Positions 1-64,000 are shown, counted from the first letter of the stretch. The stretch: DNA of 64,000 nt from Utricularia gibba (GCA_002189035.1 NEEC01000011.1:2418001-2482000), one strand, 5' to 3'. Numbers and translations are program-made. The notes: a model not told the origin generated them from the sequence alone.

Positions 1-1490
1 AGCGTAAACACCATTCCCAGAAAATTGGCGCACCCCAGAAGGATCAACGACTTTCTGACTCCGATTCCGGCGGGATATCCGGCGTGCTTCATTGGATCTG
101 GGGACTGAGCGGCGTAAAGAAATCCGAAAGCTCCAACGATGGAACCCGCTTTTCCGGAAGCCGCGGAAATCCCGTGACAGGTGGATCGGAATCTCGCCGG
201 GAAGATCTCCGCCGCGACGACGAAAGTGGTGGCATTTGGTCCGAAATTGGCGAAAAAGAAGGTTAGTGCATAGATGACTAAGAACCCAATTCGGTTATCT
301 TTCTGTGTCCAGTGATCGTACGGTATCGCCAGAGCAAACATAAACGCAGTCATGAAGAAGAAGCCCATTAACTGAATTGTGAAGCGCCCCAATTTTTCGA
401 TGAACCCCATCGTGAACCAGAATCCGGGAAGTGCCAAGAGGGAGACCAGGATCTGGGCTCTGGTGACTTTGAAGACTTCTTCTAAAGCATTCACCGATGA
501 AGGTATTGGGATCCATTTCATGGAGATGAAAATGTCTTTCTGAAACAGAGTTTGGCTGTAAAACGCGATGCCCATAAAAAACCAGGTACTGGTGGTGCCC
601 AGAAGATGACGCCCATGGCGGCGGAGAAATTCCTTGGAAAATAAACCAAATTGGTTTCTTCTTTCGTCTAATTGCGACTCAGTTGTCTCCAGATCCACGT
701 TCAGTACCTTGGACATATCGGCGGCGGCTTGTTTCGCGTTATTGGCGATGAGCGCCGTGTAACGAGCGGTTTCCGGCAATTTTCTCCGTTGGAAGAACGC
801 GGCGGTCGCCGGAACGGCACCGAACATGAGCATCACACGCCACGCGAAGTCGGCTTGAGGGACAGTGGAGCGGATTGGATCAACGGCGTAGGGCGGAGCC
901 GGGAACCCCGCCTTGAACGAGGAGGAGAGAATGAGCCCCACCATTCCTGCGGACATACTTCCGATGCCGCTCATCAAATAAACGGCGGCGAGAAACCTTC
1001 CTCGTGTTCTCTTATTCGCGTACTCCGCCACGATCGTCGCGCAAAGTGGTTGACTTCCACCCACCCCGAACCCCACCCAAAACCTAAAGAAACACAGTGT
1101 AGCCATGACGGACGCAGGCCGGTCGCTGAAAGAAAGCCCTGAACCAACGGGAGAGATGATCATGAACACCAGCGCAATCCCATACGCTTCTTTCCGGCCT
1201 ATTCGATCACCAAGCCACCCGAAAAACAACTGCCCCACCAACGCTCCACATAAAATAACTGCACTGATTGCGGACGACACGTTCGGCGGTAGAGTTCCCG
1301 GCATCGGCGATCCCTCATGGTGGTAATAAATGCGGCCAAGAAGCCTAGTTACCAAGGAAATGGAGAATAGATCGTACGCACCGGCGAGAAACCCGATCCC
1401 GGCGACAATTAACGCCGTGAAATGGAACTTTTGCGTCTTCGCCGAGTCCAGAGCATCCAGCACTTCCACCTTCCGCCCTTCTTCCTCCAT
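1..1490 (-). CDS. PHT1: PHT1-family (phosphate:H+ symporter, MFS) transporter with atypical binding-site residues; 3'-partial, runs off window
   Basis: Hand translation from the ATG at 1490 gives an uninterrupted single-exon frame to base 1: [141 protein letters not shown]. These are hallmark PHT1 motifs. The ORF track omits it because no stop lies inside the window. Confidence 0.95.
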
Positions 1491-2283
1491 TAAAAACCAC
1501 GATCGTTAATAACAGAAGAAGCTCACCCTTCTCCGTACCCATCTATTAATAACAGGGTTACCGCAGTGATAAAGACACTGTACCGGGTCAAAACCCTACC
1601 TCGTTGCGTTGACTTTTTAGAAGAAAAGTGAACCCTCGCCACACGATTGGACAATCAAAAGCCCTAATCTTCCAGATTAATATTAATTACACATGCTTCT
1701 AGAAGGAATCAATGGGAGGGGCGAAACTGGAACAACACAATTAAATGAGACCCCTCTTTTCAAAGCTGTCGAATTTTGAAGTATATCAAGGAATTAAATA
1801 GAATGACCAAAGGCTGAAAGATCTCAGCCGCTGGATCGTGCGAAATCGGACGGCTCAGCGATATTCTCAGCCCAAGAAGAAGCCAAGTCGGTTGTCGTTG
1901 ACTTTTAATTTTTAATATTTTGTTGCGTGGCGTGGTGTCATTGCAATTTGCAAACATAAAAAGTGCACCGCGGCCCACATCGGATATTGAAATAAAAAAA
2001 TGAGTATTATATAATTAAATTGAAGAATATCACATTGAATGGCTATAATTGGACTTAATATAATAATGCCTTACCTAAAATTGAACAATATCATACAAGT
2101 AATATAATAATGCCTTTCCTAAGAGTTTGTCGTGTTGGGAATATTTTTGGAATAAATTATGACAAAGGTGATGATAAGTCACGTTTTTCAAGGCATTCGT
2201 CCAACAAGAACAAACAACATCGGAAGTAGAGGTATTCATTCATTTAATTGCGTAATTTGTTCATTTCAGAAATAATCAATTTC

Positions 2284-3036
2284 TCATAGCTTTGATGGTG
2301 CAACAAGCTCGATCTTCGCTCCCACAAGTGCGCATGCCTCGGGGTACATCGCCGTCCTGATCCCAGCATATGCCGCCCCGCTCCACCGTCTCGCTGCCAG
2401 TTCCTCTGCCTTCTTCACGGCGGCGCTGAGGACCTCCTCCGCGCTACCGTACGCGGAATCAACGATCCCCATCCTCACGGCCTCCTCCGCGCTCACCTTC
2501 GCCGCTCGCAGCAGGACTTCCCGCCTCGCCGCCGCGGATCCGATCTTCGCGCGGATCAGCTCCATGAAATAATCAGGCAGAGTCATGCCCATGTCCAATT
2601 CACTCATATACAGCACCGCTCGAGAGGACGTCATCATGACGTAGTCGTGACACATCGCGAGAATCATCCCCGCGGCGGCAGCGTGACCGGTAACCGCCGC
2701 GACGGTTGGCATAGGGAGGGAGAGAAGATCCGCGACCACTCCTCTGAACAGCTTCACCATCCTTAAAAGTTCCAATCCGGCGGCGTCGGAGGAGCCCGAT
2801 TTAACGCCGACGGCCTGCGCGTGCCTCAGATCGAAGCCGTTGGAGAAGAAACGCCCCTCCGCCACGGTGACCAACGCGGATCCATCGACCGATTGCGATT
2901 TCACCTCGGACAAGGCGGAGCGGATGGCGGCGATCAGATCCGGATGGAGGCGATGCTCCTGATCCTTCTCCGTGTCCCCAATTAGCGTCAGGATGAAGAG
3001 GCGTCCTCGTTTCTCCAACGTGCACATCGCAGACAA
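2284..3036 (-). CDS. ECI: Peroxisomal enoyl-CoA delta isomerase (crotonase fold), single exon
   Basis: MCTLEKRGRLFILTL N-terminus (likely start 3027), FFSNGFDL and AAVTGHAAAAG crotonase motifs, C-terminal SKL (PTS1). Confidence 0.9.
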   Translation of the reverse strand: MSAMCTLEKRGRLFILTLIGDTEKDQEHRLHPDLIAAIRSALSEVKSQSVDGSALVTVAEGRFFSNGFDLRHAQAVGVKSGSSDAAGLELLRMVKLFRGVVADLLSLPMPTVAAVTGHAAAAGMILAMCHDYVMMTSSRAVLYMSELDMGMTLPDYFMELIRAKIGSAAARREVLLRAAKVSAEEAVRMGIVDSAYGSAEEVLSAAVKKAEELAARRWSGAAYAGIRTAMYPEACALVGAKIELVAPSKL

Positions 3037-3210
3037 AATTAGATGACCCAGCTCGAAACGACGGCGTACTCCACCTATATAACCCCCTTTTCTTTATTTG
3101 AATAATAACCGTAATTCAGAAACGGCGTCGTCTATCCCCGGCTCCCACTTGTACAGACCCCGGTCCGGTCAGGACCCGGGCCGGGAACACACAACTCGGT
3201 TTTGAGTCAG

Positions 3211-4961
3211 TTATCCACATCCATTCTCGTGGTGTAGAAGAAAGTCATTCAGTTTCTCCCTTCTGTGCTTCATATCAGATATCATCTTCTCAGTTTGACA
3301 GATGATCTGTTGAGGTAAAAACTCCTCCAAGTATCCAATCCACTCACCTAGTGTCATCTTCTCCAAGTCCAACAGGTTTTTCGCCTCCCTTTTGATCTCA
3401 ACACCACCCGAATGTGGCAAAACTTGTTCTTTCCTGGAATCATCCTTTCTGATATCACATGATCTTTCCACTTCTTCGATCATTTGAGTTTCAGCCGTAC
3501 TTCTGTTGGCTGTTTTCAGGATCTTTCTTTGCTGAACACTGTCCAAATCTTTGAAAACTTGCTTCTTTGAGGTCCTACCTCTCCTCCCACCTACCTTTCT
3601 TTCACCCATATGCCTGTGTGTCTCTTCGATCGTGCCATCCATTCCATTTCTTACCGCAGAATAACTTTTTTCATTACTTGCGCTTTTCACCAGATGGGCA
3701 TTTCCATCTTCTGGTATACCTCCTGCTTTTGCAGTTTCGGAGCTCTTTTTTCCCATTTTCAGCTCAACACCATCCACTTGCCTCCTTGAATTCCTCAGAG
3801 TTTGTTTTGTTTCACCCAAATCCCTAACTGCCTCCTCCAGCAAACCATTCTTTCCATTCTTCTCCTCACATCCAGCAACCCCAGCTGCAGGTGTACTTGA
3901 TTTTGCATTTTTCGAGCTCTTGGTCTCCCCTTAAGCTCAACAGCGTCTGAATGTGGCAAATCTTGCTCTTTCTTTGACCTCCTAGTCCTCCTCTGACCCA
4001 GTTTTACTTCACCCAATTCCTTTTTAATCTCCTCCAGTAAACCATCCTCACCATTTTTCATCTCACATTCTGCCCTTTCATCACCTGGTCTTTTCTCCGT
4101 TTCAGTGATCCCAGCTTCCGGCATACTGATTTCCGGTTCTTTTGAGCTGTTGTTTCCCTCCATTTTGATGCCAACACTATCCAAACCTCTTACTGTTTGT
4201 TCTTTCCTTGAACCCCGAGTCCTCCTCTGCTCACCCTGTTTTGTCACATAATTCGTCTCTTCCACCAACCTCTCCCTCCTCCTCGACTTTCCAGTTGCAC
4301 TAATGGTAGCATTCTCAGGAAGCTCGCTTTGGAATTCAGTTTTCTTCAACAGCCTTGTGCTTCTACAACGGCTCAGTGTAATACCCTCCTTTTTCAAAAC
4401 TGTTTCTTCACCAGTATTTCCAGCTTCACAAGCTGTTTTCTCCTCTAGTGTTCCTAACTTAGATCCTGAGAAATTTAACTCAGATTCCTCATGAATGACG
4501 CCTAAATCTATTCCATGACTCCTCACTCTCCGCTTCGGATTCCTGCTCATGTTTCGAGGACACGAATCTCTCCCACCATCTTGCACTCCAAATTTCACGC
4601 CAATCGTCGTCTGCTCACCAATTTCAACGACGTCTCCTTCCGATAAGAGCGCCGGAACCGACGGGCTCAGCTGTCGGCGGTTCAAGGCAGTGCCGTTTGA
4701 AGAACCCAGATCCGTGATTACCCATCCCATACCCCCGAGATCCGACACGTATTCAACTTGAATAACTACATGTTTCGATGAAATTCCGGCATCTTTGATT
4801 GCAACCGTGTTGCCTGTTGCAATACGGCCAATACGAACCTTTTTCCCGGGTTTGAAATCGCGGATTTCCCCGGAAACTGGGCCTTTCTGGAACACGAGGC
4901 GCAGGAAGGGCAACTGGCCGTATTCTCCGGCAACCGCGGCGGCGGACTTCTTCCGAGCCAT
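3211..4961 (-). CDS. FHA-domain protein with repetitive charged linker; one apparent frameshift near 3927-3930
   Basis: N-terminal FHA motifs (VRIGR, GISSKH, DLGSSNGT) and C-terminal EKMTLGEWIGYLE..LPQQI helix typical of plant FHA proteins. The two ORFs join if one G is added to a G4 run. Confidence 0.85.
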
Positions 4962-5154
4962 AATCAGGTATTAGCAAGGTGATACCGGAGATGCAGAGGG
5001 GCGGGTGGGAAGAAAGAGGAACTTGAAAATTTGAATTCCCGATTTGAGCGAGCGAAAAGGTTTTCACGTCTTGACATAAATCTCCCTACAAATATTCAAA
5101 ATCGCATTTCTGCCCCATTCTACTATTCTAATTTCTGTTTTCACCCCAGCACCT

Positions 5155-8100
5155 TCATGTAGGCAAAATTCTAAGCAAACGTAGAGCACGCATCCATGGC
5201 GGCCTCTCTGATAACACTATTTTCCTCAGCACAGGTACTGCTCCCGCGGCTACGATGGCGCCATGGTTCTCGCTCTCCATACTCAGGTTATACAAAATCC
5301 CCAAACTCGCTTCAATGCCTCGAATGCTACCTTTCTCCATCATCTCCACAAGGGGGAATATCCCCCCTGGGACGCCACTGCTCTAGTCGAATCGACCAAC
5401 CCTTCCGATATGATTCGATTAAGCTCCAGAACAGCTGTTTCCTTGACATCCATGGGGAATGGACCTTTCAGTAGGTGTATCAGCCTTGGGATCGTCTCGT
5501 AAAGAGTCACCTCCATGTTGACAGGGTTGTCGAGAACGAACTTGTCTCCAGATTCAGAGGTGAGCTTGATCAGGCAAGCAGCGATCATGCTCTTGTTCTC
5601 GAGAGGAATGCTCGATTGGAGGAGAGTCCGGAGCAGTGAGGTAAGGTTTTCGAAGTTCACGGCGCGGCGGAATGGTTCATGGTCGAGCAATTTCATGAGC
5701 AGATGTGAAGCAGCTGAGACTGCTAGGCCAGCTTCCTCCAGCTTCAGGATTCGGATTTCAGGCTTCTCTGTGTCAGCGCCATCATGCTCCAATTCCGCTG
5801 ATTACAGTCAGTGAAAAAAGCCAAGATGCAACCCAAATCAGAAGAGCAAAACAAGAATGGATTAAAGCGAATTCCAGAGCACAGTCATACACAGAATCGC
5901 GGGTCCAGCTTACCTGTTGAACATTTCTGCCGGAAAACCTCTTCCATGGTAGATGCAATCCCTGCAGAAATGAGATTATCGAGTGGAGTTCCAATTGATA
6001 CGATGAACTCAAGTATGGAGGCTGCTCTTCTCTGCAATTCAGGTGTTGATGTCTCCAAGACTTGCACGAGGCAAGAAAGGATACCAGCATCAGTGAAGCT
6101 CTCTGCATGAGGATTATGCAGGCTGCGGAGAAAAACATTCTCATTAGACCTCAAGAGTATCGGTGACCGGAGTTTAAGGAGAAACAGCCTTAGGAAGATC
6201 AACGACAGGTTGGAGTTCAAAATTTTCAGAACTCAACTCTGACAAATACCTTGACGAGGGATCACTTGCAGAAGTCTTTGCCACTGACCCATCAATTTTG
6301 TCTTCATAAAACTGAGTACCGGAAAGATCAGTACAGCGCACCAACCTAAAGACTCAAAGCAGAATACATTGAATGACAAGACAGAAGGAACCTTGTGTTT
6401 CATTTCTTTGTTGGGATCCAAAATCCGCGAAAGAATGCTCAGTATCTGCAGAAAAGCACCAACCATTACTTTCCAACCTGTGGCAATACAGTTACAAAGA
6501 CAATCCAGAGAACAAACAAATACCAGAGGTCTCAAGCTATGCGATGTGCTTGCTGAAGATTGCTTAAGCAAACTTAGAAGAGGCTGCAGTGCTCCTTCTG
6601 CTTCAATTGTCTGGCAAACATTAGTGCTGGATCACAAATCAAATCCACAGATTTAAATTGACGCACAGGGGAGAACTCGACAAAATGAAAAGGGTAAGTG
6701 GTTGATTGCCATAACTTGTATTAAGAAAACGGAATTCATCTCATGTATAGATGTATTAATGCATTGCTACCTGATGGACAGCCTATCTAAAGCTCGAAGG
6801 GTGGCTAATTGTACTTCATGATTTGGGTGGCTAACTAGCAGAACAAGATGTTTGACTGCACCAGCTTCCTTAAAAGAACAACGCATATGCTCATTAACAG
6901 ATGCATCAGATATTGAGTCTGCAGCTCTAGAAATAGCAGATTCATCATTGAGTTGAAGTATTAGAACAAGACGAGCAACAGCATCAATCCATGGTAACAG
7001 TGTTAGCCTCTGAGAAGAAGTGGATGTTCCATCATTCTTATTGCTACTTTCAGCTTCAATTGCACCTATACGAGCAAGGAACTGTTGGTGTGTCCTCCCA
7101 AGTACTGCATTCACTTTTGATTCATCCAAGTCAACATTGTTGTTGCCTATATTCAGACCAAGCAGTAACTCTGAAGCACCATATCTAGAAGCGGTATTCG
7201 GTGTGGATTGCTCTATTTCTGTACCATCCGGTAAAGAGGGCCAGGAGTACAAAGCTGGTCTCAAGGTTTTGTAGGCAGCAGCACCAACCAAAGGAACCAC
7301 AACTAGGCCTTCTTCCATCACAAGTAATCGGTAATAATCATCCTTTGCAAGTTCCAATAATATATTTCTTGCTATTTTTCGAATGACTTTTGCATCCTTT
7401 GAATCCTCCATCAAGATCCTTGACTGCAATAAAATCCAGTAATGCCAAAATTCAGAAATTAACAACACAAGAGTGAGAAAACAGCATGACAATGGTCTTG
7501 TTACCAGTTTTGGGATAACTCCAATTTCAACAATTATTTTGTGGTTTGCAGGGTGCAAAGCAAGGTTAGCCAGGAGCCCTCCAGCCGCTTCTTTGATTTT
7601 CATATCTTCATCATCTAAGCACTTGACAATCAAGGGAAGGATCTCAGATCGAGACACTTGGGCACCAAGCTTTTCATCTACAGCCAAGTTCCATAAAGTA
7701 CATAATGCTTGCTCCTTCACCTGCACCAGATGAAGTTTATCAGTATAGGGATAGCTGACTTCCAAGCCAGCAATCAGCAAATATTCTGTACGTTAGATGA
7801 CACCGCCAAGCGCCCCAGCAGGACAGTGACTGCTTCAATTGCACCACTAGCAGCAACACGCTCTCTGTATGAGTTAATCGAAGATATCACCCGAAGTAGA
7901 CCAGCTGATGCTTCACATGCTGAATCGGAGTCTGACTGCAGAAGGTTAACAATAAGATTGAGAGTGCCACCATATTTCATGATGTTATCAACATACTCTT
8001 TTCCTCCTAATGAATACTTCCATAAAGCAATTACAGCCTGCTCTCTATCCAGACTACTATTATCTAATCCCAGCATCCGAACAAACAACGGCAGGTACGC

Positions 8101-8847
8101 ATCATTCGCATCCGGTGTTTTGTTGTCCAAAGTCTGCGGATCCTGTGAATTGTTACAAATGAAGAGTTACACAGGAAGCATCTTTCAGACATCGCTAACT
8201 CCTAACACTAAAATGGTTAAAACTTAACATATGCGCATAAGGGAATGAGTAAAATTGACAGCATATGATAAACCTAAACAGCAGGCATTTCTTGATAAAA
8301 CTTTCAGGAGTTTCATCCACCCAACCATAAGCATTAACCCAACTGCAAAAACCTCACATACTGTGAAAGATACTGAGTTTGGCGCATTGCTAGACAATTT
8401 TGACTGCAGTATCACAAAAACCACCTTGGGGACAATGCATCACTGAACATTTGCATTGCCAACCCCAAGTGTTGGTCTGGTTAAGATGCCAACTAGAAGA
8501 ATATAGTCTAGAGTCGGCAATATGCAATTTGGCTCATCAAAAGTCACACAACATTCACAATCCATCATTCAGAATCTTGAATATAAGAAATCACTATGTG
8601 TCTAAAACATGAGTGATGAAATTGTATATGAGGGAAAAGGCAGAGCGCTCACCGCAGAAGCTGCGGACTGCACTTGGGCAGCAAAGATTTCACCTTGCCC
8701 ACCATTATCGCTATATGCCTTCGTGGGCTGTGAACAATAACGGTATCTGGGAAGCTTGTTCACTGAAAAGGCTCTCACGCGGCCATGGCCGCGGAAGCGA
8801 GGCCTTATTAAACACGGGATGGTGAAAACTGGGAGTGCGGTGGACAT
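5155..8847 (-). CDS. Armadillo-repeat protein with probable organellar transit peptide; multi-exon; apparent frameshift at 5362-5367
   Basis: ARM repeats across exons (LFVRMLGLDNSSLDREQAVIALWKYSLGG, KEQALCTLWNLAVDE, KEAAGGLLANLAL, ASLGILYNLSM), GT-AG junctions, Ser/Arg-rich N-terminus. Confidence 0.85.
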
Positions 8848-9257
8848 TTACGCTTTCCCTTTCCTTCCCTTGTCCCGCTTTACTCAAAAACATCACACAA
8901 GAATTGAAATTGATGACACAGCCATCGAACTTCGGTATTGCTACAGATTTCTCAGGACTCAGGAGGAGTATTCAGGTTTCGCTTTCTTGCTATGGGAATC
9001 AGGATAAGGCCATGCTAATGCTAATGGCCTGCGCCTTGGGCTGTTTACGCCTCATCACCAACGAGAGAGGGACACGGTGACACGGATACGGGAGGGGTCC
9101 GGTCCGACCCCCCCAGGTTCCCAAATTGTGGTAAGGTATTTAATCATATTATTTTTTAATCAAAGGGCATTATTACCACAGTTTAATTTTCGACACGGAG
9201 GCGCGTGGGGCTGTTTCCGCCGAGTCCCTGATTCCCATAAACCCTAATCGATGAAAA

Positions 9258-11557
9258 ATGCGTTCTATAGTACTTCGAGTCCTACGGAATACCATTTTGC
9301 TCCGCCACCAAACGCACATCGGAGTTTCTTGGTTTCATTTCCGTGGATTTGCAGTTGTCGCTCATGAAGGCGATTGTTTTCATTCACAGTTTTATGACAG
9401 ATGGAGATTACAATATGTGTGGAATTCACCTCGCTCTTTCGGTTCCCTGGCCGCTGTTGATGCGTCTGGTTCTGATGGTTTGACAGTGGAACGCATCATT
9501 TCAAGTAATTGGGTGATCTATGATGAAAATGAGAGTGACTGGAAAAGCCACGCTGCAGCAGTCGCTCAATCTTTACATCTTATTAAGAAACGCCTCAGGG
9601 TGCGTATGCTTTTAATTTCTATTTGGTTTCTTGTTCGGTTTCTCGATGGTTTTTCTGTAATCCAGATCGAGCTAGCAGGTGGTTTCAGGGTAAAAGCTTG
9701 TTTTTTTGGACTGAGTTTGTAGTTGATTTGGCTTTATGTCCCCAATCTCTGTCAATATGGTGCTAGTGTTTTTCATGCTGCTTGCAACTGCTAAAAAGAC
9801 ATGTTTTTAAGTCCTGGAGCCTGCAGTGATTACACTGTTAAGTAAACTATCTTCATTGCTTCTTTGGATCGCAGTGGAAAACGTTAATTCCGAAACTGGA
9901 AGAATTGTCAAAAGAGCTGAATAATCCAGAGCTTTGGAGCGATCCCCCACATGCTGGAAAAGTAAGCCGCGAGCATGGTTCCATTATGGGAAAGATAAAA
10001 GAGTTCAATGCTTATGAAAAAGAACTATTTGAGCACATTGACATGATCAAACTTGCCCGTGAAGAGAATGACACTACAATGGAAGTGGTGGGCCTTGATT
10101 TCTTATTCTTTAGCATTGTGTTGGCATGCATTCTACTGTTATTCCTATCAAAATGCCTTTTTTCTGCTGTTGTCGTTTTCTAATTCTCATGTAATCAGTC
10201 CATTGCTTAACCTGTGGCTTCCTGAAAACCGAACTTCTTGAGCTGCATCATATTTGATTTGAAACGGATGTCGATTTCACTGTTCTAAGCACTTATCACA
10301 ACTACTCCGGAATGCAGGAATCTATGAATGCTCTACTTTCTCTCAGGAGGCTTCTCAAAGAGAAGGAGCTAGAAGCTCTACTATCATGGGATGAAGACTC
10401 TTGTTCATGTTTCATAGAGGTAAACTCATTTGTCTCGTACAAATGCAGAGTCGTAGCTCTAGCTTTCATCTTATGATTTCAAAATTTTCACTGCTTTTGT
10501 TCGTTCTACATACTCTTGTTCACTCTATATTCCATAACTACAAATCCCGTAGGTCCAAGCTGGAGCTGGTGGTACTGAGAGCATGGACTGGGCCTCCACG
10601 GTGATGCAGATGTACAAGAGGTGGGCTGAGCTTCGTGGCTATGGCGTTACAGTTATCGATGAAATGCCTGGTGAGATTGCAGGAATCAAGGTGTTTCTTA
10701 ACTCCTCCTTTTCTTCTATTTCCTGGTCTGAGTGATGAGCGTAGTGTCATGTCCATACTACACACACAGCCAACTGCTCTGGAAGTAAGCTTCTTTAGTG
10801 TATTGTGTGTCTTCCAGAGGGCTACAATCAGAGTTGATGGAGAATATGCATTTGGCTTTGCAAAAACAGAAGTTGGTGCACATCGCCTGGTGCGCATTTC
10901 GCCATTCGACAGCAACAAGCGCCGGCACACATCCTTCGCTTCTGTTGCGGTCACCCCCATTTTGGGTGATGAATTTTCCCATTTCCAGATCAACGAGTCC
11001 GACCTTCGAGTCGAAAGGTTCCGAGCCGGGGGTGCAGGCGGGCAGCACGTCAACACAACGGAGAGTGCTGTGAGAATCACTCATATCCCTACCGGAATCA
11101 GTGCCTCTTGCCAAAATGAAAGGTCACCACTCTTAATCCCTTCTTGTACACCATCCTTCTTTTTCTCATTCGAAACTCTCCAGATCCCAGCATCAGAACA
11201 AGGCTTCCGCCATGGCCGTGCTCCAATCCCGGTTGGACCAACTCGAGATGGTCCGCCAGGCGGAGAAAAACGCAGTGCATAAGCAGTCACTCACCAGCAT
11301 CAACTTCGGCAGCCAGATTCGATCTTATGTCCTTCATGTACGCATCTCTGATTCACAACTCCTCTCTGTTCCCTCTCCTTGCTGATGATCGTCGTTGTTA
11401 CTCTCAGCCGTATCGAATGGTCAAGGATCATCGGACCGGCCACGAGGTCTCCGATCCAGACTTCGTACTCCAAGGAAACCTCGATGGCTTCATGCTGAGC
11501 TCGCTGTCTGCCGACATCGATGCCGCCGATGACGACGGGCCCTGTGAAGCCGGATGA
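9258..11557 (+). CDS. PRFB2: Organellar peptide chain release factor 2 (PrfB2-type), multi-exon
   Basis: RISPF (SPF anticodon mimic) and GGAGGQHVN (GGQ) motifs, [24 protein letters not shown] after splicing; N-terminal [17 protein letters not shown] segment typical of plant PrfB2. Confidence 0.92.
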
Positions 11558-11969
11558 AGAACCCAAGTCTAATTTATTGTTAGTTTATTTTTAATTAAAT
11601 AAATTTATATTTCTCAAAAATTATTTATTAAATGTTTTTATAATTATAATTATATATTATGTACTTATTAAAATAAAAATGATTAAGTAAATTAACTTAA
11701 CCATACAGTATCTTCCATATAAAAAAAATAATGCAAAATGGAGCTGTAGCGTGTGATGCATGCGGAAAATCAATCAGATTGATCCGACAGCTGAGATGAC
11801 CCGTCGCGCCCGCGGACTGCCCGGGGGAGCTTCGGCGCATTTTTTAATTTCCTTTTTTATATTATATTGCCACGTCTTTTCCTTTGATCTGATTGGACAA
11901 AACGGTGGACTAAGGGCATAGTTGTCATTTCAAAACAATTTGAGGATGAAACCAAGTGGGTTGGTTTTC

Positions 11970-14059
11970 CTAGGCAAGGCGAAGACCGGCGGCACTAGGG
12001 CTTCCAAGGGTGAGCGCGACGCCGTGGATTTGATCATCATCGGGAGGGATCTCTGCCGGACACTCCGTCGTCGATTCTTCTCGGCATCCGGCGGCGCTGA
12101 TCGTTGTTGGATACAGCGATGTTGAATCCGAATATGGTCCCTTTAAGAGCACCAAACTAGTTAGTACCGACGGTTGAAATGGAGGGGTTGAGGGAAATGG
12201 TTTACTCAACCGGAGGAAAGAGAATCCCTTTCAGAACTGTTCCCTTGACGATGACTGTCATCAGGTAGCCGGAGTCGAATGCCGCATCGACTTGTCCGTG
12301 GACTGCAGCGCCAACCTGAATTGGTGAAGCAGATTTGGTGAGAAACTGCTTCATTACTTCAACTTCTGTACTAGAATTTCATACCAGACTTGCTGGGTGT
12401 CCCTGGGGATGCATTCTTGTCCCCAAAGCTGCATTTTCTTGTGCAGGGGGTAAGAGCTTGTGAGGAAGTCCAGCTCTTTGAAATGGGCGGTTCTTCTTCT
12501 GTTTGGATCTTGAACTTCATGTTCAGCTGAGCTTACTGAGACTTCTTCTTTGAAAATGAGCAGATCGTTCAAGGGACGTTCATTTTCCCCGCAACTGGAA
12601 TGCCCAGAAACACGAATTCGATCGGAGCCCAGGTATATAAGCAGCAAGTTCTAGATAGCGAAGTTACCCTCCAAAGATGGCGATCCCCATTTTGGTAGCA
12701 GTTGCTGTATGCGAGAAACGGCCATGGGGAAAGGATCCAAGCTGAAGCCATGAGGATGCAATCAAATCGAGAACCCATATGTCTCTGTAGGGTGTTCTGT
12801 CTCCAACTCCACCCAGAATGTATATCTGTAGTTGAGTAATGATCAGCTCGAAACCATACTTGTCTGTAAAGCAGACTTGTGATTCACTATCTGAAATGGG
12901 ATGTATATCTATCTTCATTTTCAATGAAAGCACTTGCCTTGGCTCCTATGTTGACAGAGGCATGGCCGGCACGAGCTTCAGGGAACGCACCATGAACATC
13001 CATCTGCAAGTGAAGCTAACTGCTGTATTCATTATCCAGAGGATCAAACACAGAAAAAAGAGGTTTTTTTTTTTTTTTTTTTTTTTTTACCTTGGACCAG
13101 ATCAAGGTATTCAGATCAAACACATGAACTTCCTTCTGGTATCCATCGCCGGAGTCGCCGCCGAAGACAAAGAGTCTATTTCCAACAGCTACAGAGCTGT
13201 GACTGTCGCAAGGCGGCGGCAAACTCCCCTGCACCTCAGGAGAAAACCACTCCATTCTATTGAGATCCAATATGTGCAAATCATTCAAGTAGCTTGCTTC
13301 TCCTCGTCCGCTCCCACCAAAGATGATCATTTTGTCATCAACCACATTCGCGGTGTGGCTCTCTCTGGGTGAAGGAGGAGTCCCCTTGCATTTTGGAAGA
13401 CTCCATTCGAGGGAAACAAGATCAAGAATGTGGAGATCATTCACCTTCTCCAAACCATTCATCCCTCCGAAAACAAACATCCGGCCGTCGAACTCAACCG
13501 CGCTGTGGCTATCCCGTGGCCCTGGGGATGCCCCAGAAGTCTTCGCAAGGTTCCATGTCATCGTAGACATATCGAACACAAGCACGTCCTTGAAATGCAT
13601 TCCTCCTCTGCATCCCTGCGTGAGAAACAGACAAAAGCGAGACGACGCCTCGGAGAAGTAAGAATTCCATGAACTACAGAGGCTTAAATTCCGATCATTC
13701 AGCTTACGACAAAAACAGATTCCAAAAAAGAGCATATTCAACTCCATGGGAACTTACTCGAAGTTGAACGGGGGCATGGAGTGAACATGAAAGTTTCCCA
13801 GATAAAAGGGACAAGAATATGTGAAAGTTCAGAACCCAAAAACTGAAACACCAAGAATCTGTAGCAGAAACGCACTGCACAAACAGGGTATGTTCACAGG
13901 AACAATACCGCAAATAACCATCACCGCAACAAAAGATAACATTTTTCGCAAAGGCGAAAGACCCACCCCGAATATGTAAAGCAAACCGTTGTAGTAGCAA
14001 GCTGAGTGTCCCCATCTCTCGCAAGGAACGGCGCCGGCAATCCTTGGAACAACCCACAT
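11970..14059 (-). CDS. Kelch-repeat (galactose oxidase-like beta-propeller) protein; start may extend to 14104; probable frameshift near 12210
   Basis: Repeated RWGHSA/PRDSHSA/PRESHTA/RAGHAS/RFSHTA + FGG kelch motifs; C-terminal QVGAAVHGQVDAAFDSGYLMT segment. Confidence 0.85.
12826..12937 (-). other. GC-AG intron in Kelch gene
   Basis: AAG|GCAAGT donor and CAG|ATATAC acceptor join ..GHASVNIGAK to IYILGG in frame. Confidence 0.75.
13064..13088. repeat. 25-nt mononucleotide run at the start of a Kelch-gene intron (poly-A on the sense strand)
   Basis: Direct reading. Confidence 0.85.
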
Positions 14060-14391
14060 TTTTTTTTTCTCTGTGAGGAACTTGGTAAAACAGAAGAGGT
14101 GCATTTGAAGAGGAGAAGGCGAAACATGGGAAAGTTGAATCAGACATCAGTGTCAACAAGACATAGTTGACGAGATGGACGGGTCTTTCTTTTTTCATTT
14201 CATGTCGAACTTACTGTGCCATCAAACTCGACTGATGGAATCTTGACGGGACCTGTAATGGACACCATTTCGACGGTGAAGAGAAAAAAAAAGTATATGT
14301 GAAAATTAAATTACCTGAAAATGACGTCAGCTTGGTGTCGATAAGCAGAGACGACGAGCTGCTGGAGCCTGGTGCAGAGTACACTACAGCT

Positions 14392-16254
14392 ATGGAGTTG
14401 CTCTTCTCATCAGTCATTTTCCTTTTCTCCGTTCTTTTCTCTATTCCCATTCAGGTCGCCTCCTCCGCTTGCAGAACTCCGCCAGTGATATTCAACTTCG
14501 GGGATTCCAACTCCGACACCGGCGGCATTGCCTCCGGTCTGGGTTTCCAAATCAACCTCCCCAATGGCCGTACATTCTTCCGCCGATCCACGGGCAGGCT
14601 CTCCGATGGGCGATTAATCATCGATTTTCTCTGTAAGTGGTCCATAACCCTCCAACAGATGAATTCTCTACGCTCTGAAGCGAAGCCTTTCATTACCGGG
14701 GACAGATGGGTAACGAGAATGCACTTCGGTATAGCAGTAGAACCACCAGTATAGCGCTGGTGGGTGGTTGCATTTTAGGGTCGATAGATCTGAAAATGTG
14801 ACCGCAGAGTGTTCCCGATTCAACTTCAACTTCTAGTTTAGTGAAGCATTTGAGAGATTTCCTTACCAAATTCATCTCCATTTCTGAGTGCGAATCGAAG
14901 ACGAAACACTTTGAACAAGAAATGGGATCATCTTAGAGGGACTCATATTCTATTTGGTAGCCTCCCTTTTGGTTGATTCTTTGCTTGATGAATGATAGCT
15001 GAATCCCTGGTGTCGATCATTCCTCTCATTTCTTCTGGATTATGCCATTCAGCATGATCTTGTACATGTATTCCCTGAAAAAGCTACAGCAGAGGATCAG
15101 TTTCATGTTATACATGTACACATACCTTTGCATTGATAATGAGCTTACTCCATTGTTCTTCACAAGTGAGGAGTGATTGCAGGCCAAAGCGTGGATGCAA
15201 GTTTCCTGAGCCCCTACCTCGACCCTTTGGATGCCACCTTCTCCAGTGGAGCGAATTTCGCAATTGCAGGATCAGCCACCCTGCCTAGATATGTGCCATT
15301 CTCATTGAACATTCAGGTCATGCAATTCAAGCATTTCAAGGCTCGCTCTGCTGAGCTTGCTTCCATGGGTGAGTTCTACTTCCACAGAAGCCTGTTCTTC
15401 TTTCCTTGATTCCTGATATCAGCTTCTCATGCTCTTGCTCCTTCTAGGTGCCAGTAACATGATAGGGCTGATATGTTCAGCAAAGCTCTCTACATCATTG
15501 ATATTGGGCAGAATGACATCGCTGATTCATTTGCAAAGGGCCTGTCATATGTGCAAGTAGTCAACAAGCTTCCTTCGGTTTTAGCTGAAATCCAAACCGC
15601 TATAAAGGTGTGTTACTAAGGGTATTTGCTTGAAACTAAGCAAAAAATGGCTGCATGTGACTGTTTTGGTTGTGGATCAGGAGCTATATGATCAAGGAGG
15701 GAGGTACTTTTGGGTTCACAATACAGGGCCATTAGGGTGTTTACCTCAGAAGCTTGCTGCAGCCCGGAACTCTTCCTTGGAAATTGATTCATTTGGCTGC
15801 ATCTCGAGCTACAACTCTGCCGCCCAGCTTTTCAATCAAGGCTTGAACAAGGTCTGCACAGGATTGAGGTCTGATATGAAGGGTGCAACAGTCGTCTATG
15901 TTGACATCTACTCCATCAAGCTCGACATCATAGCAAACTCCACGAAATACGGTCAGGCTTCGACAGCATTTGCAGTTCACCTTCACATCTTTGTCCATTG
16001 CGAGACTGAACTACCGTGGTGCAGGTTTCCCAAGGCCACTGATGGCTTGTTGTGGATCAGGAGGGCAACCATACAACTATGATCGGAGGGTGACATGCGG
16101 GTTTCCAGGCTATCAGGTCTGCGACCAGGCGGAGAAGCATGTAAGCTGGGATGGAGTGCACTACACGGAGGCAGCTAACTCATTTGTAGCATCCAAGATA
16201 CTCTCCACAGAGTACTCAACCCCGCGCATCGCCTTCCCTTTCTTCTGCCAGTGA
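14392..16254 (+). CDS. GDSL esterase/lipase (secreted), 5 exons
   Basis: Signal peptide, block I FNFGDSNSDTG, TGRLSDGRLIIDF, GANFA, DIGQND, C-terminal WDGVHYTEAAN (DxxH). Confidence 0.93.
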
Positions 16255-16742
16255 CCAGGTAATCCATGTTTCATCGACTTTGCTAAAGCTGTTAACTGTA
16301 ACCAAGATCAATGAATTACAGTCACAGTCATGGCTTCCACTGAGAATGGAGGAAGGAACTAAGCATGGAAGAATACATACCGGGGATGGTGCACTTCTGT
16401 AGTAGGATCATCGGAAAGTGGAATCACACAGCCTTGGCACCATCTGAGTCTCAATGAAAGTACCCTGAAATACATTTATTTAGTCCATTATATTCAAACA
16501 ATGTTTTCTCATCCTTCAAATTACAGATGAAGAAGCAGTAACCTTTATTTTAGCATTAATCTACTTGTTTTTTAGAATAACAGCGTATTAGGTTATATTA
16601 AAATGTTTACCTGTTTGTTTGAAAGCTCATCATAATAACTACCAAAAGGAAAGGCATGATCCCCGTTGCATCATCCTCTGCTAGCACGATTTTGGAAACA
16701 CTGAGGCTGTAAGTTACATAAGCCATGGCCGAACCGACTGAA

Positions 16743-19700
16743 CTACCTAAACTTCGGTCTCTTTGGGACAGTGGTGCTGGGACCAGCTCTTGCCTTGCCC
16801 ATGCTCTTCATCTTCCTTCTCCGACGCTCTTCTTCACTGTCGGATTCATCACCCTTCATGCGGTCTGCATTGGTGGCTTCCCTCTCTAGCTCTTCCCATG
16901 TTTTGCCTTCCTCCTCCGCTGAGCCTTCCTCAGAATCATCTTCCTCGTCGTCTTCTGATTCTACCAGGGATTCACTGTCCGAGTCCTCTTCTTCGGAGTC
17001 TGATTCAGGATCAGCATCTGAGGGGGTGTAGCCTTTGTCTGACTCTTCTGAGTTATCTGAATCTGAGTCTGTTGCTTCTAGGTTCAAGAATTCCCAGCCA
17101 CCATCTTCTACAAACTTCTGTGGGTCGTCTGTGATTGTTTTAAGGATGGGGCGCCAGTTGAGATTCAACCTGCTCTCATAGTACTTGATATCTGTGGTAT
17201 CGAGCCATTCCTTGATCCCATCAAGTGAGGAAGATGGGATGGAATCAATCCTAGTGATATCCCGCTTAAAATCCTTGAAGACGATGGCCATATCAAAATT
17301 CTTCTGTCCAAGGCCAACCCTTTCCAGATTGACAATCTCTATTTCACCCAGTGTTATGACCAGGAAAGGTGTTTCTATCAACTCCACCAGGCAGCTTGAT
17401 GTCGGAACTATGAAAGATGAAGTCTTGAACGGCACACCATAGAAGCCAAGTTCTCTCAGTGGCTGGTCAAATTCTAGGTCAAGCCCTTTAAGCTGAGGCT
17501 GCCCCCAGAGATCATTCACCCGGTTTACAAAATGCTGAAAATCCATATTGATTTTGTTCTTGCGGTCTCTCTCTCTTTGCTCCTCTTCAATCTCATCTGG
17601 ATCATATGCAGATCTCTTCCCACCACCAATATTCTGGACCATCTCCATTACTTCAACATAGAATTGTACATCCTTGGTTTTCTTGTTTCCAACCATGATG
17701 TGATTGTGCAAGTGAAAATGGAGGAGGGTGATCATCTCCTTCTCAGCTGGTTGGAAAAATGCATGTTTTATGTTCCCAAACATGATGTCAATTTTTTCTT
17801 CTGATCTTGAGGTAGAATATCGAAAACCATTGGCATGAGCCTCAAGTGCACCAGTCAACTTCCTAGCCCGGCCTCCAAAGGCTGGGCGTATCCACAAGTC
17901 ATGCAGCTTTACAGGCTTAAACTTGTTTCCGGCCAGGACAAGTTTCTCTTGGGTCACCAGAGTTGCCCTTTCAGCCCTTTCAGACTCCCTAGCCATGACA
18001 TTGCGTCTAAGCGTTTTAATCTGCTGCACAACTTCACTTATATGCCTAGGGTCTTTTGAACGGAATGAGACCTCCTTCACATATATAGATCCCAGGTTCT
18101 TCAGAGAAGTTGCATCATGCGGAGTGAAAGGAGTTCCGGGTACATTGAAGATAATACGAATGTAGCAATTGCGATTGGTGTCCTGTTGGCTTGATACTGT
18201 CTTCAAAGTAGACACATGGAAAGGCACCATGCTTCCATAAATTGGAATTAAAATGGCCTCATTCTTGGAGTCTACTTGAATCATCATATCCCGCGGCTGA
18301 GGTACTTCATTGACATTTTTATATGCAATTAATTCATTTGCAGTCTTCAGAGAAGTTCTACCATCACCAGTACCAGAACCAACCCCAGCAAGTCTCCTAA
18401 GAGTTTCTTCATTTTTCTGGCGGGCCAGTTCTGCCTGATGCTGCTTACGGAGCTCTTCCTTTGATATCTCTCCGTCTGACCGCAATGTTGCTTTAGAAAA
18501 TACTGAATCATTCGCACTGGCCACTGGTTTCACAGGAGGCACCTCCTCCTCATCATCATTAAATGTATAAGCAACATCTTTAACAGATTTAGAGCAAGCT
18601 GCGGTCACTACCTCATGGCCATTCTCTGTCACTATAACTGTATCCGCAATCAACAATGAAAAATTCTTACTTTTTGGGTTGGTTGTGTTCGCTTGCAAGT
18701 TTTGAAATCCAAGTAACACATTGAAAACCATTCCCGCTTTTAGCATCCGCTCGTTCTTTGCATTAAGAATCAAACCTGATTCACGAAACTCCAATCCAAT
18801 CCCAGTCCCAGCAGATTTAGTGAGACTAGAAACAAGTTCAGGTGCCTCCTTCGCAACTACTTCAGAAGCTGCCTTATAAACAGTGCTACTCTTATTCCCA
18901 GGTTTCAGAGCCAGAATAGCTGCCTCGTGAGCCTTAAGAAGAACCTCGTAGGCCCTGCTCTGTACTGTGTCAGCATCTATCAGATAAGACCTTCCAATAT
19001 TAGAACAGTAGTTATTGTAGCGAGAACCTATCGCACAAATTATGATACTGCATGAATCATAGTACAATAATTCGTCATTACTTGATGCACTAGGTCTTAA
19101 ATCAAAATCACCACCACTCTGAAATATTGGAGGATAACAGATATCGACATTCTCAGGCTTTAGTCTGACACCAAGCTTAGCAGGATTCAGTATAGCATTC
19201 TCTGTGGCTCCCATCAAAGAAGCATGTGTCACCTTCTTCTCCTCATCAATCACTTTTTCAACTTCTGTTACTACAAAGCTCTTCATAACACACGCAGTTA
19301 GATGAGCAGCTTTTTTAACACACATGATCTCATCTTTGTCCTTCACAGAAAAAAGGTCTGACAAACCATTTGCAATATCACTTAAATGGAGCCCCGAATT
19401 CTTCAACTTTTCTGTCCATATTTCCAATACTTTCCCTTCAGGAACTTCTTTAGCAATATACCCAAAAGTACAAGGACTACTGCTATTCACTTTAGAATGG
19501 ATTCCACTGAGCAGTGAATCAATTTGAGCAGTTCCACTTTCGCCTTTGGCCTTCACATGAATGACAACATCAACATTAATGGTGTCTTTAGCAGTAATCT
19601 TCAAAGGCTCAAGTAATGATGCTATCTTTCTGCTGCACAAGAAGTTAATATTTTTTTCTCCAAACACCATAATCGTCTCAGGATAGTCATGACCAAGGAG

Positions 19701-20708
19701 CCAGATACTTAGAGCAGATGACTTAGGATAACGTAAATCCTCTGAAGGTGGAGGCGTGGCAGCAGAAATATAATCTGAAGAACCCCATAATGCAGCTTTA
19801 TTTTGGTGCCAATGTGAGTATAAGGCCTTCAGTCGTGTGCTGAAAGTGATGAGGTCTACAGCATATGACTTTTCGCTTGACGGTTGACCGCTAGAACCAC
19901 TAACTTTTTCAGGAAATGATGGATTTCCATTTGTAGATTGACCGTTTGGGTTTGACTTTGCAACCGAAGATGGAATCCCTTTTACATGAGTAGCATTTGC
20001 GCTCGTTTTTTCCGTCCTTGGAAGATTTCCGGTTGGTGGTCGGTTTGAGTTTGCTTTCTCAACCTCCACCGCATGTACTCTGCAGAAGATTAAAAAAATA
20101 ACCATTCCAAAACAAATATAGAAGGCAATAAACAAGCATAGCAATTAGATGTCTCACCAAAGGTTGCTGAGCGACTAACAAAAAGAAAATGAAAATACTG
20201 ATGCGCTCAAGTTTAACGAACCTTCAACCCAACTCCCACAAAAAAACTTGAAAATACGAACAGCAGCGCACATGATTTAAAATCAAATGGGCATTCGGAT
20301 TTCGATAAAACATTACTTTCGAATTAAGAAGATGTGCCCAAACACCATATAGCACGCCGTTTTTTAACCAACAACGAACACCATGCCCAGAATTTAAAAA
20401 TAAAAAACAAGGGAAAACCGAATATAAATAAGCAACTATAGACCAAACGCAGTTTGAACCTATGAAACAATAAATAGGAAGTTGTTCTTCAACCTCCAAA
20501 ACCACCACACTCAGAACTCGAAGATACAAAACATAGAAACGAAATTGACATTAGAAAATTTCCAGCAAACGAAAGTTTTAGACGACAACCGGTGCCCCAA
20601 ACATCAAATAGCACGCCATTCTTCAACACCACAAGCACACCACCCAAGAACTTTGAAAAATCAACTAACTGTCCACTCAAGATACCAGAGAAATGCAACT
20701 TACTTCAT
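16743..20708 (-). CDS. SPT16: FACT complex subunit SPT16; proposed join(20704-20708, 16743-20079)
   Basis: Long exon with SPT16 motifs (NVDICYPPIFQSGG, KSAGTGIGLEFRE, HNHIMVGNKKTKDVQFY, acidic C-tail). No in-frame ATG follows the acceptor at 20080; ATG-AA|GTAAGT at 20708 supplies a start in the correct phase. Confidence 0.95.
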
Positions 20709-21338
20709 TCTCTTCACAAAGCACGCTCCGCCACTGCACCGAGTTCCTCCCTACCGGCAGATTGATCCCTCAACCGTTGCCACCGCTTTCACAAGCCCTA
20801 ATTTCAATCCTACAATATGAGCACTGGTATTTGCATTTCCAAGCTTCATTTTTCAGCCTACAGAATTTTGTCCCCATAATTCCCAAAATCTTGCCTTTCA
20901 ACTCGGCTCCGGATTTCATGAACCCGGTTCAACCCGGTCGGTTTAACCTAAAAACATGCCAACATGGATGTATGTGCATGCCACCGACCACCGCGCTGGA
21001 TATTCATGCATAATTGATTAATTTCCAGCATCATTAATAAAAAGTAATAAAACAAATCACCCGATTCCACGTGGAATTAACGGGTTTTTTTAATATATTC
21101 ATATTAAATATTAATCAATTATTACATAAAAAAAATTGATTTTGAGGCGGACCCCATCGGCATACAGACAAAAAAATTGTGAAAAGGTCGGTGTCATTGA
21201 TTTACTATTTTATCTCTTGCTGCTCGAAGTGGTTGCGGTCTTTGTCTCGTTCCAGTGAATCAATCCAACGAGCGCCTCGAATTTGGTTAATCATATACGT
21301 TTTTCAGGCAATCGAGATTTGGGTTTTCTTATTTCGCA

Positions 21339-23828
21339 ATGGCGGCGAGCGCTAGCCCCTCAGTTGGGGTCAGAGCAACACCACCAATGGCGATAATGAT
21401 TGCGTCGCCGCGCCGGAGAATGTTAGCGGCGGCGGAGGCCTTTTGGCAACTGATAATTCCGTTGTGGGACCGAGTCCTGAGGGTTTGCGCCACAACGTGA
21501 CTTTAGCGGTTGATTGGTCGCCGGAGGAGCAGTCCACGCTCGAAGAAATGCTCGCAAAGTGAGTTCTTTTCTGTTTTCTCTTCCTCTTTTTTTCTGAGAA
21601 ACAAATCCAATTGAAGTTGGGTTGTTATACAATATTTTTGCTTCTGGGTGGCGATTATTTGGATCAATTTTCCCAGGTATGCCTCTGAGACTCCTGTCAT
21701 CCGCTATGCTTTAATTGCTAATGCGTTGAATGACAAGACGGTTCGTGATGTTGCGATGCGTTGCCGGTGGATGAATGTAAGCATTTAATTGTGGTTGTTT
21801 TTCTGGGTGCCTACGCACCAATTAGAAATCTTTATTGTACTTTTATACCCTACAAGTTAAATCATGCGGGTTATTATTTCAATATTGTTTTTTTCTTCAG
21901 ATTTCACATCCTGTGCATCCCACAATGAGCACTTCTGCTTTTAACTGTTTTGGTCTTACTGACCATTTTTCTATCCTGGATTTTATTAGATTTGCATGCA
22001 TTCCTCTTTACACGAAATCATGGTTTTAATATGATGATTGAGAGAACATTTTAGTGATTATCTGGTGTATGATCCATTGTATTTCGTGAAGAGGCAAAAG
22101 GGTGTGTTTTTTTATCACCGATACATGTATATTTGTACGAGTCTGGATTCATCGATGCGAACTGCCAGTGATTCAGTACAGCAGATATGTCATAATTCCT
22201 TTAGGTAGTGCTTAGTACCAGGGAGTAGTGAGAAAAACTGGGGTTCTTTTGCTGCACAGCACGAATAGAACCTAACCTCTTTTTCTGCGTAATGTTGTGA
22301 ACTAGTGGAATGTGCAACCTTTGATCAATCATTCATCTCCCTGCAGAAAAAGGAAATTGGCAAGAGAAGAAAGGATGAGAATTTCTTGTCGAAAAAAACT
22401 AAAGATAAGAAGGTAGTTGCTATTTATCCTGCTTCTTTAAGTGTCACCTGATGAGTGGGGTTCCTGTCTTTTCTCATTAGTGCCATCTGGGGTGAGGCAA
22501 ATGAATACAAAAAGATAGAAGCTGTGCCAGATTAATTTACTTTTTCTCGTCAGTGTAATTTCCATTGAACTTTTCAGGAAAAAGTTCCAGATTCGGTGCT
22601 GAGGCCGTGTCAAGTCTCAAAGCGTAATGAAGTTCCTCCTTATGTTCAGTCTGTTGTCTCAATGGATAAAGATGATGGCATCTCTTTCGAAGGTCAGTCT
22701 GCTGCTTTCATAGTGTAGTACCGCTTCTTCAACGATTTTCTTTCTTTCTACTGCTAATTATATCTCACACTGCACTTCAAAAGTTTGCGTATCACACTTC
22801 TACAGTTTGCTTTCACCAAAAATTATGGATTCTGAGTTTCTTGTTTTCATCCTTCATTAAACAAGTGATGAACATGAGGATTTGAAGATATGGAATCATG
22901 GGAAACAAACCCAAAATCTTCTTAGAGTGTGTTTAGAAGCCTTAATGATTTTTATGCAAACATGGACTCTTTTGCATACTACAGTCCTGAGATAGCGGAA
23001 AACCAGAAGAAGATGGAAAAGTTCCAAAATGTAGGTTGTCCTGTTTAATAATAGAATACCCCACTTCAAATAAAAATGAAGATCAAAATCAGAAGAAGGC
23101 CCAATCTCTGACTGTTGCAATAATGTTCCGTAGAAGTTTGTGCTGTTTTTCCCACTTTTGAGTTTTGCATCTCAGCTATTGGTGGGACTGCTGGGCAACT
23201 CCTTGAGCAGACTTCCCATGCGTTGGACCAGATTTCTTCCAACTTTAATGTGGGAAAGGTACTTTTTGCTCTTCATCGTACTAAAATTTCCCCAAGATTG
23301 TACCTTTTAGTCTGAGGCCATTAATGCAGAGCTTCCTTTATGTCCTGGAACTTTAATACATTAGAATGAGCCCTCGAGTCCATTTTCAGCATCAGTTAAA
23401 CACTTGACAGAGAGTACTATAAGTTGCCTGAGCTATAAGTTGTGGTTGTTGAACCTCTGTAAAACAAAAAAAAAAAGCATTTCTATTGATCATTTCCTTA
23501 TTCACCAAACTAGAAACTCTTTCACAGATTCATGTGAATGTGGATCTCTTCCGCCAAGCTCGATCAAACATTCTCTCCATCATGAACGAGTATGTCTCTT
23601 CAAACACTGCTCTTGCAGATCTTGAGTTGTGAACCTCATTATCTGTTCCTGAACATTTCCCATCTTCCTGGCTGCATGATATGATGACCCATCTGATGCA
23701 GAAGCTTCTCTTGCAGCTTGAACGAGCCACCTTCTGTCATGAAACACATGCCTCCACTCCCAGTGAAGTTGAACGAGGAGCTCGCGCGTTCTGTCCTCCC
23801 TCAAATGCCTCCACCAAGCATTTCCTGA
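21339..23828 (+). CDS. DUF3755 Myb/SANT-like protein, multi-exon; apparent frameshift at 21366-21369
   Basis: DWSPEEQSTLEEML, DKTVRDVAMRCRWM, and C-terminal MKHMPPLPVKLNEELA, typical of the DUF3755 family. Confidence 0.82.
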
Positions 23829-24921
23829 GCTCCATGTCAGGTACCAGACAAGTGTTGATACAAAACAAAAAGCAAAAAAAAAGAACAGACTTTTGATTGT
23901 ATAAGCCTGAAGAAAGTCATCAGGATTAGTCAGTCTAGTTTAGCAGTCCTTTGGGTATGGTGTCCCGCTAGTGTACGCTAATGCTCCATGTACATTCTCT
24001 CCCCTTCATTAGTTCAACTCCTTCCCACCAATAGATGGACTGCAGCTGTGCTTAAATCTGTCTGTATTTGTTAGTAATAAAATTCCATTTATAATAATTT
24101 TTGTTTTTTAAAAAATATCTTAGAAAATATTTTTTCAAAAAATAGAATGAAACATAATCTAGATAATTCTAAATTCTAGATGTATAATTAGGGTTGAGCA
24201 AAATTTGATTCTGTTTCAATTAGTAAAATTTGGCATAAATTAATTATAGGTGAATTCAGTTATTAGGAACAAATTTTATGTATTTTTATTTTTAGTTCGG
24301 TTTTGATTATTAATTTATATACTTTTATCAATTTGGTTCAGTAACTTGTGTTTTTTGTGTGTTGAGAGAATTGCTTATTATTTATATGGTTTATATAACT
24401 TATAATGTAATTGCATAAATTCACTACAAATTATTAAAGAAAAGTAATAAAAAAAGATAGTTACACATGCATTTTTTTTCTAGTCATATCTAAAATTTCT
24501 AATCAGCAATGTCAATCACAGAAAAAAATTGCATTTTTAATTTATTTCATGTTTTTGAAATAAATTATTGAATTACATTAATTTTAAAATTATTATAATA
24601 ATATACAATATAATTGTTAATAAATATCATTTATTTATAAAAATAAATTCGTATTCCATTATATTATCATTATTTAAAAAATATTATAAATATATATTAT
24701 AATATATTGATTGCAATAAAGAGAAGAAAGCGGCTCGGCGCCACTTGTTTTCCGGCGTTCAGACTGGTAGATAGATACTGGCGCACAGCCAATGAGGTGT
24801 CTCTATCAACAGCTGAGCACTTGACCAGATACAACCTCCACTCTTGCAAACCAAACTTTTGCTATTTCTATGTGAATCTGCCTGAAGAGGAAAGGGAGTT
24901 GTGAATTCAATTCTCTCCAAG

Positions 24922-26317
24922 ATGAAGCTATTCCATGTCTTTATCTTCCTTTTCTTGCTGGTGGGTTTTCCGGCGACCAATTCTCAGGATGCTTGCGGCG
25001 CCTCTCTGAACGTCCACCTCCCCTTCGCCGTCAACGCCACGGCTCTCCGCTGTCTACCTGTTTGGCGATCGGAAGGGTTTCTTCTCAGAGTGAGATCGGT
25101 TTCGCGAGTGCTGATTGATTTCCTTTCAGCTTTTACTGGGTTTTAAGCCTGTCTTGGCTGTGGGGTGTGCAGTACCAGCAGGTGTCGGGAGGTGTCTGGA
25201 GCTTCATTCTCTCCGCGCCTAACAACAATGCGTACATCGCCATTGGGTTCTCGCCCAGCGGGAGGATGGTGGGTTCCGATTCTGTCGTTGGGTGGGTCGC
25301 CGGCGACGGAACTGGCACCGTGAGAAGGTATTATCTCGGCGGGACGTCGCGGAGCTCCGTCACTGTGGCGGCCGACAATTCGGGCAACTTCGCCATCTCC
25401 CAATCATCCGTTGTTTCCAACTCGAACCATCTTTACATGGCTTTTCAGCTGACCGGCCAGCCCGCGAGTCATCTGATCTTCGCCGTCGGACCCGCCGGAG
25501 CCCTGCCCAGGAGCCCGAGCTACCGGCTGGCGGAGCACGCGCGTTACACGTCAACCGGCGTGAATCTCAATTCCGGTAGGTGCCTGCCACACGCCTTCAC
25601 CGACTATTTAAATAATCGTCACTTTTTTTAAAAGATAATTTATTTCGATGTCTAACAAAATGGGCATTTCCGTAAATGCACATCAGGAACAAGTCAACAG
25701 CAATCGGATTCCGACTCCGAGACAGAGAGCGAGGGTTCTTCTGGGTCCGGTAATATACTTCTAAAAGCCCATGGGCTCACCGCTACGGTGGGCTGGGCCG
25801 CAGTCCTGCCCTTGGGCATAATGGCGGCCCGGTATCTGAAAACATGGGACCCACTCTGGTTCAACACTCATGTGGCCCTGCAACTGACCGGCTTCTCGCT
25901 GGGCGTCGCCGGAATCGTCACCGGATTCGTCCTCCAAGAACAAACCGACGCCGAGGTCGACACCCACAAGGCCATCGGCATAGCCATCCTCGTCCTCGGT
26001 TGCCTTCAGGTCGCCATCTAAATCCCGCAATGGCCCTCGGCATTTTATTTCACCTGATTACCTATTAAAACAATACTCCACTGCAGGCAACCGCGATACT
26101 GATCCGTCCGGCGAAGTCATCTAAAATCAGAAAGTACTGGAATTGGTACCATTTCAACGCCGGCAGGAGCGCGGTCATTCTGGGGATCGCGAATGCATTT
26201 TATGGCATCCATTTGGGCAACGCCGGCTCGGCATGGAATCTCGGTCTGGGTGCGACCCTGGCCGCCTTCCTCTGCATATCGGTCGCCATGGAGCTCAGGA
26301 TGTGGTTCCGATCGTGA
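24922..26317 (+). CDS. Cytochrome b561 and DOMON domain-containing protein
   Basis: Signal peptide, DOMON (YIAIGFSPSGRMVGS..HLIFAVG), b561 heme-ligand segments (HGLTATVGW, WFNTHVALQ, HKAIG, WNWYHF). Confidence 0.9.
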
Positions 26318-26499
26318 GCTTCTGCGTCTACTGAGTCTGTCGTTTAGGGTTTCGGATTTAGTCCGTCTTCTCTGTCCATCCCGATTTGACATACATATGT
26401 TTGCTCTTCATTCTATTTTATGTTTAATATTTATTTGATTATAATAATATTATGGCTTCTTTTTAATTTTTAATTTAATAAGGTTATTATATTTGAGCC

Positions 26500-26602
26500 G
26501 GCCCAAATAGAAATGGATCGATTATTGAACTTGAGGGGTTCAGCTCATGGCTGTTGGGTGGTTGGGGTTGGGCTTAGCCCAATAGCTATTGACAACCCTA
26601 AT
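26500..26602 (+). promoter_or_regulatory. Site II (TGGGCY-type) and telo-box-like elements upstream of RPL5
   Basis: GGCCCA at 26500 and AACCCTAAT at 26594; this pairing is typical of plant ribosomal protein promoters. Confidence 0.6.
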
Positions 26603-26685
26603 TTCCAATCTCTTTAAACCCCATCTTCCAGGTTGCTGTACGCCGCTGCTTCTCTTCGTTCCTCCAGCCGCCGTTCTCGAGAGCC

Positions 26686-28374
26686 ATGGTGAGTGTCACG
26701 ATTTCTCTGCATTTCGTGTTGTTGATCGGTGAATTTTAGTTTGAGGTATCTCGATTTACCTATGGATTGTTGCTAGCTGACTGGGGGATGTTTGACTGCA
26801 GCCGTTCGTGAAAGCGCTGAAGACAAAGGCGTACTTCAAGCGGTTTCAAGTAAAATTCAAGAGAAGGCGAGGTAGGCTCATTTTGTTTTTTCTGAGGTGC
26901 GTGTTCTGTTCTTTTATGGAGAAAGTTTCTGCATTGACTGTTTTCTCGTGTTTCAGAGGGAAAGACCGACTATCGGGCGAGGATTCGTCTGATTAATCAG
27001 GACAAGAACAAGTACAACACCCCGAAGTATCGATTTGTTGTGCGATTTGTAAGTTTAGCTCATTTATTTCTTTTTCACAGCTTATGCATGTGAATCTGCT
27101 GTTGGGAGGCAATTCTCACTTCATGTTTTCTTGCTTGTGGGTCTTCATTCAGTTGCTACTACCTGTTTGTTGAGATTTTTCTTGTATACGTTTTGCTTTT
27201 AGACCAACAAGGATGTGATCGCTCAAATCATTTCGGCCACCATTGCCGGCGACCGTGTCCTTGCCGCTGCATATGCTCATGAGCTTCCTCGTTATGGACT
27301 TAATGCTGGGCTAACTAACTATGCCGCAGGCAACTCTAGCACCAAGCCCTGTAAAGGAATGAGTTTTTTGCACTTGTAATCGATTTTTCCCATGTATCTC
27401 AGCTTATTGTACTGGCCTTCTGCTCGGAAGACGGGTTTTGAAGAAGCTTGAGTTGGATGAGGAATATGAAGGCAATGTTGAGGTAAATTGTATTTTCCTG
27501 CCCACCTGTTTTCGTACGAGTGTATGAAAAATCTCATTCATTTATGCTTGTCCTTGTGTTAGCTGACAATATCAAACTGTTTATTCAGGCAACAGGTGAG
27601 GATTACTCTGTTGAACCAGCAGAAAGCAGGAGACCTTTCCGTGCACTCCTGGATGTAGGTCTTGTGAGAACCACAACTGGAAACCGTGTTTTTGGAGCAC
27701 TCAAGGTACATTTTATTCATGGGAATACAACTTCTAGCACATGGTTTGCAATGTGAAAAAATTTTAAATACTGTATCGTTGTCCAGGGTGCTTTGGATGC
27801 TGGAATTGATATCCCACACAGTGATAAGAGGTTCGCTGGCTTTAGCAAGGATGGTAAGCAGCTTGATGCCGAGGTGCACCGCAAATACATATACGGAGGG
27901 CATGTTGCCTCTTACATGAAAGTATGTCTTCTTGTTTTTCCTTTTCCTACAGCCTTCTCAACATTTCAAGGCATAAAACCATTTCCTTTTGTCTCTTCTA
28001 GTCCTTGATTGAAGATGAGCCAGAAAAATACCAGTCCCACTTCAGTCATTACATCAAAAAAGGCCTGGATCCAGACAGCATTGAAGAAATGTACAAGAAT
28101 GTTCACGCCGCAATCCGTGCTGATCCCTCACCTAAATCATCCGAAAAGCCAGCATCTAATCAGCACAAGAGGTACGCACTCATCTTCCACACGAGACCAT
28201 CACTCCGTGCCATTCCCTAACTCTCCTCTGCCACTGAATCTGCAATGCAGACACAATCTCAAGAAGCTTACATATGAAGAGAGAAAGGCCAAGCTGATCG
28301 AGAGGCTGAATGCTCTGAATGCTGCTGCTGGAGGCGACGATGATGATGAAGACGATGACGAAGACGACGAGTAA
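26686..28374 (+). CDS. RPL5: 60S ribosomal protein L5 (uL18); first coding exon is ATG only
   Basis: [57 protein letters not shown], acidic C-tail. Confidence 0.97.
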
Positions 28375-29065
28375 ACACCTTCATCATCTGCCATAACAAG
28401 AACCTCATTTGGTGTCAATTTTCCAGTTTGTTTTGTTCCATTGAACATGTTCCCCCATCTTTCACTGAAGCTTATCTTCCGCTAGTCACGTGAGTGCTGA
28501 GTTACTGTGGCGACTGAAGAGACTGTGGAAAGTCAAGAGGGTCATAACACGAGCACGTGATTATGAGCTTCATAATTGCGCATTATGAGCCCCATCTATT
28601 CACTAAGCCAACCCAGGCGGCGCATTTCCCTTTTTTTTTTAGTTTGAAATAATTTTTATTTTTAGAAAAGTATTTCATAATTATTTTATTATCAAATATA
28701 GAATTTTAGAATCCTTCTTATTAAAAAATGGAATAAAAAATTGGCGTTGAAATGAAATATCCGAGGTCGTTGTGTGTAATAGCAATTAATGCGTCATGCA
28801 ACAAATAAATATAAATAAATGCGGAGTTGGGGTGGGGGGGAGAGACAAGGGGTAGTGGGAGGAATAAATAATTAAATAATGTACATATAATATTTTGTGT
28901 TTTTAAAAAGTAATATTTAAATGAATAAAATGTCAACATAAATGGAGTGATTATCGCGTGCAAATGATGTTTAATTAAACTAATTAATGATCACGAGGAG
29001 AGCTTGCAAGTGGAGTAGCGTCTCTCCAAAGGCTCCCCCCAGATCCCCCACTCCACAAGGCATAA

Positions 29066-29086
29066 CTCTCTCTCTCTCTCTCTCTC
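29066..29086 (+). repeat. (CT)n microsatellite / GAGA element upstream of QWRF gene
   Basis: Direct CT run of about 10 units. Confidence 0.85.
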
Positions 29087-29362
29087 GCTCTCGCTCATTC
29101 GCTTTGTGAGCTACTTGTTGCTGGAAAGTGCACTGGCTTCTGTTCACAAGGATATATAGCTTGCTTTCTTTGGGGGTGTGGTGAGGAATCGGGAGGGAAT
29201 GTGGGATCTAGTGAACTTGATTTGTTGGGTTTTCGGTCTGTGCGCCAATTTGTCGTCTTTATTGTCGGTTTCTGTTGTTCTTTAGAGGTTCTTGATGTCT
29301 CTGGGTGTGGGATTACAATGTGAGAGTTGAAGTTTCGGGTTTTGGTGGTGAATTGATTTTAG

Positions 29363-32027
29363 ATGATGGTGGTGGATGCTTCCGGCGCGGCGGTGGGGTC
29401 GCAGAACCAGAAAACTGTCGCCCTACAAGATGATGTTTCGCGGCGACCGCCATTGTTGCCGTCGGAGAGGGATAATAGTAATGGGGTTGCGAATAATCGA
29501 AGGAAACCTAAATCTAGAGTTGTTTCTTCTAGATACATGTCTCCTTCCTCTTCTACATCCACTTCAAATTCATCCTCAGTTTCTTCCTCTTCTTCGTCAT
29601 CCAGAAGGTATCCTTCTCCTTTGATCTCTAGAAGCTCAGCAACGCTGCCCTCCACGGCTTCTCCTCCTGCTAAGAGATCGGTTTCCGTTGACCGCCACAG
29701 GCCTGCGGGTTCAAGGCCACTGACTCCTTATCTTGATTATAAAAGCAGTGGTACCCCTGAGGTTTCAGCTGCAACGAAGCTTTTAGTTACATCTTCTAGG
29801 AGTTTGTCTGTTTCTTTTCAGGGAGAAGCCTTTTCGTTACCTATTAGTAAGACTAAAGTTGCCCCAGCTACACAAAATTTTAGTAGTGCGAGGAAAGGGA
29901 CTCCGGAGAGGCGGAGAACAAGCACGCCTTTGAGAGGTAAGTTGGAAGGAGGAGGTGATCAGGTTGAAAATCTTAAGCTTGCTGATCATCATAGGTGGCC
30001 TGCTAGGGATCGGCTGGTTAATCCGCTGTCCAAAAGCATTAACAATGATGGAAATGATAGGGTTAAGATAATTGGTTCAGGGGATGCAGTCCGAGGATTG
30101 CAGAGGCCAATGCTTGATGAGAGGAGTCCTACGTTTGGTGGTAGGTTGAGTCTTGGTTTTGATTCGTCTGAGCTTTTGAGTGAGTTTCCACCAAGGCCTG
30201 ATAGACATTCAGTCATTGATGGGCTATCCGTCCCTTGCGATTACACTGCATCAGATTCAGATAGTGTTTCGTCTGAAAGTACAACTGGAATTCGTGAACC
30301 TGGTGGTACTTCAATTGCACTAAATGGTCGTCCTAGCATTGCTGTCTCTGCTAGATTTTGGCAAGAGACAAATACCCGGATAAGGAGGCTTCAGGATCCT
30401 GTTTCACCTCTATCTTCTAGTCTAGGATCGAGGATAGTTGCTCCTGCAAAAATGAAAAGGTTTTCAATTGATGGTACAATGTCATCTCCTCGGGCTATGC
30501 TGTCTCCTGTTCGTGGAGTTAATAGAGCTGCATCTCCTAGTAAGGTTCCAGTTGCAGTCGGATCATCTCCCTCCAGGGGACGGATTAGAAATGCAGTTAG
30601 TACCATCTGTAACAATTTTGTTGAAACACCTTCGGTGCTCAGTTTTGCAGTTGATGTTAGAAGGGGTAAAGTCGGGGAGAACAGAATTGTTGATGCACAT
30701 ATGCTAAGACTAATGTATAACCGTCATCTCCAATGGCGCTATGTAAATGCAACAACCGAGTCAGTCTTACTGGTGCAGAAGCACAGTACTGAGGTGACAC
30801 ATGTTTACCTTTTTGGCATTTGAAACTCAAATAGTTGTCCTTATTGTATTATTTTATGCTTGTCCTACACCTGCCATATTTTTATAAAATAGTAAATGTG
30901 TATGGATTTCAAGACATTCTGGCTTCAGAGTCACGTTCAGGACAAGGGCACGAGGGCAGGGTGCTATGCGGCGCCATTGTCAACCATTGATAGTTTTATA
31001 TGATATTTTTCTAAATGAATGCTTCGTTGGTGCCAAAATTATATGTTAAACCATGTTTTGACCCCTGTGTTTTGGTTTATCCAGAAAAGTCTATGGAATG
31101 CATGGATTACTGTCTCGGATCAACGTGATGCTGTCACCAAGAAAAGGCATAAACTGCAGCTGGTGAGGCAAAAGTTGAAACTAGCCTCGATTTTGAAACA
31201 AGAGGTATGCTCTTATCTTATCTTTTGAGTTCAAAACGGTTTTTTTTTTTTTTGGTCTGTAGCTTTGGTTGGCAGAGTCTCTATCTTGTTGTCAATTGTT
31301 CTTTGTTTTCAAGATGTATCTGGGACGATCTGGAATTATGAGAAGCATGTTTTCTAAGGCTTGTCATCATTTTTTGAAGCAGATTTCACTTCTACAAGAT
31401 TGGGCATCTACGGAGAATGACCAATTAGTCTCCTTGAGTGGTGCTATAGAAGCGTTAAAGGCTAGCACGCTTCGTCTTCCTGTGATTGGAGGAGCCTCAG
31501 TATGTTCCTTTCCCTGTTTAAACTGCTAATCCCAAGCCACCTCCTTTTACTTTAACAATCTCTGCAATCGTTTTGATAACAGGCTGATGTCCAAAGCTTG
31601 AAGAATGCTATTGGTTCAGCTGTTGATGTGATGAAGGCCGCGGAGGCTTCAGTTTGCTCCCTTTTGCCAACGGTAATTCTCATTATGTAATCATTCACCG
31701 TTGCATCACATCAGCTGAAGTTTACAAATTTCATTGACATGCTGTCTGGATTTATTTTTTCTTCTGTTTTCCAGGTAGAAGGCGTGAATTCTCTAGTTAC
31801 TGAGCTTGCTAAGCTAACCATTCAGGAGCGGGCTTCCCTCGAACAATGCAAAGATTTACTTTCGTTGTTAGCTGGCATGCAGGTGGAGCTCCTCCTCCTC
31901 CCATCCTCATCTGAATGCTTTCCATATTAAACACCATTTTCAAGTGAATATCACGTTCCACCAGGTTCAAGATGGTAGCCTGAGAACACACATTTTACAG
32001 TGTAGCGGATCATCTTCCACAACGTAG
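29363..32027 (+). CDS. QWRF-motif microtubule-associated protein (QWRF1/SCO3/QWRF2-like), multi-exon
   Basis: VVSSRYMS, SRSLSVSFQGE, ARFWQETN, RLMYNRHLQWRYVNA, ALKASTLRLPV motifs. Confidence 0.9.
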
Positions 32028-33210
32028 TTCTCTGCATATGATTATTAGGCACTAACTCCCATACACAAGCTCTCAACTCCAAGGAAGCAGAAGATTAACA
32101 AACAGAAGGACTAGATGACTACCCATTTTTTGGATTTTCACTGTTCATCAGTTACCTGTGCTCTCCAAGGTATCCCACTAATTTAGCACTGCATTACCAT
32201 GCCCCCCTTACTTTCCTGTAATTTTCCCTGATCAGCCAAAAGTGCGTGTATATATATGCATACAAGAGGGTGTTGATGTTAATCCTACTTTCTCACGCTG
32301 GTGCCATTTACAAATAGGGCTTGCTGCCTCTGTGTGACCATATGATCTCTTAGTTTAACGTGGTGGTCCATGGTGTTATCCTTTTTGTGGGGCGCATTTG
32401 CACCACAATCCATGATCTGGTGGATGCAACTGCAAGTGAGGGCTTCTTCTTTATTCCTTCCCTTTGATGGGTTGGCTGCTTCCTTTTCCTCTGCTTTTTT
32501 GGTGATTGATGGGATGATGCTCTTCCAGCACAATGTGTTCTTGCCGCATGTGGAAGCAACTCTTCCCCCTTTTTTTTCCTGTTGTGTGGAAGCTTTACAA
32601 AAGTTGGGGGTGCCTTTGTGTACTTTTTACAAGCTCTTCCTGCCCTTGGCACCTCTACTTTTTGTTAGTAGGAAATTCTTATTATTTTTTATATATATTT
32701 TTTAAAAATAATAATTTCATCACAATTGAATTGATTTGATTTTTTAACCGTTTATGATAAAAAAAATTGTGTTAAATTTAATTAATTTATTTATGTGGGC
32801 TTTTTTGTTTCCAAGGTATTCCGTACGAAAATGGGCCCAACGAAGATTGGGCCTGATTAAGCAGGCCCGTGATCCTCGCTCAGGACAAAGCCCAATTTTA
32901 GAGCTTTGCCGGTTGTCGTCTCCGCCGTGGCTGTACTTTCCCGGTCACTTTCTCTTCCCGCCAATTGATTGACTGATTCCGTACGAAGATTAGATGGAGG
33001 TTGTGGCCTATAGAAATAGTTGAAAGCTCCCTTCTCTGATTACTTTATTTCTACAGAGTGTATGTGTGGCGATGCAAACTACTTCTCTGTGTTACGGTGC
33101 CATTTGTTCAATGTCACAGCATCGTGTATTTTGATGCCTTGGGGGAGATGGAGGCCTCACCAAACACGTTGAATTTCAAGCCGTGTGTGGATCTTGGAGG
33201 GGGTTCGATG

Positions 33211-33799
33211 TTAATACGGGAGCTCCCCGATGTAGTTCCCCGGCGGGAAGTAGTTGCAGGTCACGAACATCCAGCCGTTGAGGCATCTGGCTTTGGCGCA
33301 TCCCACGCTCTGGGTCGTGTTCCACACCACCTGGGTGTAATGCAGGCACTCCCCTGAGGCCATACACGCCGTCGGGTTCCCAAGGAAGGCCCTCCTCTCG
33401 TCGATCCACAGCGCCACCGCCTCCTTCGCGGTCATGCCCCACGACCCGGCCGCGAGATTTTCCCCGTAGGGCCCCTCGGAATGCAGCATCTCGCAGTCGG
33501 CGGCTCGCTTCGCGGCGTACTCCCGGGCGAACTCCGCCAGGGTGGCGTTCCATACCAGCGGTGGGACGTGGACCAGTCCGCGGGCGAGGTTGTGGACGGC
33601 CATGAAGGACGCGATGGCGTTGCGGCGGCGCCTGCCGTAGGGGAGGGGGTCCAGGGATAGGATCTGCGGGTGGGGGTGTGGGTGGCCTTGACCCCGGCCC
33701 GACGACGAAGGCTCCGGTGGTGTTCCGGGATTGTTGGGCGGCGGCGTGTGAGATGAGGGAGAAGGCCAAGAACAAGGAGAGCTTGGCGGAACAATCCAT
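33211..33799 (-). CDS. PR-1/CAP-family secreted protein with Pro-rich N-terminal spacer; net frameshift within C-rich 33630-33700
   Basis: Signal peptide MDCSAKLSLFLAFSL lies in one frame and the CAP domain (HNLARG, YGENL, CLHYTQVVW, CNYFPPGN) in another; the shift falls in C-rich runs. Confidence 0.88.
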
Positions 33800-34028
33800 T
33801 GTTCTAGTGGCCAGGGACACACAATGGAGAGGAATTGGAGGGAGCTTTAAATGCAGAAATGGAGGGTGGAGCTGGACACACACACATACTATAAATAGAC
33901 TTTGATTAATATAAATGTTTAATATGAAGTTTAGAAAGCAAGTATAAATGAGGGCATTTTATTTGGGAATAAACGTGGGGATTACAAGACAAAGAAAACA
34001 AAATGAGTGAAGGCGTTGGGTTTCAGCT

Positions 34029-35357
34029 TCAGGCACAATTCTCACAGCCTGAAGAGAGCTTCTTCTTCTTCCTTCTTTGGACCCAATCGCACACGACGAC
34101 CTTCTCCAGGTTTCCCACGCGCTGACTGAGCGCGTTCAACATGCGAGCCTGCGCTTCATTTCTCTCGCACAACTGCTCCACCATCTTTAGCATCTTCACG
34201 TTCTCCTCCGCCATTCGCTTCAGCAGCAACTCCCTGGCATCGTTGCTTTCTCTTTCCTCCGATGCATCGGGAACGGAGACGTCCCCGGCCTCTGCCGTCG
34301 GGGCTGCTCCTCCTTCCCTGTGCGAGTCGCTAACTTCCCTCGTCTTTGCATCGAGATCTTCCATTGACGATTCATCATGATCAGTTGTATCATCGTTTTC
34401 GCGTATGATGCCAGCGGATCCATTTCCAGTCCCCGGCGTTGTTGCATCCATTGGCGATTCCTGATGATCAATCGCATCCTCTATTATTGACGCTTCATTG
34501 CACGATATAACCGCCGATTCAGGTTCGGTTCCCGGTGCAATCTCATCGTCGGTAACCTCCAAATCCACCGCCGGCGTTGCATCTATTGGCGATTCATGAT
34601 AGTCCTCCACAGCCGCTTCGATGCACGACACACACCCTCGGCCATTTTCAGAAATGGCTGCAGCATGTTCAAGGACGGCTGATCCAAGTTCAATCCCCGG
34701 AGCAACATCACCGCCATTAAACTCCGAGTCCAACGCCACCGTTGCATCTATTGACGATTCATGACGGTCATCCATTGACGTTTCAGTGCACGACATCGGC
34801 TCTTCGGCATTTTCACAAACTGCAGCGCGTGCAACGACGGCGGATGCAGGTTCAGTTCCCTGCAAAGCAATCTCCGAGTCCACCGCAATCTCGCCGCCTT
34901 TAACCTCCGAATCCACTGAAGCCAATGAATCGATCCTCTCCTGCAAAGCAATCGCCTTCCGAATCACAGCCTTCCTCAGAACACGGACGCCGGAATCCAT
35001 TCCGCTAATCGAATCCAGCTTCAGTAGCACAGACATCAGAGTTTCATTCATCCTCACCCTCTCCTTCCAATCCTTCAAATCCATCACCTTAATTCTCTCC
35101 TCAACCGCCTCAATTTCAGATTCCATCTCCCGAATCTTTTTCACACACTTCCTAACCCTAAATCCCCTGTAAACCTTCTGAATCCTCGACGCAAATACCG
35201 ATCTGTCCACTTCCTCCTCCGACCTGACGAAACGCACTGGAATTTGAACAACTTTGGGCGTCGCGTGATGCGTCGGGCGACGATATCGGTAAAAAGGATC
35301 GCTTCCTCCAATCGCCTCCGGCCGCCGTGATGAGTTCTCAAAAAGCCTACCGTCCAT
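34029..35357 (-). CDS. IQ + BAG domain co-chaperone (BAG5/6-like) with acidic repeats and C-terminal coiled coil
   Basis: IQKVYRGFRVRK IQ motif, ETLMSVLLKLDSI..VRVLRKAVIRKAIALQERID BAG domain, single exon. Confidence 0.88.
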   Translation of the reverse strand: MDGRLFENSSRRPEAIGGSDPFYRYRRPTHHATPKVVQIPVRFVRSEEEVDRSVFASRIQKVYRGFRVRKCVKKIREMESEIEAVEERIKVMDLKDWKERVRMNETLMSVLLKLDSISGMDSGVRVLRKAVIRKAIALQERIDSLASVDSEVKGGEIAVDSEIALQGTEPASAVVARAAVCENAEEPMSCTETSMDDRHESSIDATVALDSEFNGGDVAPGIELGSAVLEHAAAISENGRGCVSCIEAAVEDYHESPIDATPAVDLEVTDDEIAPGTEPESAVISCNEASIIEDAIDHQESPMDATTPGTGNGSAGIIRENDDTTDHDESSMEDLDAKTREVSDSHREGGAAPTAEAGDVSVPDASEERESNDARELLLKRMAEENVKMLKMVEQLCERNEAQARMLNALSQRVGNLEKVVVCDWVQRRKKKKLSSGCENCA

Positions 35358-35464
35358 CTTAGCAAAGATACAATGCAAGAGCTGCTCCAAAACGTGGAGA
35401 TATTTCCCGACGGAGTGAATTGCATATCTCGGGGGTATTTAGCGAACAACGCCGAAGGCTGATC

Positions 35465-35540
35465 GGAGGCTCTGGAGAATTCCAGAGAAGGACAGATACT
35501 TCTCCGGAATGCTCACCAGAAAAATCCCGAAGATTCTACC
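35465..35540. promoter_or_regulatory. Possible heat-shock-element-like GAA/TTC cluster in the BAG-MDH divergent spacer
   Basis: TCTGGAGAATTCCAGA palindrome plus GAAGATTC; imperfect HSE geometry. Confidence 0.3.
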
Positions 35541-35834
35541 ACGTGTTCGATGACGTGATTAAGATTCTTTAACTGGGCTGGTCTGGGCCGTTCTGGGCCT
35601 ACCTTTCGAAGCTCATTATATTGGAAGCCCACAACGTTTCTTTTTCTCTATTAAATAAATAAAAAAACTCCAAAGAAAAAGAGAGTCTTGGACGCCACAA
35701 ACAACGGATACATTAACAAAGGCTCAGAAATTTCCAATGTCATCTTTGACATTGCGTAGCTGCAATTTCTTGAGCCATAAAATTGCATATTTATCCGTTT
35801 CAGGCGCCACTTCCGAGCGTAGTGGAGTGTATCC

Positions 35835-37780
35835 ATGGACCCCAACCATCGTCTTGCGAGACTTTCAGCTCATCTCCATCCCCATAATTCCCAGGTTCTC
35901 ATTTTGATCCATTGCATAAGCAGTTTTGTTTTGTATCTTCTCGTTGTTTCTGGTGAAAAAATGTTCCATGGGTTGTTTTCATTTGATAGAGCATGGGGGA
36001 GAATCTCGTTTTGAGACGGGGAGACTGCAGGGCGAAAGGGGCGCGCCTGGGTTCAAAGTGGCGATTTTGGGTGCTGCGGGAGGTATTGGTCAACCTCTCG
36101 CGATGCTGATGAAGATAAACCCATTGGTTTCTGTTCTTCATCTCTATGATGTTGTTAATACACCTGGTGTTACGGCTGATATTAGTCATATCGATTCCTC
36201 TGCAGTTGTAAGTGGAATTTTTTTATATCTACGCACTTGGTATTTGAATTGGCGATAATGGTTGTGAAAGTGAGTGGATTGATGTATTGTGTTGATTTAG
36301 GTAAGGGGATTTCTGGGGCCTCAACAATTAGAGAATGCTTTGACAGGAATGGACCTTGTGATCATTCCGGCCGGAATTCCACGGAAGCCGGGAATGACAA
36401 GGGATGATCTTTTTAACATCAATGCTGGAATTGTGAAAACTCTTTGTGAAGGAATAGCAAAGTCCTGCCCTAATGCTATTGTAAATCTCATTAGCAATCC
36501 AGTGAACTCCACAGTTCCAATTGCAGCTGAGGTATTCAAGAATGCAGGAACTTATGATCCAAAGAAGCTTTTGGAGTAACTATGCTTGATGTTGTTCGTG
36601 CCAATACATTCGTGGTATGGTACAGACACCTGTCTTGATTTCATTTTCTGCATCTGGATCATGTGGGTAAATCTGATCTCCGAGAATCACCTGAAAGGCA
36701 AACATACCCGAACATGTGATGAAATTTTTATGTATATTTTGAAGTAAATTGTAGATTCTTTTTCTCTGTAGGCTGAAGTCTTGGGACTTGACCCTAGAGA
36801 GGTTGATGTACCTGTGGTTGGTGGTCATGCTGGAGTTACAATTTTGCCTCTCCTATCACAAGTATTCACCAGATCAACAAAGGAGCTTTTAAAAATTATG
36901 TACAAGCGGTGATCACCTTGCTTTTCTTGGTTCGCAGGTAAAGCCACCCAGTTCCTTTACACAGGAGGAGATTGAATTCCTTACAAAGCGAATTCAGGAT
37001 GGTGGAACAGAAGTAGTTCAGGTATGAGCCAAGCCACTCATTTATTTCTGAACTTGCTTGGTTCTCTTTGTCTTTTTACCACAAAAATGGTCAACAATAC
37101 GCATCGAACTTTAGTATTTCTCAAAAAAATGAAAAAAATCAACCAGATGAATCGTACAGCATTTCTAACTTTTAGTTGAAGTTTAAGAAAGATTGGGAAA
37201 AATTGATTCATGAAGTTGGAAATGTACCTATTCTTGCAGGCCAAAGCAGGAGCTGGCTCAGCAACTTTGTCAATGGTCAGCAATCTAACTAATTGATTCG
37301 CAACGTCTTGCACTAAGATTTCACTGTCAAAAGTGTGCACATCTCGAACTTTCAGGCATATGCTGCTGTAAAATTTGCTGATGCTTGTCTCCGTGGCTTG
37401 AGGGGAGATGCGGGTGTAGTCGAGTGTGCCTTTGTTGCTTCTCAAGTAGTAAATCCACCATTTTTTTTTTCAAGATTTCTCATGCACAATTTTACTCAGC
37501 CCTTGTTCCTCAGCCGCGTTCCTTCCTTTTCACCTGCAACAGGTCACAGAACTTCCATTTTTTGCTTCCAAAGTCCGACTCGGGCGTGGGGGTGCAGAGG
37601 AGGTGTATCAGCTCGGTCCGCTGAATGAGTACGAGAGGTATGAATGGCAGTGGTAAAGCATTACAATTTCAGTCACCTTGCAATAATTCTCGAATGATCT
37701 CTTTAAGGGTGGGGTTGGAGAAGGCAAAGAAGGAACTAGAAGGGAGTATTCAGAAGGGAGTTTCCTTCATCAGGAAATGA
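35835..37780 (+). CDS. PMDH: Peroxisomal/glyoxysomal NAD-malate dehydrogenase; apparent frameshifts at 36038-36041 and 36573-36574
   Basis: PTS2 [60 protein letters not shown]. Confidence 0.95.
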
Positions 37781-38575
37781 TGATGAATTCAGTGAGCTTT
37801 GAATCCCAGTTTCAGTCTATTCTATGTTCCAGCGTTGTATAAATAAATACTTGGATCCATAAATCATGTGAAGAAGAAAAAGCTTGATCCCATCAAAAGA
37901 GGACAAGAAGGTTAAAACTGATAAAGCTAGAAATTTGAAACTATTAGGTGCAGCCACCTTGCACATTATTCCATCTCAGTTCTAATGTATTATAATCGAA
38001 TCAGCTTCACTGGTACCTGGCAAAACCATCGATATGTCACCAACGTCTACTCGATGTAGCGTTCTCTCAGAGAACATTATGCATCCATTCACCATGAATC
38101 CAGTAAAAAAAAACCTCTAGTTTTACCACTAGGGAGCATCCTGGAAGAGTTGCAAAGAACTTTGAGAGGTGGGATTCGAATGCTGGGCGTAGCAGAGAGG
38201 CTGAGAAGCCCCTTAGTTATTGCATGCCTGAAGAAGCAGAAGCTCCTCTCTTTGCGGTTGATTCCTGGAAATCTGCAACAATCAGTGAACCGTCTGGGAA
38301 GGTTAACTGCATTATTTGGCAAACTAGGGAATTAATCATGTCTGATTAAAAATAAGCTGTATGAATAATGACCCACTCCCTTGATCATGGACTGCCTACG
38401 AGCTGCCGAAATGTAGCTGATGCGATAATGCCCACCAACCTCTTGACTCTTACAAGCTGCATCAGCGGCATTCAAAACCAGCTAGGGCTTGCATGAGAAG
38501 TAACGCCACTCCACTTCATCTATATAAGGCACCACTCCCTCGTTCCTCCACTCCACCACACACCCCACTGCGAAA

Positions 38576-39031
38576 ATGGCTTCCCACTCCGTGCTCCTAA
38601 CCCTTCTCCTCATCGCCTTGTCGATATCCGTCTCGGCCGCCACCGATCGCCTCACCCCAGTGCTCTCTCGCCATCCACCCGCGACGGATCCCGATTCGCG
38701 AAACAACGACAGGTCCGACAATCCCTCGACGACCGAACCTGGGGCCATCGACCCCGGCACTGCGTATCCTGGCACCGCATACCCCGGCGCCGGAACGGCG
38801 TACCCGTACGGAGTTTACCAAGGGGGCGGATACCCCGGATCGGTTTACCCGGGTTATGGATATGGAACACCATCAGTGTATCCTTTTTCAGCGTATCCTC
38901 CGTACTATCTCCCGCCATATTACCAAGGTCCGAATACGGGTTACTATCCGCCCGTTTACCCCGGAGGTAATTATCCCAACACTCGCCCCTACCATATCTA
39001 TCCTGCACCGGAGATCCCCACCGTTCCTTGA
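38576..39031 (+). CDS. Secreted Tyr/Pro/Gly-rich repetitive protein (putative cell-wall or extracellular)
   Basis: TATATAA at about 38521, hydrophobic signal peptide, single exon, GTAYP/xYP repeats, AATAAA downstream at about 39122. Confidence 0.8.
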   Translation: MASHSVLLTLLLIALSISVSAATDRLTPVLSRHPPATDPDSRNNDRSDNPSTTEPGAIDPGTAYPGTAYPGAGTAYPYGVYQGGGYPGSVYPGYGYGTPSVYPFSAYPPYYLPPYYQGPNTGYYPPVYPGGNYPNTRPYHIYPAPEIPTVP

Positions 39032-39318
39032 AGACTTGATATGAAATGAAGCGCTGTGTCATCGGTCACGTGTTTTTGTGTGTTGCTTGTCATGTGGTAG
39101 TTCACATGTAATGTCGATTAGAATAAAGTTGTGGTGTGTTAAGGTGATTGATTAGGTTTTAAAACCCTTCATTTGTAACATTTCATTTTTTACTGATAAA
39201 AAAAAGGTAATCAGGATTTTTCATGAATGATATTAATCTAAAAAATTAATTAATCATTTTATATTAAAAATGACATCAAATTGATAATAATAATTTTAAA
39301 ATTTATAATGTATATACA

Positions 39319-39322
<4 letters not shown>

Positions 39323-39364
<42 letters not shown>
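39323..39364. repeat. (TA)n microsatellite
   Basis: About 21 TA units in AT-rich spacer. Confidence 0.95.
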
Positions 39365-39365
<1 letters not shown>

Positions 39366-39824
39366 CTTACAAAAAGGTCGAAAATTAAATATATGTATAT
39401 ATATATATATTGATTTTGTATAAAAATATTAAATTAAATGTAAAAAATTATAAATTTGAATTGAATTAGATTTAATATCGAAATCAATTCTGAATTTTAA
39501 AACATTGTATCAAAATTATTTTATTTAAATGGAATGTTCAGTATCTAATTTTCATATTTTTATTTCTGAAATTTTCATTTGGAATCAGAATAAATAATTG
39601 CATTAATTTTTATTGTAATATAATTATTTAAAATATCTCCAATCACCTGGATAGAAGTATTGCATTACGCAGGCTGATAGGGGTAAAACCGGGAAAAGAA
39701 AAAGTACTTTATTGTATAATTATTCCGATGCAAAACAAAAACGCGGGAAAACAACGAAACTTCCCATTCTCAAATCTGTAACACTCCGGCAGTGTAATTT
39801 GGAGATCCGCCGTGAGAGAGATCG

Positions 39825-42582
39825 ATGGGCGCGGAACACGCGGCGGAGGAGGCCAAAAGGCTACTGAGAACCAGGATTATGGATCCTTCTTTCGTGTTTT
39901 CCTTTTTCTCGCGAAACTCTAATTCCAACTACAGGTTCATTGCTCGTCCCCTCTGTTTAGTTGGTTAAATTGTTTGTCGTCTGTTCGAAAGTTAGCGATA
40001 CGAGTATTTCTTGGACTGTAATTGATGAAATTGAAAGCGGGTTTCTAAATTCTAATACCTCCGGTCTTTTTCCTCCCTATCAGCAATTTGAAGTACATTA
40101 TATCAAGTTCAGTAACGGAAGCATGTAACAACTCAGCTTTGCTTCTGGGTCCTAGGGGCTGCGGGAAAACAGCGGTTTGCATTATGTTTTTTACGTTTTT
40201 TTTTATACGGGTATGATATTTCAGGTATAAAGCTAAACTAATTCAATGTGGAATTTTTCTCGTGTTAGATCTTGGAGCTCGTCCTTGAAGAACTAATGAG
40301 AGAACATCCCGGCATGATTTCTGTTGTATGTGTTATCAACTCTTACGCTCCACCTAAAGACACCCTTTTGAGGGTAGGGGGTGTAATGGATTACTTGCTG
40401 ATTTTTTTTTAGGTTAAGCTCAACGGGCTTCTCCATGGTGACAGCAAATGTGCAATGAAGGTAATTTTGGCCTTTCAAAATATCATATGCGTTTCGTGAA
40501 TATCTTTTGAGGTATCTACCCATTAATCTGCAGGAGATTGCCAGGCAATTGTGTGTCGAGTATGAATTGGTCTTTTCGAGGATGGTAACACTAACCTATC
40601 TGATGTTGGTGAATATAGTTGGATCTTGCCAAGCTGCTAAAAAATTATATTTCTATATGGCAGGCATCATATGAGGACAACTCAACATTTTTGATATCCA
40701 TGTTGCGGTAAATTCTTATGGCATTAGCTTCCATACTCCTTTAATCTCCACATCGCTTGTTTTTCAATAGATTCTAACCTTTTTCCTTTTATCTAGAGAA
40801 TGTGGTCTAGCTCATAAAACGCTAGTTTTTGTCCTTGATGAATTTGACCTTTTCACACAGGTAATGTTATCTAATGAAGAAATCCCTGAAAGTATATTCG
40901 GCATTTTTCCGTTCATTTCTTGTTCGGTGTTCATCCAGAACTTTTAATTTACAGGGAAAGCAACAACTGCTTTATAACTTGCTTGATGCACTTCAGTCTC
41001 TTACATCTGAAGCTGTCGTTGTTGGAGTTAGTTGCCGACTGGTATGTTGTCATTTCGGCCAAGTTATCTAGCCGTATCTCATATTGATTCTGTTTTACTT
41101 TTGTGTTTCGCCTCAAATAAGTGTTGACTTAACGTTGTCGCAAGCAGTTCTAAGTCTGTAGATGGTGGATTTTCTCTCTCCCTAAATACAGGATGCTGAT
41201 CAGCTTCTGGAGAAACGTGTGGCGTCTCGTTTTTCACACCGGAAGTTGTTGTTTCTTCATCCGTTAAGTGAGGATCTGCAAAGGTGCATTTTTCTTTTTC
41301 TTCTTCAGAACGCAATTAACCTACCTAGGCAATTTACTATGCTTGTGTTTTGTGCTAATATGCAGACTTACAAAGCACATACTGCAGTTGTCAACGGACT
41401 CTGGGCTTCCAAATGATTATGTTGCTGCATTCAATACAAGACTTTATGTATCCTTGTAATATGATATTAACCTCACAATGGTTAGTTTGCTTCATAGTAA
41501 GGTATTCCAATACTGGAGCTATCCTGTCCTTAAAAGACGAACTTCAATGCTTGATCTTTTTTATATCGTCCATTGAGGATATCTTAACACAGTTCACAGA
41601 AGCTTCTGGCAGACGAAAAGTTCAAAGGTATCATTGATACACTAACATATGTTGATGCAACCATCAGCCATCTGTTGAAATTTCTGTGAGTTCATCTACT
41701 TTTTTAGAAGTAAACAATTTGATGCAAGTATTTAGTGCTTATTATTTTGCTTAATCCCTTCAATGTACATTGAGGTTCTGCGCTGTTATTCTTCTGGACT
41801 CGAAAGCAGGCATTCTGTCACTTGAGATCTTTAAAACTGCACTCCAAATGGTGCAGAGACAGCCAAAGCTGGAGTGTTTGAAAGGTCTCTATTTTTAAAC
41901 CTAATTTCCATAAAATCTTGAAGCATGTATCTGGCCTGAACTGAATATCTGCTCTGCAGATTGCTCCATACTGGAGCTTTACATTCTGGTTTGCATAAAG
42001 AGGATGGAGGCTAAAGAGCAGAGTACATGCAATTTCAACTCTGTAATGAAAGGTGTGCTCCCTTTTCTTTTGTTGTCGATGATCTCTCCTTTAATCAACA
42101 AAAAGTTGCCATAGAACGACAAAAGAGCTTGATGCAGTGTCAAGTCAGAATGCAATGAACCTATTTCCATTTATCTCTTATCTACAGAGTACAAAAGCAT
42201 ACATGATACCTTCCAGACATCAGACTACTATGCACGAAACGTCTGCTTAAGGGTGAGTAAGCACTCATACTCGGATACTTGTAACTTGCATCGATAACTG
42301 AACTTCATCTGTTGCCTTCAGGCATTCCAGCATCTTCTCGACCGGCATCTGCTATCCTTTGAGGATGGCAAAGGGTACGGCCAATCAACGGAGTTTCGCC
42401 CGGTGAAGCTGCTAGTATCATGGCCGGAACTTCACTTAGCCCTGAAATCTCATCGCTCTTGTCCAGTGAGTCAACTAACTTCCCCTTAACAAGATCTCAC
42501 ATTGCTATATGAAAATTACATGAAACTTGATGATTCATTGCAGACGATCTTACGCAAACTGATGATGGATCGTGAAGGCTGA
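39825..42582 (+). CDS. ORC4: Origin recognition complex subunit 4, multi-exon
   Basis: Walker A LLLGPRGCGKT, Walker B FVLDEFDLF, QQLLYNLLD, LLEKRVASRFSHR, DCSILELYIL. Confidence 0.92.
41448..41599 (+). other. U12-type (minor spliceosome) GT-AG intron in ORC4
   Basis: 5' site GTATCCTT; branch-like TCTTAAC 11 nt before CAG; splicing joins FNTRLY to KLLADEKFK in frame. Confidence 0.78.
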
Positions 42583-42900
42583 AGATTCTTCTTGTTTAAG
42601 GTGGGAGCTTGCTGTTTAAGCAACGATCCATGAGTCGACCTGAACAAGCTATGTCATACCTATAATGAGAGAAATTGAGATTACAGTTTGGGTGGAACCT
42701 GTAATTATCGAAGAGTTTGGGTGAAAATGCAATTTGAAAAACTACTAACTTTATCGGAAAAGGGTTCAGGTGATATGAATTTGTAGACGGGATGTGGTAA
42801 AAGGAATTCGATGAATATTTTAATTGTGAACATCAGGATCCATGGCATCAGGTTTCCCGGCAACGTTATCTTAGGTGGAGGTTGTCCGTCGGCGAAAACC

Positions 42901-44356
42901 ATGGCGGGTGTAGCTCTGTCAAACTATCTCGCTGGGGGCTGCGGAGCGTGGGTGTACTCCGGCCACCGCCTCACGGGCCAAATTCCTCCCCTCTCCCGCC
43001 GCCGCTTAAATCTCATCAGGTGCGTTGGGGAATCATCTGACAGTGCTACCTCTAGACCCATTTCGGAAAAGGTGCCCCTGAAAGACGCGAACTCTAATGG
43101 TGTCGCGTTCGTGGGTCAGGAAGATGTGCCGCTGGAGGGGGTTATTCAGTTCGAGAAGCCCAATTCTACATCCTTTTTGGCTAAATGGGGGTACATTTTT
43201 ACTGCTTTTTTGGTGTTTGATAGAATTCCTCACTGAAGAAAGGATCGACTTTGCAGTCGCGTAGCTTTGCTTGCGTGCGGCGATGTGTCGGCTTTGCTTT
43301 TGTTCACGGCAGTCGGAAAGATTAGCCATGGATTCCCCGTCTTTGAACTTAGCACTCTGCAAACTGCTGATCCTTTTATTGCTGGTAAACTTCTTCGTGT
43401 TTGAATTGTCGATGGAGTGAGTGAAGGAACTTTCCTGATATATTCTTAGATGCGTTTTATAGCCCAAGAAAACTAACTGTCTTAAGCGCATAAGATGTAT
43501 GAGCTATAACCAAAGCTCAGTGTCCCCTTACTCCCCTTGAAGTGGATTTAGCACCTGTTGCAGTTTAGGATAATGGAAGCCCCAGCCAATTCTGTGAAAC
43601 CGCCTGTCTCTTATTTCATTGGTTTCACCTTCATTGATGTAGGATGGCTGTTGAGCGCATACTTCCTTGGAGGATACGGAGATGATGGGAAAGGAAAGAA
43701 TGGTGTGACTGCTGGTATTACTGCAGCTGCTAAATCCTGGGCCGTGGGAATTCCGGTAATTCAGCTTGAACTCCAACACTCTTTTCCAATTTGCGAAGCA
43801 GCTGTCAGTTGCTTTGCCTTTTGATGTTTGCTTATCTTTCTGCATTCAATATCTTCCGCAATTTGCTAATGCGTCAGACTATTAGTGATAACAAGTCATT
43901 TAGCAGAAATATACTCGTATTTTTGATGATGAAAAGATAAATGGTCATATATGTGAAAACTATGTGCTAGGTTAGCCCTTGAACATGGTATTCTCTTCTT
44001 GTGTTGTATTCACTACTTTGCTTCATTGCATGGTTTCATTGCCTGCTAATTTGCTTCTGTACCATGGAGCAGTTGGGATTGATTATTAGAGGTGTGACAA
44101 AAGGGCAAGTACCACCAACTGGTTTCATTTTAGTGACAATGGGAAGCACCGCAGTACTTATGATTGGATGGAGAGCATTGTTACTAAGCATTTGGCCTTC
44201 AAAGAAGAATGATGACTACAAGCAAGGGAGCCCTTTTGAACTCTTTGAGGTCATCATCTTTATGCATATTACAACTTACATTCATTCGAATTTTCTTCAA
44301 GATTGTGAATTTGGCCTTTTCTGCAGTTACTGACTTCGCTGGTCAGAAGATGGTGA
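42901..44356 (+). CDS. DUF3054 family membrane protein with probable plastid transit peptide
   Basis: CGDVSALLLF, TADPFIAGW, KSWAVGIP, C-terminal GSPFELFELLTSLVRRW. Confidence 0.82.
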
Positions 44357-44656
44357 CCTTCTTCAACCAGACAGTAGCAGCCCCATCCTTGTAATCATCC
44401 CAAGAAACAGTACAAACCATGATAAGTATTCAGATTTTTGTTCACTTCATCTCATTTGAGAAATCCCCCGTGCTCTCTCAACCAGAAGAAAAAAAGATCA
44501 TTGCCATGCAGTTTGGCTGCAGCTGGTCAACTTCTTAAACTGATCTCTTGGCTCAGAAAAGGGAGTGGAGGGGTTGACTTTGAGATCAGAGTCCACACAG
44601 CTTTACTGAAATCAAAAGCTGATAAGCATTATCATTAGCAGCAGCAGCGCATCTTG

Positions 44657-45164
44657 TTCTTGTTCCAAAACCATCTACCTGAGTGCAGCAGTGACTGCCC
44701 AAATCACTGCGTTCACAATGGTCATGACGAACCGTACTTGAATACATCCGGAAGGTCGGCGTAGCCGGCTCCACACAAGGTCAGCGACTGTTGAGAGGAA
44801 AATGGAGAGCAATTGCCAAGCTTGTAATGTAACCTCCGGAGGATTTGGAACGAAGAATCTTGTGGCGACTCCGATTATAACCGAGATCAATAACCGTATC
44901 ACCGAGGCGCCTTGTTCCGGTGGATGAAGATGTCGGGCACTGGCGGCGGAGCATTGGGTTCCGAAACGTGGTTCTGAATGGGAATTTGTGGGAATGGTGG
45001 CGCAGCCTCGCGGCAGGGGAAGTTGGTGAGCGGAGAAGAACGGCGGGAGGTAGGAGGAGAGAAGAGAACAGGCGACACTCTCCGTGTGAATTGTGGAGGG
45101 ACGAGAAACACCAAATAGGGAAACGACGCCGTTTTCGAGATCAAAAGGAATGTGGACCCTCCAT
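44657..45164 (-). pseudogene. Internally deleted plastid dicarboxylate transporter DiT2-like pseudogene
   Basis: QGASVIRLLISVIIGVATRFFVPNPPEVTLQAWQLLSIFLSTVADLV (DiT2 N-terminal helices) abuts AGYADLPDVFKYG/FVMTIVNAVIW (DiT2 C-terminus); TAG stop in the expected WWK tail. Confidence 0.85.
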
Positions 45165-45437
45165 GACCCTGTGTGTGAACACAATATAATTCCTTGCGGG
45201 GGTAAAGATGACATTTACTATGAATCAAGCTCAAGCAGAGAGTGTGGTGCTGCTGCATCTGCAACAAGACCAGATCACAAGGAAGAACGAATAGGCTGAT
45301 GCAAAGGCCCCTGAAGCTATAGACAGACACATGGATTATACAGAAGAGCTGAAAACCTGCAACAACATCAACCTTCACTACTAGCTGCCAATTTGTGAGG
45401 GATCAGTTGGTGTAACTAGTAGCCTTTTACCAAGGTG

Positions 45438-48400
45438 TCATTGGTATGTTAGAGTCATGAAGGACTCATCCTCCAACAGGCTTGGGATGTCGATAAGATC
45501 ATCATCGGGATAGTCGGAGTAGTCCATGTTTTCCAGAGCCTCAAGGATCATTGCATCTGATGCATCCTGGAAAAAATGATCAACCATGAGTGTTTGCTTT
45601 CAAGCAAGACAGTGGTACATGGGGAAACAGCAAGACAAAAGCAGACATAGTTGCTCATCAGAAGTGGGATCTGTTTAGAAACATTAGAATGTCAAAGCCA
45701 GGAGGGCTCATCACATGCATGTTCCAAGTGGGAATGAATCAATCAAGCGCTTGGCTTGATGTGTGGATAATAATCATTCGTGTTGTTGATGTGTGGTTTA
45801 CAGAAAGCATGAATTACCTTGGCTTCACGGAAGCCTTCAGCAGCAGTGAGGAGCCTACGGTACTGAGCTCTTGCTTCGGGATGTTGAGCCATGGATTTAA
45901 CCCTATCAAGAGCTTTTTGCATCCTTACCTCAGTTTGCCTTCTTCCCTCCTTAAAAACTTCGTAGACTTCTTCTGATGGTTGTGCTCTACTGCCACCTTC
46001 TATGGTAGACTCCGTTTGAGATTCATTATTCCGGAATCCACGCAATCCGCTTGCTTTGCGTCTCCAGCGCAAAATTGCCTTCTCCATTATACCCACTGAC
46101 CAGAGTATGTTGTGTTTTTTCCTTGCCTGATGCCCCGAAAATGAGCCTTGAAAGAGAAAAACACAAGCTTATTTCATGAGAAAAGAGGCAGTTTCACTAT
46201 CAAGCAAAGCACATGTATCATGTATTTCTGTGGCACAAGGTCGCCTAGTATGGCATTCCCCCACAAAGAAACTACTCCACCTTCATCAATGCAGACTTTT
46301 GAAAGCAATTAAATTCTATGTCTTCACAGAATTCTATGTATCAATTCTGGAACAGAAGAAGCAAAAAACCTGGATCTTGACAGCCTTTTGACGAAGGAGA
46401 AGAAATTCTTTTCGCTTCTTCCAACCACGATACTTTTTCTGAATATGGGTGGCAGCGGCGTTGGCCTTGTGGGAAGACTGGCCGAGCCTGGATGTTCTTC
46501 CAGATCTAACAGCTTGCTTATCTGGAACGAGAAGTTCATTGGACTCACTCTCAAGAAACTGCTTTCTCTGAAATGATTGAATCCGGAAAATTTGGTGAAT
46601 GCGAGCAGCTGCCTGGGTGGCATTACAGACCGCAGCAAGTGAATCCTTGAGTGAGTGCTTATCTGGAACATCTTCTTCCTTTGTGCAAGAAGCTGCTCTG
46701 TCTGAAAGTGTCTCAACTGCTTTTACTTCAGAGACTGAGGTGCCTTCGTCATTCACTCTCAGAGTAGAGAGGTGTGTGGTCAAGGAAATCTCGGCAAGAA
46801 ACCCAGAAATACCCTTGTAGCCGTTGGAAGAAGCCAGGTCAGCAGGAGTTCTGGATAGTGGATACTCAGAAGATGGGTGTGTCAATACTCCAGGCGCTGC
46901 ACCAAGAGAAACCAGAACAGCGACAGCCTCCTCCCTATCATTTAAGGAGAGCATTAGCCTTATGTCATTTCTTCCCTTAATGAGGTTTTTCTACTTGATT
47001 AAGGCATGGAATAAAAAGATAAAAAAAACATCAAGAAATTCCTGCTGAATTGGATGAACAAAACATGTGATGTGAAACCTGTAACGGAAGTGCAGATTAA
47101 GTAACAAGTTCTACCGTTTTCTAAGAAAACACAGGTGCAGATGACGCGAAAACACTAAAACTGAGCAAGCAGTAGGACACGTTCTAGTCAAGGGTATCAA
47201 TATTCATTGTGAGTGAAGGAGATCTCTCTCTGAAGTAGCAGATAAACTATGCCCAGGCGTAGATGATACCTTTATATAAACAAGGATAATTACCTGCCAT
47301 AAAACGCAGCCCAATGAAGTGCTGTCCACCCATACTTGTCACGGAAATCAATCTTAACTCCTGATAAAATAAACGGCTCAAAAGCCCAGATAAAACCAAG
47401 GGCAGCAGCTAGGTGCATTGCACTTTGACCAAATTTGTCAAGAAGTGTAAGTCCCTTCCCATCTTCAGCTACTCTAAGAAGAATCCAGGCGAAGAATGCG
47501 TCTTTTAGGTTCTTCTCAATGAGGAGATCTCCAATACTTTTCTCCAGGCTATTTTCAGCTTCCTGGGAAATCATTTGAAGGTTAATAATCTGCTCCTGAG
47601 CATCATTTCCAGTAGAACTTTGAGGACTTCCTTGTGGTTCTAGGCCCAATATCATCTCAAATCTTTGATATAGATGCATCACTGCTACAGAACCTACTTC
47701 AATGGGGCTTGATATTGGATCAAGTCCAGCCCTATATTCAAATTCCCGAATCTCACTGCAAGCCAATCTGTTTGAACAGGTTACATATAAAGGAACAGAT
47801 CCAGGACTGTTAGGTGGCGCTGCGCAGCAAATAATACCATCAGCTAAAACCTGTGCCGGAACCTCCACCTGCCCAAACATGATTGAAAATCTGGATTCCG
47901 ATAAATCTGCCACATTCTTGAGGAACTTCCCAGTGATAAGGACCTGATTTTGAAGGCAAAAAAAAAAAAAAAAAAATGATGTCAATAATAGTAATGGCAA
48001 TTGAAATTGCTTGGTCCCTTCACCCACAAACTACATGGAAGGCCTTAAATGAAAGTTTGAAAACGAGAATATCAAAGCAAAATCATCAAAGCATGGTATG
48101 TTTTTGGAAGCTGGACTACAAAAGACTCAAGGACACCTTTAAAATTAAACAACAGTACCTTGGTTTCACGATTGGAGTAAGCCCAGTGAGGTGAAAAAAG
48201 AGTAATCGAGAAGAGCTGATCCCGAGAAATAGAAGGACTCATTGTGTCCACACCATCTTGCAACTGCACGGGTATGTTTGATTCATACTCACCTCCCATA
48301 ATACTCCATGAAATTCCACCGCTTGGCTGCACTGTCAATTCATCAACGTCTCCAAGTTCGGTCATCCAACGAGTGAAACTGTCAACTTTCTTCAAGCCAT

Positions 48401-51400
48401 CTTCTGAGTGCAAACTACCAAGAAGGGGCTTTCTCATGGGGAAAGAGTAACCTTCATTTCCCATATCTGTCATACCACTCTCAAAATTTAGGGTGGAAGT
48501 AATTCCCATCTCTTGGTCAGATGTGAACAATGGAAGGTTTCCATTTTTCTCGTCATAATATTGACGAAATAGGCCCATGTCAGTAATTTCTTCAGGAGGA
48601 ACAGATATGTCTGAAAGTGGGTAACTTATTCCAAGCGAATTCGCATGGGAAGGCACAGTAGATGTAGATTCCTGATTGTAGCCGGCCTTTCCTGCTGGAA
48701 AACAGCATTATTGCAAAACTGTTACGCAAATTATTTAGTGCGTGAAATTCCTGCAGTAAATACCTGCTACAGGATTGCAAGTGACATCGGGCCAATAGGC
48801 TAAATCAACCGGTGCTGCAGCCGCCAATGAATAGCTTCCTCCACTAAAATCCCCATTTCCATTATCTAGTGGGAATGGCACTGAAGTCCGTCCATAAATG
48901 CCCTGTGTTTCTGCAATAGTACCAAATTTACCTCAGTTTGTTTACAGCACTTAATGTGAATAAAACCTTAAACAACAAAAAATTTAAAAGCGAGAAAAGG
49001 AAAATGTTGAATACCTGCAGTCAAAGGTGAACTGTAAGAACTCGAATGGGTATAATGACTATCATCTTGTAATGAAGAATCCGGATATGAATGAAATTCA
49101 GAAGTTCCCTGGTGATAATTCACTGAAAGTAATAGATGAAAGGGCATCATCGGAAGATAACATTTTGATCACTATCAAGGAAGTGCTTACCGGATTCAGC
49201 ATCAGCATACGCTGATGACGGACTACAAGGACTTGTTCCACGAGACCTCGTAGACATTGAACTGTCTGTTCCAGGATTTAAACCAACTCCATCGTCTCTG
49301 ACACCACTGATATTTGCTTTATGTCCCTAAAAAGTAATAAAGAATTCAACACATTGAAGATGTTCGACAACAATCCATCCAGGCGTGATTTGTCAGAAAA
49401 GCAGCTTAAGCAAGGTACACTTACATATTACCCTGTTAATTTTCAAGCAATATACACACTACCCTCTGGGATTAAAATCCTAGGCGCATGCTCTACTCAT
49501 TAGAACCATGTGTCACTATGCTACCAAGCTATGCATAGTACGTTGTTCTAGCAGGAGGTTTTGCCTTATCAAATGGTGATGTTACAAATAAGTGAGACAT
49601 CCATGCAAATGGCACAATAGCATGGGTTTTATTGTTTCGTTTGATATTATTAGAGGTATCATGATCATCATGATTATTGATATAACAGCGCATTTGTTTA
49701 TCACATATAATAAAATGGATCAAATACAATAAACTATGATTCACATATTTCTCAACTACAATCATTGCTAACCTTAATTTCCAAGTAGTGCACAAATACT
49801 ATATGCATGAGATCCCTGAAAAAAAAATTATAAAAAAAAGTTAAACTTCAGTTCCGGTACATGCTCTTTTTGTGTGCATTTGAAACAAATAGCATACATG
49901 CTCAAACTATAAGGTTTCTTATAGTATTAATATAGAAGCAAAGAATGCACGGCAAATGATGGTAAGTGAATATTTAAATATAACGGGAAACCGAGAACCC
50001 CGTGTAATCTTGAAACAAAAAAAAAAAAGAAAAAAGACAGGTGAAATGCTGACCCATATGCAGGAGATGTTCATCTGTTTAGATCTATGTTGAGAGATTA
50101 AAACGGTCAGTTTTTTCCTCACATTAAAAAATAACATGTGATCATTTCTAATCATTTGAAACACGATTTGAGGTACAGTTTCAAGCTTCAGATCATTCCC
50201 ATAAAATCTCAAAAAAAAAAAAACGATAATCAATACAAGAACTTGAAAATCCAAGACTAAATAAGGAAATTATCAAGGAAAAATGCTTTTTTTACTAAAA
50301 ACATAGTTTGGTGTTCGCCTAAAACAACTTCCCAGATGATGATGAAGTGATAGCAGTTAAAACTTACGGCTCAAGTAACCAGTAACTGCGCCTCTGGAAA
50401 TTCTCGTTGTCTTCCCCATGGGCATAATAACAGTGCAGCATATCAATGCTTCCAACCTGAGTAGATGTCGGAGGTAATAGTGAGAGGGAAGAATTATCTA
50501 AGTTCAACAGGATTAGCATGTTTTCTCGATACAGGCATATGTTGTCCATGGCATTGCGAAAAAAAAAAAATTAGCGGAAGCAGCTCATTCAGGAAAAGAG
50601 GTACACAGTGAGAATATGGTAAAAAAGTTATATTGGCAAATGTTGTCCACGGCATTGTGAGAAAAAAAACACAATGATAACTTTTTTTATCATACGTTCA
50701 TTGGCATAAATTCAAGAAAAAGACAGTGTGCCACAGGAAACGCATACCTTCAATTTTTCATGGGCTTCCTTAACTGTCTTTCCATCCTTTTTCTTTCTCC
50801 AATTATGTCCATCCTTTCTAAAGTACCTTAATGCCTTGCGGTCAAAAAGGAAAACAGAACCACCTGGGAAGCATAATGCATCATTAGACACAACCATGCA
50901 GCTTAACACTTGAGTGCACGTGCTTGACTCTAAAGCACCAACTAAATAGAAAGCATGCAGCATGAGCAAAGAGAGGTGATTTGTTTCCATTGGTTATATT
51001 CATCAAAATACGAAACCTGATTCCAGACGAACATTTGAAGGGAGCTTGTAATAATTCATCATGATAAGACTACGAACAGTAAAATCCAACTTTGGTCACA
51101 CGGAAATAAAGATTTGATAAGGAGCCCTAAAAAACTACTACTAGCAGACAGGGTATGAAAAAAGCGAAAAATCATCAACAAAAGTTAGTAGTAAGATAGA
51201 GGTGCCTGAAACTTCATCTTAATTTACATGGAAGATAAAATGCTATGGGTCTTATATTAATCATCAAGGAGTGCATGATCTTTCTAATTTTACTTGATCC
51301 TTCAGAATCATTCATGGAAAAGAAGGAAATGAAAGCATACAAAAGGAAAAGTACAAATAAAGAAAGACATACTTATCGGTTTACACGGAGACTCCGAAGA

Positions 51401-51836
51401 AATATTAAAGTTTTGGTAGTTTCGTAAAATTTCACAAATTTCAGCAGGTCTCAGCCATCGACTTTGGGCTTCGTAGAGTGTCTTCTGAATATCTGTAAGT
51501 TTCAAGACCAGATACTAACAATTAGACGTCATAGCAGCAATAACAGTCGTAAGAAACTAGCACCCCCACTAAACCACTTCATCAAACCAACCCAAAGCTC
51601 AGATCATCTAACAGCTTAGCAAAACCAACCAAATCCAAGGAAATCAATGACTTCGGCAATCAGTTAGCACAATCGATTCACACACACACTCCCTAAAACA
51701 GTCACTCTGCAAACCTCAAACAACGATCACTCACAAGCCCTAGAAAATCAAATTTCCCCCAGTTTACACAGACAACAGCAAAAGAAAACCATACAGTCAC
51801 CGTACCCAGCTGAAGTACTGGTCCGCTTTCATCCAT
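45438..51836 (-). CDS. CAMTA: Calmodulin-binding transcription activator (CAMTA1/2/3-like), multi-exon; apparent frameshift at 46133-46136
   Basis: CG-1 (WLRPAEICEIL, RYFRKDGHNWRKKKDGKTVKEAHEKLK), TIG, ankyrin (GWTALHWAAFYGRE), IQ motifs, WSVGIMEKAILRWRRK calmodulin-binding domain. Confidence 0.95.
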
Positions 51837-52462
51837 AACTTCTCCAGCCCTATGCTCCCCAATCAGCTCACGAAACCATGGTGTGAAACTCCAACTAACC
51901 AACACATTCGCAGTGGATTCCGATATTTATAGCGCGGGCGAAATATACCCTTTTCACAACAGCAACGCAAGGGAAGCCAGCAGACATGCGGTAAACAAAT
52001 AGCGCACCGCCACGTGGCGAGATAAATGCAACTCCAGGCCTCCTGCCCAGATTTTACGTTGAATTATTGGTACCCTTGGGACCCGGCGCTCCCGTCGACA
52101 CGTCACTGTACTGAATTATTGTTATTTATTTAGAATTTTTTAATAATTATAGTTTAATTATATAATTCCATGTTATCCTCATTTCTTTATTGATTTAGAA
52201 ATTTGGTCATCTTATTATATATGTGTAAAAAATTAGTCATTCTTGAAATTAATTTTTTTATTAATCCATGAAATAAAAAAAGGAAAATAATCCGATTTGT
52301 AATTCACTACTGCCTCTTACAATTTTCAACTGCTACACCCAAATCAATTGATGGGTCACATTATTACATCGGACTTAGGCGTCCCCCAACGACGTCGTTA
52401 CGTCCTAATGCGCAATCTCAAGATTTTCTTCATTAACTTCCAATCATTGGGCTATGGAGAAG

Positions 52463-52507
52463 CACGTGGCACACCGTTGACCTAGTCAATGGATAAGAAC
52501 CGTTGAC
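52463..52507. promoter_or_regulatory. G-box plus inverted W-box pair in CAMTA-AOX2 divergent spacer
   Basis: CACGTG at 52463; TTGACC at 52477 and AGTCAA at 52484; TTGAC core at 52503. Confidence 0.45.
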
Positions 52508-53127
52508 AACCTTGCCTATCATCTAAACCACTAGCACTTGAACTTTGAAATAGTAACTCTGAACAAATTATATTCTAGTTTTTATATTTATATTCACGAA
52601 TTTTATATATAATTATTTTTTATTTTTACTAAAATTGAAAAAAAAAAATGCGACAGTCGTTTCTCATAATCAATTTTTATAATAATTTCTATATTTTTTT
52701 TTTGAGAGAGGAGATATAAAGATACAATAATATAATGGGAAATAATGAGTAATTTAATTATCATTCTTGCATGAATATTATATGGAAGGAATATAAATGG
52801 TAACGGCGGCTGATCAAAAGGAATCCGTTGTATGTGATTGTGTGGTATCTGGAAAGACACGTGGAGGGCTAGATTTTGCGCACGCTAGCCACCAGAGAAA
52901 ACTTGGGAAGAAAGAAAGGTCGGGGGGTTAGGCGTTTCTGTCTTTTAGCGACTAATCGCCTGCTTCTCACGTACATAGACCCTCCATTTGCGTTCTGCCA
53001 CGTCATACACAAGTGAACTAGGAATTGTCCGTTCGTGTGCACCCACACACGCCTTCTTATACCGTTCCATTCCATGCTGTTGCCGCCATACTCGAAGCGT
53101 TTCAGAAGAGTCGCCGCTCTCTTTTGG

Positions 53128-55091
53128 ATGATGAACCACTTCGTGACGAAGACGGTGATGAGAAGTCTAATGGTTGGAGGCTCCGCCGCCAACTTTAGTA
53201 GGTTGCCACCCGTGGCGGCGCATTTGATGGTGCCGTTAGAAGATTCAGCGGCGTCGCGAATAGTTGTGACTGGATGGAAGCGTTTGATGAATACTCAGGC
53301 GGAGGCTTCGGCGACACCGGAGCTTGCGGAGAAGAACGTGAAAACAAGCGATGCTCCGGATCAAAACGTGGAGAAGGGAAACGCAGTGGTTTCGAGCTAT
53401 TGGGGCATTTCGCGGCCAAAAATCACTCGAGAAGACGGCACCGAGTGGCCTTGGAACTGTTTCATGGTAATTTTATCCTGATTTGGATGCTGTAAGATTA
53501 GGCTTACCATCTTGTGTTTGCAATCCTGATTTCCCTGAAGATGTATCTTTGATGTCATTGCCCTGTTTCGAAGTTGCAATAGAATATCGCACAACCCTCT
53601 GTTATTGAACAAGGTCCGTCGTCGAAAACATTTGATCTACATAACTAGTTCTTTTTTTTTTTTTTTTTTTTTGAGAAATTCGTCGATTACAAACTTGGAT
53701 TATACAGATATGAAGGCTGTGCGAGATGATTTCTGAATTATTTGGCAAGTTGGTCGCTTGTTTCAATGACCGTTGTTGTGATGCAGCCATGGGACACGTA
53801 TGAGGCCAATATATCTATTGACCTTCAAAAGCACCATGTTCCAAAGACATTTCTTGACAAGGTGGCATACCGCACGGTGAAGCTTCTTAGAGTTCCTACA
53901 GATTTGTTTTTCCAGGTACTTTTTCTCCATCGCCCTAGCAAATTGTCGTTTCCTTGCTTTTCGAAGATGAGATTTGGTTCTATTGCGTTTAGAAGGTACG
54001 CAGTTTAGTTGCATCCACTTTCCTCTTGTCAAGTTGGGGAATTTAAACTTCATACCTGATAATTGTGGTCCCTGCTACATACTTATGCTAAAATATCAAT
54101 CGTCCTGCAGAGACGATATGGCTGCCGGGCAATGATGCTTGAGACAGTGGCTGCTGTTCCTGGAATGGTGGGAGGAATGCTGTTGCATCTCAAGTCTCTG
54201 CGCAGGTTCCAGCAAAGTGGCGGTTGGATTAAAGCTTTGCTTGAAGAAGCTGAGAATGAGAGAATGCATTTGATGACAATGGTGGAACTTGTGCAGCCAG
54301 CCTGGTACGAAAGGTGGCTAGTTCTTGCCGTTCAAGGAGTGTTCTTTAATGCATTCTTCGGAATGTACCTGGCATCCCCCAAGCTTGCTCATAGGATTGT
54401 TGGTTACCTGGAGGAAGAAGCAATACACTCCTACACAGAGTACTTGAAGGATATAGACAGCGGTAAAATTGAAAACGTTGCTGCTCCTGCTATTGCAATT
54501 GACTACTGGAGACTTCCCAGAAATGCTACTCTCAAAGATGTCATCACTGTTATCCGTGCGGATGAGGCTCACCATCGCGATGTCAACCATTTTGCTTCTG
54601 TGAGTTCTTTGCCTTCTCGTAATGCTTGCCTTTAAGTTCTCATTTTGTGTGATCTCAGTCATGTGCAGCTGATTCTTTTACCCCTACGGCACTTCATTAG
54701 GCTTATTCCACTAGGAAAACCTTTTTTCTTTTTTCGATGTTTTCTTATCCGAAAATTTGGAAAAACAGGGAGTTATGCGAGACATAAGCTATTATCTGAC
54801 ATCTTGAATTTTTAAAAGAGCTTTAACCTACATTTTACAGTGTTACAGTAACACCATCATGTTACACTTCAATGTTTTTCATCTTTCTTATTGCAATCCT
54901 GGAAACACTTCTTCCACTGCTCTCTTCATGATGGATCAAAAGCAAAATTGTTTTATCCTGTAGCCAGTTCCGAAAGAGCATTCAGTTTTCGCTATCATCT
55001 TAGTTGATTGCCATATTGGGGTTATTTGCAGGATATCCATTTCCAGGGTAAGGAACTGAGGGATGCACCAGCGCCTCTTGGATACCACTAG
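53128..55091 (+). CDS. AOX2: Mitochondrial alternative oxidase, AOX2 type, 4 exons
   Basis: PWNCFM (CysI), [51 protein letters not shown]; MTMVEL and NVAAPAIA are AOX2-type signatures. Confidence 0.93.
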
Positions 55092-55370
55092 TAACAGAAC
55101 AGCTCCTCCACAATGGCTTGACAGTCGGTATGACTCAAAAAGCAAGAAGTCTCCAGGTACTTCAACTGCCTTGTGTAGTAAGTGCAGTGTTCGTCCCGTG
55201 TTATCATGTGAACTTCCAAATACAATGAACTATGTTGGATGAAACACACGAGTATGTAAATGCAATTTACTTTTAATCCCTGGCCGGGAACTGTGTGTAT
55301 TCCACCATGCTGCATTATGCGATCTATGTATACATAACTCAATATCCTTATGGCGATGAAGACATTTTTT

Positions 55371-58300
55371 TTATTTCATATCGAGCTTATGAAAAACCTT
55401 CTTCAAAGTGGTCACAGCTTCATCCATCCCAATCCTTTCACGAGGATTCTCTACAGTGCATCTCAAAGCAAGCTCAAGTACACCAGACAAACACTCCAAT
55501 GCTGTCGCAGAAATGGTTTCATCAAGGTCTGCAATCAGCCTAGAGTCGATTATAGAGGCTACTCTCTCAGGAGTTGAATCCCTCACCAGGCTTCTCAATG
55601 ACGAACCGGCAGCAAAGGTCTCATTGCTTGGCTTCATAGCTGTAAACACTTCCATGAGCATTATGCCGTAGCTGTAGACGTCGCAGTTCACAGAGACCAA
55701 TCCTTGAGAGCCATATTCTGAATGAAAGAAAGGAGCTTAGGCCAAGTACATGAAAAAAGGTAAACTTCTGGACACAAGCAGACTCACCAGGTGCAATGTA
55801 GCCTAAGGTTGCAAAAGTATTCGTTTGGGTGAAGCTGATGCTGCCTCCTAATAGCTTTGCGATTCCGAAATCACTCAAGTGTGCAGTCATCTCACAGTCC
55901 AAGAGCACATTGGAGGGCTTTATGTCACAGTGGATGATGGAGGGGAGTTACCATTATGGAGATATTCCAGAGCGCTTGCCACATCAATCATGATGGAGAC
56001 TCTAGTCTTGGTATCCAGGAGATGCTCATCTGAGTAAAGCCATCTCTCAAGGCTACCCTTGGGCATGTACTCCATGACCAGTGCCTTGAATTCTTCATTA
56101 GAGCAAATACCAATGACTTTGCAAAGATTCCGATGGCGAAGGGTCCGGAAAATTTCGCATTCGGTGTCGAAGCTCCTGAACCCTCCTTCCGTCTGTGTGT
56201 TGAAGACCTTGACTGCATAGATCTTGTCTTCGCCAAATTCTCCCTTGTAAACTGATCCGAATCCTCCGGTTCCAAGCAAGTTTTCATCACTGAAACCTGC
56301 AGTTGCTGGAAAAAGATCACGGTATGGAATTCTCATTGGGATTATGCCCACTGGATAATCGTCCTCTGCTTGTGAAGGAACATGGTTCCTTCTGAACTTT
56401 GTGATCACACAGACTGCTAATATCAGAGCCAAGAATAACCCACAAATGACTGGCAGCATGATATATATGTAACCTGTTTTGTGTGGTTTATGAGGTCTAG
56501 CATTTGGACATGGAGGAACATGAAACCGAGGATCGCCACAGAGCCCTGCATTCGACAAAAAAGCGATGTTCGAAAAGTTCTGAAAGGGACCATCAAGTGG
56601 AATCTCACCACTCAAGTTGTTGAAAGATACATCAAAGGATGAAAGCAGCCTGATTTCCTGTAAGGACTTCGGTATGCTGCCTGAAAGACTATTGTGTGAC
56701 AAATCCAATTGTTCCAGGCTCCGAACATCGCCTATGGTTTCTGGGATGTGTCCTTGAAATCTGTTGTGTGATAGAGAAAGATTCACCAGACTTTGCATAT
56801 TTCCAATAGTATCTGGAATACTCCCAGAGAGGTGATTCATTGAAAGATCAAGAATGCTTGCACTCATGAGATTTCCAACAGAGGGAGACAGAGAACCGTT
56901 CAAATAGTTTGTCGATAGATTAAGCTCGAGCAGATTACCAAGCTGCCATAGATTTTCTGGTAGCTCCGACTCCAAGCTGTTATTCTGCATATACAGTTTC
57001 CCAAGCTTACTAGAATTGCTGATGCATGCTGGGATGGCTCCAGTTATTTGATTTCCACCAAGATACATCTCATAACATTTCTGCAGGCCACACACAGCGT
57101 TTGGTAGTGGACCAGTTAGTCTGTTTTGATACAGATATAATCCCTGCAGATTTTGCAAATCCACCAGTGTATTCGGGATTGACCCTGAGAGTTGATTCCG
57201 GCTTAGGCGCAATGACACCAAGCCAGTAAGATTTCCAATCTCAGTCGGAATATCTCCATAGAGATGGCACTCTGAAAGTTGAAGTTCTTGGAGAGTATCC
57301 GAAAGATTGCCCACAGATCTAGGCAATGTTGCAGTAAAAGGATTGCGGTCTAGAATCAAACCTTCTAGATATCTGCATCTTGTCAACTGAGAAATGAAGC
57401 TCAATTCAGTTGAATCATCAACAAAGTTATTCCATTCCAAGTTGAGGAATGTCAAGAATCTAAGATCACCAATGGAGATTGGAACCGTCCCAGACATGAG
57501 ATTATCAGCAAACTCAACAAACCTTAGTTGCGAAGAATTCGAGATAGATTGTGGGAGTTCACCTGTAAACCTGTTGAATGACATGTATATTCCATCAAGG
57601 TTTGGCAAACCACGAAACAAATCAGTTGGGAGATTGCCAGTAAACTCATTTCGCCAACCCGCAAGGGTAGTTAGTGATGATATGTTGAACATCTCATTCG
57701 GAAGCGAACCATGGAACTTGTTATCATCCAGATGAAGAATTCGCAATCTACCAAGGTTTCCAATCTCCCTCGGGATTGTGCCTGCACCCTCAATCACATT
57801 GTTGACATGAATATGAGATTTGATCAAAACATGAAAGTAACTCTAAGGCTGAAGCACAGATGAAAAAAATAGAGACGATTTTGCAGCATGTTCTATGGAA
57901 CACAGCTCAGAGTAGTACCTTCCAGCTGGTTGTGGCCAAGTAATAGCAGCTCAACCTCAGATAAGTTGGTCAGTTCTCTAGGAAAAGGTCCACTGAAACT
58001 GTTGTAAGACAAAGAGGCTATTCGAAGTTTGGAGCATCTAGCAATATTGCGAGGGATTTCTCCTTGGAGCTGATTCTGCGACAAGGCCAACACTTGGAGC
58101 TGTGAGTTACCGGAGCAGATATTGGCCGGAAGTTCCCCTGATAAATTGTTGTAAGTCAGTGCCATGAGCCTTAAGCTGGACACGTTGAGGAGAGTCTCTG
58201 GAATTGGGCCATTCATTTCGTTGTCTTGAAGCGAAAACATCTCGAGTTTGCGAAGATTCCCAATTTCCGCTGGGATTTCTCCTGTTAGATAATTATCTGC

Positions 58301-58846
58301 GAGGCGCAATGTCTCAAGATTGGATGCATTGCCTAGAGAGAGGGGCAAGAAGCCATACAAATCATTAGCCGAAAGAATCAGTAATCGAAGCTTGCCCATG
58401 TTTCCGATCCACGACGGAATCACCCCCCTGAAGCTATTATTCCCCAAATTCAGGGTTTCAAGCATTGATAATCGGGACAATTCCGGGATCAATTCGCCAC
58501 TGAAGTTGTTACTGCTGAGGTCCAGATGTTGAAGAAACGTGAGATTCCCAATTTCAGGAGGCAAATCCCCTGACATCCCCATGCCAGAAAAATTCAAGGA
58601 GATAACTCGGCTATGAATACCACCACAAGTTACCCCAATCCATGCGCAGATGGATGAAGAATCGGACCAATTTGCAGCTGTTTCAGAAGAAACTGCTCTG
58701 GGTTTGAAGGCGGCGACTGCCGATGCGTCTGTTCTGAAGCTCGCTGTCGCGTCTACGCAACAGCAGCTTCCTAGGAACAAAAGTGCCGCTACTAGAAGTG
58801 GAGAAATACAAGAAAACCAGCGAGCAACTGCAGAAGAAGAAGCCAT
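55371..58846 (-). CDS. LRR receptor-like kinase, subfamily XII-like, non-RD; apparent frameshift at 55939-55945
   Basis: Signal peptide, LRRNT (CAWIGVTC), more than 20 plant LRRs, [25 protein letters not shown] after a one-base correction, DFGIAK; introns near 57782-57917 and in the kinase. Confidence 0.92.
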
Positions 58847-58967
58847 GACTGGACACGAGTGGAAGTGGCACCACCACTTTATACCCAGAAATCATTCGTT
58901 CTTTTCCCCTAATTTCAAAGCTTTCGTGTGATCGCCACCACCACTTGACTCAGAAGTTCAGTGGCAC

Positions 58968-59013
58968 CACTTCACAGTTCACACTTCACAGTTCACACTT
59001 CACAGTTCACACT
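58968..59013. repeat. Tandem repeat (CACTTCACAGTTCA)x3 plus partial copy
   Basis: Three exact 14-nt copies. Confidence 0.9.
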
Positions 59014-59267
59014 CCTTTCCACTGTGAGCCGTCTTCTTGCTGGGAGGGAAGACTCATCTTGACTTGAAGACTTCGACCGGGTCGGCCCAAATAAGCTTGG
59101 CCCAAATGAGTAAGCCCAAACCGGTTAAACAAACTAACCCTTCCTTCATAATACGGAAGCTTCCTCCCTCCACAAAACCGAACGAAATCGAAAACAGGTT
59201 CAAAGGTGGAGACGAGAACGCGATTCGCGCGTCACAGGAGGCGTCTAGAAGTTTCTCGGCCATCTGA

Positions 59268-61812
<2,545 letters not shown>

Positions 61813-62141
61813 GAGTTAAGTTTGGATTCCGTTTAGTAGTAGCTGTAGCAGTGAACTCTCTCTGTCTGATGTCTCCCAGATCAACGGCTTTCATTGTTGT
61901 ATATGATGTAACCATGGTACATGAAACTCAGTTCCCCGGCAGAGTGATTGTTGCTTTTCTTTTGGACTTCACATCTGAAATTAATTGCAAAATAACAATA
62001 TTATTTACTACTGCTTTTCTGATTCTGTGTGATTGGTACATCAGTGTTGGAAGGTTTCTGGGTTGCCTCAGTTATCATGTGCGACAGTAGATGCAGATTT
62101 CTGTATCCTGAATCTTAATGCTGCATGGGCACAGAATCTAT

Positions 62142-64000
62142 CTAATAAGATCGCTGTTGGCTGGTTTCCATGTCTAGTTTTTGTCTCATCTGGTGATCAT
62201 TCGACTCCTTGTGCTCGTACGGCAGGACGACAACAGGGGCTGCTGGAATCATGTCCCATCTTTCCTTGAGGAGCCTCATGAATGCAACAACCATCTTCCT
62301 CCTGAACTCCAGCTCCCTCGTGAACAGATCAAATATCACAACTCCAGCAATGTACTTGAATGGGATCATGAACAGCACGGCTGCACCGACTAGCAATGCA
62401 ACCGAGACTTCGGTTGTTACCTGGAAGTAGAAACATGAAGAAGAAATGGATTGGATCTTGTTCTGAGTCAGGGGGGAAGAGATGGGTGAATGAATGAGTA
62501 CCTGTGGGTGCCCTGCTAAAAGGATAGAGCGAATTTTGAGGAGGATCACATTGACATTCTGGAGATATTTCTCCATTTCACGCATTGCCTCTTTCAGGGC
62601 AATGATTTTCTGGATTGTGTTGGATGGAGGCTGGTCGAAAATGGTGATTTGTCCGAAAAAACGCCCCAGTCGACCTTGCTCTTTGAGTCCCTTCAGTAAC
62701 AACATGACGCAGGACAGGGATATCAAGCTTATGGGCAAGATATAGGGCAGCAAGTTCCTGATCAAAACCAACACATAACAACGGAAAGGATTGAGCAGGG
62801 GCAAAAAAATGTGTATCAGTCATTTCTGGGATCCGGAAAAAGTACTACCTGGACAAAACCAGATAGGAAAGCCCCAGAAAAGATGCTGTGGCAATAGGAT
62901 CCTCCCAACGCCTTAGTCTTTCAAATGTATGGGCAGCCATAGTGAATGGCAGTACAAGCTCCTGCAAAGGCAAAAATGAAACAGAATATATAGGCCCCTC
63001 TTCATGAAGAAGATGAAAGGACTGAGATTTGAAACCTTGAAAAGGTCGATGTTACTCGGAATTCCTTCGATTGTTGCAGCATCAATGGTTGCTTGAGTTC
63101 TCTCAACCACCCTGTATTTATCTTTGCATGTCATTGCAGCTCTTTCCACCATCGTCATACCAGCTACGACAAGGTTCTTGCTGAGCACAACTCCCCTTTT
63201 AATTGGCATGCTCTTCCAAAAAGCCAGAGAGGCGTTAGTACGCCAAGATGAAGATGCCATCCATTTCCTCAAGTACACACTTCCATCTATATCAAAAACA
63301 TGACTGCTGCTTTCAGGTGTAGGACTAATGGATGTGATCTGAAGTCGGTTTGCTTCATCAACTGATGGTTTCTTGATCATAGGTCCACCCAAAAGTTAAC
63401 TGCAAGAGTTTCAAGAACAGTATCTCCATATGGTGCATTTTCCAAATATGAAAATGGTAGCAACTTTGTTGGATCATCTAAGGTCCTCCGCATGAAATGA
63501 AGTGCTTGAAGTCTAGCAACAGCATTTGCAGTGTAAGTTCTGGCCTTTTCACTCCCTCTCTGAGCACCATACACGTCAAAGACAGACTGATCACCGGCCT
63601 TCGGACCATATTCATTTAGAAATCTGTGGAAAGCTATGACTTCATTGACGAAAGCAAACCAGACATCTCTTCTCATTTCGCTCTTCAAGTCAACGAATTC
63701 AAGAACCAACGGCTCAGAACTGATTGAAATATTCATCAAGAATCCAAAAGACAGAAGAGCAGGATTTAGTGAATACATATGAAGGTAAAAAAATGCTAAC
63801 GGTAAGGTGTAAATGAAACAAAACAAACAAGCGAAGCAATGCAAAGATGAGAAAGTAAGGAAGCTTACTCACTCTAGGCCAGATGAAACAGAGATGGCAG
63901 AATCAAAAACATTTGATCCTAGAGGGCCAACTCTAGTCTTCTCAACTCTTGAATCCTTACGAGAAAGGTCACGTCTGACAGTAGTTCCTTCTCCAACCAA
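62142..64000 (-). CDS. DUF639 plant protein, 5'-partial; apparent frameshift at 63388-63390
   Basis: RRDVWFAFVNEV, AVARLQALH, SYLENAPYGD, TQATIDAATIEGIPSNIDLFK, LVRLMKERW-like C-terminal segment typical of DUF639. Confidence 0.8.

Follow-up and report, generated by a model that had tools for sequence, protein, structure and literature searches.

A transcribed plant PHT1 paralogue under purifying selection with replaced phosphate-binding and proton-relay residues, a candidate for a non-canonical transport or sensing role

Can a plant PHT1 phosphate:H+ symporter gene lose several of its phosphate (Pi)-binding and proton-relay residues and still be maintained, and if so, what would its product do? 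In descriptions of plant PHT1 transporters these residues are fully conserved, and current transport models and crop-engineering ideas build on them. In the window, by which we mean the whole stretch of 64,000 nt of DNA that was analysed, a PHT1 paralogue is present in which five such residues are replaced, yet which is expressed and under purifying selection. The gene represents a natural experiment on coupling versus substrate-binding residues and may stand for a transport or sensing activity that is new in plant phosphate handling.

Translation of the minus strand from an ATG at 1488-1490 gave an open reading frame of 496 codons without a stop, which exits the window at its left edge with approximately 42 codons lying beyond it:

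1..1490, minus strand: coding sequence of the diverged PHT1 paralogue, codons 1-496 (open frame, Pfam, TIGR00887, colinear RNA contigs)

RNA contigs were colinear with the genome across the gene and contained no joints, and the covered part is therefore intronless; these contigs continue for 194 nt beyond the window edge. The PHT1 gene of Genlisea aurea (KE528376.1, L001 1742-1810) is interrupted by a 69-nt intron directly behind the PETAR codons, a point at which the window gene is continuous. The product matched the Pfam families Sugar_tr (PF00083, 2.2e-45) and MFS_1 (PF07690, 3.2e-24), and its best solved relative in a phmmer search was rice OsPHT1;11 (9kmq, E = 1.8e-158), followed by fungal PiPT. 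An AlphaFold2 model calculated from an alignment of 58 sequences (pTM 0.78, mean pLDDT 76) contained twelve transmembrane helices (TM), and the top Foldseek matches of this model were 9kmq, 9kou, and PiPT, with a TM-score of 0.89 to OsPHT1;11, normalised to the target. By its 12-TM fold, its profile matches, and its nearest solved structures, the protein thus belongs to the PHS/PHT1 family of the major facilitator superfamily (MFS), and a protein-atlas look-up returned only H+/Pi cotransporter clusters. The score against TIGR00887, the NCBIfam equivalog model for phosphate:H+ symporters, was 566.7 bits and fell below the cut-off of 610.3 bits. As four canonical relatives, shortened to the same C-terminal end, scored between 729.5 and 754.7 bits, this shortfall is due to divergence rather than to truncation.

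Residue correspondences were obtained from HMMER alignments to solved structures, and residue roles were taken from the cryo-EM study of OsPT11 (bioRxiv 10.1101/2025.08.04.668567). The positions listed here were assigned by alignment, in the case of S146/Q147 together with an RNA contig (X3) and in the case of R136 together with PMC6761603:

1380..1382, minus strand: G37, replacing the TM1 proton-relay Asp (PiPT D45, OsPT11 D39, AtPHT1;1 D35)
1371..1373, minus strand: D40, the kept TM1 Asp that pairs with R136 (equivalent to PiPT D48, OsPT11 D42, AtPHT1;1 D38)
1083..1085, minus strand: R136, the kept TM4 Arg (AtPHT1;1 R134), partner of D40
1050..1055, minus strand: S146/Q147, replacing the TM4 Asp-Tyr pair (PiPT D149/Y150, OsPT11 D150/Y151)
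969..980, minus strand: TM5 residues Y171-L172-M173-S174; S174 (codon 969-971) replaces the Pi-binding Gln (OsPT11 Q178, PiPT Q177) and Y171 replaces the gate Phe F175
558..584, minus strand: TM7 residues W303...G307...Y311; the Pi ligands Trp and Tyr are kept and G307 (codon 570-572) replaces the Pi- and proton-binding Asp (PiPT D324, OsPT11 D314, Pho84 D358)
234..236, minus strand: N419, a kept Pi ligand (OsPT11 N425, AtPHT1;1 N421)
150..152, minus strand: K447, the kept Pi-binding Lys (OsPT11 K453, AtPHT1;1 K449)

In comparison to canonical plant PHT1 proteins (OsPHT1;11, 9kmq/9kou; AtPHT1;1), D39, D150, Y151, Q178, and D314 are changed to G, S, Q, S, and G, respectively, whereas the GKAG motif and the equivalents of W310, Y318, N425, K453, D42, and R134 are kept. 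The Pi-coordinating set of OsPT11 (Q178/W310/D314/N425/K453) has lost two of its five members, which are S174 and G307 in the paralogue, and retains W303, N419, and K447. Two of the three proton-relay acids D39/D42/D150 are replaced (G37, S146) and one is kept (D40), and both gate aromatics are altered (Y151 to Q147, F175 to Y171). The buried charges, which in canonical proteins comprise D37, D40, D146, and D307 besides R136 and K447, are reduced to D40 along with R136 and K447. The MFS motif A and the charged cytoplasmic residues D214/R218/R235 are also kept. The initial annotation, which was made from the DNA alone, had described about 496 open codons without frameshift, and translation bore this out; the motifs and codon coordinates that it quoted for G37, S146/Q147, S174, and G307 were all present and correct. 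The HMMER alignment confirmed the equivalence that it had drawn between the altered sites and PiPT D45, D149/Y150, Q177, and D324, and its proposal that the counterparts of W320, Y328, N431, K459, and D48 are kept holds for W303, Y311, N419, K447, and D40.

How unusual these replacements are was evident at three levels of comparison. All of the best 120 database matches (120/120) carried GFFTDAYDLF, GGDYPLSATI, AAVFAMQG, and WFLLDIAFY or near-identical forms. In a comparison of 112 sequences, the consensus residue at the altered pocket, relay, and gate positions was conserved to 99-100%, and the position of G37 was occupied by Asp in 100% of the 112 relatives. For a family-wide survey, 1.84 billion cluster representatives (clusters at 50% identity) were searched exhaustively with HMMER, and 67 representatives spanned all twelve key positions, with identities down to about 32%. 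The D314 position was Asp in 66 of these 67 and the Gln was likewise kept in 66; none of the 67 lacked all three acids, and the G/SQ/S/G residue pattern was seen a single time, in the query itself. The pocket changes are far beyond chance.

DNA contigs (X1) and RNA contigs (X3, X4) showed no difference from the window across all altered codons, and the X3 contig, which spans 1-1059 and includes S146/Q147, was likewise free of differences. G37, S174, and G307 are also present in X7, a divergent accession that carries the same species label; as the X7 contig stops at 1051, it covers S146/Q147 in part. With X1, X3, and X4 exact over the altered codons and G37, S174, and G307 kept in X7, we rejected a sequencing or assembly artefact, to which we assign practically no probability. 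The view that assembly errors are unlikely was thus borne out by identical codons in contigs from independent DNA and RNA runs.

The RNA contigs (X3, X4, X7) were restricted to the gene body, from 1 to about 1500, and resumed in the neighbouring gene from about 2140. They were absent from the intergenic DNA at about 1541-2135, whereas the DNA run crosses the ATG into the intergenic DNA, and the RNA contigs therefore represent transcripts and not contaminating DNA. The gene was present in five RNA runs of one organism (organism A) from three studies, and one older run of unclear type, labelled as a second organism (organism B), carried near-identical pieces of it. Expression of the gene is thus supported by RNA contigs from three studies. 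For Utricularia gibba, three Pht1 genes were reported to be preferentially expressed in traps (PMC3141634). The region preceding the coding sequence was delimited by contig ends, and its promoter and transcription start are putative:

1491..2160, minus strand: short 5′ untranslated region, with RNA contigs ending at 1496-1510, followed upstream by the putative intergenic promoter

The sequence TTATTAATA at 1544-1552, about 35-40 nt upstream of the contig ends, is TATA-like and may mark the promoter that sets the transcription start. P1BS sites (GNATATNC) were absent from 1491-2160 (~670 bp upstream), and their window-wide count was at chance level. An upstream ATG at 1540-1542 opens an out-of-frame ORF of 65 codons (window 1345-1542, minus strand) that overlaps the start of the PHT1 coding sequence; as the RNA contigs end at 1496-1510, transcription may start downstream of it, in which case it would be no genuine uORF. 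Within 2207-2259, at the 3′ end of the neighbouring gene, the X7 accession has an additional GGC triplet after 2209 as well as two substitutions, which fits an accession-level divergence of about 1-2%.

Selection was assessed on two time scales. Between the reference and X7, 23 sites differed in the covered coding sequence, 15 of them synonymous (in 14 codons) and eight non-synonymous (K21R, I79V, V115I, L188V, E268Q, N334D, I401V, and A474P, mostly conservative). With 343 synonymous and 1085 non-synonymous sites, this corresponds to a pN/pS of ~0.17, and the binomial probability of eight or fewer non-synonymous differences among 23 under neutrality was 3e-5. For the long term we used our own implementation of a GY94/F3x4 maximum-likelihood branch model with the coding sequences of the query and six canonical relatives (Genlisea, Sesamum, Paulownia, Olea, Andrographis, and Ipomoea). 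The omega value was 0.18 on the query branch and 0.030 in the background, an approximately 6-fold difference; the one-ratio model was rejected with p = 5e-7 and omega = 1 on the query branch with p = 3e-6. An alternative topology yielded a query-branch omega of 0.14 and rejected omega = 1 with p = 3e-8. Compared to its Genlisea sister, the query branch had a dS of 0.96 versus 1.18 and a five times higher dN (0.173 versus 0.035); as dS is near 1 on these branches, the long-term omega is approximate. The agreement of the recent (0.17) and the long-term (0.18) estimates indicates a stable level of constraint that is looser but real. A young pseudogene was rejected, since recent and long-term constraint agree, omega = 1 is rejected, and the gene is transcribed; the frame is open over the 496 codons read and omega is not near 1. 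Expression and purifying selection thus support the earlier proposal of neofunctionalisation rather than decay.

The divergence is not confined to the pocket. Of 227 invariant columns, 33 carry a different residue in the paralogue, and so do 56 of the 296 columns with a conservation of 98% or more; its relatives deviate at a median of one and a maximum of eight. In a tree of 113 proteins, the terminal branch of the query measured 1.53 substitutions per site compared to a median of 0.09, i.e., about 17 times more. The changes are distributed unevenly along the protein: 53 of 208 conserved columns were altered in residues 19-367 (TM1-8), but only 3 of 81 in residues 368-496 (Fisher p = 5e-6), which form a near-canonical block defined by this column comparison:

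3..389, minus strand: residues 368-496 (TM9-TM12), near-canonical block, 3 of 81 conserved columns altered

In line with this, the query-branch omega was 0.23 for residues 1-367 and 0.07 for residues 368-496, the latter value being indicative, as it is based on 129 codons (test of omega = 1, p = 0.08). A contrast between cavity-lining and outer helices was rejected, as the altered conserved columns were not significantly enriched in the former over the latter (p = 0.44); the real contrast is that between residues 19-367 and TM9-12. TM1, 4, 5, and 8 are heavily altered, and TM1, 3, 4, and 6, which line the proton tunnel of OsPT11 (bioRxiv 10.1101/2025.08.04.668567), are among the most altered helices. 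The initial annotation had spoken of five substitutions in an otherwise intact protein, which was overstated in view of the 33 changed invariant columns, the roughly 17-fold branch length, and the fast-evolving N-terminal three quarters. Its interpretation as a whole therefore stands with respect to a maintained gene that is neither decaying nor an artefact, but not with respect to targeted changes in an otherwise normal protein.

We searched for orthologues in a collection of 5.8 billion proteins with the full-length sequence and with residues 141-496 as queries. No orthologue with more than 70% identity was present in this collection, every match was canonical, and the orthologous clade sharing G/SQ/S/G that the initial annotation had suggested looking for was not found there. 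The best single-domain match was the protein of Genlisea aurea (70%), followed by those of other Lamiales, which points to a member of the Lentibulariaceae as the probable source. In small trees the query and the Genlisea gene formed one group, modestly supported at 66-80. The run labelled as organism B contained near-identical pieces of the same gene; otherwise, the runs of organisms B, C, and D contained pieces of canonical paralogues, and the runs of C and D held no clear orthologue when contigs were compared at 80% likeness. As no orthologue sharing the changes was found in another species, conservation of the altered pocket is shown within one species complex only. Loose ends of contigs of canonical paralogues read TTTWFLLD and TSTWFLLDIA. 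The closest relative was one of these canonical paralogues, a contig from organism B (X10) whose loose end encodes TTTWFLLD; over window positions 1-391 it shared 83.6% nucleotide identity with the window gene, compared to 76.7% for Genlisea. Because the canonical paralogue is nearer than Genlisea, the window gene most likely arose by a duplication within the source lineage after the split from Genlisea, with this copy alone being accelerated. The canonical X10 paralogue, which is the likely duplication partner, is expressed in a species identical or nearly identical to that of the window gene.

These data bear on the possibility that the gene is a redundant duplicate under relaxed selection that is transcribed and weakly constrained, has no new role, and is heading for loss. 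The six-fold raised omega, the terminal branch of 17 times the median length, the lack of an orthologue in the 5.8-billion-protein collection, the score below the TIGR00887 cut-off, and the expression of a canonical paralogue in the same species would all fit such a copy. However, omega = 1 was rejected both on the long branch and in the recent divergence, 496 codons have stayed open despite a branch dS of about 1, and the conservation of TM9-12 is near that of canonical genes. As the recent omega of 0.17 is not above the long-term value of 0.18, there is no sign of an ongoing release from selection. We therefore regard a redundant copy as improbable and consider it very probable that the paralogue is functional but non-canonical. 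As judged from its sequence, it probably does a different transport or sensing job than phosphate/proton import.

Published mutagenesis of homologues indicates which functions may have been lost. In OsPT11, the exchanges D39N, D42N, D150N, Q178A, and D314A/N impaired transport (bioRxiv 10.1101/2025.08.04.668567). In the case of AtPHT1;1, the D35A and D144A variants were inactive and did not restore the Pi level of the pht1;1 mutant, the Y145A, F169A, Q172A, and D308A variants retained partial activity, and the exchanges Y312A, N421A, and K449A abolished activity (PMC6761603). The latter three residues correspond to Y311, N419, and K447 of the paralogue, all of which are kept. In yeast Pho84, D358 was shown to be crucial for transport but not for signalling, and at Tyr179 Ser or Phe was tolerated, whereas Ala or Gly was not (PMC5159500). 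Some of these results would be compatible with a protein that still acts as a phosphate:H+ symporter via alternative residues: AtPHT1;1 D308A is partly active, Pho84 Y179S behaves like the wild type, and D40, R136, and K447 are kept. On the other hand, D35A and D144A each inactivate AtPHT1;1 and D39N and D150N each impair OsPT11, and in the paralogue the equivalents of D39 and D150 are lost jointly with those of D314 and Q178; none of the 67 representatives lacks all three acids. We consider retained symport to be very unlikely, and the same mutants suggest that H+ coupling has been lost.

Since the residues of the proton relay and of protonation-gated binding are lost and those essential for activity are kept, the pattern favours, among the roles first proposed, a proton-uncoupled facilitator, i.e., an alternating-access carrier of phosphate or a similar oxyanion that is uncoupled from protons. 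We put this reading forward tentatively, at somewhat less than an even chance. On this reading, a plant PHT1 phosphate:H+ symporter gene was duplicated within one lineage, and the copy, which is transcribed and under purifying selection, would be unable to carry out the canonical proton-coupled cycle. Three of the four membrane-buried acids (the TM1 relay, the TM4 relay, and the Pi- and proton-binding Asp of TM7) are missing, as are the neighbouring Tyr and the Gln of TM5. The half of the oxyanion site that belongs to the C-domain (W303, Y311, N419, K447) could still bind phosphate or a similar oxyanion, and retained binding and transport are suggested by these residues. The pocket would now be more positive, and the D40-R136 pair, motif A, and the TM9-12 block might keep alternating access going, so that the oxyanion would be moved without proton coupling, as by a facilitator or uniporter, e.g., in efflux or equilibration.

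The route from coupled to uncoupled transport would be the same as that separating the H+ symporter XylE from the uniporter GLUT1. In these proteins, the presence or absence of a buried acid in TM1 (D27 versus N29) determines whether the same fold operates with proton coupling, and the parallel of XylE D27/R133 and GLUT1 N29/R126 was drawn in the mutagenesis study of AtPHT1;1 (PMC6761603). XylE and GLUT1 belong to another MFS family and have another substrate, so that the comparison is a mechanistic analogy and not functional homology. Several points speak against the uncoupled carrier. A role of lesser importance would also be compatible with the query omega at six times the background, and the replacement by G307 may reduce Pi binding itself in addition to uncoupling it, because D314 in its protonated form is thought to be needed for Pi binding. 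Moreover, the altered columns are not significantly enriched in the cavity-lining helices, and no orthologue sharing the changes was found in another species.

The main rival is a non-transporting protein, either a transceptor-like sensor or a partner that forms hetero-oligomers with canonical PHT1 proteins and modulates them. Pho84 mutants altered at D358, the counterpart of G307, show that the same fold without this Asp loses transport and can largely keep signalling (PMC5159500); those mutants are engineered single-site variants, whereas the paralogue is natural and has several pocket changes. PiPT and Pho84 belong to the same family and provided the residue framework by which the pocket was defined, at ~29% identity to the paralogue. 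A second case is rice PT13, a PHT1 paralogue which, in the passage of PMC8644718 that cites Yang et al. 2012, is proposed to be a non-transporting sensor in mycorrhizal roots, a role other than uptake. PT13 differs from the window gene in being grass-specific and mycorrhiza-induced, and the two are compared here by description. The Pi-recognising residues were stated to be 100% conserved in the plant PHT1s aligned in the OsPT11 study (bioRxiv 10.1101/2025.08.04.668567), and the PT13 case, as far as it is described in these sources, is therefore not reported to rest on a rebuilt pocket. The OsPT11 structure was solved with two chains, and expression and purifying selection are equally compatible with a sensor or regulator. 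Against such a role, motif A, D40-R136, D214/R218/R235, and the C-domain ligands are strictly conserved, a pattern more readily accounted for by a protein that still cycles; the position of Pho84 Tyr179, which matters for signalling (PMC5159500), is Gln in the paralogue; and there is no established plant PHT1 signalling pathway to compare with. We consider a sensor or regulatory subunit possible but unlikely.

The changes in the N-domain might instead have reset the specificity of the paralogue, so that it carries a different substrate; an organophosphate, an anion other than phosphate, or a solute without charge would be examples. Such a change would fit the radical alteration of five pocket positions and the heavy alteration of TM1, 4, 5, and 8, and it has a counterpart in the PHS family: yeast Git1 is a glycerophosphodiester permease whose main substrate is not free Pi, although it belongs to a distant fungal clade and is likened to the paralogue by description. 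However, the ligands of the Pi oxygens (W303, Y311, N419, K447) are unchanged, suggesting that the protein still binds a phosphate-like group, and no sequence feature indicates a specific alternative. A changed substrate therefore appears rather unlikely, and, like a weakly constrained redundant copy and retained symport, it is less likely than an uncoupled carrier or a sensor.

Taken against canonical plant PHT1 proteins, the paralogue shares the 12-TM MFS fold and an identity of 66-70% to Lamiales PHT1;4-like proteins, but differs by its 33 changed invariant columns, its 6-fold omega, its score below the TIGR00887 cut-off, and the absence of P1BS from the 670 bp upstream. Whether it is a natural, PHT1-derived, H+-independent carrier of phosphate, a similar oxyanion, or a new substrate, which arose by duplication in one fast-evolving Lamiales lineage, probably of carnivorous Lentibulariaceae, we rate as a serious possibility that falls a little short of an even chance; if true, it would be the first natural example of a PHT1 scaffold that was re-coupled or re-specified. 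Being one gene in one species complex and judged by its sequence, the case is a good lead rather than already a discovery.

The gene density around the paralogue is very high for a plant genome. Minus-strand ORFs packed beside it encode an enoyl-CoA hydratase-like protein (2284-3036), an FHA-domain protein (3795-4961), and an armadillo-repeat protein (6767-7780). Further into the window, an uninterrupted and apparently intronless ORF of 1133 codons (16743-20144, minus strand) encodes the complete FACT subunit SPT16 with its N-lobe, M24-like, middle, PH-like, and C-terminal domains. A QWRF-family ORF (29363-30823, plus strand) and a BAG-domain ORF (34029-35390, minus strand) follow, and an LRR receptor-like kinase (55920-58846, minus strand) occupies two neighbouring ORFs, presumably separated by an intron or by a break in the frame between 57827 and 57893.
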